A stretch of 64,000 nt of DNA from NCBI RefSeq assembly GCF_038025025.1, contig NW_027117342.1, forward strand, positions 1,550,001-1,614,000, written 5' to 3'. Under the pieces are notes generated by a model that saw nothing but the letters and a program-made list of their open reading frames with translations, did no database searches and was not told the origin of the DNA. Every line of letters starts with the position of its first letter. Position 1 is the first letter of the stretch. This DNA comes from Phyllosticta citribraziliensis. Taxonomy: Eukaryota. Of this stretch, positions 1 through 64,000 are shown in pieces. Position numbers and translations under genes: made by a program.

Positions 1-663
1 GAAAAGAAAAAGGTACAGTAACAGGACAGGGACAGGGGGAATTAGAAAGACTAGAAGAGAGACCAAAGCCACGGCAGCATAAAACAATTCGTTCGTACAA
101 GATGATGGTGATGATGATGATGATAGCCGCAGTATTCGCCCAACCAATCAGTCAGCGACAACAGCAAAAAAAAAGTGACTTTTCCAACCCATTTCGGCCC
201 AGTCCAGATTCAGTCAGTGCCCAGCGCTGCTGTAGTCCGAAACATTTGACGCCATACACCTAGCCAGACCCATGTCTTGTGCGGTGCTGTTATGTCTCAC
301 GCACGTGGTAGAACCCGGAAAATGGAAAAAAACAGAAATCCCAAAACAGAAATAGTCCGCGGCCTAGAGCCGTCTGGAGTTTGCGCCACCAACCATGAAC
401 GTGTCTAAGAATTCTCTTTCGCTTTTGTGGTGATGATGGTGATAGTGATAATGATGACGACGATGTAGATGACGGGATAGAGAATGCGAAAATTCGGTCA
501 TAAATCGCGCGGGAAATGAATGCGGACCCCAGTAGCTGCCGCATCAGCATCGATGTGCGGCTATTCTGTCGTCACTGGGCTCAACTAGCCCGTCCGCAAA
601 TAGCGCACTAGTCTGCCAACCGCGCAGACGCTAGACACCCCCCGAAAGATGTTGCAACCCGCA

Positions 664-1736
664 TCATGAGACAAACGGTCGCATGGTCGATGCGCTGCTC
701 GTGGGTGGTGCTTGCATGGCGCTAAAGGCAAACAGGGCCTTGAGGCTTCCTTGACCGGGCGAGGTGGCCGTCGGAGTCCGCTTTTGGAAGAGTTCCAGCT
801 CGCCTTCGGCTACGCCAGTTGACGTTGTGCAGCTCGGCAAGCACTTGAGCGAGCACTGCGAAAGACTTGACGGGGCGGTGGGTGGTGCCGTGACGAATGG
901 GTTGACGAGGTCGATGGAGCCGTTCCTTGATGACGTACTGTGGGGATGTCTGCGCGGGAGAAGAGGGCGGCTGGAGGGCGTGTAAGGCATTGAAACGCTC
1001 AAGGTACTCGTCGGCGTGTGAGATAACGACGGGGCGGCGCTGTGGGTGGTGGGTAGCACCATGGCTGTGTTTGCCCTGTTGTGTGTGGGACGGACTGGTC
1101 TTCTGAGGTCGAGTTCAGTCGAGGACCGGGGGAATGAACGCAGATATCGCGTGGCCTCGGTCTCTTGGGGACGTGGCTTCTCAATGTCGTGCCAGTCCGA
1201 CTCATCCTCAGAAGCGTCAGAGAAGCCATAGGATAACCTCTTGGCGGGAGCGACGGTAGGGGAGCGAGGGGGCACAATGTCGCGAGAGGGAGAGGTGTCG
1301 TCGAAAAAGAATGAGGCGTAGGGCGTGGGAGGAGGCGAAGGCTCGAAGGAGAGCTCCTTTGTGTTGTCCTTTTTGCGGCAACTGAAAGGTGTCAGGCGGC
1401 GGCAGGGCGGAGTTGTGACAAGACTTGGCATACCTTTCTGAGCAATATAATATCGAGTTGTTGGGCACGATGATCTGCTTTTCGCAGACTGTGCTGAGGA
1501 GGCATGAGCGACAGGAAGGACGCAAATGGAGAGGGAGGCGGAGGGGGAGCATACCAAAAGTTTAGGAAGCTGGCGGCCATGAGGTCGTCGTCGTCGTCTT
1601 CCTTTTTGGGCGAGGCCCTGGGTTGCTTGGCGGCAGCTGCAGAGCGCTTGGTGAAGACGGCGGATTTTGACCTCGAGTGGAGGGGGGTAGGCCTTTTAGG
1701 GTGTGTGGGAGCACGATGGTGCTGCGTCGCGGCCAT
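664..1736 (-). CDS. Ecl1/2/3-family (life-span regulatory factor) zinc-binding protein, 3 exons (1736-1555, 1493-1434, 1381-664)
   Basis: Splicing two GTATGC...CAG introns gives FLNFCTVCEKQIIVPNNSILYCSESCRKKD, the CxxC...YCSxxC Ecl1 motif, followed by a Ser/Pro-rich tail. Confidence 0.8.
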
Positions 1737-3291
1737 CTGGGGCAGCGGCGGTGTGCGAGCTTATACGGAGGAGCTGAGAGCAGAAACGGGTCGTGCGCGC
1801 TTTTAGAGCCAGGGCGGCAATAAAAGAAACGGACAGGAGTTGTGACGACAGGAGACAGACGACAGCACGCGATAGGGACGCGGGTTGAGCTATCTCGGTG
1901 TGACTGTGTTGGTGGAGCCGTCGGGTCTGCTGTGGTTTGCCTTTGTTTGCTTATCGGCCAAGGACGACTAGACGCTAGCCAGGAACACCTGTTCTGAGGA
2001 CTGAGGAGCCGTCGCCCGGTTAGCCATGTTCTTTCTGGGCCAGCCCGCCAGCCATCGGGCACAATAGCCACAAGCCATGTCGCGATGCGATGCGATGCGA
2101 TGCGATGTGACGGTCATCAGAGGTGGTTGTGCTACGCGCCGCCCTCTGCGCCCGCGGGGCCCGTCGATCTCGCTAACACGGGGTCGGGGCACCTGGAGGC
2201 CCACAGGCAGAGCGAGCGCTGCGGTGCGGCTACCGGCGGCTGAGGAATAAACGTACCGGAGGGAGATGAGGAGCGGTTATCGGACTCGAGGGTGCCGGTG
2301 GGTGGTTCAGTGGTTGGTGATGGGAGGCTTGCAGATGCTGGTCGCCGGGCAGGACGTGGAGGCGGCTATCTATATACAACAACAGCAGTCAGTCACCTCA
2401 GTCAGTCTGGGTCTGGGTCCGGGTTCTGGGCTCGTCGCTGAAGCTTCCTTCGCTCAACACCTCGCTCCAACTGCTCCACTCCACTGCTCTGGCACCCCCC
2501 GGTCGCCGGTCTGCGATCCACTGCCCTCACCCCACGAGCCCTTTCCCACTCCACAAAAGTCACGGATTTTCCATCCCGCTGCCGCATTCCCTGCAACACG
2601 ACCACATCACTTCGACCTCCAGTCTAGCCTCTGCAATCTGCACCCTCTATTATTGGCCATGACGCCCGGGTTCGTCCATGAATACGCGGCGGGTGGGTAG
2701 CATGGCATCTGGACTCGGTGGCTCCGTCTCGCGCAAGGATGTCGCTCCGTCTCTCGTCGTGACCGGTCCGCCGCTGCGGGGTGCAGTGCGCAACTGCCCG
2801 CGGGCATCGAGCGAGCAGACGCGCGCGCAAAGACACTTCCTCAGGCCCGCGACAAAAAAGCTTCCAGAAGCCTGCCAACTCGGACCACACAACGCCTTCT
2901 GCCTTGCCTTGCCAAGTTATTCGTGGCCGCCTGCTCCACTCCACCCACGGCACCTCATCACTCGCTCCTCCGTCCCTCGTGCTCGACGCTCGACGTTGCA
3001 CCACTCCCTCGGGAACGTGGCCGTATCGTGTCGTCTGTCTTTGTACCCGCTCTGCTAGTTTGCCCATAATCATTATTGACACCATGCACTCTCTCCAACG
3101 GCGCGTACAACCATCGTACATGCGCATCCTCGATAATCCTGGGCCGTGCTGTTGGACGCCAGCTGACTGTCTGACTACTGATCGGCCCTGCCGGCATCAA
3201 CCCAACTCATTGCAAGACAAAAATCCCCAGCACCCACCTGCTCCCAGGCACAGCATCCTCCAGCTGAGCCGCACGTCGAGTCCAAGCGCTG

Positions 3292-4755
3292 CTACGAGAG
3301 GCTGAATGCATCATGCTCTCCAACTTTGGAAACCTTGACGATCCGGATAGGGGTACTCGTTGCGTAAAATGGTCCCGTTTGTCTCTCAGCCAGAGGCGGT
3401 GCAAACTGAACCTCCTGGTGGTCGAGTCCGTTGCGTCCTGAAACATCCATCAGCCAATCGTTCGCCCATGACCACATAATTTTTCCACTGTGGACTGGGC
3501 GAGTCATGCGGGGGGCGACCAACGACAAACCACGGAGAATGCCTCGAATGTCTCCTCATTGCGTATTGTGGCAGCGATCAAAATATTCAGCGACGGCTGC
3601 CGTTGCAGCATGTCCGCCAGTGTCGCCACGAGCGCCGGGATAACCGTTTTGTCGTACGTCTGGCCAACGGCACGTTAGTCAAGAATGGCATCCGAGAGGC
3701 AACAACTTATGTTTGCGGCTTACGACGTCTGCCCCGAGAACCACGTCATATTGGTTCTGTTGACCCTCGTCCTCGTAGTAAAGGCTGTCTCGCAGGGCGC
3801 AGCTGCGACCCCACCTGAGCACGATTGACTCGGTGTCTGCTGCCGTGTCGAGTCCATTCAGGAACACGTTGGTCTTGATGCTGTCAACGACCCCTTCGTC
3901 GCCGTCTGTGATCGTGGCTCTTGACGCGTCCACATGTTTCGCGCAAAGAATCGACACCAACCCTGTGCCAGCGCCCAATTCCAGGATTCTCTTGCCGCGG
4001 ATCCATTGGCTACCGGCCTCTGTCGTGAGGAATGCCCCCAAGTGCAAGGCTGCTTCCCACGTGCGGAGACCAGTGGTTCCGGACGACGAGATAATCGAAC
4101 GCGACTCGAGCAAGGTGACGGTCCGCTCGTGGCCAAAATCATAGCTAACGTACGACTTTGCTTGTGCGGATGCAGACTCGGAGGGCAGGTTGGAACTCAA
4201 AAGAAGAGATAGAGCCGACATGAGATTGTCCGAAATCTCCTACACCAGTAACGATGCATCTATTAGTATGTACATGACGAAAGTGGACGACCCAACATTG
4301 ATGTTGCGAAAAGTAGACGAGATGAAGAAAAGAAGTCCGCCCAGTATTCAGAAATCTTGACGGCTCCAAAACACTCTCTTGTCTCATGTGCCCGACTGAC
4401 ACTCTAGAGAGAGACTCCAAGGAAAAGCAAAGCATATTGTGCGCAAGACATGGAAATGGAAAGAATTTGCAAATGATGCAAGAGGGGATGGGAGATGGCA
4501 TACGTCCTCCTCAGGGTCCTCAATGGCTTCTTCAATCCTCGTCATGAGCTTCTTGAGCACCCGCGCTTGATATCTCTCTGGTGGCAGATATTGGGTCCAG
4601 TCCTGATCAAACATGTGTTGGAAAAGCCACTGCTGGACATGGGCCTTTTTCAAAACCTGCGATGCAGGCCATGCCAGGGAGTCTGCATCGACGAGCTGCA
4701 AGTATTGACGGCAGAATATCTGCAGCTCCTGCTCCTCATCAGCGTGCAGTGACAT
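3292..4755 (-). CDS. EFM3: Protein-lysine N-methyltransferase Efm3/EEF2KMT (FAM86-like N-terminus + Methyltransf_16), 4 exons
   Basis: N-terminal RQYLQL...PPERYQARVLKKL, then GTTGLRTWEAALHL, ILELGAGTGLVS, TDGD, VLGADV|TYD and IAATIRNEETF; introns at about 4503-4240, 3723-3660 and near 3525-3438. Confidence 0.85.
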
Positions 4756-5114
4756 GTCGACAGCACTGTACAAGAATGAAAGTGATGCTCGAGCGGAATG
4801 CCGTGAAGAGTGAAGACTGAAGAGGCGCAAAACGCCAAGTGGTGTTCGCCTCGCCTAGTCGGGCCTAGCGGGTGGTCCGAGCGCGCACCACGCTGCGAAA
4901 TCCATCTTGACTTTCCTTTAGGTTTTGACATCGCGACGACGACGACTTGCTGCGCCAACCACCTCTCATCAACAGGACCCTGCTGCCGGACTTCGAGTCT
5001 CTTCCTGTAAGCCTCGCATCTCGCATTCCGTCGCCAGCCTCGTCAAACACTGAAAATTGACACTAACTCGACGATTCCTCAGCCCGTCCCGGTCCCTTTG
5101 ATACCTTAGTCAAC

Positions 5115-5661
5115 ATGTCCGACTCGCAAGTCACTCTGCGCACGCGCAAGTTCATCCGCAACCCTCTCCTTGCCCGCAAGCAGATGGTTGTGTAAGTGCA
5201 CCCATCGCCACGCTGCTCGCAGCACGTCTAACGACAACCTCCAGGGACGTCCTCCACCCCAACCGTGCCAACGTCTCCAAGGATGAGCTCCGCGAGAAGC
5301 TTGCCCAGCTCTACAAGGCCCAGAAGGACCAGGTTTCCGTCTTCGGCTTCCGCACCCAGTACGGTGGCGGCAAGAGCACCGGCTTCGCCCTCGTCTACGA
5401 CTCCGAGGAGGCCATGAAGAAGTTCGAGCCCCACTACAGGCTCGTCCGTGTCGGCCTCGCCTCCAAGATCGAGAAGGCTTCCAGGCAACAGCGTACGTAC
5501 ACCTGGATCTACAAGGGACGCACCGAATGCGGGCGTTACCTGGAATGGGGATTGCTTTTGCTGACGCGGCTGGCACAACAGGCAAGCAGCGCAAGAACAG
5601 GAGCAAGAAGTTCCGCGGCGTCGCCAAGACCAAGGGCCCCAGCAGCAAGAAGGAGAAATAA
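5115..5661 (+). CDS. RPS24: 40S ribosomal protein S24 (eS24), 3 exons
   Basis: [46 protein letters not shown]...[20 protein letters not shown]...[12 protein letters not shown]; strongly biased codon usage. Confidence 0.97.
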
Positions 5662-6612
5662 GCGGCTCGCTAGCAGAAGGGTCGGTGAAAAAGAATCATG
5701 TGTCTCATGGTTGGAGTCCAGGCCAAGGGAGGATGAGCAGGTGGTTCGGATTCCTGAATCTGATCTTCCGACATGGCAAAAATGCGCTCAGGGTAAAAGC
5801 TGGCTTTTGTCTGGCCTGCTGACCCAGCCCGGCGCAGTATACCAATGGAATCTCTTTGACGATCAAGCGCAAAATGGAAATGAACAAGTGGTTCGAGACG
5901 ACGCGACGCGGCTCCCAGGCAGTTTATCCAGTGCCTTTTTCCGAGCGACTTGGCAGCTCTCAATGTCCATCTTTTCAATGCCCATGAATAATACAGAATT
6001 GTCGAACGAAATCGCCAATGACCGTGCAAAGGCCTGCGAGTCGTGACTGGACAGCCTCTTCACAGTTGGGTATCTCCAAGTCTAGCTTGCGATTCATCGT
6101 GAGCTTGTGTTCTATCTTCCCGGTAATTCCTGTCCCTGTCCCGCAAGCCATGCCATGTCCGTGTAGCCTATAAATCCGTGCTGCCTGGCAGACCTGACTG
6201 CAAATCTGGAGTGCGGGCCACTCCACTGATCTGCGGGACCGAGCAAATTGTTAGGCTGAGCTGCAATCAATTTAAGCCCATACGAGCCAATACTGCGAAC
6301 AAATGGAGAATTCTTGAAGCCCTCTGTAGCAAGCAACTATCGTGATGAGCTTGATTAGGCAACAACTGGGACAGGGTAGCAAGGCGGGAGGAAAGCACGG
6401 GCTTACTGTCTTCCGCGAACGCGCTAGCGGGCGACCAAGCAGACGTCACCTCTCGCTTCAACCGCCAGCCCCATTCCCCAGGATCTCTGCCAACATCTCT
6501 ACAGCTCAGCTCTCTACCACTGTCTACCCCTGCTACATCCAGCTCTTTGATTGTCGCGTCCGCGTCCACCCTCACCTCTGCGACTATCGCTGGCGCCTTC
6601 TTACCATTCGTC

Positions 6613-8781
6613 ATGTGGGACGACGAGGACAACAACCCGTACGGCTCGTTCGAGCGCCACGACACCTCCCCTCCGCGTCATACTGGCTCACCCGGTGGTT
6701 GTAAGATCATCTTGTCACTGTTGTGAACTGAACTTGGGCCTGATATTGATCCAGTCCGGTCCCCGACTCCTCCATCGGAGGCCTCGTCCCCGCCGCCTTT
6801 CGACTCTCCGGAATACCTGGGCGGCCAACGACGCGACCTAAGCGACGTCGAGTACGACGATGAGCCCCAAGAGGACCGGCGCATTGAGCCCAAGAAGGGT
6901 GGCTACGACAGCCGAATTGAGCAAATCTTATACGAGAACCCAGATTTGCCCATTCTCATCACATCCGCGGGAAAGAACTCCGAAGGCGGCGGCAAGTACA
7001 TTGTTTATACCATCAGGACAGGAGTAATATCTCTCCCACGCGTCTTTCTGGGTAGAGGCTGATGTGACATATCAGGATCTTGAGGCGCGCCGCAGGTATT
7101 CGGAATTCGCGTCGCTTCGACAGACGCTCGTCAACCTACATCCCACTCTTATCATCCCGCCCATACCTGAAAAGCACACCCCGGCGGATTATGTTGCCAA
7201 GCCGATGAAGGCCAAGGAAGATCAAGGGATAATAGAGTTGCGCAAGAGGATGTTGGCCGTGTTCTTGAACCGCTGTCGCAAAATGAAGGATGTTCGGGAG
7301 GACGGTGTGTGGTGGAGGTTCTTGGATCCCAACGTCAGCTGGGTAAGGTCGTCAACCATAGAACCTGCAAAGATGGACACTTACACGGACCAGAGCGAGG
7401 TCCTCCATTCGCATCCAGTCGCGTCTCTACCTCCTAACAGGCTGAAGGCACCGCCTCTTGACGCCGCAAACCCAACCCCAGGCCACATGTACCTTCCTGT
7501 GCCGGCTCCGTCGGCAAAGCTCAAGTCAACAACGGGTGGTTTGTCCTCCAGTGGCACGCCTACCTCTCCGCCACAGCATAATGCTCAACCGTCCACAGCT
7601 GCACATACGATACCTGGTCCCCAGGTTTTCGGTCGCTTCCCACCGACGTCGCAAAATCTTTCAGAAGAAGAGCTGGACCCTTACTTTGTCAATTTCGAGG
7701 CGTCGTCAAAGGAGCTGGAACACTTGCTGCAAGGCAGCATGGAAAAGGTTAACCGTCGCACTCTAAATCACTTGAACCTGTGGGGCGACGACATGGCAGA
7801 GCTGGGTGCCAGATACAATGCTTTTGCTTTGAATGAGCAGTCGCGCACTCTTTCCCAAGCGATTGAAAAAATGGGACAGGCTGTCGACTCTACATACATT
7901 GCGACTGCCGAGCTCTCCTCGACGTTAAGCGCAAATTTCGCTGAGCCGATGCGCGAAAGCGCACAATTTGCTGGAATTGTGCGGGATGTCCTTCGCTACC
8001 GCATTCTGAAGAGAGTGCAAGAGGAGATGACCAAAGAAGAATTGGAAAAGAAGAGGAACTTGCTCAAATCCCTGGAGCTGAGCGAGGCCGAAGCGAAGCG
8101 CATCGATCAGTACCTCAGCCAAACTGGAGCGTCGACAGCGCCACCTAGAAGGTCACTTTCGTCGGCCTCGCGAAGCAGCACCGAACAGCGGCCCAGGGAA
8201 GAGGACACGGCATCAATCGACTCGGACTTCCCACCTACACACGGTGAAGGCTACCCCCCTCCATCTGCTTCTCAAGGCGCTCCGCAAACTTCAGAGCCGT
8301 CGTCGCCTGTCCACAAAAAGACGGCCAGCGGCAATTTTGTGACCACAAAACTCTTCGGCAGAGTCAGCCATGCATTCCAAGGCATTGTAGATGTCGATCC
8401 CGAAAGAACTCGGCGGGATCAGATCGGCAAGACTAGGGAAAGTCTGATCCAGGTGGGTAATCTCCTTTCGGTCCCGAGAACAATGCTAATGTGTACAGCT
8501 CGAGCAAGCATTGCAGGTGGCAGAGCAGGATGTCAAGGACGCTAGCATCGGTGTTTTGCGAGACTTGAAGAGATTCCAGGCGGAGAAGGAGAATGACCTC
8601 AGGCGCTACATGGTATGTTCAACCCTGTCACTCAACAACCCTTTCCAGATGGGGTTCTGGTTCTGACGCAGACAAGATTGCATTCGCCAAATGCCACATC
8701 GAATGGGCAAGGCGCAACCAGCAGTCGTGGGAAGAGGCGAAGCAGGAAATTCAGCACATCGAGGCGGCTGCCACCGAATAG
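6613..8781 (+). CDS. SNX41: Sorting nexin-41 / Atg20-like PX-BAR protein (multi-exon)
   Basis: Start MWDDEDNNPYGSF; PX motif RRRYSEFASLRQTLVNLHPTLIIPPIPEKH; BAR helices; DVDPERTRRDQIGKTRE; C-terminal FAKCHIEWARRNQQSWEEAK. Confidence 0.88.
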
Positions 8782-9643
8782 GAGCAGATTTGCGAGACGA
8801 CGATACCACTTTTCATTGTTTTTTCCCCCTTCCGATTTACGGACGACTCCCTCATCAAGCTCGGCTCGGGAATCGGGCAGTCTGGCAGCTGGACTCTACC
8901 TAGCTAAATCAGTGCCCATGCTTTTGATGACGATGACGCCTTGCTCGTTTGGCCATGGCTGGTTTTTTTAATTGCTGGCTGGTACTGGGGCTGTATGGTA
9001 GGAGAAGGAGACAGGCAGGCATGTAGAACTAATTCGAGGATGATACCGTTGACTGCCAAGCACGTCTATGGAGCGAGCAAGTCTGGAGCGACCCGAGGGC
9101 TCGTACGAGATGAAATCATGATGTTGCTAACTATGGGTATGGGTTCACGAGCTGACTGAGTCTCTAGTCAACTCTCTCTTGCTTCACACGGTTTGCGACA
9201 GCTAGTGAGCTGCCAGCCACTTCCTTCAAATAGCATGTAGAGAAGCCTCTCCTTGGCAGCCTGCCACTTTGGCTGCACATGGTCTGTCTCCCCATCTGTG
9301 CGTCTATCTGCATTCTCGCTCCGACTACCATAAAAGAGAAAATGCATGTCAGCACATGCCGCTCTAAAAGCCACAGTCCCGAGTATTGACATGACGTCAC
9401 ACTTCCAGTAAGTGCCGACGATTGCTTCGAAGACGTGTGAGCGTCTCGGTTGACTGGCGGTTCTCCACCTCGCTGGTCCGTCGGCATGAGGATTTGCGCC
9501 CAAGCAAGTGAGACAGCCAGCCAGTGTCTTCGCACGGTGCAGTAGAGCTGCCGTTTGTTGTTCTTTCGAAGTCTTGCCGTCGAGATTCATGTGTCGCATG
9601 TCGTCGACCGACCGAATCGAAACCGAATCGTGACACCGCGGCA

Positions 9644-9763
9644 TCAGGAGCGCTCGCCGTGGACCTCGTGGATGGACAGGCGCTCTGCGTCGCGCTTTGC
9701 CGCGCTTTGACCGCGGCCGACACCATCGGCATTGCCGTCCCTTTCGACCAGCTCGGGAGCGCC

Positions 9764-9797
<34 letters not shown>

Positions 9798-11313
9798 CCC
9801 TCGAGGTCGCTATACGGCGGGTGCTGCAGCCCATCACCATCCGGATATTGGTGGTCCTCAGGAGGGGAGCCCAAGGTTGCCGCGGCGTTAGCAGCCCTCC
9901 AGCGATCGACGCGACGGCGCCAGGGGCGGTACAAAAGGACACTGACGACGCCGCCGACGACAAACGTACCGCAGATGGCGCCGCCGATGATTTCGTAGCT
10001 GTCGCCGGCGCGCGCGACGCCGTCCCAAAAGGGGCCGGTGGGCTCGGCGACGTTGAGGACCAGGCTGAGCAGCTGCAGCACGCCGACGACGAGGGCCACG
10101 AGCACGGTGATGACGGTCAGCACGATGCTGTAGTAGAGCACGGCGAGCGTGTCGCGCGCCAGCGACGTCGACGTGTAGAGTGCCATCATCAGCGCGCCGT
10201 CGGTCGTGTCGAGGAGGCACATGCCGGCCGTGAAGAGGAGGGGAAAGAGCAGAATTAGCCAGATGGATGTGCCCGATGCGGCTTGGATCGAGGATATGCC
10301 GAGCAGTGCAATCTCTGACGACGTGTCGAAGCCCAGGCCGAAGAGGACGCCGAGCGGATACATTTTCCAGGGACTGCGGCGGAGGCACTGTTAATATGCA
10401 GTGGATCTTAGGGGGCCGGAGATGGAGGACGAGAAGTGGAGGGGGATTGCTACGAACCGATCTATGAGCTTGAACATGGCCTTGAGGACATTGAATAAGC
10501 AGCCGGCTCCGGTAATCTTGAAGTTTTGCTCCTCGCCGGGTTGCATGGCAATGGCCTGACGCAGCTGCTTGATCAACTTGTACAAGACATAGCTGTTCAA
10601 GATGCCCAGCAGGATAAGGAACGCGGCCGAGACGGACGTGCCAATGATGCCGCCGACGCGGGAGAAGCTGTCAAACTTGGACGAGACGGCCGAGGCCGTC
10701 GCCGCGACCACGATGGATGTGATGACGACGATACTGGGGCAGCGTTAGCTTTTCTCAGCATGTCGTGCTGGTGTGGTGCGAATCTACGTTGAGTGGCCAA
10801 GGGAAAAGAACATGCCGACAGTGACGGGACGTTGTCCGCTGGCAATGAGGCGGCGGGTCATCAAGTCAATGGCCTACTAATATCAGTCTGCGTTTGTTCC
10901 GTAAATCTTCATTGGCTGACTCACTGAAATGTGGTCAGCGTCCAAGGCATGACGCAGCCCCAGTGTGTACGACAGCACGGCAGTGGAGATGAGGGCACTT
11001 CGAAAGTCAGAAACGTCGCAATATAACCATGGGAAGAGTCCTCACGGATGGAAATGCTGTTGTCACAAAAGTCAGCTTCATTCTCGCCAGGGATGCGGGG
11101 GAATCTTGCCAAAACTACGCCGACAGCTACCCAGAGCAGAACATTGACAACCGCGACTGAAACTATCACCGCGATCGAAGCAAAGGGCAGCTTTCTCAAG
11201 TACGGCACTCGGCCATGGTAGTATTCTGCCTTTTTCGAGGCACTGTTGAGAAAACCACGGCCTTCGTGCGAGGTGCCGTCCGAAGACGGATACGATTGCA
11301 GAGCATCAGCCAT
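9644..11313 (-). CDS. High-affinity nickel/cobalt transporter (NiCoT family, Nic1-like), multi-exon
   Basis: Spliced sequence contains LGLRHALDADHIS, FFSLGHST and MYPLGVLFGLGFDTSSEIALL, the NiCoT signatures; several TM segments; polyQ in the C-terminal tail. Confidence 0.92.
9767..9796. repeat. (CTG)10 microsatellite encoding polyQ in the NiCoT C-terminal tail
   Basis: Directly visible tandem triplets. Confidence 0.95.
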
Positions 11314-11694
11314 CTTTGACCAGGAATCGGGAGGGTTACGAGCAGGACGAGAAGTCTCCCGGACGCGTCGACGAAATTCCTCACGCGTGAAGCTCCCAAA
11401 GCATGGTATGCTAGGCTGGCAGAGGTACAAATTTATCTGTGAGGCACAGCGACGGCCGGATTATTATTGTGCTCATGTCTGGCACTAGCTGCTCGTGGAG
11501 ATGGTGGGGTTGACCGCTGCGCCAAGATAGCGCTAGAGCTGTTATCTACCCAATCCGGGCAAGTCCCGAGTAATTCGCAAATGTCAAGGCCGGAGGTCTG
11601 CGAAGGGCGAGAGAAAAGAAAAAACTTTTGCTGCAAGCGAAGGACGGTTACAGGTTGATCGCTGGATTGAATTCTGCCTAAGGTCGGTCGGCCG

Positions 11695-13288
11695 CTACCG
11701 ATATCTGGAGAAGCAGAGACTAGCATTAGTGCCTCCGAACCCAAACGAGTTTGACAGCGCAACTTCGATGCTTTTTTCCTGTGCTGTTTTGGGTACGTAG
11801 TTGCAGTCAAAATCTTGAGGAGGATCTCCAGGCTCGTCAAGATTGAGCGTGGGGGGGAGAATGCCCTGCAAACTGTCAGCAAACTGGAATCAATAGACCA
11901 AATCTTACCACCTACGTGATGAAGCGCCAACACTGTGAAGATAGCCTCGACAGAACCGGCGGCACCAAGGAGGTGACCAATGGCTCCTTTGGTGCTACTG
12001 ATGTTGATGGATGAAGCTTTGCCGCGTCCTTCATGGCCAAGAAGCAAAGATTTGATTGCAGCATTCTCAGCTGCATCTCCTAGTAGCGTCGACGTGGCGT
12101 GAGCGTTGACATAGTCCACAGCACTTGGTGGAAGCTTTGCATTCTTCAGAGCCCTCTTCATGGCACGAAAAGGACCATCTCCGTCTTCTTTTGGAGCGGT
12201 CATGTGGTAGGCATCCGCAGACAGTCCATAGCCCTTCAGCTCGGCGTAAATCCTGGCATTTCGGGACTTTGCATGCTCAAGCTCCTAAGAATTGTGTTAG
12301 CCACGCTGGATACCACAATTAACAGTGATCAGCCATGTACCTCAAGAACCAAAACGCCAGCACCTTCACCAATGACAAATCCGGCTCTGTTCCTATCGAA
12401 TGGCCTTGATGACAGATGCGGCGTGTCATTCCAATCAGTCGCAAGACTTCTGGCTCGCGCAAAACCTGCCATGGCAAGTGGATGAATGCATGATTCAGCA
12501 CCGCCTGCTATCATGACGTCTGCATCACCATAGGCAATGAAGCGAGCAGCATCTCCGATTGCATGCGCACCTGTCGTGCATGCCGTCGTTGCCGCATGGT
12601 TTGGTCCTTTCAGCCCAAATCTCATTGAAATATGGCCCGCAGCCAGGTTGATGAGAAGGCGAGGCACAAACAGGGGGGAGACTTTTCGATAACCCTTGAC
12701 GGCCATCAGCATTAAATGGGTTTTGATGGAAATGTAACTCACTCCTTTTTCATAGGCCACTGAGGTCTCGTAAACATCTTCAAAACTCCCGATTCCAGAG
12801 CCAATGTAGACACCCTGGTCGATATTAGTGAGGGGCTCGCCATGCTCAGCAGCGCTTCTCACAGTGGTTTCCAATTCCTCTTCGGTCTTTGGGTGCCATT
12901 GAGCATCTTCAAGAGCCTCGTGGGAGGCAGCCATGGCATATTGGGCGAAAAGTGCCATTTTTCTTTCATCCTGCCTCGGCATCAGTTTTTGTTTTCACGC
13001 TGTTGGCTTCGACTTACACCCGGCTGGAGCCATTCTTTAGGATCCCATTCTCCGTCTTTCTTCACACCGGACGGAATCACTGCAGCAACTTGGCTAGGTA
13101 AAGCTGCGAATTGCGGACCTCTGTCTTTGACAGAAACAACGCCACAGTGGCCGTCGAGGAGACGCGACCAAGTTCGGCGGATGCCTGGAATAACAGTCAA
13201 CTTGTGAGCTGCGTCGTTGCATCAACCATCTCTTACCAACACCCAAAGGCGTCACGGCACCTAGACCAGTAACCACCACTCTCCGCAT
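11695..13288 (-). CDS. CEM1: Mitochondrial 3-oxoacyl-[ACP] synthase (KAS II/FabF-like), multi-exon
   Basis: [18 protein letters not shown]; catalytic [36 protein letters not shown]-terminal [13 protein letters not shown]. Confidence 0.93.
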
Positions 13289-13769
13289 GGCATGTTTTTG
13301 ATGTTGAAGTCGTGAACGAAGCGCGTGACGCCGTTTGTCGGGTGGAGAGAAAGTCGCGGAGCACCGGCCACCACTTTTTCTGAGCAGCGCCGCTGATTGG
13401 CTCGTTGCGTCACGTCCATCTCCAGCTCAACTTCGAAGCACCCGACTCCAACTACAAACCAAGGCGACATCCATTTTCAGTCTGCAATTCGATACACTCT
13501 ACACAATTCTGTACTCAGTCATTCTCGCTGATCAGCTGGCCCCGTTTCCCAGCCGCCGGATCCGAAACTAATCTCAAGTGAACACATCAACATTACAGCG
13601 CGACCATGGACTGATTGCAACTCTACACCGAGGCTCCCAGCAGCTCCGAAGACGTGCGAGTGGTGTTGCATGAATGATACCATGCCTTGTGACAAAGTAG
13701 GACGAATGGCTCGTGCTTACGGTAGCTCCTAGGTCGGTGGTCAGTCCTCCTTTGCGTCAGCGGTCCGAG

Positions 13770-13784
13770 GCCATCAAGGTGTTC
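13770..13784 (+). promoter_or_regulatory. Putative ZafA-type zinc-response motif GCCATCAAGGTGTTC
   Basis: Matches all 15 positions of the recalled Aspergillus consensus DYYVYCARGGTVYYY; its first 11 nt recur at 14041. Confidence 0.55.
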
Positions 13785-14040
13785 AGCATTTCAGTTGGTC
13801 GCCACGAGACCACCCGTTGGTGGATGTGAGCTCCTCGAAAGGACGACTCGTCAATTCAAGCCTGTTTCTCAGTATCCATTGTCTTTTGGGCGGTTGAGTG
13901 TCGGCCATTATGGGCACAAGAAGATTTTGAAGCGTCTTCCCATTGTATACATTACCTTTCAATCTATCTCCTTGAGTGGCAAGGACTGAGGCTCTTGAGT
14001 CGCTGTCCCCACAATTAGCTAACGAACCCCTAGGACTGGA

Positions 14041-14055
14041 GCCATCAAGGTATCA
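14041..14055 (+). promoter_or_regulatory. Second putative ZafA-type zinc-response motif GCCATCAAGGTATCA
   Basis: 14/15 match to DYYVYCARGGTVYYY, about 60 bp upstream of a TATTTATA element at 14101. Confidence 0.5.
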
Positions 14056-14238
14056 ATTTGCAATCTGCCAATGACCCAGAACGCGCACAAGGCACGTCAG
14101 TATTTATAGCCAGAAAGCTCATCGTCACCCACTCAACACTTTTTCAGCTTCACTCGTGTCCACACAACAGTCATAATCTACTTTCAATTCTTTGGAAACG
14201 TATCTGAGCAGCAGCATCTGAGATACTGACCCCCAAAG

Positions 14239-16034
14239 ATGAATCAGGCACAATTCACTCCCGACTCTACAGTACACGATGTCATCATCGTCGGTGCCGG
14301 CCCTTGCGGACTTGCGGTCGCTGCTCGTCTTTGCGAACACACCCCCTCTGCCATTTTCACAGACGAAGAGCACCAGCGATACCACTGGATTAAAAAGTAC
14401 GGGGCGCGGATGAGCATCAAAGACCGAAAAAATGGCAAGGTCAAACTGGCGACGCCTCGGCTTGGCCGCCAGTACTCGACTCTGGTTTTGGACGCAACCG
14501 GAGACCAGTGGATGAACAGGTGGAATAGATTGTTCAAGACATATGACATTAGCCATCTGCGCAGTCCCATGTTCTTCCACGTCGATCCGGGCGACAGAGA
14601 TGGCTTGCTGGCCTACGCACACGAGCAGGGCAGAGAAGACGAATTGGACGAAATCAGAGACTGCGTTGGCAAGGAAATCAGCAAGCATCAAAGGAAGAAG
14701 CGAGCCAAGGGGCGCGTTCAAAAGTAAGATTGGACATCTTCATCGCGATATTAAACACTCTTCTCACATGGTTTAGACCACAGGCCGAAGTCGTCATTGA
14801 CGAGCGAGACCGCAAGGACTACTACAGACCTTCTCGACCACTCTTCACTTCACACTGCGACTGTATTGTAGAGCGGTACGGCCTCAGAAAAGGCCTGGTC
14901 CAGCAGAAGCGAGTCGAAGACATCCAGTACGGCATCGTCCGCGAATATTCCGAAGTCGACAAGATATTCACAGTCAAAACGGACAAGGGCATCCACTTTG
15001 CCCGCACCGTCGTGATGGCTGTGGGCCCAGGCAACTCTCCGAGAATTCCGACGCCTATGCCTTCGGGCGTGGAGGAACAGGAGACTCCGCCCCAAATGTG
15101 CCATAGCATGCACATCCAGCAGTTCCCCGACCCTGTCGTGACGGCCAAGATCAAGGCAAAGCAGGAATCAAACATCCTCATCGTTGGCGGCGGCCTCACA
15201 TCTGCCCAGCTGGCCGACCTCGCCGTCCGCAAGGGCGTGACCAAAGTCCACCACCTAATGCGCGGGCCTGTCAAGGTCAAGCACTTTGACTTTGACCTGG
15301 CGTGGACGGGCAAGTTCCGCAACTTTGAGCAGGCCATCTTCTGGTCTGCCGACAGCGACGAAGGCAAGTCGACCACTGCGACTTTCATGCACTCTCACAA
15401 GACACCCCTTACTAATTGCTTTCTAGACCGCCTCGCCATGATCCGACAAGCGCGCAACGGTGGCTCCATCAACCCGCCGTACCACAAGCGCCTGCTACAC
15501 CACGCAGCGACGCGGCGCCTGGCACTGCATACGCACACGACCATCTCATCACTTTTCTACGACGAACGCACGCGGACCTACAGCGTGAGCACCAACCCAC
15601 CCACACCCACGCCCCTGCCGCCCATCGACTACATCTACTACGCGACGGGCATCGACACGGACTACGCGACGCTGCCCTCTCTGCGCTCCATCAACGCCTC
15701 TTTCCCCGTCGACGGCTTTGGCGGCATGCCCTGCATCACTGACGACCTCATGTGGCGCCGTGACGTGCCGCTCTTCGTCACAGGTAGGATGGCTGGTTTG
15801 AGGCTCGGCCCTGCGGCTGGTAACCTAGGTGGTGCAAGGCAGGGTGCTGAGCGCGTGGCGTGGGCGATTGAGGAACTGCTAGACAAGGCCGCGGCGCAAG
15901 GCCTTGGGAGCGCGGAGGAGAGCAACGAGCATGATGAGGGAGAGCAGGAGGCGTTGGACTTTGTGGCGGGTAGGGGCAGTCGGTATGGGGTGCTTGGAAG
16001 CGAGCATGGGGACTACGACGGTGACGATGTTTAG
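14239..16034 (+). CDS. Uncharacterised FAD/NAD(P)-dependent oxidoreductase (lysine/ornithine N-hydroxylase-like superfamily), 3 exons
   Basis: Two Rossmann motifs, VIIVGAGPCGLA and ILIVGGGLTSAQ, plus HLRSPMFFHVDP, YYATG and LFVTG; introns near 14724-14777 and at 15364-15426 (GC-AG). Confidence 0.8.
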
Positions 16035-16305
16035 ATTTGGCTGGCGCCTTCTGTTTGAATCACGACCTCGAGATATTCAATGGCTCCGAATCCGTGAATT
16101 CTGAATCGCTCCAAAGCGGCGTGTCTACCTTTTCCCGGCCGTGCATCTGAAAGACGCCCACGTCCGTCAATTCAAATCTTGCGCCGTCCTCTCCATTATT
16201 TTACGAGACGGGTTGTCCCCGGCCTGAATGCTTCGTTACCACCCTCAGCCTATCCCATGAGCAATGATACATAGTCGTACACAGCAAAGCGTGAGTGGCG
16301 TTCCT

Positions 16306-17465
16306 TTAGTTGCTCTTCTTCTCCTTTTCTTCCGTCTCCTCCTCAAACGGCTTCTTCAACCACGGACTCTCCTTGTCCACCAACTTGGGCTCACGCAACG
16401 CCGAAGCGTCAAACTCAAAGCCGCTCAAAACCATGCCATCGTTGGACTTGTCCAGCTTAAAGACGTTTGCGCGAACGTAGTTGACCAAGATGGCCAAGCC
16501 GCGGGGATCGATTTTCTCGGCCTTCCACATGTTGCGCCACAGGGCCGTGGCCAGCACGGCGTCGCCCTTGACGAGACCCTCGTCGTATGCCGTGACGAGC
16601 CCGCGCCACTGGATGTGCAGATCGTGCATGTACTTGTTGCGGATGCCCGACGCCGCGATGTTGTGCCACTTGACCATGCGCTTCTCGGCTTCGTAGAAGA
16701 AGTGGTCAATCAGATTTTGGTGCCACGTGGGCGCGTGCTCTGCTGGGAAGAGTCGAATTCGTGTCGTCAGGATGTACATGTGCAGGAACGTCACTTGGGC
16801 CCAAGTGTTGAAGGTGGGCGTTAGACCCAGCTCTGCGCGGTACGTTAGCTACTTTGCGCCAACACAGTGTGTACAACGGCTGCCCGTTTTTGTCGGACCG
16901 GAAGGACGTGAATCGTTCGTGTCGTACCTTCATACCACCATCCTTCGCCAACTCCAAGCTCCTCGCCCTTCTCTGTCGTCGGCGCCTCGCCATCTTTGTC
17001 CCGGATTATCTTGTAGTCCGCCTGCTTGGCGCAAGACTCAAACATGCCCTTGGTCCCGCTGTAAGCGGCATATGGCTCTGTCGTGGATACCGACCGCTTT
17101 CGCAACTCTTGGGCGAGGCGTTTGCTCAAACTCTGACTGTCTGATGTGGAGGAAAGGTCGGGGGCGGGAGATTTGGAAGCGGGCGAGTCTTTGAGGGCTT
17201 TTTGCTTCGACAGGCCGTCGTTGTTTTCCAATCCTGCCGGGCTGGTGGGAGGCTCTGGAGTGAGTTTGGCAGCGCGAGAGGCGGTCGTAGCAATGGCGCG
17301 TCTTTGCGCAGGGCGAGACGTCTATAACAGTGTCAGATTCCAGCATTGTGGAGGCCCTGGTGTGGCATAGGGTCGTTGGGCAGGGAGGGAATTTACCTGC
17401 GCAAAGATTTGACTCTGCCGTTGCAGCGCCCGTCTACAGGCCTTACAGGCGAAGTTTGAAGCCAT
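16306..17465 (-). CDS. CBP3: Cbp3 / ubiquinol-cytochrome c reductase assembly chaperone
   Basis: Basic mitochondrial-presequence-like start MASNFACKACRRALQRQ; PTFNTWAQVTFLHMYILTTRIR; QWRGLVTAYDEGLVKGDAVLATALWRN. Confidence 0.9.
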
Positions 17466-18100
17466 TGGTGTTCGGATTGGAGAGTGTCGAAAAGGTTGAA
17501 GTTTTTCGGAAGAAAGATAAGGTGTAAAGACTCAATCGAGTTCACTGTGTCGACTGAAGAAAGTAGAGCGCGCGCAGCTTACTTTTTGGCAACGCGACTC
17601 GTCAAGGGCCCGACGGCCTAGCACGGACCACCTAGATCAATGACTTCACCATTCTTCTTTGGGCGCATTTTAGGCCTGATCCAACGCATAGACGTCACAT
17701 TTTTGAATTTAGTCTTCGACTTGGCTTCAAGCTGATCCCATAGACGACAACAAATTGTTTGTCCTGCAGCTAAGTTGGGGATTGGGGCTTTGCTCAGTTT
17801 GGCCCCTTCAGGAAGGCTTCTGAGTCTCCCAGCCCAAGCAGCCACCACCAATACTTTTGATAGAATCTAGCAGCACCTTGTTTGGTGTCCCGAATGTTGG
17901 AAACATGCCAGTACTCTCATGGACCAAGCTGCTCATCAAAAAGAGCCCGAAACTACGGTGTTGCCCCGATATCTCAATGTCACTTGCTCAATGCCATTGT
18001 GCCAACCCTATTTTGAACGCCATGCTCTTGTCGTCCCAACCATACAACGCCAGTGATGTGGTATATTTTACAGTCCTGTCAAGTTCCCTCCTGCTTTCTC

Positions 18101-20228
18101 CTACCGTGGTCTGCGATAGTTACCTCGGGTCATTTCCTCTCGGAGACTATCCTTTTGGCTTGGCAAAGGCGCCCGCTTCCTCACAACACCATTTCCATTC
18201 TGATCGCCACCTGCTTGTTGGGGCTGAGCTGGCATCTGAGGCATTTGACCTGGAAACCCGGGGAACCCTTGAGGTAACGCCTGAGGAGGTGGAGGCACAA
18301 AGCCAGGCGGAAGTGGAGGAGGAGCTCCATTTGGCATCGGAGGCAAAGCTGGCACTTGACCGTTGCGTATCATTTCCGCAATCTTGCTCGGATCAAAACC
18401 AGGAGGCGGGAACCCAGGGGGCAAAGCTGGGAAACCACCAGGAGGGAAAGGTGGTGCACCGGGACCCGCAAGTCCACCAGGGAGTGGAATTGGCATTACG
18501 GGCGGTGCTGGTCCGGTGCTCGCGGGGGCACCGCCGAGTCCAGGCAGTTGTGCTCCACCCATGCTTGATCCATCACCACCACCAAGGCCAGGAAGAATGG
18601 GCAGCGTCGACACTTTCGCAGGCATGGTTTGATCCACAAGGCCGTCGGCCTCATCCTCGGCTTCTTGTTCTTCCTCTTCACGTTGCTGGCGGCGTGCATC
18701 CCGCCGATCGAATATTCCCTGAGCTTCTGCTGCTGCTTGGCCAATGTGGAACCGATCATTGAAACAGGAATTTGTCCCTGGACGCGGTCTGGTCCAGAAG
18801 CGTGTTATGCGGTCGTTTGAGCCAGACGCCAAAATGTGGCCCAGCGGATGCCAGTCGAGTGTCCAAATTGCAAAGTCGTGGGCATGTGGAACCTTGTGGG
18901 CAGGATAGATGGTCTGAGCGGGTGCATTGAAAGGATCGGAGCTGTCATAAGGTGATAAGGTGGGCTCTACTCCCGGCGGCGCGTTTTGCTCATCTAAGAG
19001 GTAGTGGAAGAGGCTGCCATCGACTCCTCCGGTAGATAGAAGGTTGCGGTGGACGGGATGCCAGGCTAGGGTAGTAATGTCCTTCTCATGACCGCGCAAT
19101 AGGAGAACATCGCGCATTGTCCGCAGATCGAATACTCGGGCAGTTTGGTCCCTGGCACACGTTGCCAGAAGTTGACCTTGGGTCCGCTCAAAAGACGTTT
19201 TTGAGATTGTATTCTTGTGTCCGTGGAGTGTGGTTAGGCAGCGGCCAGTCCTCGGATCCCAGAGCTTGATTTGATGGTCTTTGGATCCTGATACCAGTAA
19301 TCCCTTGGTTGGGTGCCAGTCGACCGTTTTCGCCTCCCAGCCGTGTCCAGTCAATATCGATTCCTCGATCCCACCCGCAAAATCGAATATCTTGAGTGTA
19401 GCGTCGTCGGAAGCAGTTACAAATTTCGAGTCTGTCGGAGCGAAGGCCAAGTCCCGGATCGGCTCGGTATGCGCTTGGAGTACCTTGACATTGTTGAAAT
19501 TGGGCTGCCAATACTTGACAAGGCCCTCTTGGTCGGCTGAAACTAGCCAATCATCACCGTGTGAATATTGAACAGCGCGAATCGCCGACTCGTGGGCCTA
19601 AATGGGAGTCAGTGAGCTCAAGCCGCAAGAGCGCGATGATTGAGGGAGCCTGACCTGCATTATAGTCTCAAAGTTGAATCCCATGCCGTTCCAGAGGGTG
19701 AACTCTCCGCTTGTTGAGCCCGTGAGAAGACGCCTGCCCTCTGGTGTCCATCGTACCACGTTTATGGGGTGCTTGATCTTGTTCAAGGAGGCGTGAAGGT
19801 GCTTGGCGGGTATGGTTTCGGCAGCATTTGTGACGCGGGCAAGCGGGGGCAACATCTAGACCAATGAGTACACAATTTGGGGCATGCAGGCTGTACACAT
19901 ACATCAACCATGTAGCTGACACTGGGCCTTTCTGCCTCGCCAATGGGCGAGCCCTTGTAGCGGGGAACGCGGTTGCGCTGCCATTGTAGAATGGTAGAGC
20001 CAAAGTCGGTGGCGGCGCCTGCACGACCAAATGTTAGGGATCCATAGATGAACGCGTCGCGAAGCTTGCGCCTATCCATGATGAAGGATTTTGCGTAGAA
20101 TGCGAGACTAAGCGGTGGTTGCTGCAAAGGTTGTGCAGGCGGAGTGGACAAGCGCGAGACTCACGTCTTGCTCTGGTGCGCGGGATGCCATCGTGGCCGC
20201 CGGTTTGGTAGTGAAATTCACGCTCCAT
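18101..20228 (-). CDS. PFS2: Polyadenylation factor subunit 2 (Pfs2/WDR33), WD40 repeats + Pro/Gly-rich tail
   Basis: [82 protein letters not shown]. Confidence 0.94.
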
Positions 20229-20775
20229 GGTCAGGAGGGCGCCGAGCCCTAGAGTGAATGACGGTGCGCAGGAACAGAAGGGGGCATGTAGCGGGAGGAT
20301 TAGATGGATGGGAGGGTGTTGAGCGAAGCACGGCAGACATGGACCGCGACGCCGCGAGGACTGCCCGTGGAGCATCAGCCACGGCCGGGGCGGACAGCGG
20401 AGGATGTGGCTGGTGCAGGTGGTCCAGGTCAGGTCGCCGTCGCCGGGTGGCGCGCCAGCGGGGAGAAACGGACAGGGACAGGGGCGGCGCGGGCAAGAAC
20501 GGGGAAGGGAAGGGAACCAGCGAGGATCAGGGACCCTGGAGCTTCCATCCACTCGAACGCGAGCTCAACCATTTACCTTCTCCGCCTTGCCGTCTGCACC
20601 GGAATGTCGCTCTAAAATGGCTGACTCCTTCAGCTGCATCACCATCTTCGCCTCTTCCTACGCCCGCTAATCGACGCCCGATATATATCCATCCATCCGT
20701 CGCCATCTGTTGTCCCCCCGCCGCCTTCGCCACCTCCGTCACTCCTCGTTCCCGAGCTCCACTCAAGCTTCCCCA

Positions 20776-22491
20776 ATGGCTTCGAGCATCGAGACCGCCA
20801 TTACCACCTCGACAGACATTCCTATCGCTCGTCCGGAAAAGCAATACACGGACACTTCACCCAATTCCAACGGCTCCGCCCACACACAAACCAATGGCCA
20901 CACAAATGGCACCCCAAACGGCTCTGCCCCGCTGCCAACAGGCACCAAATACAATCACGTCGTCGCCGTCCATCGCAAAGTGAGGGCGTCATGCCTTAGC
21001 CAGGATGCTGAAAAGCCACCCAGCTTTGTAGGATTTCGAAATCTCATGATTCTTGTACTACGTACGCCCACCCATCCATCCCTCGCAAAACTGCAAGCTA
21101 ACATTTTTCTCGCAGTTGTATCCAACCTGCGATTGATGATTGAAAACTTTCGCAAGGCAAGAATGATCGTTCAGTCCGCCATCCTCTGCTCTGACTGATT
21201 CCTCTAGTATGGCGTCTTAATTTGCATTCGCTGTCATGACTACCGCCGACAAGATGTCGTTTACGGCTCCATCCTCTACTTCCTCGTACCATGCCACCTC
21301 TTCGTCGCCTACGTTATCGAATTGGTTGCTGCCCAGCAAGCCAAAGGCGCCATAGCTCAAATCAAAAAGGCAGAATCTCCCGAGGACTTGGCCGCAAAGA
21401 GAGACAAGTTTCGATCCACGTGGGGACTCGTTGCCTTTGCCCATGGACTTAATGCCACGCTGAACCTGATCATCGCTTCTACAGTCGTATACTACCATAT
21501 TCACCATCCGGGAATCGGGACCGTTTGCGAGCTCCACGCCATTATTGTCTGGCTCAAGACCTGCTCCTACGCCTTTACCAACCGCGACCTACGTCACGCA
21601 CTTCTTGACGATTCAGATACTGCCCCGCTGCCCGAATTGTATAAAAGCTGTCCGTACCCAAAGAATATCGCTCTGAGGAACCTCATGTACTTTTGGTGGG
21701 CTCCCACGCTCGTATATCAGCCTGTGTATCCCCGGACCGAGACCATCCGCTGGCCTTTTGTCTTCAAGCGCGTTGCTGAAGCAGTCGGCCTCAGCATCGT
21801 AATCTGGATTGCCTCGGCGCAGTATGCTTCGCCCCTGCTCAAGAATTCCTTGGACAAAATTGCCACCCTGGACCTTGTCTCAATTCTTGAGCGCATGCTC
21901 AAACTGTCCACCATTTCCGTCTTTTGCTGGTTGGCAGGATTCATGGTTCTCTTCCACTCGTTCCTCAACGCTCTCGCTGAAATCATGCGCTTTGGTGATC
22001 GCGAGTTCTACACGGATTGGTGGAATGCCACTAGCATTCGTAGCTACTGGACCATGTGGAACAAACCCGTCACCACTTTTATGCGACGGCACGTATACCA
22101 GCCGCTCGTTGGACGCGGTTGTCCAAAGTCTCTAGCGCTGATGACGGTCTTTCTCTTCTCTGGTGCGCTTCACGAGTTGCTCGTGGGTGTTCCGACCCAC
22201 AACATTATAGGTAAGTGGAATTCTTTGGCATTCGGCAAAAAGAATACGAAAAAAATTGGTTACTAACCCGCAACAGGCGTTGCCTTCGCGGGCATGTTGC
22301 TCCAAATTCCCCTTGTTGTCGTAACCGACCCCTTATCACGGATGAAGGGCGTCAACGGCAAGGTCATTGGCAATCTGACCTTCTGGATCAGCTTTTGCCT
22401 AGTCGGCCAGCCCCTGGCGGCGCTTCTCTACTTTTTCGCCTGGCAGGCCAAGTACGGCAGCGTTGGGAAACCGCTTCTGTGGCAGCAGTAG
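20776..22491 (+). CDS. MBOAT diacylglycerol O-acyltransferase (DGAT1-type; sterol O-acyltransferase family)
   Basis: SFVGFRNL, WAPTLVYQPVYPRT, FGDREFYTDWWN, WNKPV and catalytic SGALHE; three introns, one of them GC-AG (21157-21207). Confidence 0.88.
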
Positions 22492-24595
22492 GAAGGTTCC
22501 CGCGACGCAGCTTTCTCGATGCTTGCAGTTTTTTTTCCTTTGGCGTCTCGTCCTTACTTATGAAAAGGCTTTTCACATAATCGTCGAGGCGTTCGTGGAA
22601 TGGAGTAGCATGTGGCTCTTGCTATAGCTCTGCGCGATAGAGTGGCTGAGAGAAGATCTGCTCTGCGAGATGGATAGCTTTGCACGATTCAGCGCAGGAA
22701 TTGGATGTTGCCATTCTTCGCCTTCTTTGGCTGACAAACGCCTACGTGCCTTGAATCCCTTCACTGTCACCAGCTTTGTCTGCTACCTGTAGGTAGTGCT
22801 GCCACTCGGCAAACCAGCCGGCCCGCCCGTCTAAACAAGCTTCTCGCTCTGAGGTGCTCGTACGCACATCGTTCAAAGTCAAAATCCCATCCAACCAGAT
22901 TTGGTTTCGCGTTTCGCGCTTCGCGTTTCGCGTGTAACGAGCCAGCCGTTTCAAAACTTTCCTTCCCGCCTGCCCGTCCGTTAGCGCCATGTCGCTCGAT
23001 TCCCTGATGTGCCTCTACACACGACTGATTGAACTGCTAACCAGATTGCTGGTAGGCTGTTGGAGACTTCTTTGTATTGTAGCACGGGGCAGCCGTCATG
23101 TCACGTCATGCTGCAGGCGTAGTCCTGTCGGTTCGTTATAAACTAAGCCGCATGCACATGGACATGTTGTCAAAGTCTGCTCCATCAAAACTCAGTTCCT
23201 TTTCTTCATCCATCATCCATTCTTTCTCTCTGCCATTGCAAACCAAGCAGTCTCTTTGCCTGCTGATTAGTTTCGTTTTGTCTGATCTGGTCGGCTCGCT
23301 TGCGAACTTTGGCGGTATGGCGAGAGAATACTACATGACAGAGTTCGTCCTCGGCCTATCGTATGCACGCACGCGCGTGTGGGGTGTGAAATGTGTTAGA
23401 GAGGGGAGGCAAATTGACATGAAAGCAGATTGTTGAGCTGCCAGTCCTAAAGCGGACATTGAGGCATCAGGCTGCATACAAAAGAAGGCGACGCAGAAGG
23501 ATGAATGGAAGCAGGTGGTCAAGTCACTTGACCAACTTTGGCACTCGTATACGCCAGGGCTGAACACGACGATGTCATGGAAAACGTCCAGTTCGGCCTC
23601 AAGGGCGATCGCTTTCCGTATGACAATCTTTCCTTGCTTCCTGCCTCTTCCAGCTCCGCTCTTCCTCCTGCTTAGCGGCTGAGCGATGAGAGAAACCAAT
23701 TCTTTTCTTGACTCTTTGTCTCTCATGACAAATCATGTCAAAAACGGCAGTACTTGCATGTTATTTGCGACAAATGCTTTTGCAAATAACAAACACGCCG
23801 AAAGTGCTCCCTCCTGGGACGCCGGCTGGGCGTTGTGGCGTGTGGCGGAAGAGGAGGATCTGCGGCTGAAGACTCTGGGGAACCAACAAGTCGACCGGGA
23901 TACGACGGTGTGATGGTAAAATAGAAGAGCAGGAAAAGGACAGGCCGAAACATGACTACAAAAAGGTCAACGTGCAACGATATGTAGAGTTGATCTTGTG
24001 CGACTGGTGGTATCGCACCGCCACCAGATGGTAATCGGGCCCGACGATTGGCCAGTGCCAGGCTGATTTCGGCTTTGTGATGTGCGGCCTTCTGCAAGGG
24101 ACGCTGAGCCGAGCGCGGCACCGTCATCGCAGCGTCAAGAGACCGTCTGCAGGTGGCACGACAAGGAGGGGTTAGCGCAACGTGTAGCCGGCGGTGCATC
24201 GAGCTACTCGACATCGGAGGGCGGCTGGTAACATCTCCACCCAAATTGGATTTTCTGACAATCCGAAACTGGACATTGGTAGAGGCTCTCGGATGGTGTG
24301 TGTGGTGTTGACCCAGTCTCCCCGCAAGTGCGACTCCGGTGTCGGTGTTGGGGCCGCCGCGGGTAGCCGAGCTCGACGACCAGCCCAGAGTTTCGGGACT
24401 CCTCCGTTGACTGCCACCGTGAGCCAAACTTCAAGCCCACCGCAGTACCTGCTATAAATCCCACCACCTGCCACATGCCATGCCACTGCTCGTGCTACCG
24501 TCTCCGTGCTGCCTGGATTCCTTTGGCTGCTGTGGTTGATTGACTCGTCATCCGCGTCCGCATCCGATTCGACCACCAGCTCGCTTATCGACGCC

Positions 24596-26114
24596 ATGCT
24601 CACCCTCCGCAACACCCGTGCTCTATCAACAAAGGCACCACTGCTTCAGCGCCGGATTCTCGTCGCCTCCCCGAGAGCAGTCGCCGGCGGTCAGTTCCAA
24701 CATGCCAACTTCTCAAACAAGACGCCAGTGCGGACCGCGACGCATCCGCGCCAGGCCGCCGCCGCCGTGCCCGCAGCGGCTGGATATCAATCCATAACGG
24801 CAACCACTCCGCCCGCCAGCCCTCATTCGCCGCAGAATAATATCCTCGCAAAACTGCCAACTCCCGCTCTCCTCCGCAACCTGCTCATCCAAAACGTATC
24901 CGCCATCCCTCCGGTTCTTTCCTTCTTCCTCTTCTTCCTGAAGCGCTACTCCAACTTCATCACCAAGGCGCCCATCCTGCGCCAGGCACTCTACTACTTT
25001 TTCTACGTGCACTACTGCGCCGGCGCCACCAAGTCAGAAATCGGCCGCACCGTCGAGGATCTGAGGAAGTTGGGCTACAAGGGCGTCATCCTCAACTATG
25101 CCAAGGAGGTTGAGATGCCGGGCCTCTCCGTCAAGTCTGGCGCTGAAAAGGTCGCTCAGGCACAGGCCCTGCACGAGCAACAGGTCGGCCAATGGCTCGA
25201 CGGAACCGTCAAGGGCATTGCTTACGCACCGGCTGGCGACTACGTTGCCATCAAGTTTTCCGGAGCAGGCACCAGGGTCGTTGACATGCTGGAGAAGAAC
25301 CACGTCAAGCCGGACGACATTTTTGCCGATGCCCTCGACAAGGTCTGCGAGGCCGCACGCCAAAAGGGAGTCAATATTCTGGTGGATGCCGAGCACCAGT
25401 GCCAGCAGGCGGCCATCGACCGCTGGACCATGGACATGATGGAAAAGTACAACAAGGGTGACAATGTCGTCATCTTCAACACTTACCAAATGTAAGGCCA
25501 ACTCCCCCGTAGTCGGGCCAGCAACCATCTGACGTCGATATAGGTACCTCAAGGCCTCTCCCAGCATCCTGGCCCAGCACCTCGCCACGGCTGAATCCCG
25601 CAACTTCAACTTTGGAGCCAAGATTGTCCGCGGCGCATACCTCGGATCGGACCCCCGCAACGCCATCCACGACACCAAGGCCGACACGGATGCTGCTTTC
25701 GATGCTGCCGCTGAAAAGCTCGCAACTTACCACACGGCCAGCCCGCGGCCGTCCATCAAGGTCAGCACCGTCATTGGCTCGCACAACGCAACCTCGATCC
25801 GCAAGATTCGCGCACTGCGCCAACAGCAGGCGAGCGCCGGCCAGCCTGTCGCCGACGTTGTCTTCAGTCAGCTCATGGGCATGGCCGACGAGCTGTCGCT
25901 GTCGCTGACTGAAGCGGACACCGACGCTGGCTTTGTCCAGGGCGACTGCGGCGTCTACAAGTACGTCACCTGGGGCACCATGCAGGAGTGCATCATGTAC
26001 CTGGCGCGCCGGGCCGAGGAGAACCGCGATGCCGTGGCCTGCGCTCGCGACTCGCGCTCGCTGTTTTGGAATGAGCTGAAGAGGAGGTGGAGCCCCGCCA
26101 CGAAGAGGGCTTGA
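24596..26114 (+). CDS. PUT1: Proline dehydrogenase/oxidase (Put1/PrnD family), mitochondrial, 2 exons
   Basis: Presequence-like MLTLRNTRALSTK; HYCAG; ILVDAEHQ; NTYQMYLK; FGAKIVRGAYL; QLMGMADELS; YKYVTWG; YLARRAEEN. Confidence 0.9.
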
Positions 26115-26866
26115 TTGATGCGGTAGAATTGCTCCATTCGATTGACGTCTTTACGGTTTAGAAAGAAAGGTCTACGATGACGGGGATTGGCTTTTGGCAT
26201 GGCGGTACTGAAAACGGTTGAGCGATACTCTCAAGGGCTCGGGAAAGCGATGAAGTTATCTAGCACGGAGTTACGGAGTTTGGTTTGCTAGGCGTACGGG
26301 GAGTTGCATATTTTGGGCGTTCAATATCCAAGACTACCAATGACAAGACAGAGTTACAAGCACAAACATGGTCCATCGAATGACTTGCAAGCAGGTAGCA
26401 GAGTGGGCAACGCGAGGGACACGCTGATTCTACACATCGCAAGCCAAGGCCATGCTTTGAGTCCCTGCTCCAATGACGTGCCGTCAAATCAGGACGACAA
26501 AGCAACCTGACCCGGGCGTCCACCATACCCCTCCACACCTCCAAGATATCGACATGATGCTCGTACAAACCACACAAACCACCAAGCTCTTGCACCTATC
26601 CAGCTCGACGTTCCCCATCCATCTTCACCACCTCCACCTCTTCCGACCTCTGACCTGACATGGTGTGATACTCACTCCTTCTCCGCGTCTCCGCGTACAG
26701 CTCACGACAAGTCAACCCCTCCCCGCAAAGTATAAGGCAACGCGCTCTCCCCCATTCCCGCATCTTATCCTACATCCCCACTCCACGTGAACGCAAACAC
26801 CCACCACCAAAAAAACCCCCCCCACCAAGCCATACGCAGCAAACCACCATCAAACTCAACCCACCC

Positions 26867-27641
26867 ATGGAATCACCCATCGAGCAACAACCAACCCTGG
26901 ACAACCTCTCCCCTACGCCACCCCCAGGCGACGCGATCCGCGGGGCGACCCTCTTCGCCGCCGCGTGCGCGCACTGCCACAACGTGCAGCGGGGGCAGCC
27001 GCACAAGTTTGGCCCGACGCTCGACGCGGCGTACGGCGCGCGAGCGGGGCGGATACCTGGGAGCAGGCCGAGCGAGGCCATGAGGCGGGTTGGCGATGGC
27101 GGCGTCGTTTGGGGGCGGGACACGTTGGTGAGCCAGTGTTTTTCTTTCCTTTTCCCTTTTTCCTTTTTTCGCCTTGGTGTTTTTCTTGGAGAAAGAATGG
27201 GCGCGGCTGGAAGATGTTGGTCGAAGATGAGCAAGGCAGCTGCGGCGTGTTAACTGGGGTGCTCTATGATCCTGTTGTTTGGTTATTTTCTTCATCTTGA
27301 TTGGCTCTCGATGGCAGCGAAGGGGGGGGGAAAAAAGGAAAGATCGTGCTGATATCGAGGCCGCTGCCGCTATTGCGTCACTGCAGTTCGCATACTTGGC
27401 CGACTGTCGAGGCTACGTCCCCGGATCCAAGAAGCCGTTCAAGGGGGTGGAAAGTGAGAGGGACAGGATTGATATTGTGGCGTGAGTACAACAGGAGTGG
27501 CTGGACTCTCGGCCCCCCAACACCTCCTCCTTCCTCCTCGTGTCTGTCGTGATATGCACCAGGGCTGACCAGTCGAATGTCCTGCTCGTCAGGTTCTTGC
27601 AGGAAAAAGCGTCGTCGTCGTCGACCACCACCACGAAATAA
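26867..27641 (+). CDS. Divergent cytochrome c-like protein (class I fold, CxxCH present, axial Met absent), 3 exons 26867-27127, 27387-27481, 27593-27641
   Basis: Spliced product ...PGDAIRGATLFAAACAHCHNVQRGQPHKFGPTL...VVWGRDTL|FAYLADCRGYVPGSKKPFKGVESERDRIDIVA|FLQEKASSSSTTTTK* aligns end to end with mitochondrial cytochrome c; GTGAG donors, CAG acceptors, TATAA at about 26732. Confidence 0.82.
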
Positions 27642-27779
27642 ATGGATGGGTGATGCGCTGGCAAAATTCAGGAATGCTTCTTGATATTTGCGTGTTTTCC
27701 TTTTGGTTTAATTCCTTTTTCCCTCGCTGCGCTATGCTCGTGTCATACTCCGTGGCTTCGTGTCAACAGTGACAGCTGT

Positions 27780-28322
27780 TCAAGCCGTCACAACATCATA
27801 TCCAACCTTGGCCGCCATGCCCATGAGGCCAAGTTGGAGCAGCGAGGCCCAGAAGCCCAACAGTCTGCCCTTGCCATCCTCCTTGTCCTTGCGCGTGTAT
27901 CCCGTGGCGTACAAGACGCGGCCAACACCCCAAAAAGCGCCCATGATGCTGGATGCGACGGGGAACTTGACGCCAGCCACGAACAGGGCCGTCAGGAACG
28001 ACGCGTGGTTCTCGATGAAGTTGTAGTGCGCCCGCTGCGCGCAGTTGAACAGGTGCATGGCCTGTTGCTTGTTGACGTCGGACTCGGCGCGGATCTGCTC
28101 GTTCGAGGCGTATTGCGCTGGGTACTTGACGCCGGCGGCCTTGCGGAAGGGACCCACGCGGAACGCGTGCCAGGTGCTGAGGAAGAGCGACCCCGTGGCC
28201 GTGAGGAGCACGTAGCTGCGCAGCTGTGGGTAAGAGACAGGTACAGGTGGTGGCTTGGGGGCGACGTCGAGCGATGCTTACCCGTACTCCTTGGGGATGT
28301 CGATTGTCATGAGAGGCGCCAT
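27780..28322 (-). CDS. MAPEG-family microsomal glutathione S-transferase (MGST3-like), 2 exons
   Basis: IPKEYG|YVL; RKAAGVKYP; FNCAQRAHYNFIEN; GRVLYATGY. Confidence 0.92.
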
Positions 28323-28947
28323 TGAGATGGTTCAAGACTGCGAATTGCTGGATGAGTGCTGAGAGAGACGAGCAGTGATATGGCTCTGGGCAATTGGCCT
28401 GTAAATAGTCGTCTCGAGGACGTAGTTCCGCCCGGTTCTCCACGTTTCGAGACTGCTGCCTTCCTCCAAGGCAAGCAGCACGGGCGCGCGCGTTCCCGTC
28501 GTACTCTCCTTACCTGTTCTTGGGGCGACATGTGAGCTGCACGACACTAGTCGCGGACGAAATCCCGCGGGCGGCGGGCCCAATATCCGAGAGCCGAAGA
28601 GCTCAGACGAGACGGTGCGCATGTCTGATGATAGAGAGGATGTTCAAGACACGGCCGTGTGAGCGCGAGACTGGAATGTTTCGCTGCGGCTCAAAGAAGA
28701 TGGTGCATGTGCAGCACGCCATTTGCAATGACAAGACAAGCTTTGCGGCGCGATCTCCCGCTGGCCGCTGTTGGTCCCCTGTCCCACTCGCCGCTGTGTG
28801 GGGACCCCAGAAATCGACCAGGAACAAGTCCAACGACAAAGCATCGTCATTTCAAGGATACGTAGTCTACTTGCAGAAAACGGTCGTCTGCCAACTGTTC
28901 AAACACGTCAAGACATGGCTTCGGTCTGAGATTGTACTCGCTGCGCC

Positions 28948-29928
28948 TCAGGCCTTGCACAACGCTTGGAGCGTCTGCGAAGTGCTTTCCTTGGTCTCCT
29001 TGACCAGCTTGGCCATTTCCTTGAACCTGCTCGAGCGTCAGTGCGGAACCGCTTCAGCATGTCGGCAATCTCATCATACTCGGCGATTCCTGCGTCGCCC
29101 ATGCATTCGTAAAGAAAGCTCTCGCTCGTCGTGACTGTGGCTCCTTCGGCCCTCAGTCTTGCTAGGGCAATCGGGACCTCTTCTTTGTTGCAGCTGGAAA
29201 CGCCATCAGCGAGCACGTAGACCTTGTGACCTTCGCGCAAGAGGTCGAGCGTCGTTTGCAGGACGCAGATGTGAGATTCAATGCCGACTATGACGACTGC
29301 ATGCTTCTGTCCAGAAGAAAAGAAGGTCTTGACTCCGGGGGTCCTGGTGGGTCAGCAGCGACTGGGTCGAAGCAAGGGTTCAGCCCTACCACATGGAGAA
29401 CAGCGTCTTGTCGGCGTGGATCTTTGTTGCAAAGCCGCCTGGAACGTCCAGACGAAGATCTGAGCACGTCTCGCCCAGGCGCGCGCGATTCTGCGTGGTG
29501 GCAAAGACGGGGATGTCGAGAATCTGGCCTGCAGTCATTTGGTCACTACTGGGGAATGCAGAGGGCGTCTCAGGGCAGTGCCGGAGGGAGATGGGATCAG
29601 GGTGAATGGACCATGAGCCACGTTCCACCAGGAGAAACGAGCGAACAGGGACGATTTACTAGCTCTCAGCATCTTTTGGGCGGTAGCGATGACCCTGGGA
29701 AACTCATGGATGGCAGGGCGGAATTTTTCCTGCAAGTCGCAGATGCTGACATGGCGGGCGAGAGTCAGTGGTGGGGAAGCATGGCATAGCCATGGCATAG
29801 CCATGGAATTCGACATACAACAAGGCCGTGTTTCCTAATTGATGTGGGGACCGGTGTCAGCGCATCGAGTCGACGGGTGGCAGGCAGACTAGGGACTCAC
29901 TCAAAGTGCGGAGCGGAGTGGCAGCCAT
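28948..29928 (-). CDS. Isochorismatase-family cysteine hydrolase (ISOC2/YcaC-like), multi-exon including a 16-nt microexon
   Basis: [70 protein letters not shown]. Confidence 0.88.
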
Positions 29929-30993
29929 GGTGAGGTAGGCAATGTAAGGTACGGTTGTAATGTGGTGTAAGGTAGAGTAGAGGTGTCGACCAGGAAGGCT
30001 AGCCGTTGGGCGGTCGCTGCCGTCCAGTCCAGCGCTCCATCCGATCCGGATCCCAGAATAGCTTCACGTGTGGACAGGAGCATGAAACACATGATGCATT
30101 ATTATTCACGGACAGCCTGGGTCTAAGTCCAGCTCCAAGTCCAGGTCCAGGCCCGGGGGCATGGTTGCTTTCTCGTCGAGGCTTCATGTCAAGTTCCGTC
30201 CCCTTCAGCTGCTTTGTGGCACCGACGCCCATGAATGCTTCCTTTGAGGGAGGGCTTCCGTTCTGCCGTGTGCGTGGGTGGCCAGCGTCGGCTTTCTTCT
30301 CCCTCAGGTCAGCGTCAGGTCGGCCTCCCGTCTGCCACTGGACGGACGGACAATCATCGCAGACCCTTGATTGTCCCCTTCTGGACGGTCAGGCTTTCTG
30401 CGTCCTTTCCAGCCGTCACTCGCTGCTCCCGTAATTCCGGCTTGCTCTGCACTGACTGCCCGCGACTTAGCGAGCGCTGCGCAACTTGTGTGCATTACGA
30501 CTATCAAACCCATCCCTCACCACCCTCTGCCCGCACACCTCCCGGTCCCCCTCTCCCCCGTACCGCACCGCACCGTACCGCACCGCACCGTAGCCTGCTT
30601 GCCACTCTCTAAGCCTCGACTTGTCCACTGCTGTCCTCTTTCTCCTCAGCCTCCTCCCGCTCCAACTCCTCCATCCGAACGACTTGTGCGCACGCTGCCT
30701 GTCCTCGTTTCAGCCGCCGTGTGCTGCCACCATCGTCTGTACGCTCCTCCGCCCACTCAGCAGGGGCAAGCGGCTCCAGAGCGTCTCCACGGCCTGCCGT
30801 CCTCCATCCACACCCCTTCACTCGCTCCGCACACCATCGCGCGCCTCTGACAATTCCGCACCCTCTGCCGTGGCCCGACTCTTCTCCGCCTCGCGACCGG
30901 TACGCAATTCCTTCGCTGTCGTCGTCGACCTGCCCTCGCCCTCCTCCCCACCGCTCCTCCACCTCCTCGCGATCCGTCGACCGACCTGCGTTT

Positions 30994-33900
30994 ATGGGCG
31001 AATACACCGATACTGAAGCACACCCAGGCCATCTCTACCGCATCTTGGATACCCGAGACCGTCTCTTCACGCGCCGGGTAAACTCAGGTCATTCCCTGCC
31101 GCTGGACCAACTCACTTCGGCACCGCATCCGCACCTCGTCTCGCCCTCCGCGCAGGCACATTTGCTGGACTGCCACACCCTGCTCCACTCTGTCCACGCC
31201 AGCGACCGCTTCTCCACTCCTCTCCGCTCGCTCCCTCCACCCGCCATCACCGTGTCTCAAGAACAGCTTCCCGGGCCGTCGGCTTCGGGGCCTCCGCACA
31301 ATACCAACAAAGCCCACGCAAAATCAACCAGGTCGCCACAACAACTCGATGGGAATAACGTTGCGGCGGAGCGTGCTACGAGCGGTTCATCGCAGGTGAC
31401 GTCAGACCCTGCAACCAACATGTCGAGTAGGGGTATCGAAGGAGTCAAGTCGACCCTTCCCCCTCGCCCGCCAATGACTTCGCACCACTCCAACTCTGTC
31501 CCTTCGACACCCCACCAACATGCGCGCGACCTCGCCTTCCGCTCAAGAACTCCCTCGCCAAATGGCGTCCTCGGAAACCATTCGCCCAGGTCCGTTTCGA
31601 GCGAGGCCAATGGCCCTTTGCCATCGCTGCGAAAACAGCCCTACAAGTGCAAGTACGAGACGGGAATCGCCTTTGGTCGCCGCCGCATACCGTACGAAAA
31701 CTCGGACATGCTCGAAAAGGCTGCCGTGCCGCCCAAGGCTTCCCTCAACCCTGACGAGAATGAGAAACTCAGTGGCGACATGAGGGAACTGTACGACCGA
31801 TTATTGCCTTCCGGTGAAAGCCAAGATAGACGGCGGAGGCTTGTGGAAAAGCTCGGCCGTATACTGCATAGCGAGTGGCCAGGAAACGAGTTCAAGGTTC
31901 ATGTCTTTGGCTCCTCTGGTAACCTGCTATGTACCACCGAGTCTGACGGTACGTGTTCCAGGTCTGGCGACCGAAACATGAAGGTGGCTGACCACTGTTC
32001 GCAGTTGATATTTGCATTCAAACCCCAATGAAGAAGCTGGAAAGTGTACATATGTTGGCGGAGGCGCTAGCAAAACGTAGGTGGAAGCCCTTTTCCTTGT
32101 CCAATCCGCCCCGCTGATCAAGGCTCAGACGGTATGAGCAAGGTGGTATGCGTCGCATCCGCAAAGGTCCCCATAGTCAAGGTTTGGGATCCAGAGCTCG
32201 AGCTGGCTTGTGATATGAACGTCAACAATACCCTCGCGCTGGAAAACACTCGCATGATCAAGACTTACGTCCAAATCGACGATCGCGTCCGTCCGCTCAC
32301 GATGATTGTCAAGCACTGGACCAAGCGGCGAATATTGAATGATGCTGGTACGTCCTCCGCAAACACTCTACTGGCATAAGCTTACGTCCGCGTAGCTCTG
32401 GGTGGAACACTCAGCTCATACACGTGGATCTGTATGGTGTTGAATTTTCTCCAAACGAGAAATCCACCAATCCTACCATCGCTGCATCAGATGCCTTTTG
32501 AGAAGCACCCGACAGAAACTGGCGAGGAGTCTGGGTTCTTCGATGATCTGGACCAAGTCCGCGGCTTTGGAGACGCCAATAAGGAGACCTTGGGCCAACT
32601 TTTGTTTCACTTTTTTCGTCTGTACGGACACGAATTCGAGTATGAGGATGATGTCATCTCTGTCCGGCAAGGGCGGGTCCTGACCAGACGAGAAAAAGGC
32701 TGGGATCTTACCGGGGGGACGAAAGAGGGCCGCTACCGATTGTGTGTTGAGGAGCCGTTTAACACTTCCCGGAACCTTGGAAACTCGGCTGACGATTACG
32801 CCTTCCGTGGCATCCACTTGGAAATCCGCCAGGCCTTTGATTATCTCGCAGAAGGTGGGCAGCTGAACAAAGCTTGCGAGCAGTATGTGTATCCGAAAGA
32901 AGAGAGGACAATATTCCAAAAGCCCCCAGCAGCTCCCAAACCCACCTTGACCCACAGCACCTCACCCTCAAGGCGACCCGGACGCAACGGCGGCGGTGGA
33001 CGCGGTGGAAGGCATCATTACAACCAACGAAATGGCCAAGGTGATCGGAGAGCGTCAGGAGCGCCACCCTACACCAATGGTTTTCCCTTCCTTAGCCCTC
33101 CGTTGACTGGAGCCGCGCCGGATTATTTTGCTGCAACGACAGGGGCATCGTTGCACGAGCAGCTCTACAAGCAGTACCAGATGCTGGAAATGCAGCAGCA
33201 CAACTTGAAGGCTCAGCTCTTTGCGCAAGCCCAAGCCCGAGCTGCACACGCTCACGCTCTGGCTCAAGCGCAGGCTCAGGCCAGAAACGGCTCGAGCCAC
33301 GGATCTCCGCCAAAAACGCAGTACGCGACGATTCACGGTTCGCGGGATCCCAATGATCCACCTGCAACGGCGCCCATCATGCCACCTGGGTACATTTACG
33401 CATATCCTCCCTACGACCATGCCCAACAGATGGCCCAGACAAACTCTCAGGATGGCGTCCGAACAAATCCGTCCTCGCCTTCGCTTCCATTGAGTGTTCC
33501 GAACGTGCGACGTGGAGTGCATCGCGCATCAGTTGCAGAGAGCTCTGCAAACAGCGCCGTAAGATCTCACTCGCAGCCAGCAAGACCGGATCAAAATGGT
33601 GGTTTCTTGATACCAAACTACCCACAAATTCCAGGATACCCGCCTCACATCATGGCCTACCCGATTGCACGCTCTTCGCAGGACCCTCAACATCCTCAGC
33701 CGCAACCCGTGGACGTCCCAGCCCAGGCACAGAGCTTCGGTGTCGTTCGCGAACCGGCCCAGAATGGCTCCCCCAAGGAATACCTCGGCTACTTCATGAG
33801 CGAGTCTCCGCAATTTCGCTCACACCCGCTCCAGGACTATTCCGTTCCGCAGATACCGTCATTCCAGGAATTAGTCCAGCGTCGGAAAAGATTATCACAA

Positions 33901-34929
33901 GATTCTGAAGCCTCGCGGCCACCGATCTCGCTGCAAGTGTCCCGATCACCCTCTCCTCCGCGCGAGAGAAATCACTCCAGAAGTACTTCAGCCGGCCTGC
34001 GATCTGCGACGGCGACGTCCGGGCCACTGCCTCCATCTGAGAAGCCTGCCACGGTGCAGCTTCCTCCGGCCGACTCAGGACCTGTAATAGTGAATGGCTC
34101 ATATCGTGCATCCCAGGGGAAAGAAAACAAAGGTCCTGCGAATGGCACCGACTCAGGTGCAATCACGGACAGGGACTCGTTATCGTCAACAAACGGAGTC
34201 TCGCAGCATCCGGATGAACCGTTTCAAATGGAAATGCCGATGCCAGAACAACAGTTCCAGCTCTACGCAAATGAGGTTCTGAGGCGTCACTTTTCCCGCG
34301 AAAACGATGGATCGAATGGTGATTTGTCTTACAACACCCCTCGAGGTGCGGTTGGAGGTTATACCTCTGCAGGTCCCGCCGTGCCATCGGCTTATCCAAC
34401 AACGAATGGAGATGGTGGCCACCACTCCCCTGGCAACGTGTCGCCAAAAGGTCAATACAGCGCTACCCCACCGTGGCGCGTTAAACACAACACCAACGGC
34501 GTCTCGCAAATGGATCCATTCGCCCTTGCTCCTCACGTAGTCCAACAGTCGGCTCTGCCGATGCTTTCGCCAGTTCAAGAAACGCGGACGCCTTCGCCAA
34601 CAGCCAGCCGTACTGTGACAGCTACACACGCATCAAACGGTCTTCCTGTAGGTGGGGAATATGTAGCCACCAACGCTGAGAAACCTCACCCAAATTCGCG
34701 CACAAGTCCTCCGGTCGCGCATGTACCCAAGCAAGGGCAACATCCAAAAAAGGACAATCCTACCTGGAATGACAAGGGATCACACAAAGCCACATCTGGA
34801 ACAAACTCCTCAGGCTGGCAAAGGAGTGGTGGTGGCAAGAAGGGAGGACGCAGGCGTGCCAAATCGAATGCCAGCAAGTCTGGCGGAGAACCTCCCCCTG
34901 CCAACGAAGCCGAGCGAAAGGGTGGCTAA
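30994..34929 (+). CDS. Cid1-family non-canonical poly(A)/terminal nucleotidyltransferase (Cid13/CutA-like; PAP/25A-associated domain) with long low-complexity C-terminus; start codon uncertain
   Basis: FGSSGNLL...SD(V)DIC; AKVPIVK; LACDMNVNN; GGTLSSYTW; LCVEEPFNTSRNLGN. Confidence 0.88.
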
Positions 34930-36327
34930 ATCCATTTGGGTTGGAAAACTCTGGTACTTCAAGCAGCCCGGTCGACCCGGGATCAAAGGCCTGGCCCATG
35001 CGAAAACGATAATGTTGGCAGTCATCTGGATTGTCCATGCCGCACACTTGGAGCTTGTGAAGATTAGGTGCTGATGGCCGATCGTGCACATGCAGGGACC
35101 TTGGATCAATACAGATTCGTCTCCTCACCACAGGAAAATTGCCACAAAAGTCTGGACGGCGCTCCCATTCCCAGGTACTGTTCGTGTCTGGAAGATCCTG
35201 CCGGTTGCAGGTGAGGCGAGGGGTTACGTCAGCTTGATGGCGCACAGAGGCGTAGAGCCTGCGTCGTGGCCTTGGAAAATAACAAAGAAAAAGCCGAAAA
35301 GCGACAAAAAATGTGTGGAAAGCATTGGCGTGCATGATGGGCATTTAACGGTCGTAAAAAAGGGCAAAACGACTGTTTCTTCAAAAAAATGGGAAAGAGG
35401 AAACCCATAAAGCATTAGAGGCCGACGAGAAATCTAAAAAAGTTTTACAAAAGCACAGCACACGGCATGGAGGACGCATGGCACAAATTTTGAGACGCTC
35501 TACGATGGGGTTCATGATCACAACGGCGGAAACACGTAAGAGCTCCGTCGTCAGGACCCCCGCCGGTTTGCGCAGCTTGACGGACGAATGGATGGTGATG
35601 GTACTGACGGGTGGAACACCTTTCCCTTCAAAGCGCGACTATATCCGGCTCCTGGACGGATTTGGGCTCACCGTCCTCTTGTACAATCTGGAAATCAACA
35701 CTTTGCTGACGACCATGATACGAATGAGATTGAGATACCAATTCGTTTTCCTTTCTTCGTTTCTTTCGTTTCCTTTCTTTTTCATCTTTTTCGTTCCAGT
35801 TGGTCGTCTCTGAAGTCTTCTGAGCTTTGCGAGCACCATGCATCAAGGCATACGTATGTTAGAATCATCAGCACATTGCAGGGCGCGTTAGGGTTTACGG
35901 TTTGAACGGATTGAATGGAATGCGGTACATCTCCAGTGGCTGAAGAGGGGTGCGTCGCTCGTCGTGGATGACGACGGGTCAGCCGAGGAGATGGATGCAC
36001 ATTTGTACAAAAGCGCGAGGAGGATGGGTTTCCGCTGTTGTGGCTATTGCGGGCCGGGCTGGACAGCCTCCTGACATCGTACTGCGGCACACCTCGCCTC
36101 GTCCCGCGAGCAACAAACGGCATCGCCGCTTGTTCAATTGGACGGATGGACGGCGCAGGACTGACACGCGCCTGCCTACCTACCTCTTCTCTTCATTCTA
36201 TGGGTCAATACAGTACAGACAAAGACGCAAAAGCGCACATGATGGCGTGGACGCGACGAATTGGTTTACTATGGGTTGTTGCTGCTTCTTTCATTTCTTT
36301 GCGTCACTACGGCTTTCAATTTGCGTA

Positions 36328-36361
36328 GCAGCGGCAGCGGCAGCGGCAGCGGCAGCGGCAG
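36328..36361. repeat. (GCAGCG)5+ hexanucleotide microsatellite in intergenic DNA
   Basis: Directly visible. Confidence 0.9.
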
Positions 36362-37584
36362 AATTTTGATTGGGTGGGCCTTTGTTGTTGTGTCTTCCCC
36401 TTTTTTTCGTCTTGCGTATGAACTTTGCGTTGCCATTACTAGCCCCAGCAGGTTTGTATCGTTGCCTTTGCTTTGACAGTTTTCCGGGGCTCTTTTTGTT
36501 GCGTGCTTTTCCTCTTCTCTTGTCAACGTGAAGCTGCGCGGTTTGACTTCTCTGCCGAATCATTGTTCCCAGCAGATATGCCTGTTTCCATCAAAAAGAC
36601 TGTTTGCGCGCTGTACTGTACTGTCTGCCAGCGGAGGCGCAAGCGAATCAGCACGCAAACAAGCACACGAAGACGATGACACGAAGGCATGCGTACGCGT
36701 ATGCTAGAGCCACGACCATGGAGCATTCATCATTGTCATCTTGAGAGAAAGATCAGGCTCCTGTTGTTTCATCTTTGCCGTACGTTGATGTAGATCGGGT
36801 TTGACACTCTGCCTCTCTTGCGTTACGCTCTTCTTTTGGTGGGCGGACTGACTGTCGGGCTGCGGGGTGGGCTGTGGAAGCAGCTGTATTGGCGATTGGA
36901 AGGCGACATCCATTGTGCGTCTCTCTCCAGGAAGGGTCTTGTAGTGGGCACGCTGGCAATGTAGTTGGCCAGGGGGAAAGGACAAGGAGAAAAGTTGGGT
37001 GTGACGATGATTGTCGTTACTATGTGCTTTAGAGATCTGCTAGGTCTACGCAAGTGATACTTGCCCAGTCAATGCATGATCATTAAAAGAAGGTGGTAAA
37101 CAAGAGCAAGGCGCGGAGTGCCAATGAAAGCGTGTAAGCGAGTCGATTGTGCTGCACTGAGGCTTGATGACTTCTAGAATCCGGGCAGTGACATGGCTTG
37201 CTCCTTTCCCCCTAACCATTTGCAGTCGCTTTATTATAACTCCGGAAACGTTGGGTCACACGCTGAGTCCCTGTGATCCCTCGACTGTCCATGTTTTTTG
37301 ACCAGTCGTTTTTCATGCTCTTCTCGGAAGGACTACCGGTAGCGCTGCCACCCAACGCTAAACCCCTAGCCACACCAACCGGCGCCACACGCCACAATGA
37401 CGTCTCATTCCCCGGCTTCTTCTCCAAACCGCCCCCGCAACCAATTTTTCACTGAACGCATTCCGGAGTTTCCTTCTATGCCTTCCTCCTGATTCGGCTC
37501 AACCCTGTGACTGTGGCTGCCGTGGAATCGGCAATTGTCTTCAGTACAGAATATATAGTGTGCTTGCATTTGTAGAATTTTCAA

Positions 37585-37669
37585 GGTTCTATAGTGTAGT
37601 GGCTAGCACATGGGATTCTGAGATCTTCAGAGTATTCCCATAACCCCGGTTCGATCCCGGGTAGGACCT
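37585..37669 (+). tRNA. tRNA-Gln(CTG) with a 13-nt intron (37622-37634)
   Basis: Acceptor stem GGTTCTA/TAGGACC, D-arm GTGTAGTGGCTAGCAC, anticodon stem TGGGA/TCCCA around TT-CTG-A, T-loop GGTTCGATCC, and a downstream T run as Pol III terminator. Confidence 0.93.
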
Positions 37670-38833
37670 TTTGCCTGCTGTTTTGCTTTTTGGTGGGCTG
37701 GTGAGCGTTTTGTAGGTAGGATGGGCGTCAATGGTCACTTCCCCATCACTTGATCACTATTCGAAAATGAATTGGAAAGCTATGGAGCGTGGGAAGCGCC
37801 GCGGATGTGCATATGGATTGGCGGACCGAAAAGAGATCTCTATCTGAAATCGAACCTCATGACGAGGCGACTTGCTAGGAGTAATTCGATAAGCTGGGTT
37901 GTTGGCGTCACTGGCTGCGTAGACTCTGTGTCTTGGCTTGTCCGGACCAGATGATCAAAGAGCTTCGAGAACAAAGAAATCCAAAAGCCTCCAGGGTAGG
38001 GACGCGAGGATGACTTTGGGCTCATGATCATTGAATTTGTACGGTGGTCGGACCGGAACGAGTGGAACAGGTAAGCCTTTTGTTTACAGGATTCAAACCT
38101 TCTCTTTTGCGTTTGCCTGACACACTTTGGCGCGCAAACGTAGCACTATGGTGGGCGGGACAGACATGCCTAGGGCGGGACGGAGCGGAGCGGAGCGTAG
38201 CGGAACAACATCCGTGCGCAAACGACCATCGGCAATGCTCCCCCGCTCGCGTCGCGCCCTCTCAGCCGCGTGGCTCCGACGGTCAACAACTGAATGGCGG
38301 TGGCCCCATGGGTCACTCCACGCCATGTGGCTCTGCTAGTCTCTCAACGTCTTCCCAACGAATCGCTACCAGACTATCCGCAAGGTAAGCTATGAGCCGA
38401 GCGCCGGCAGCAGCTACGCAAGACAAGCCACTGACCAAGCGTAGAACCACACAGTGGACCGAGTCGTATTCGAGCCGAGAGACGCGCCTCGACTTACCCA
38501 GGCGCGACCCAAGCAGCACAGCATGTTGAAGGATGCTGGATGCAGGCTGGTGCAGCGGATCAATACTCAAAGTAATGACCCAAGACGCAAAGCGAGCAAT
38601 GCCCTCGCAGGAAAATCGGAATATTGCAGGCACGAGTGTTTGGTCTTCCACGTCTACAGGGATCACGAAAACAGCATCGTTTCTGATGCACCTGATGAGC
38701 GACCGACATCGGATTATCTATTACATCTACAGCCGTCATGCGGCTTCGCCGTTCTTTCACTTTTTTCGTTCTGTCGTGATCCATCTAGACAAAAGGTCAA
38801 CCTTGGACGCCAAACTCCTTGCTAAGCAAACAC

Positions 38834-40369
38834 TCAACATTCCTTCCAAATCTTGACGCTGTCGACAATCATCTGCCCGTTCTTCTCCCATGTGGGATAC
38901 CACTGGTTCCGGGCATCCCAAAAGTCTTTCTTCGCGGTCGGCGAGTTGTCAATCCACGGCTTGCCGGACTTGCCATCAGGAAACCAACCGTTCGTGCCAC
39001 CAACAGCAACGTTCAAGACCAAGTAGAACTCTTGGTCGAAAGGCGCGTTCAATCCACCGTTGGCCCATGGGTTTGTCAACCTTGTTCCGTTGGTATCCGC
39101 TATGGGAAAGTGGCCTTGGTCCCACAAAGGCTTGTCGAACTTCATGTAAAGAACCTGAAGGAGACGGGAATCAATGTAAGTGAAGAGGTATTTCTCAGTC
39201 CATTCGAGGCCAAACGTATGAAACTTGTCGCCGTACTGAGAGTGCAGCGCAACTTTGCCTCCGGTTGTCTTGGAATAGCCGTCGTAATCGGAGCTTGGGC
39301 CCCAGTGCAGCGTGCCTTGAACGACCTGGTTTCCGCCTCCAGTCGCCTGATAGGTGTAGTTGTTTCCGCGAGACTCCATGATGTCGATCTCTCCGCTGGC
39401 TGGCCACGCCCCGTACGCGTTGTTGGTGGGAAGCATCCAGATGGCGGGCCAAAGCCAATCACCCTGCGGGATCTTGGCACGGACTTCGACGCGTCCATAC
39501 TTCATCGAAGCACTCTTCCTGGTATTCAGTCTCGCACTCCTGACAGGTGGCACGATTGTGCCGTTGGTGACGTTTGTCGCGGCCACGCAGTCAAGGAAAG
39601 CAGCCGAAGTACAGCTGCCGGCCTTTGTCAAGTCGATGACTGAGTTCTGCTCCACTAGAGCGGCATCTTGAAGGGTTGGTTTGATGTAAAGTTGACCTAA
39701 CTATTGTCTTAGAAGTGGTCGAAAGCCTTGTGGATTGGTACTGTTACCGTCTTTGATGAAGAGATTTGACTCATCGGCAGTGGTTTCGTCGAATTCGCCA
39801 TTGCTGATAGATGTAAGCGACAGCCTTGCGTTGAAGATCCAGAAATGCACTCACCCAAAGCCTCCTAGCCGGACTTCTGTCTCCCAAATCGAAGGATCAA
39901 TGTGTCCCGATGAGAAGTCTTCGTTGAGAATCGAACAGTATTGTTTGGACGACAGATTCTCCGCGATCTGGAAATAGACGAGCACTCCGCTGATGGCAAA
40001 GCCAGCGAGAATACCGATGACGGGAATTATCCACAGCCACTTGTCCTTGGAACTCTTGCCCGAAGCTCGCGGTGTCTCGACGCTGCCTTTCGGAGTTCGA
40101 CGCGACCTGAAGTAGGGCTGAGCTCCTCCGTTGCCCTGAATGGATGAACGGGAGCCTCCAAAGTTGAATTCGAAGAGCGATGCCGCCGCTGATCCGCTGG
40201 CGGTGACCGGCCTGGTCACCGGAGTCGATACAGGAGGTGTAGCAAAGGGATTGACAGGGCCATGACCATGGAAGCCCGGATGCCCAGGAAGAGTGCTTAT
40301 TCCGCTGGCCATGGATGGATGCCGCGACCGTGTCCGCAGCGAGTCGGCATATGCGTCATCATGAACCAT
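38834..40369 (-). CDS. Membrane-anchored glycoside hydrolase family 16 (beta-1,3-glucanase / glucan-recognition-like), 3 exons
   Basis: Single TM segment WLWIIPVIGILAGFAISGVLVYFQI; KYGRVEVRAKIPQGDWLWPAIWMLP; catalytic WPASGEIDIMESRGN; APFDQEFYLVLNVAVGG. Confidence 0.92.
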
Positions 40370-41700
40370 GATGATCTGGTCAACCAAAAAAAGTAGCTGT
40401 TGAAAGAAGGAAAAAGATTGGATAGTACACGGGATTTTCTCTAACGCCTAGAACAGGGTCTTATAAACATGGGCAAGGCAAAGGAAATCGCCATTGATAT
40501 GCCCGCAATTGTTTATCTGGAGTCGTTACTGGGCCAAGCAAATAGCGCGCCCCGGTCGTATCTTTTGCGAGTAGGTCCACGACGGCGCCATGAGCTGGGA
40601 GCATTCCGCGCGGCCACAGACGTTTTCTCCGCTTGACTTCCGACGTCCAACACAGCATTCCGATGAACGACATCTAGCGTAGGATCTGGTCTTGAGTCCT
40701 GGACAATCAGAACAGCGCTTCGAATACACGCTGCTCGCAAAGTGCTCTGAAGTTTTGTCATAATAGTTTCAACGACCAGCAACAGCCGATAAGAGAGACT
40801 GAATACGATACAGCCATACTGAGAGCCACACCGTCGGCAAATCACACTGGTGTCTACGAGAATAGAAGAGACGCACGGTTGTACGCCTGGCTTCAAGGTT
40901 GTGGCTGGCTCAGAGAGCTATGGTCTGTTGTGTGTACTCGGAGCCGAGATCTAGATGGTGCATCCGTTGACTTTGCACGTCAGAGTAGGTGTTTTCCCCT
41001 TACGGAAGTGGTCTGTCGTCGGTTTGGCGCCGGCCGCTTGACTAGTTCTAGCGTCGCGTCACTATATCTGACCTCTCATCTCCACAACTTCAACACCGTC
41101 CCGCGACTACGGCTTGCAACTATCGCCAGGCGCCTCGTGCGGTATGTGCCGGTGCTTCGGATACCCCGAACTGCCGTTGCAAGGTCGCATAGCTCGCATT
41201 TGCCTCTTATCTTTGCTGTCAACATGCTAACCCATGGTGCGGCTGTCGCCTTCGACTTGCTCCAAGCTTCTCTTCTGTTTCCGATTTGGGCATCGCTTGT
41301 CCGACTTTTGGGCGGAATGTTCTTCAGTCTAGATGTGGTCGTCTTTTTGCGATGTCGTAGACGCTCCCGTTCTGGCCAAACTCGCGCCACCTGCGCTTTA
41401 TCTTGTCTTGGACCCTGCTAGATGCACTGCTAAGCCACGGTGGTGCCTTTTTGGCCGGGAAACATTGATCGATCAATTGTTTATCGGCTTCTTGGGTGTG
41501 TGCCGTTCACCGCGCTCTTGGGGCTTCCGTATTTATCTACTCCTAGTCCTCCGAATTTGGAAGCATACGAGGCCTTGTCTGCTACATCTCTCGTACCACC
41601 CCGTTCCATAATTCTTTTTCTTTTCTGAGCTTGTTTTCGATATTATCTCTTTGACGAGGCGTTCTTTCTCCTCTTTCAAACACCTTTGCTTTGGGAAGCT

Positions 41701-44680
41701 ATGGGATACTTTAGGAGCAGCGACAAGCCTACAGAGAAGCCCGCAGAAGCGCCTGCAGACAAGACGATTGGGACACAGTCCTACGACAATATTCCTATCC
41801 CAGAGATCCCGCAACACGACACCTCGTCCATTTTTGCACCTGGCTCGGCTTACCACAGCCGCAACGGGTCATCTGCTGGTCTATCAACACACTCTCAGAG
41901 CTACCGGGACTCTGCATTCATCCACGACATTCGGCATGCGGTCATCATCAAGTAAGCTTCCACTTCTCATGATCATGATTGTACCAAAAAACTGATACTG
42001 ATACTTTCCCTAGCCATTTGTACGAGCGTCAAGTCTCGTCACGATGGATTCAAGACTTTAGCGGTGTTGCCGAAGGCTGTTTGTTGAAGAAAGCTCGCGG
42101 CGACTACATCTGCTACCCAGAGAGCTTGATTGAGTCGACTTTGGCCCAGTCAATAGCAACGCTGAACGTCCAGGTAAAATCTTTCAGATCCAGTCCAGGA
42201 GTAATGCGCTAACCTCTTCGCAGGCGGCCTTGACTGTCAAGAGCAAAGTCGTCTCCACCTACATTGAGCGAGCAACTGACTCCGAAATCCCGATCAAAGA
42301 TGGACTGAGAATCCAAATCATACCCACCATCGAGGAGCTCGTGTATGCTAGGAAGCACCAGTATGCGGCCTTCATTGCCTCGGAATCCATGCTAGTCGTG
42401 TGGGATGACAACCCCCCGAACCTGCCAAGCAGGGCAGAGGCCATCCAGTCTGATCTCCTCAAGTCTGCGCTCGATTCATACGAGCACGGTCTACGGGAAA
42501 AGGGTCCAATCGTCGCCGAAGAAGAAGTTGATGCCGAAGCTGGCACCGAGAAACCTCGCCCGACAATGTACTATAACACGATCTTGACGGGTTTCAGTTT
42601 GTGTCTGCTTGTGGTTCTTTCTGGCCTTGGTTGGGCAACAATCGCGAAGGAGGTCTTGCTACTTCGCCGATATGCGTCTCTTGCTTTCCTGGCCATGATT
42701 CCGATCAACTGGTTCCTCGCCATGGTAAGCTTCCTCCCAGTCATGGTAAGCTTCCTCTGACTGACATCGATGCAGTTCTTCACGACAGTTGTCGTGTGCG
42801 CCTTCGCTCGACTATTCGGTCCCGTCTCGTACTTGGACACGAACTCCAAATTCTACAGTGCGAAGCGGCCAGTGACGAGGCTTCAAAAGTCGCCGGATGT
42901 GCCACTTCCTCATGTCACCATCCAATGTCCTGTCTACAAGGAAGGTCTCAACTCCGTCATCCAGCCCACTGTCCGATCGATCAAGAAGGCTATTTCGACC
43001 TATGAGTTGCAAGGTGGAACGGCCAATATTCTGATGCACGATGATGGCATCCAGCTCATCAGCGAAGAGGAGAAACAAGCCCGCATTGACTTTTATACTG
43101 ATAACAACATTGGCTGGACGGCAAGACCCAAGCACGGTGCCGATGGATTCGTACGCAAAGGCAAGTTCAAGAAGGCTTCAAACATGAACTTTGGTCTCAG
43201 GCTCTCCAACCTGGTCGAGGAACGCCTCAACAAGGTCGAAAGACACGACAAGTGGTCATCTCGGGATGAGAATGAAACATACGAAGTTTGCCTTCAGGAA
43301 ATTTTGGAGGAGGAGAAGATTGCTTGGGCTGCCGGCAACATTCGCGTTGGCGTACGTTTGACCAGTTCTGATTCGACCCCGTGGCTTAGCTGACTGTTTG
43401 CAGGATTACATCTTGATCATCGACTCGGATACCGAAGTTCCGGAAGACTTCCTCCTAGATGCTGTGAGCGAAATGGAGCAGAGCCCAGACGTCGCCATCA
43501 TCCAGTTTGCATCTGGCGTTATGCAAGTGTCATGGGACTTTTTCGAAAACGGCATTACCTTCTTCACAAACCTCATCTACTCTGCTATCAACTTTGCCGT
43601 TTCGGCAGGAGATGTGGCGCCGTTTGTCGGGCACAATGCCATCCTCCGCTGGTCCGCAGTCCAACAAGTTTCCTTCATTGACGAAGAGGGCGAAGAACGC
43701 TTCTGGAGCGAGACGTCCGTCTCGGAAGATTTCGACATGGCACTCCGACTGCAGATTGAGGGCTACATTGTCCGACTATCCAACTGGGCCGATGGAGGTC
43801 TCAAGGAAGGAGTGTCACTCACGGTGTACGACGAGCTTGCGCGCTGGGAGAAGTATGCCTACGGCTGTAACGAGCTTGTCTTCAACCCTCTCTACCAGTG
43901 GGTCTACAAGGGACCTTTTACCAAGCTGTTCAGGACTTTTGTTGGATCCACAATGCCCCTGGCATCCAAGCTCAACATCATCTCCTACATTGGCACCTAC
44001 TACGCCATTGGCTGTGCCTGGATCTTCACCCTGATCAACTATGTTGCCATTGGAGAATACAACGGATACCTTGACAAGTGGTATACTGAGTCTTGGAAGA
44101 TTTGGTTGTCCGTCGTTGTCGTTTTCAGTCTCGTGGGTAATTTTACTCTAGCCGTCGAGCGGTACCGTATTGGACAAAAGGGGTTCCTCGCTGCAAGTGC
44201 GTAACTTACCCATGATATTCCCCTTTCGACTTGACCGACGATTTCTAACTATACTCCAGTCTTCGAGAACTTCAAGTGGCTTCTTATGTTCGTCGTCTTT
44301 TTCGGCGGTATCTCTCTCCACGTCTCCCAAGCCATCCTGGCGCACATGTTCAGCATCGACATGCAATGGGTAAGCATATCTACACACATCCACGCGTACA
44401 TCCTCGCTAACGCAAGATCTCACAGGGCGCAACTGCAAAGGAAGTCGAGCGATCGAACTTCTTCCTCGAGGTCCCCAAGATTGCAAAGCGCTTCAAGTGG
44501 TCGATGCTGTTCTGCCTTCTCATGATTGCTGTCATGATCGTCATGGCCATTGGCCCCTTTATCCCCTGGAGCTGGAACATCACCGAGTTCACGGCAATCT
44601 TCCCCCTCGCCATGATGGTCGCCAGCCACTTTTTGCTGCCCATCGTCTTGAATCCCAGCTTGATGGCATTTACATTTTAG
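41701..44680 (+). CDS. Multi-TM processive glycosyltransferase family 2 (Glyco_trans_2_3-like), multi-exon
   Basis: VTIQCPVYKEGL; HDDG; FKKASNMN; LIIDSDT; SVSEDFDMALRLQ; DELARWEKYAYG; two N-terminal and several C-terminal TM helices. Confidence 0.9.
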
Positions 44681-45151
44681 AGACTGGTGCTGCACCTTTC
44701 CGACCCAAAAAATACATCGACTCGGTCTGTCCTTCAGCGCATTTAGAATTTTGGCGCTAGATTAGGAGTCCCGGTTTTCTGTGGGCGGCTTCTTCGTTAT
44801 GACATCAAGATCTTTTCCTTTCTATTTTCACAGTTACTTACTCTTATAGACATTGCGCTTGCAGCGCGCATCAATTTCTTTACGTTGTGGCCATGATGGC
44901 GGAAAGGCCTTCGAAAGAGGATTAATACGTAGTAATTTCTTCAGACCATATCTTCTCTTCGTCTCTCTGTCTCTCCGTTTCTTTCCTGGTCTTCATCTTC
45001 ATCTTTTCTTCTCCTGCTGTTCAATACCTTCCCAACCAGTCAGATTGTTTCATGTCCGCAGATGAAAAGGAATCAGCGGAAAGACGAGCAAGCATACACA
45101 CACCATAACAGCTCGCAAGGCCAAAGCAAGGTTCCAAGAAGTACACCGTCA

Positions 45152-46879
45152 TCACAGCGGCACACTCGCGGCATTTTCTTTCCAAAACGCACACCGTTTG
45201 CTCAACAAGGCAATGTCGTGCGTCTCAAAAGAATCGCTCTTGATCACCCACTCCTGTCCCGACTGCAAAGGTGGCACCGCCGTGTACGGCTTCTTGGCCG
45301 CACCAGATTGCGGTGGTGGTCCTTGCGCGTTTGGGTCGCCTGTCTGGAAGAAACTACCAAACGCTCCCGCGTAGCCGTGGTAGATGAACGGGTCTGTCTG
45401 CTGGATCTCGTTGACCTGATTCCACTGTCAAAAAGTGGAGGTCAGTGAGTTGTCCATATTAAACCATATTGTTGCTTGGGAGCCCCCAATCGCCCCCAGG
45501 TTGAGATGCACGAAGAGAATGGAGATAACAATACGCACGTATATGGTGTCACTGCCATGCTTGGCCGGACTGATCGTGTACTCGCCCAGATACGCCTTGC
45601 TACCTTGTGTAGCTTGAGCAGCCTGAGCAGCCCAAAGGCCCGGACAAGCCAAAACCGAGTCTCTGAAGATGAGACCAGCGCGTACACGGGTGGAATCCAA
45701 AACAGTATTCTCTGCCTGGCCGTCGAGGGGATACAGGGCTTTCACAGCCGCGATATTTGCATCGTTGAACCGCGGCAGGTAGCCATGCAGCCAGGCGTCA
45801 AGGGCGGGATCGTCCTTGTCCCTGCCGCTCCCCGAAAGACTACTAGGAAGGAAGTTTTCGCCCTCGTGCGTGTTGTACATGGCCCATACTGTGGTTCCAG
45901 GGGCCAGCGTGGCCAAGGAGCTGAGTGGCGCGCGGAGAAAGTCGCCGTCGACCACGGGCGCCCAGTTGAACGAGCTGGTTGTGTACGTATTGGCGGCACT
46001 GATTTGCAACGCAGCTTCGCGCAGCTTCTGCACGTCGGCGGCCCGCAGGCATTCGAGGCTTTCCTCGGGGTTTCCAGCGCAACCCGCCAGGCTGGCCAGC
46101 TGTTCATACAGCGCTTCGGCCTCGGGCTCGTCGTAGCGGTACGTCTTTGGCCAGAACGGCGAGCTTGCCAGCGCGCGGTGGAAGAGCTTGGGACCTGAAT
46201 TTTGTTGCAGTGCTTGCGCAGCTACCTGTCCGATTACCGAACCGGCGCCTGCGGACTGGCCCCAGATGGTCACATCGTCTGGGTCTCCGCCAAATGCTGC
46301 AATGTGCTTCTGAACCCATTCGAGCGCGGATCGCTGATCAAGAAGGCCGACGTTCAAGTCGGCTGTTGGAGAGTCCTTGACATGCCGACCAGGCAGGAAG
46401 CCAAATGCGTTGGTGCGGTAGTTGGGATAAACGACGACAAAGTCGTTGGCCGGGTCTACCTTCAAAATGGGGTAGGCGGACGGCGGCAAAGTGAAGCTTG
46501 CGCTGCCTCGAATGAAGCCACCGCCGTAGAAAACCACAACCACAGGGCGCTTTGGGCGGGTCTTGGTGTCCCAGGGTCGCGAATATATTCCCAAGTAGAG
46601 ACAATCTTCGGAGCCGCTGTTCTCTCGCTGCGGGCACATGTCAAAGTCCTGGTCCGTATCGTACACCACATTCTCGGGTATGGCCGCTGGTGGTTGCGGC
46701 GCGCGGAATCTGTTTGCTCCAGCAGTCGATGCACCAAAGGGAATCTTGCGGAAATACGCAATGTTGTACGTTTTGTCGTATTTGCCTTGGAACTTGCCAT
46801 AATCCAAGGTCACGAGAGGGTTCTCAGCGGCTCGAGACAGACATAAGAGATGGAGCAAAAGCACTAGTTTCCTGAACAT
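45152..46879 (-). CDS. Secreted type-B carboxylesterase/lipase, 2 exons
   Basis: Signal peptide MFRKLVLLLHLLCLSRA; SEDCLYL; YGGGF; NYRTNAFGFL; FGGDPDDVTIWGQSAGAGSV; His motif AKHGSD. Confidence 0.92.
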
Positions 46880-47367
46880 TACGACTTGACAAAAAGACTG
46901 AGGACGCGTTTTGTCACTAGAATCGTGTATACGTACATCTTTATGTTCCTGCAAAGAATGAGTGCAGACGATTCAACGGGCATTGACACGTCTGCAGCTT
47001 ATCAGGACCACGGATTATTTTGAGGTGTCACGCACGACTTGATTTCAGGCTCAAAGGTCTTATTTCTCCGCGATGCGCATCGACAGCCCCGCGTGGCGCC
47101 CCGCACGACCACTAGACTTTCGCGGGAATGCGTATTCGGAACAAGTCATCAAAAGAGCGACGACTTCGCTAGTATTTGCGCCGATGGGAATGCACGATGT
47201 CAAGGCCATCTAATCTGGCTTTGGTTTTGCTTATTTCTTTCAACGCCCTTGGTCCGTGGTACGCCGCCACAGGTTGTGATAACAAAATTAGCTTTTCGAT
47301 CACACCTATCGTGATTAAAACCGGGGAACGCCGTTGCTACTGGGAAAATCGTGGACTAGCGAAATAT

Positions 47368-49470
47368 TCACTTGCTCTCAAAGTACTCCTCAATCCTCTC
47401 GATAATGTCAGCTTTCTTCCCTACAACAGAGACGTGCTTCGCATGTGCCCAGTCTTTGAGGTTGGCCACTGTAAACTAGGAACGGTTAGCCTTCAACTTA
47501 AAAGGTATTCCCATGTTGTCACCACTTACCTTGTTCAGAGTTCCCTTTTCCCAAGCCTTCTTCATCTCGGCATCGTCAACTCCACCCGCACTTCCATTCT
47601 TACTGCCAGCACCGTTTTCGGTCTTCATTCGTTTGGGGACGGACTTGGGAAGGTCTTCCTCTGCTGTCCTCTTCTTTGAGACTGACCAGACGTTGAATTC
47701 TTCGTCCACGAGTTTGCCCCAGCTGACAATCTGTTCGCCAACACGCTTGATAATCTGTCTGTGCCTGGGAATCGTCTTATCCTCTGGCTGCTCCGGCAGC
47801 TCATCCTCCAGCGCAATCGCTTGCAAGATGCGATAGAACCACTGCAAGCTTGGATTTGGATACTTCGCGGGATCGTACTCGCCCTTGGGCAGGGTGAGGT
47901 TCTGGACAATCTCGCGCATGTAGTCGACGGTAGTGTCTGGAGCCCGCACCAACGTCGTCTCTGGGATCTGGCGAATGTCGTCAACATATGGGAGAGGAAT
48001 GGCCCAGAGACCTGGTGGACGGATCTGCTCGTTTCTATCACCGAGCTTCTCGGCCCCTGGAACAAGCGCCGCGAGTGTGGGTACGGCGTTGCGACGAGGA
48101 ATGAACCAAGCCAAGCCGAACTTCTGGTCCTTGAGCAGCTTTTGCTGGAGCGCAGAAAAGACGCGCGTGGATCCAACAAAGTCGGATTCGGAAGGGTAAA
48201 TTAATGTAGGTGAGCGCAGGTTCGCCCAGTCGGGAAGGCAGGCCATGGGCTTGAAGCCAATGATTCGGATGACAGGGTCGCCAAAGTAGCGGATCTTTTT
48301 GGTTTCTTCTTCGGTAAAGGCAATGCTCTCACCGCCGAATTTGTAAGCCTTTCGAATCTCTTCTTTCTTGATCTCGCGGGCTGTGTCTTCTGCGACTCTT
48401 GAGGACGAGCCTACTGCGATTTGTGGCTTTTCGCCATTCAACCAGATGTAGCAGCTCCGTACCCTCTCCTGACGTTTGATCAAAATGTAGCCTTTGACAC
48501 CAACCTTCAAGCCTGGGCCAATCTCGAATGGAAGGCTGAAAAGCGCTCGACGAGGGACAGCTTTGGAATTGATGTTTGAAATGAGAGACTGGAGAAGGTT
48601 GATACCTTCACCTCTTTCGAGGGGCTGGGCCGTGTTTGTCACTGGAGCTGGGGCCTCAAGGTCGCCTAATGGCGGACGGTAGACAATGTTCTGCGCACGT
48701 TAGTCTAGCCTTGGTGGAAGGCGAACATAAATCTTACATCGTAAAACTTCGTTCTGTCAAAGCCACGATCTGGATGCGAGATAGGGAAGAGCTCGATGAC
48801 GACGCCCAAATCATACAAGTCCTTGGCTCTGACAGCTGCAGCGGAACACAAACTCTTGTCATCAGCGTGAGGGTTGTCGTTATCAGTAACAAGAAACAAT
48901 CTCCTGGACGAAAAGTTGGGTGCCTTTGTCGTAAAGATTTGGTTTGCGCAAAAGAGGACATTGGCCATGGAGACAGGCTCCTCTGCTGGAACCAGCAACT
49001 TGTGTGCTTCCTCCTCATCCTCAACGAGATTCCTCAGCCTCTTGACGTCCAGAGCTGCAGGAACCTCTAGGTCTGTCAACAGGTAGCAGTGTGGGTATGC
49101 AAGTCCTCCTCCATTGCCAGATCCTTCATCCTGAAACCTTGACTCTTCGGTGCCGAAAAGCAAGACTCCCATCATGTCGGTGGGATGCGAGATGATGCGT
49201 TGCTGCATGAGCTGATAGGCACATTTGAGGGCGGCAGATGTGGGAGAGTCGCGATCGGCTTTCTTCGCGTCGGAGAGAGACGGCTTCTTGAGCATGGATT
49301 TGCTGACGTCGATTGCGAATAGCACGGCATCTTTGACGGTCTTGTAGCCCTGTGCTTCTTGTGAGCTTCAGCAGCGTAGCTTGTAAGAGAGGACGTACGG
49401 TCTCGTCGACGGCTTCCTCGTCCTCGTCATCTTCCTCATCTTGTTTGTAGCGATCTTGCGGGTCTGCCAT
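47368..49470 (-). CDS. KU70: Ku70, NHEJ DNA end-binding subunit, multi-exon with C-terminal SAP domain
   Basis: [69 protein letters not shown]; final exon LTVANLKDW...KKADIIERI. Confidence 0.96.
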
Positions 49471-49915
49471 GGCGACTCTATCTCAGGGGCGGAGGTTGGA
49501 TGGACGGGTACGTTGCAAGAGCAGCAGCACCTTAGGTTTGTCGCGAGACGCGGACGTCATTCTGGGCGCGACGGGACCTGGAAGGCAGCAGCAAGGGCAC
49601 GGGCCACACAAACGCGCGATCATGTGCTGACTTAGTCATCAACCGTCCAATTATTCACCTAGCTTGCGATGGCGAAGCAGTCTAACGCTAGACCAAGACC
49701 AGCATCTTTCTCTCCCATCAAAACACCGCCCACCTCCACTGCACTTCACACTATGCTGCAGGTCACATCGTTGAGATCACATCCGGATACGTCTCGGTAC
49801 TACGTCATCATGGCCAGGCGAGACCCTCCCCGCTCTGTTTGGCCCCATGTTGAAACTTCTTCGCCAAAAGATATCTTACCACCTGCTTCAAGACACTTTT
49901 TCCATTTAATATGCT

Positions 49916-52243
49916 ATGAATCCCTCGCATTCATTGACGACGAGCGGCCATCCCCTGACCCTTTGCCGCTCATGTTCAAAGCTTGATTTTGCAAGCCTCA
50001 CGAGACCTCCAATACCTTGTCGGAAGCCGCTTCCTTGCGACACGGCACTCGAGGATGAAGACATCATAGTTCACGCGGAGGAAGAAAATCCGAAACACTT
50101 GCCGCTTGGTTCCTTGGATGAGATTCGGAGCCGTCGTTATGAATGCGGGCTGTGTTCTTTAGTCGCCGATTGCCTAGACCAGGAACCTTCCGATGCGGCA
50201 GGAACTTGTCGCCTCATCGAGCACACGGAGATTTGCTCTTTTGAGCTTCCAGACGGATTCCATGCCTCTGCTCCGACTTTTGCGCATTTTCATTACACTC
50301 GCCCAAGTGTTCTTTTCGATCCCTCGAGCACGAACAATTTCCAAGGACCTGTTCTTCCATGGGAATTAAAAAGGGCGAGCAAGAACCGAGCGCAAAGAAT
50401 CATTCAATTTCAGATCAAAGCCAACAACAAAGGTCACTCTACCTCTCGAAGCGAAGAGCAAAACATCATCGATGGACTCGGTGGCAGACAGGTCACCGAG
50501 CAAGTCGATGCATACTTGCTCAAGACTTGGCTTCACCTGTGCGAAGACCATCATGGACCACAGTGTAGGGAGCCTATGCGTTTTCCTTCGACACAGGAGA
50601 CCGGACCTGCATTAGTGATCGACGTGACAGAGTCTTGCATTATCGACACACCCTTGAGCTGCAGATACGTTGCATTGTCCTACGTCTGGGGATCAGCGTC
50701 AGTGTTCAGACATTTGAAAGAAAACTCAGAGAGGATTCGAAAGCCGGGCTCGTTGGAAGAAGTGCAACTGCCTGATACAATCCGGGACTCGATGCTACTA
50801 GTCCGAGAGATAGGCGAGCGCTACCTGTGGGTCGACTCCATCTGCATTATCCAAGATGATTTCAAAACCCAACAGTCCCAAATTCAGCGCATGGGGTCCA
50901 TTTACTCCAAGGCTATCTTTACTATTGTCGTGGCTTTCGGCGACGGTGCCAACAGTGGCTTGCCTGGCATCCGCCCGGGAACTCGGAAGCAAGTGCAGAA
51001 AAAGCTGTGTATTGCTGACAATGAGCTGCTAACTGTCATTGACAACGATGACGTAAACGAAGGTATCGAAGACTCGATCTGGGCGATGAGGGCCTGGACC
51101 TTCCAAGAGCGACTTCTTTCCAAGAGGGTTCTTGTATTCACCGAGACACAAATCTATTGGAACTGTCGCTCAGCTGTATTCTCCGAGGAGTTTGCAGCAG
51201 AACAAATCAAGAATGTTTCGTACCATCACCTGTCTATCGGTCAATCGTACCTCCACCGCGATATACCAGACCAGGAATTGGCCCCAGGCGAGTTTTGCGA
51301 ACTATATCTTTACATTTGCGCGGCGTATCTTCAGCGTCGGCTCACTTACCAGTCCGACATCCTCAACGCTTTCGCTGGAATTGCAGAGATTCTCTCCATG
51401 CGCCAGAACGACATCTTTATCTGGGGACTTCCCCAGGCACACTTTTCCGATGCGTTGACGTGGAGGTTTACCGGATACCACACGCGTCACGGCGAGAAAA
51501 TCCCTATCATGACACCCAACGGCCACGATCCCGAAAACATCTCGATCCCGTCTTGGAGCTGGGCAGCTTGGTCTGGCGAAGGCAACCTTCCTTGGCTGGG
51601 GACTGGGTGGTTGAATCCGTGGGCCCCCAACGGTATCGAGACAACAGCCGTGATCAATTTCAACATTGTGGGTAACGCGGGCAAGTTGGTCAGAATCCAA
51701 GAGAGACTCCCCGCGACTCACGGCCACACCAAATCAGAGCGCCTACTTGCCATGTGGAGGGATTTTGATCATCGGAATGACACACTAGGCCACTGTTGTG
51801 ACATCACCTTGAGCATCGGCCAAATTCACTGTTGGACCAGCATGGCAAGACTCCGCGTCGTCCGAAAGGAAGTGGAGAAGCCACAGTCATCGGAGTGCGA
51901 CATCTATCTCGCAGAAGATGACCCCGACCTCCCCGCGGATGAGTGGTTTCTGTCAGGCATGAAAACAGACTCGACGTCACACATCCATGGGGAGATATTG
52001 GAGCCAAACTCCAAACTCCGGGCTCTGAAATCAGAAACTTACAGCAGCGGGGTGGATTTGATCTGGCTTGATTTTGTAGTAGTAGCAAAGACAGAGGCAT
52101 ACGACTCGGAAAGTGCAAGCTTGAAGCTCCTTGCCGTGGAGTGGAAGGACGGTGTTGCCCATCGTTTGGGCCTTGCGTCGATTCTGGAACCGGCATGGAT
52201 AAGCGTGAAGAACAGGCAATGGAGGCATGTTGTTCTGGGGTAG
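49916..52243 (+). CDS. HET-domain (heterokaryon incompatibility) protein, intronless, 775 aa
   Basis: YVALSYVWG, RYLWVDSICIIQDD, IQRMGSIYSKA, RAWTFQERLLS, SDILNAFAGI, IPSWSWAAW; N-terminal LCRSC...CGLC. Confidence 0.92.
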   Translation: MNPSHSLTTSGHPLTLCRSCSKLDFASLTRPPIPCRKPLPCDTALEDEDIIVHAEEENPKHLPLGSLDEIRSRRYECGLCSLVADCLDQEPSDAAGTCRLIEHTEICSFELPDGFHASAPTFAHFHYTRPSVLFDPSSTNNFQGPVLPWELKRASKNRAQRIIQFQIKANNKGHSTSRSEEQNIIDGLGGRQVTEQVDAYLLKTWLHLCEDHHGPQCREPMRFPSTQETGPALVIDVTESCIIDTPLSCRYVALSYVWGSASVFRHLKENSERIRKPGSLEEVQLPDTIRDSMLLVREIGERYLWVDSICIIQDDFKTQQSQIQRMGSIYSKAIFTIVVAFGDGANSGLPGIRPGTRKQVQKKLCIADNELLTVIDNDDVNEGIEDSIWAMRAWTFQERLLSKRVLVFTETQIYWNCRSAVFSEEFAAEQIKNVSYHHLSIGQSYLHRDIPDQELAPGEFCELYLYICAAYLQRRLTYQSDILNAFAGIAEILSMRQNDIFIWGLPQAHFSDALTWRFTGYHTRHGEKIPIMTPNGHDPENISIPSWSWAAWSGEGNLPWLGTGWLNPWAPNGIETTAVINFNIVGNAGKLVRIQERLPATHGHTKSERLLAMWRDFDHRNDTLGHCCDITLSIGQIHCWTSMARLRVVRKEVEKPQSSECDIYLAEDDPDLPADEWFLSGMKTDSTSHIHGEILEPNSKLRALKSETYSSGVDLIWLDFVVVAKTEAYDSESASLKLLAVEWKDGVAHRLGLASILEPAWISVKNRQWRHVVLG

Positions 52244-53270
52244 GACCAATGAATCACCAGATCGCAGGAACTTCAACGTAGTGCCCCAGTTCTGGACCCA
52301 ACCTAAACTCGGACGCTGAGGCCAAGAGCCAGTCGACGGGACGGCCCGCTTCAAGAAGACAAGGAGGGAAAAAGAAACACCTGTTAGTGCTCTGTGCGTA
52401 GAGATTTCATCCAACGCATGATTAGACTAGACCTTGACTCCGGACGAGTGTCAAACAAAGGGAACGGCGAATGAGCTCTATTATGAGTAGATGCTGGTCG
52501 GGAGGCTTTGGGATGAACGGACCGACCGTCCGGGCATGCGGTCCGAGTTGCCATGGCAAGGACGAAAAATAGGACCGGGTGTTTTGCAATGAAAAGACAC
52601 CACTCACCATTGTCCCCTTGCCCGAGTCATCAATGAGCCAGCAGGTCGAGGGCTTAGCGAAAGCACTGACCCACGTTCACGACGCCCTCGTCACTCTCGA
52701 CTGGCATCTTATTCATCCGCTCCATGCCACAAATGTTCCTATGACAGGCTGACAGAGGAGAAACCCTCCGAACATGATTGGATTCTCCTTCAATCTCGGC
52801 GTAGGTCTCTTGCATCCGTTTACCAAGACAATTGCCGGCTGTTGCAGCCTCGACCGCTTGGACGCCCTGTTTCACCGACAGTACGCGACCGACGATCATG
52901 TCAATATGTGCCTTTGCTGCGTCCAGAAGAAACGCGACAGCCGAGAGGCGCTGCTCCAAACGTCTCCAAATGACCATTCCTCCGTCACCTGCTACTTCTG
53001 ACTGTTGAAGCTTCTATTTCTTACTGATTTGTGCTTCTTATAGGGCTGCGTGGTCCGATTCCCTCCTTTTCAACGGTCAACAATGTTTCATCGTCACATC
53101 CGTCTCCTGTCGGAGGACCGTGGGGCAGCTTTATTCACTCTCCTTATGTGGCTGCCTCAAGTATATACACTTCGCAGCGTTCCAACCTGAACCTCATCGT
53201 CACTCGGCACTGGCTGCTAACTTGCTACACTCTTTAATTCTTTCACACCATCCTTCCTTGGTCCCTCAGT

Positions 53271-54090
53271 ATGCGTGCTGCTATTGCCCTCGCTATCCCC
53301 ACTTTGGCGGCCGCCTTGCCGTACAACCCGTTAAGGAGCCTCTTTAAGCGCGAGGACAGCTGGGGCGGTGCCGTGTCTCTCGGACCAACTACTTCCACCA
53401 TCAAGCATGCGGTCACTACCATTTTGCCCGGAACTCCACCCTCGTCCCAGGCCGGCGAGCTCTTCCTCTGGCCAGGAATGAGCAACGGCACTGGTGACCT
53501 TGTCCAGACCACCCTTGAGCAGTGGTCTAGTGGCAACTCTTGGTGCGGTGCTTCCAGCGACCAGTGGTGCGTCCGCGCCTCTCTGTTTGGCAGCTTCGGT
53601 CAGAAGGACGGCAACGCCTCCGCAGTCAGCGGTGACCAGAAGGTCAAGATTGAGTACGTCCTCGAGGACGACAACGACACCTGGACTCAGTAAGTTGAAT
53701 TCATCCATGAACATGCGCCCAAAGCTTACACACGGTAGGCTCGTCACCGACGCCGACACTGGCGAGCAGCTGTCAACTTTCTCCTACAAATCAGGTCCTT
53801 ACATGACCGGCTACGGCACGGGCACTGAGTGCGACGACTCCTGCACTCCCACCGTCTCGGATCAATGTGAGTTTCTGAACTACCATCGCTGTGTCTCTCT
53901 GACTTGCTCTTCAGACTACTACAACACCACCCTGACGCTGGCTTCCGCCGACACTGCTTTTGGTGACACAATTGCCACCTCTGGCACTGCTTCGTACAAG
54001 GGACTTGCCTCCTCCGAGGGCGGCGCCGTCTGGACTATTGACGAGATCTACATTCCCGCTGGAAAGGCTTCCAAGAGAGGTCTTTTGTAA
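53271..54090 (+). CDS. Uncharacterised secreted protein, 3 exons (53271-53689, 53739-53866, 53915-54090)
   Basis: Signal peptide MRAAIALAIPTLAAA, KR (Kex2-like) site, LFLWPGMSNGTGDLVQT, GYGTGTEC; canonical introns keep the frame; biased codon usage. Confidence 0.8.
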
Positions 54091-54755
54091 ACATCAATCC
54101 ACGTCGACAACATAATGGAAAAGAGCTGGACACTCCTGTAAATAAAATCAAATAGCACGCTCACAGAAATGCAGATCAATACTGCAGAGATGGAATCGTT
54201 GGTGGATGCCCGGGTAAGATTAAGTGGGAGCATTTAACATTCTTGTCTCTCTGAAAGATTGAGCGCCCGTTCTTGAGACCGCATGCAAAGACTCTATGCT
54301 TCGAAATTTACTTTGGCCAACGGAACGCCTAACTTAGAGCTAGCCTAAATGGGAAGGCAACCTCGATATCCGTTAATCCTCAGAAACATGACCACCATCC
54401 AAGGATGGCTTGAGTGGTAGTAAGGTTTGGGCACATCAAGACTTCACCATCGAAGAATGTGCCGTCTGGAGGAAGATGTGTCCCGACGAAAGATAAAATA
54501 CATGGTCAAGAGCACGACGCGGATGCCGACGCTGTTAAGCGCGTATATCCGAGGCGGTTTGGCGATTTGCCGAAAAGGGGCAAGCACCTTCCACAGCGGG
54601 GTTGGTGGGGCGCGCCAGCCGTGCATGTTATGGTGACATCAGAGAGCCTGCTATTTCTAACGACGTCCATCTTCGACCAACGTCTTCCATTTTCTCCAAA
54701 GCAAACAACCTCTTGAATCGACACCCAAACGAACTTTGAAACCAATTGATTGAAT

Positions 54756-55955
54756 ATGGCTCCCTCAGTCTTCATGTAAGTACACCATCAATGCGTCTTT
54801 GATCACGAGATCTGGCGTCTCCTAATAGCTCTTCCTAGCACTGGCGCCACCGGCTACATTGGAGGCGATGCGCTCTACGCTGTCCATTCCAAGCACCCAG
54901 ACTGGTCGTATGCGGCCTTGGTGCGCGACAAGGCCAAGGGCGAGCAGGTCAAGGCCAAATATCCCAACGTCAGAATCGTTCTTGGTGGTTTGGACGATTT
55001 TGACCTCATCAAAGAGGAGGCCTCGAAAGCCGACATCGTGATCCGTAAGTCGCGTGCGCGGATGAAATTGTGGCAGAAGCTAACAGCGAGATAGACACGG
55101 CAGACGCGTCCGACCACGAGGGCGCAGCCAAGGCCATTGCGGAGGGTCTTGGTAGCCACTCGAAGGAGCGTCCAGGTTACTGGCTGCACACTGGCGGAAC
55201 GGGCATCCTGACTTTTTCGGACTCGGACGCTGAGCGCTATGGCGAATACGACCCCAAGGTCTACAACGACTTGGAGGGCCAACACGAGCTCACCAGCCTC
55301 CCCGATCACGCGTTCCACCGCAACGTCGACAAGGTCGTTCTTAAAGCGGGCACAAAGCACTCTGATGTCGTCAAGTCGGTCATCATCTGCCCGCCCTGTA
55401 TCTACGGTAAGCAATATCCTCAACGCAAGATACGCGGGAAGGCAGCTAACAGGTAATCCAGGCCCCGGACGTGGCCCCGTCTGGCAGCGCAGCCGCCAAC
55501 TGCCCACACTCGCGCAAAAGACCCTCGAGCTCAAGAAGGCACCGATCATTGGAGCAGGCAAAGCCATCTGGAACAACGTGCACGTGCACGACCTCGGCGA
55601 CCTGTTTACGCTCTACGCCGAAGCAGCGGCGGCTCACAACCACGACGCTGAGCTGTGGGGCCCCAAGGGCTATGTCCTTGCCGAGAATGGCGAGCACGCG
55701 TGGGGCGACGCGGCCAAGGCGGCTGCCGAGGCAGCGGCCAAGGCTGGCTACATTCCCGCTCCCGAGACCACCAACATGTCTAAGGAGGAGGCGTGGGAAG
55801 TGGCTGATTTCCAGGCCCTTAGTTGGGGTATGAACTCGCGCGGCAAGGCTTTCAGGGCCAAGAAGTTTCTGGGGTGGCAGCCGAAGGCGCCGAGCATTTG
55901 GGAGGAGATTCCGGAGCTGGTGAAGCGCGAGTGGGAGGCGCTGCAGCAAAATTAA
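54756..55955 (+). CDS. NAD(P)-binding Rossmann protein (NAD-dependent epimerase/NmrA-like), 4 exons
   Basis: MAPSVFI|TGATGYIGGD; YWLHTGGTGIL; HAFHRNVD; IICPPCIYG; WNNVHVHDL; KFLGWQP. Confidence 0.88.
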
Positions 55956-58950
55956 GTGCCTGCGGGCACGTTTGTGGTCTCGAAGGCGATTCAAGGCCAC
56001 TTTTCCATAGGAATTCTGAGGGTAACGTCTGATCGCAATCAATGAATGCTACAAGTGCTCCAGATTTCCTGCTTACCGCATCACTCTCAAGCCAGCAAGT
56101 GCCACTGGACTTCCTGTTGCTTCGAAGCCTCTGTCGTGATCTGCAGTCTCGGCCCTGTCTGCAGAGTCTGTTCCCATTCGCGAACCAAGTCATACACTAT
56201 CAGCGTCTGGGTACGTTGCAGCAAGTGGATATTCCAGGGTGGCCTTGACTGCTGTCACAGTTAGCATGTGACTGATGGGTTGTCCACCGGTACCTTGCCA
56301 TACCGGTCTTGAGTGCGCCTTCCCGCTCTTCTGCTCGTCCCCTGATGTAATCCAGGCAAGCAACTGAACCTCAGCGAGGTAATGTAGTATCCTAGTCCGC
56401 AAAGCGCAGCATTGAAAAGTCGCCCAATGCCGTATTTATCCGCCCTACCGCCTCTGCTCTCTCCACCACATGAAGACAGAAATGACAAGCAAGAGCGCCA
56501 GAACGCAGCCGACGCGCGCGGCCATGCAGATGAGCGTGTGCTTGACATCGTCTGGAATGCCATGGTGGTTGAGCGGCGTCAGACTGGCTGAATCAGGAGA
56601 GACCTGCGCATGCGCGTATTGGATGATGTACATGGATGACGTATGGTGGCGTGCATACGCATGAAGCGAGATAGTGATGGGTTGATTGGTGACTAGTTGG
56701 AGGAGCAAGAGGCTCGGTCAGGCATGGTGGGTGCATGCATATGCGAGTGCCCATATGTATGTAAATTTCTGCAGCGCAACGGGTCATCTCATCAAGCACA
56801 GGGGCGTTTCTTGGCCACCGGAGGCAGACAAGCCATTTCGATTTCTCGTGTGTTTTCTCATTGACCATCCGCACTCCTTGCTTTCGCAAATGGCCGTGTT
56901 GACCTGGGTTTCTTCTTGGCTGTGTCCGTTTCTGCGCTTGGCTGTGCGACAGCATCAGCCATTTGGGAGATTCTTCAGGGTCCGGCCCTGCGTTGGATGC
57001 GCGTAGGGATGTGAAGATGTCTTGCCATCTTTCCACTGTCGCTTCTGTGGAATGAAATTCTGCATGGGATCGTGGGCTGGGGAGACTTGAGCTTAGTATT
57101 GGTTGTCTTGCTTCGATTCTCGTCGGCATTGGTCTGTCGCTTTTGATTTATTTTCTTGCCAGAAACTGGTAATCGACCACCGCGGAACGGATGCCAGGAG
57201 TCAGGAACCCTTTGCATGAAAGTTCCTGCGACGAAATCTGGGCGGTCCGGATTCCTGTCAATCATGTCTTAGCAAAGGCAGAAGAAAAGGCGTAGTATCG
57301 ACGACATTCTGCAAAGCTGGCACTTCGAAATGCGCATCTCGAAGAAACAGTCCATAGACACAACCAAGGCCGCAGTTGACAAACAGACAGCGGATCGCTC
57401 TGATGGAGGAACGGCATCCAACAATGAATGAACTTTTCAACATCCTTTCTCGGTGACTTGCGCAAGAGAAGAGGTACAACTGCGATCCTGCGGGAGTAAC
57501 CTTTAATGCGGCGCATGAATACCAAAAAGGCAGTTCGAGCGGCAGAGACCGTGCAGAAGCATCGAAGCAATTTACCCATGGTTGGCGCGACAACAGTACA
57601 GCAGGGATAGACCTTGGTAAAGTCGCTCGCCCATCTCATCAACCACGGTAGAGTCGGTCGTTTTGTTGTTCAAGTTAGCGGAGGAAAAGCTCTACGTCAT
57701 AAGAAAGCGAAATTGCGTCTCTCGGAATAGCTTCTTTCCACGCACCACTGTTCCAGCAAAGGGTTTTTGGGGCCAAACAAAATGCAAGAGGAGTAGCCGC
57801 AAAATCACACCAGTCTGGACGCAGGATTAGTGTAGCTTCATTTGTGAGGTCTTCAGATATCCTAGTGCGTACGCTGGCTTGCATTAAAAGGCTAGCATCA
57901 TGATTGCTGATTGGCCCGCTTGGGATTCTGTGCTCTGCAACGGGAAGTTTTGTCGAATTTGCGGCAGAATGCAGGTACCGCGGGCCTTTTGGATCCGTGT
58001 AGTTGCAAAAGTGAATTTTATTTTTGGAGGGCGCTCCCTCGAGTGCATGTGGTCGAGACATTGAGAGTCCCAGCCAGTGTGCCCGGCGGTAGAACAGGAC
58101 GGTTTCATGACACGGACTGTGGTGATGCACAAGCATTGCATGGAACTACAGCGATAGAGCAGCATCGGTCGCATGTTCATCGGCGGCGCAGAGTAAGGGT
58201 CTGGAATGGTGAAGGGTTGCCGTTGAAAAGCTGGACGGGGGAACGTGGTTGTCGAGGACGCTGAATGACGGGCCAGGTCTAGCCCGGGACAGGCGCGAAC
58301 GGAGAAGACGAGACAAAGTTGAGGTTGTGTGATTGTCTGATGTGAAACGGGCACAGCAGGACTGGAAGATTGTCTTGCCGATCATGCTGCGTTCGACTGT
58401 CTGGCAGCGGGAGTGAGTGGTAAAGGTGAAAGCTGGATCTTGCAGTGGTGAAGCTGAGGAAATGCGAGAAACGAAACAAAGTGTGAGAAACGACGGCCGT
58501 TATCCCTGCGTCTGACGTGGTGGATGCTTGCTCTGGAGTGGTGATGCTTGCTGTCGCCCGCGTTCCGTGTCGGCGGCCGCCAGTTGATAATTCGCTGAAT
58601 CCGATCGCCAAGCTGAGCGCATCGCTCAACAACACCTGCAACACCACCGCTCGCTCTCAGGAGTCGCAACCTCCTCGCCCATCACCACTCTCTCACAGTC
58701 GACAGGACGCGCCTGATCCCCCGATTCTTCTCCGTCGCTCCCTCAACCTCGCCCACGCCGTTTCCTGGCCCTGAAACTTCCTCCAAACGCACTTAAACGC
58801 TCCCGCGCTCCGTCTTGGGCCCTCCAGCTTGGACGCCTCTTGCACCCCGCCAACAAGCCACATACCCAGGGGAACACCTGCCAGCTCGGCTTCGTCAATC
58901 TTCGTCTTTGACTGAAGCCGCCGTGACACCACCTCCGGTCGCAGCCGCAA

Positions 58951-60212
58951 ATGTCTGCCGTTGACCACGACCGCCCGGCCACGCCGACTTCTGCGCACTC
59001 CCGCCGACGCACCTCCAGCATTGACTTTAACCGCTCTCCCCAGAGCCGCCGCTCTTCGGCTGCATACTCTCCCGTCGCGACCAGGCCCCCTCATGGCCTG
59101 CACACCGCTACGAGCTACTCTGAGCTCAACGGAGACGCCGACGACTCCTTTACCCACAATGACGGCGGCGAACTGGGCAACCTCGCCGATGAGCTAGCCG
59201 ACGCCGAAGAGGATGATTACGACGAGGGCGAGACTGAATTGGTTGATGGGGACGCGTCCCTGAACAACCACTCCGAGAATCAGCAGCAACCAGGCCCCCC
59301 AAACGGCCACGTACGTGAGCTTTCTCGCGAAAGCGCAGCCCTACTTTCACCCGCGACTGTGACCATGAGCCCAGTCAAATCGCTGGCAGGCTCGAAACAT
59401 CGCCGCAACCGCTCCCGCTACGATGGGTCGGATTACGGAAGTGAGAGTGACTTGGAAGCCAGCGATGGCATTTCCGCTGGGCTAGAGGCAAGGATGGCTG
59501 CAATCGAAAGTCTTGCGCGCCGAGGCACGGAAAACAACGGCAGCTCGACAGACGGCGTGATGCTGCGCGTAACGGAGCAACTTCGCGATCTCGGCACCCA
59601 AGCAGGTGTCGAGAGCGCCGCCACGAGGTACGGATTACTCTCTGAAAATATCTCGAGTCTTTGTCTATTGTGGTATACTAACGCGCGCAACCGTGTAGGC
59701 TAATTACTGCTCACACCGCACTCAATTCGCACCTTACGCACCAGACGCGAATCCTTACCTCCCTCACCTCATCCCTTTGCTCGCCCCTCGCTCCGCTTCC
59801 TTCGCCCGAAACGATCGACGCGCTGCTCCCATTACTCGCCGATACAATCTCTTCGGTCCCCAATGCGCCTATGAAACCACTCCACCAACTCACAAACCTT
59901 TCGAACCAGACCCACGATCTCCTCGACTCGCTCAGTTTCCTGGCTGATAGTCTCCACATGGGACGGCAGACATCCAACCTTGCGCAGAGGCGACTGAAAC
60001 TGGTGCGCGAGGCCATGGGCGAATGGAAGAGAGAAAACGAGCTCAGGGAAGAGGGTATTCGGTGGATTGAGCGCGGCAACTGGGACGCGCGGTTGAAGGA
60101 GCGTCGCGTTGCAGTAGTCTGCAAGGACGTTGTAGGCGGATTCGAAGAGATTTGCAACGGCTGGAGAGAACGACTGGTGGCCGTGGGCAATGAGGAAGTG
60201 CCGACTGCGTAA
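58951..60212 (+). CDS. Hypothetical protein with disordered N-terminus and helical C-terminus, 2 exons (intron 59628-59698)
   Basis: GNLADELADA, YDGSDYGSESD, LRDLGTQAGVESAATR|LITAHTAL, and IERGNWDARLKERR...CKDVVGGFEEIC; the canonical intron joins two long ORFs in frame. Confidence 0.78.
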
Positions 60213-62436
60213 GCTGTAATCAAGAGGTGGATGTTCTTTTGCTTGGATTTCTGGAACAGGCATCGACTTGGCGCCAGGGTCAAAATTGAAATGTCAAAAG
60301 AAGGATATGGCAGCTTTCCAGGAGCTTCGACTGCAAGATTGGAGAATATCCGGAACCGCAAATGATGCGAGTGCGAGTCGGAGACTATCACCACAGCAGC
60401 TCCGCAATCTCACGAGGACAAACACCAGATCGCAGAGAAGGACAGGCGCTTGAAGAGGCACGGATAGAATGACCCGGGTCCTGTGACAACACCACGTCCA
60501 TACGAGCCCCTCCTGTTCATGGACATATCGTCACATTGGCATTTTCTTTCCCTCTTCGTTTTGATCGACGACCCGACATAGATCCCCCTGACACACACCT
60601 GTACTTATTCTCGTTTTTGTTTTTCCTTCTCTACGTACTGCGGCCATGGCTACAGGACGCATGAATCTTTACGGACAGACGGATGACTGGTTGGTTGGTT
60701 GGCTGGTTGGATGGGCAGAGAACGGAAGGAGACCGGACCAGACCGGGAAGCACTTCTGCTTGTTCCTATTATGTAGACTTAAACTGACACCCCCCTACAT
60801 GGCTTTCTTCTTATCTATAGTTTCAATGCCTCTTCTTCAAGGGTTTCTCGTTTGTCTTGACTCCATTTTCACTGAGAGTAGATGCCCCAGAGTTTGCTTC
60901 TCCTCGTTCGCCTTATTCGTTTCTACCTCCTGACCGCTTCGTGGCAGTGGCGGTTCGTGAGCGGGTTGCCTGCGCCACACCACCAACGGATGAGCGAACG
61001 CTCCATATGTGCCATTTAATACCACACCCGCATGGCGGACGCTGATGTGCCGAGGCAACTGTCTACCGACCTCTAGACACTAGTCCGTAGAATATTTCTT
61101 TTACAAAATTCACTCTCCAGTGACCAACTTACGTACGGACGGCCGTTGCCGACTTGCCGGGCGACATGGTTGACTGTGGTGTGGTGAGGTGACCTTTGAA
61201 TGAACGGACGCCCGCCAGAAAAGGGACTCGCATGGATGCGCCTATTTCCGGCATGCCAGTCTGTCAGTGCGAGCAAGCAGGCGCTGCTAAAAGTGCTGCA
61301 GTGCGCCTGAGGACCGCGGATCATTGGACTTGGCGGCACTCCTGGTGGTTGACGAGCTGCCTCATTTTTCGCTTCACAGCAGTCGATAAGAACGTTGTCA
61401 GGCCGCAAGCCTCTCGCGTGTTGCTCGCCTCGCCTTGTCTCCCGTCCTTCGGCCCAGCCCAGCCCATATGGAACATCTGCTTGCGAGCTTGACGTCACGA
61501 AACAGGAAGGTCGGCTGCTAAGAAGCGCGCAAATCGCGGCAGCGCAGGGTGTGGCGGTGATGGTTCCCGGAAGGCGACGCCGATAGCCGCGCTGGTGGAC
61601 GCGGTGGGTACGCGGCGCGAGCGTCGGCCTGAGCGTGCGGTCTTTCTTCACGGGTGCTGGCCAGGCGAGGTACCGGCCGAGAGGTACCGCTACGTCGAAA
61701 GTGGGTTCTGGAAGCCTCGGGGTTCGGCGGAGTGCAGAAAGTGATTGATCGCTTTGTCGCAGGTTGATTTGCTCCGGGACAGCTGCGTTTTCGTTGTCGT
61801 GGTCGTCGTGCTGTTGCTGTGCGGTGTGCTCAGTCTGACCTCAACGCTGCTCTGATCATTGCTATTGCCGGATGGCCGCGGGCGGCACGGCACAAAAAGA
61901 GATCGTCGACCACGGAGGACCGCTGGCCAGCTTGTGGCGGATTTACGTTAGCTCTTCTCTGAGAGGCTGCCTCCTCCGTCGACATGGTGTTGACAGACTA
62001 CAGTAGTAGGGGGCTTTACCGGAAGCTGGTACTCTTGTCAGGGGTTATTTTATCCGTGCCAGGGGTTCGAGTCATTGCGTGCAACGTGGATGGTTCAAGT
62101 TTCTGGTTGACTCCGCGGGGTACGACGATCTTACAGTGGCACGGAGTGGCGGTCTGAAATACGGGATGAAGCTGTGGATTGGGAGAGTAGGGAAAGAAGG
62201 CAGAATGAACGAAGTCTTCGAAGACGAGAAGTGAGTTGAAACTTTGAGACGTGCAATCCAAGGCGTAAGAAAGTCGTGAGAGTGGAAAGAATGAACGTGC
62301 TTGATACGATGATGCCATAATGCCGTAAAAAGATGGCTGCTGAGCTCGAAATTACAATCCTGGGTATGTTGCCGCCAAATGCCTACTCTTGCGCCCTTTC
62401 ATCCAAAATCCACGTCTTGACAAGCTCCCCATTCTC

Positions 62437-63044
62437 TTAAAGCTTAGCAACAGGCCCGAGGTTGACCTTGCCATGCTCACAGGTGTAGCAAATCTCTCCG
62501 CCGGATCCGTCAGCCTTCTCGGGATTCCACTTCCTCATAACGGCGCGGCAAAGGCCGAGTTTCTTGCCCAAAGAGGTGACCTCGCATTCGACGCGGGCAT
62601 ATTCGCCTTCGGGAATCGGCTTGAGGTAGGTGCAGTTGAGAGTACGGCTGACGGTACCCAACTCCCACCAGTTTTCCTTTGCTTGTGCGGTAATGGCAAA
62701 CGACGTGAGCATGTCGAAGATGGTTGCGACGGCACCGCCGTGCAGATTGTGGCCCGAATTTAGCAGCTCGGGGACCACCTTAAGCTTCCACGCGGCATGG
62801 CAGAGTGGCTTCGTCTTGTCCTTGGCATTCTTCTCGCGGACCTCGCACTCGACGAGCTCTATGCTCTTGATAACGGGAGTGTCCCAGAACTGCCGAGTTG
62901 TTGGTTCTTGCAAGTCCGGGGTTGTTACGGCGGGAGGCGCACCTTGTAGTCTGAACGTTCGTGGACATACTTCGTAAACTCCTGCGCGCGCTCGAACGGG
63001 GATTTGCTGACGTCGGTGTTAAAGCTTGAATCGTAGGCGGCCAT
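62437..63044 (-). CDS. PaaI/ACOT13-like hotdog-fold acyl-CoA thioesterase with PTS1 (-AKL), 2 exons (intron 62942-62890)
   Basis: LNSGHNLHGGAVATIFD, GTVSRTLNCTYLKP, CYTCEHGKV; ends PVAKL*. Confidence 0.88.
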
Positions 63045-63479
63045 GATGATGAAAGTTGTGCTGAACTAGTAGAGGAGAAGAAACGCCGCAGCGCCAGTTT
63101 ATTTAAATCGTACCTCATTTTTTTGGATTCGCCGTGAATACGCCGGACTCAGGGGGTGGATAGACAATGGCCGATAATGGAGCAGAGCGGTGCCGTAGAC
63201 CACAAGTTTTGGCCAGGCGACGCAGTGGTACGAGTCGCAATCGCAGGCTTCCCCACCAGGCGCCAGGGTGCCGAGGTGAAGGTTGGGTCGTCGGCCCGAT
63301 GCTCGCGTGGGCGTAACGCCACACCTAGGCCAGGCTAATCAGCCACAAAGCCACTCCGTCGTGGCTGGTGAGTCCCGTTTATCGATAAGCTGGACGTCAC
63401 GACGTCCGCCGGGCAGCTCGACAGCTTCTGGACCATCACAGCTCCACATCCTCCGCATCCTCTCTCCACTCTTAGCGCC

Positions 63480-64000
63480 ATGGCTCCAAACGTCGAGGAC
63501 TCGCCATTCTTCAAGGATGCGAAGGCCCAGGGACGAGCCATCACAAGAGGTCAGTCGTTTCGCTGTCGCACGAGCACGCCGCTCAGTGTCACCACTCTAA
63601 CGCTTGCCTCTAGACCCTCCCAAATTCGACTTTGAATCGTACATAGCCAACTATGAAGGTATGCACTCTCGATGTCAATTCATTTGCATTCCTGGCTGAC
63701 AATTTTCCTGTTACAATAGGCCGTACTCGTCTTGAGCGCCTCCACCACATCGGCATTACCTCTACCTACCTCTCGACCGACGCTCTGCGCACCGCCATTA
63801 CCGAAGCCAAACAGGGCAAGGACGTAGAGGTGTACAACACGCTCACTGACCGCTTGCACACGATTGATCCCGATGATCCTCTCAGCGTACCAGACACTGC
63901 CTGGTTGGAGCGCAAAACCAAGGAAGTCAAGGCAGAAATGGAAAGTCTGGAACAGCAGCTCAAGCAATACAAGAACAATCTGATCAAGGAGAGCATACGG
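63480..64000 (+). CDS. CSN1: COP9 signalosome subunit 1, 5' part (runs off the window)
   Basis: PPKFDFESYIANYE|GRTRLERL and LEQQLKQYKNNLIKESIR are characteristic of the CSN1 N-terminus. Confidence 0.9.

Follow-up and report, generated by a model that had tools for sequence, protein, structure and literature searches.

A cytochrome c paralogue of Phyllosticta citribraziliensis with lysine in place of Met80 and its relatives, a probable non-respiratory subfamily in fungi

Results

Among the residues that define eukaryotic cytochrome c is Met80. We analyzed a stretch of 64,000 nucleotides from Phyllosticta citribraziliensis (the window) and found that it encodes an intact cytochrome c in which Met80 is replaced by Lys. 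Lys80 proteins were found in at least 15 named fungal species, and the family is real, conserved and apparently undescribed in the literature covered. Judged from sequence, a non-respiratory fungal cytochrome c subfamily is probably the right reading. The initial annotation had proposed such a haem-c subfamily, and the proposal gained partial support from the intact spliced gene, a separate CYC1, orthologues without Met80 and selection in relatives.

Gene structure and transcripts

The gene, its parts and its nearest neighbours are as follows.

24596-26114, + strand: proline dehydrogenase gene, upstream neighbour on the same strand
26731..26736, + strand: TATA-like hexamer read from the sequence, approximately 135 nt 5' of the start codon; putative promoter element
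26867..27127, + strand: exon 1, 87 codons; Pro-rich extension, N-terminal helix with G6, L9 and F10, CXXCH, and W59
26966..26980, + strand: haem attachment motif CAHCH (Cys14, Cys17, His18), read from the sequence
27128..27386, + strand: intron 1, 259 nt, GT-AG, phase 0 after residue 64
27387..27481, + strand: exon 2, haem-crevice loop, residues 65-96
27405..27407, + strand: Cys71 codon (Pro in the canonical protein), Phyllosticta only
27432..27437, + strand: Lys80-Pro81 codons in place of Met80-Ala81, the conserved mark of the family
27482..27592, + strand: intron 2, 111 nt, GT-AG, phase 2 in Ala96
27593..27641, + strand: exon 3, end of the C-terminal helix, Ser/Thr tail and stop codon
27780-28322, - strand: MAPEG (microsomal glutathione transferase-like) gene, convergent, ending 139 nt from the cytochrome stop codon

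Two introns had been proposed to restore a stop-free cytochrome c, and this was confirmed. The joined exons gave a 405-nt frame whose sole stop is terminal and whose product is 134 aa long, with branch-type sites at 27348 (intron 1) and 27564 (intron 2), and no ATG was present across 26661-26866, 5' of the start codon. The public record P0001 (134 aa, Phyllosticta citribraziliensis), labelled 'cytochrome c-like domain-containing protein', contains the same three exon translations in the same order. Both predicted junctions, 27127/27387 and 27481/27593, were present as GT..AG joints on the + strand in contigs from two of the three runs (two studies), while the contig of the third run, from a related organism, retained both introns. 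None of the runs with the window gene was recorded as RNA, and they were judged by spliced joints alone; they contain cDNA, since the intron of the neighbouring MAPEG gene (28216-28281) was also spliced in all three.

Unspliced and spliced contigs covered intron 1 at depths of 41 versus 51 and 856 versus 916, and intron 2 at 55 versus 81 and 1499 versus 975. Intron retention, DNA in the samples or antisense transcription running on from the convergent gene may explain the unspliced contigs. Because the MAPEG gene ends so close by, an antisense overlap of its transcript with the cytochrome gene is possible, and such read-through could cover the cytochrome introns. The retained introns were therefore not read as a form of regulation, as contig depth is also not a measure of expression. 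If intron 2 were kept, translation would stop after 119 aa and the C-terminal helix would be cut short; several public annotations of the gene give this 119-aa form. The Phyllosticta annotations (P0004, P0005, P0006, P0009, P0010, P0016 and P0017) place the intron 1 acceptor and exon 3 differently and give forms of 119-158 aa; the observed splice junctions support the 134-aa model of the window gene.

The upstream proline dehydrogenase gene ends approximately 750 nt before the cytochrome gene, and one run's contig spans the gap between it and exon 1 unbroken. The genome has two proline dehydrogenase genes, the other being on contig C6. The other window genes were ordinary-looking, among them those at 49910-52243 (+), 47476-49367 (-) and 11433-12994 (-); their products include a HET-domain protein, a Ku70/Ku80 subunit, a beta-ketoacyl synthase, GH16 and GT2 proteins, a carboxylesterase, an MBOAT acyltransferase and a Cid1-type poly(A) polymerase.

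Residues, charge and fold of the window protein

Two PF00034 matches were found in the genome. One is the window gene, and the other, on contig C1, is a canonical CYC1 that has Met80 and whose crevice motif is intact, so the separate canonical gene that the initial annotation had called for does exist. Two haem lyase loci were also found. The window protein and CYC1 shared 39 of 103 core residues (38%). Alignment with human cytochrome c required a single 3-residue insertion and placed Lys103 at Met80, Pro104 at position 81 and Cys94 at Pro71. Compared with both its own CYC1 and the human protein, the window protein kept CAHCH, G29-P30, W59, Y67-L68, P76-G77, F82 and R91, and it was changed at M80K, A81P, P71C, R38A, Y48P and N52M; every substitution on the earlier residue list was borne out by the alignment. 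The predicted Pro-rich N-terminal extension of 20 aa was likewise present, and within the family it is specific to Phyllosticta. The only core Met is at position 52, and no His was found in residues 65-96. As a further observation, the haem attachment motif has the form CxHCH, with His16 (codon at window position 26972-26974, + strand) where CYC1 has Gln; this form occurs in Phyllosticta, Helotiales, Xylariales, Auriscalpium and P0148, but not in Neofusicoccum.

The protein is a member of the class I cytochrome c fold (PF00034), as indicated by the profile match, CXXCH and the docked N- and C-terminal helices of its modelled fold. Exon 1 alone scored 28.5 bits against a cut-off of 21.3 (E 4e-6), and the PDB sequence search gave similarity to solved cytochromes c at E 2e-22, with all alignments shown being to Met80 proteins. 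Foldseek with an AlphaFold2 model gave E 2e-7 and a TM score of 0.76 normalised by target length, and all 50 of the 50 matches listed were mitochondrial-type cytochrome c entries. The model predicts helices at 23-35, 84-92 and 111-129 in a cytochrome c fold, from an input alignment that included canonical cytochrome c rows. It is haem-free with a mean pLDDT of 63.8, residues 98-102, directly before Lys80, falling below 50, and is therefore uninformative on haem ligation. NCBIfam gave no match above cut-off for the window protein, and Atlas searches returned generic cytochrome c clusters only.

PMC10175771 gives four features of respiratory cytochromes c, one of them being a Lys and a Phe in the N-terminal helix through which haem lyase recognises the protein. 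The window protein lacks two of the four, Met80 and the crevice 70-79 with Lys72, and has CXXCH with His18; its N-terminal helix kept G6, L9 and F10, with Arg for Lys5. Crevice residues 70-79 were identical to CYC1 at only 4 of 10 positions (Lys72 is Arg, Pro71 is Cys and Thr78 is Ser). On the docking face, K13 (R13 in its own CYC1) was changed to A, K72 to R, K73 to G, K86 to E and K87 to S. The earlier statement that several docking lysines are lost agrees with these five positions; K27 and K79 were kept. The core net charge was +5, compared with +6 in CYC1, the protein remaining basic since many Lys residues became Arg.

These data bear on whether the protein could be a condition-specific backup carrier of respiration, comparable to yeast iso-2 cytochrome c. 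The kept fold and net positive charge would suit such a carrier. However, Met80 is missing, the crevice is largely altered, K13, K73, K86 and K87 are lost, and a protein of about -140 mV, the potential of Lys-ligated forms (PMC12188557), could not take electrons from cytochrome c1. We consider a backup carrier highly improbable.

Distribution of Lys80 proteins

A search for orthologues without Met80 across ascomycetes had been proposed, and such orthologues were present in three ascomycete classes. The family records that word-index searches turned up at first were from Phyllosticta only (3 of 6 and 6 of 43 candidates), six species being covered once cluster members are counted. In a profile search over 1.84 billion representatives, the matches listed were crowded by tandem-repeat c2-type proteins, which ranked high because scores add over repeats and took up most of the 150 listed, so that the single-domain members recovered are a lower bound; per-domain rescoring then exposed single-domain relatives without Met80. 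Outside Phyllosticta, Lys80 was carried by Neofusicoccum parvum (Dothideomycetes), six Helotiales species (Leotiomycetes) and one Xylariales species (Sordariomycetes), and a basidiomycete, Auriscalpium vulgare, had Lys80-Pro81. Lineages of the carriers were looked up, except for Coleophoma cylindrospora. Helotiales-type genes were also found on three soil-type metagenome contigs (three of seven motif matches, the other four being unrelated), at loci 1.6-2.5 kb long. In the motif scan of prokaryotic genomes, none of the seven matches was a cytochrome, the exact motif being too strict to recover divergent members, for example the proteins of Neofusicoccum and Auriscalpium.

Among 464 domains from 294 proteins, a set biased by its queries and not a census, position 80 was Met in 410 and Lys in 23; a different residue stood there in 11, a gap in 10, and the remaining 10 were without the His18 column. 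All 23 Lys80 domains were from named fungal records. The distribution of the family looks patchy, most fungal groups having yielded no member in these searches, which are of a kind that does not establish absence. Several members are annotated as plain 'cytochrome c' or 'iso-1-cytochrome c', labels that are probably wrong in function. No description of a fungal Lys80 cytochrome c was found in the literature searched, a body from which subscription papers were mostly absent.

Two candidates for membership were rejected. The multi-stretch matches P0018-P0035, considered as a fused family, are tandem-repeat c2-type proteins, nearly all with axial Met, and the Pneumocystis match P0172 is canonical with Met80 present. 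P0018-P0035 and many further matches contain two to five tandem class I cytochrome c domains and are apparently alphaproteobacterial; one of the ten looked up was labelled Pseudomonadota. Their linkers are long and made of Ala, Pro and Glu, and several of the proteins have one repeat without axial Met, such repeats carrying Ala, Thr, Leu, Val, Gln or Ser.

Conservation within the family

Conservation was counted over 14 ascomycete family rows. Lys80 and an aromatic residue at 82 were found in all 14, Lys79 in 13 and Pro81 in 12; Trp59, Phe28, Ser49 and Asp70 were in 14 each and Tyr67 in 12, whereas Arg38, Tyr48, Asn52 and Pro71 were in none. The neighbours of Lys80 varied, with K/R at position 79, P/T at 81 and C/T/W at 71. 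Met52 was confined to Botryosphaeriales and Met64 to Helotiales, so that no substitute Met ligand was conserved across the family. In the Helotiales, Xylariales and Neofusicoccum rows, Lys5 was replaced by Arg and Phe10 by Tyr, changes that may bear on recognition by haem lyase.

The loss of the propionate contacts R38, Y48 and N52 throughout raises the reading that the protein has no haem in vivo, or a structural haem only, and acts on haem lyase or the respiratory complexes as a scaffold, decoy or regulator. A basic-aromatic C-terminal tail in Helotiales and Xylariales would suit membrane or partner binding in that case. Against it, CXXCH, G29-P30, L32, W59, L68 and F/Y82 were kept in all 14 rows, as in a haem-filled fold, and we regard this reading as very unlikely. 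The tail itself consists of K-W-F-G plus one or two mostly hydrophobic residues, is carried by P0046, P0283, P0285, P0286, P0287, P0171, L015, L017 and L018 and is lacking in canonical cytochrome c; it is a possible membrane anchor or targeting signal.

Position 71 was Cys in five rows (Phyllosticta), Trp in two (Neofusicoccum) and Thr in seven (Helotiales and Xylariales), and one of two P. citrichinensis records had Phe. A new distal Cys, which the initial annotation had stressed, is thus not a feature of the family at large. Since Cys71 is confined to Phyllosticta, it appears secondary, and from these alignments Lys80, not Cys71, is what defines the family.

In the Botryosphaeriales, ferric haem could still be bound by a Cys thiolate, that of Cys71 in Phyllosticta and of Cys78 in Neofusicoccum, with Lys80 ligation or an open site upon reduction and an even lower potential. 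Two studies provide precedents: His71 displaces Met80 in ferric yeast cytochrome c P71H (PMC3210782), and thiolates near the iron give thiolate-ligated ferric variants (PMC12188557). In addition, a distal-side Cys was gained in both lineages at different positions. Cys at position 78 is one such thiolate site. Nevertheless, Cys is absent from 7 of the 14 rows (Helotiales and Xylariales), a thiolate could not be the ancestral mechanism of the family, and the Phe71 record of P. citrichinensis also argues against it. We judge this alternative improbable, though less so than a haem-free or structural role.

Selection and origin

Across 95 codons, two metagenomic Lys80 genes differed by 19 synonymous and no non-synonymous changes (dS 0.36, dN 0). 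Against the third metagenomic gene, dN was 0.054-0.055 at dS of at least 1.5, giving dN/dS of about 0.04 and lower. These three Helotiales-type genes are the basis of the estimates, as distinct from the window gene and its Phyllosticta orthologues; the Lys80 relatives they represent are under purifying selection, and the low dN/dS sought by the initial annotation was obtained to that extent, for relatives and not for the window gene itself. In the contig of the related organism, 12 of 13 indels were listed, and these 12 lay in the upstream flank and introns, with none in exons.

These results bear on whether the gene is a decaying duplicate under relaxed selection. Its 38% identity to CYC1, long branches, unspliced contigs and patchy distribution could be read as decay. 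However, the gene was intact in records of six Phyllosticta species, with 86-96% core identity for the four compared; one pair of relatives showed no amino acid change at the dS of 0.36 given above, Lys80 was kept across three classes, and GC3 of the window gene was 0.79, close to the 0.83 of CYC1. We find decay scarcely credible, the least probable of the readings considered.

In a tree of 48 rows, based on an alignment of 112 columns with long branches, the 10 ascomycete Lys80 rows (Botryosphaeriales, Helotiales and Xylariales) formed one clade (98/93), and membership of Auriscalpium in it was not rejected (p-AU 0.27). The Neofusicoccum branch had a length of 1.05. P0148, a 150-aa cytochrome c with Thr80, no core Met and a net charge of -4, branched beside the clade (86/84) and is possibly another Met-less lineage. 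The clade did not fall within the canonical eukaryotic rows, and its placement inside the group of ten CYC1-like rows nearest the genome's CYC1 was rejected (p-AU 0.016); this outer position may reflect long-branch attraction or a truly old duplication. It also lay outside the 16 bacterial-type rows, with weak support (76/72).

Intron positions were informative. The phase-0 intron after residue 64 was common to the window gene, the three metagenomic genes and CYC1, where it is intron 3. A phase-1 intron in Gly1 was common to CYC1 and L017, with the acceptor also in L015 and L018. The Ala96 intron, which the genome's CYC1 lacks, occurs in the window gene as well as in the three metagenomic genes. 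The shared positions point to duplication of a fungal CYC1 rather than transfer from bacteria, and the subfamily would have arisen when an intron-bearing CYC1 was duplicated and Met80 then became Lys. A horizontal origin from alphaproteobacterial c2/c550 is disfavoured by the weakly supported placement outside the bacterial rows, the introns shared with CYC1 and the lack of cytochromes among the seven prokaryotic motif matches.

Discussion

A putative His/Lys cytochrome of low potential

With slightly better than even confidence, we favour a reading as a mitochondrial haem-c protein in which His18 and Lys80 ligate the ferric haem as a 'locked alkaline form' of about -140 mV, which bc1 would not reduce and whose role would be that of a low-potential carrier or a redox-gated ligand switch. 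Respiratory cytochrome c has a midpoint potential of approximately +250 mV, Lys is a weak ligand of Fe(II) haem, and the loss of R38, Y48 and N52 would be expected to lower the haem potential.

The genome's cytochrome c haem lyase would attach haem to CXXCH in the intermembrane space, as suggested by the kept G6, L9, F10 and CXXCH. Lys80 would be the sixth ligand of ferric haem, giving the alkaline form in a natural protein, with Pro81 stiffening the loop at Lys80. Such ligation is suggested by the conservation of Lys80 in the family and by Paracoccus c550 M100K, where Lys at the axial Met position ligates haem (PMC4476040). Ferric haem at neutral pH prefers Lys over Met, and in M100K c550 stability is higher and peroxidase activity is lowered 20-fold (PMC7193304). 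Yeast cytochrome c conformers with Lys ligation have potentials of -137 to -145 mV (PMC12188557). The midpoint potential of the fungal protein is predicted to be roughly -100 to -200 mV. Cytochrome c1 would be unable to reduce a protein of so low a potential, and hence no shuttling between complexes III and IV would be expected. What follows is the least certain step. Electrons would come from a low-potential donor, a flavoprotein located in the intermembrane space or at the inner membrane, and the neighbouring proline dehydrogenase, a flavoenzyme, is a candidate partner. Reduction or acidification would open the sixth site to O2, NO or CO, since Lys binds Fe(II) weakly.

Alternatively, Lys80 could line an open pocket or bind a partner. 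In the fuller form of this rival, which we consider rather unlikely yet the foremost of the alternatives, the haem is five-coordinate or water-bound, and the protein binds ligands, handles nitrite or NO, or is peroxidase-like. Pro81, the loss of Pro71 and the changes at N52 and T78 remodel the whole crevice, cyt c-2 provides a eukaryotic precedent for a five-coordinate paralogue, and the relative P0148 has Thr80. The preference of ferric haem for Lys over Met and the low activity of M100K c550 (PMC7193304) weigh against it. As for a peroxidase, native five-coordinate Plasmodium cyt c-2 shows basal activity only (10.64898/2025.12.23.696199), and no distal His/Arg catalytic pair was conserved in the family rows. 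The peroxidase role, one of several functions suggested initially, is now the least favoured of them.

A broader proposal joins these parts: a 'permanently alkaline' His/Lys monohaem family that provides fungal mitochondria with a second route, for low-potential electron transfer or redox-gated gas sensing, possibly as old as the Dikarya given that the basidiomycete Auriscalpium also has Lys80-Pro81, and within which a thiolate switch would have been gained separately by two lineages of the Botryosphaeriales. We hold this combination tentatively, at a little under an even chance. If His/Lys ligation is true, the family would provide a natural example of the Lys-ligated 'alkaline' state, which until now has been studied in mutants and at high pH, and the cellular role of that state would become testable using a small protein. 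It would further imply an unmapped low-potential redox partner in fungal mitochondria.

Comparison with known cytochromes

The window protein resembles mitochondrial respiratory cytochrome c (CYC1/CYCS; PF00034) in its fold, CXXCH, F10, W59, Y67, P76-G77, F82 and R91, and it resembles the genome's own CYC1 in shared intron positions and overall identity. It differs from respiratory cytochrome c by Lys at 80, Pro at 81 and Cys at 71, by the loss of R38, Y48, N52 and most of the lysines that dock on bc1 and oxidase, and by extensions gained at both termini. Alphaproteobacterial cytochrome c2/c550 (NF043008) shares the class I fold, although the match of the window protein was weak (46.6 bits against a cut-off of 240); axial Met is present in the great majority of the c2/c550 domains compared, and these proteins carry export signals or membrane anchors and are without the spliceosomal introns shared by the fungal genes.

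Plasmodium falciparum cyt c-2 (PF3D7_1311700) is non-respiratory, with a potential of -278 mV and unknown function (10.64898/2025.12.23.696199; PMC10175771). It is described in PMC10175771 as the most divergent eukaryotic homologue known, and it keeps Met80. Like apicomplexan cyt c-2, the fungal protein is a divergent second cytochrome c that accompanies the canonical protein, and its crevice is remodelled. Unlike the fungal family, however, cyt c-2 keeps its axial Met, is five-coordinate when oxidised and is found only in Apicomplexa and Vitrella; in the fungal family, Met is lost altogether and Lys is offered, without a crevice His such as that inserted in cyt c-2. The reported ranges set the two apart and suggest separate origins.

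Natural His/Lys haem proteins, namely an NrfH haem and the globin HGbRL, pair a distal Lys with a proximal His (PMC4476040), as is predicted here; these are bacterial and have multihaem or globin folds, not that of a monohaem class I cytochrome c. The closest likeness is to Paracoccus versutus c550 M100K and the Lys73/Lys79 alkaline conformers of the yeast protein, which are class I folds with Lys at the position of the Met or close to it. From this likeness, a low potential and low peroxidase activity are predicted (PMC4476040, PMC7193304 and PMC12188557). Those forms are mutants or are induced by pH, whereas the fungal Lys is natural, fixed and under selection. By analogy, it is most likely that the window protein works like these engineered or alkaline His/Lys forms.
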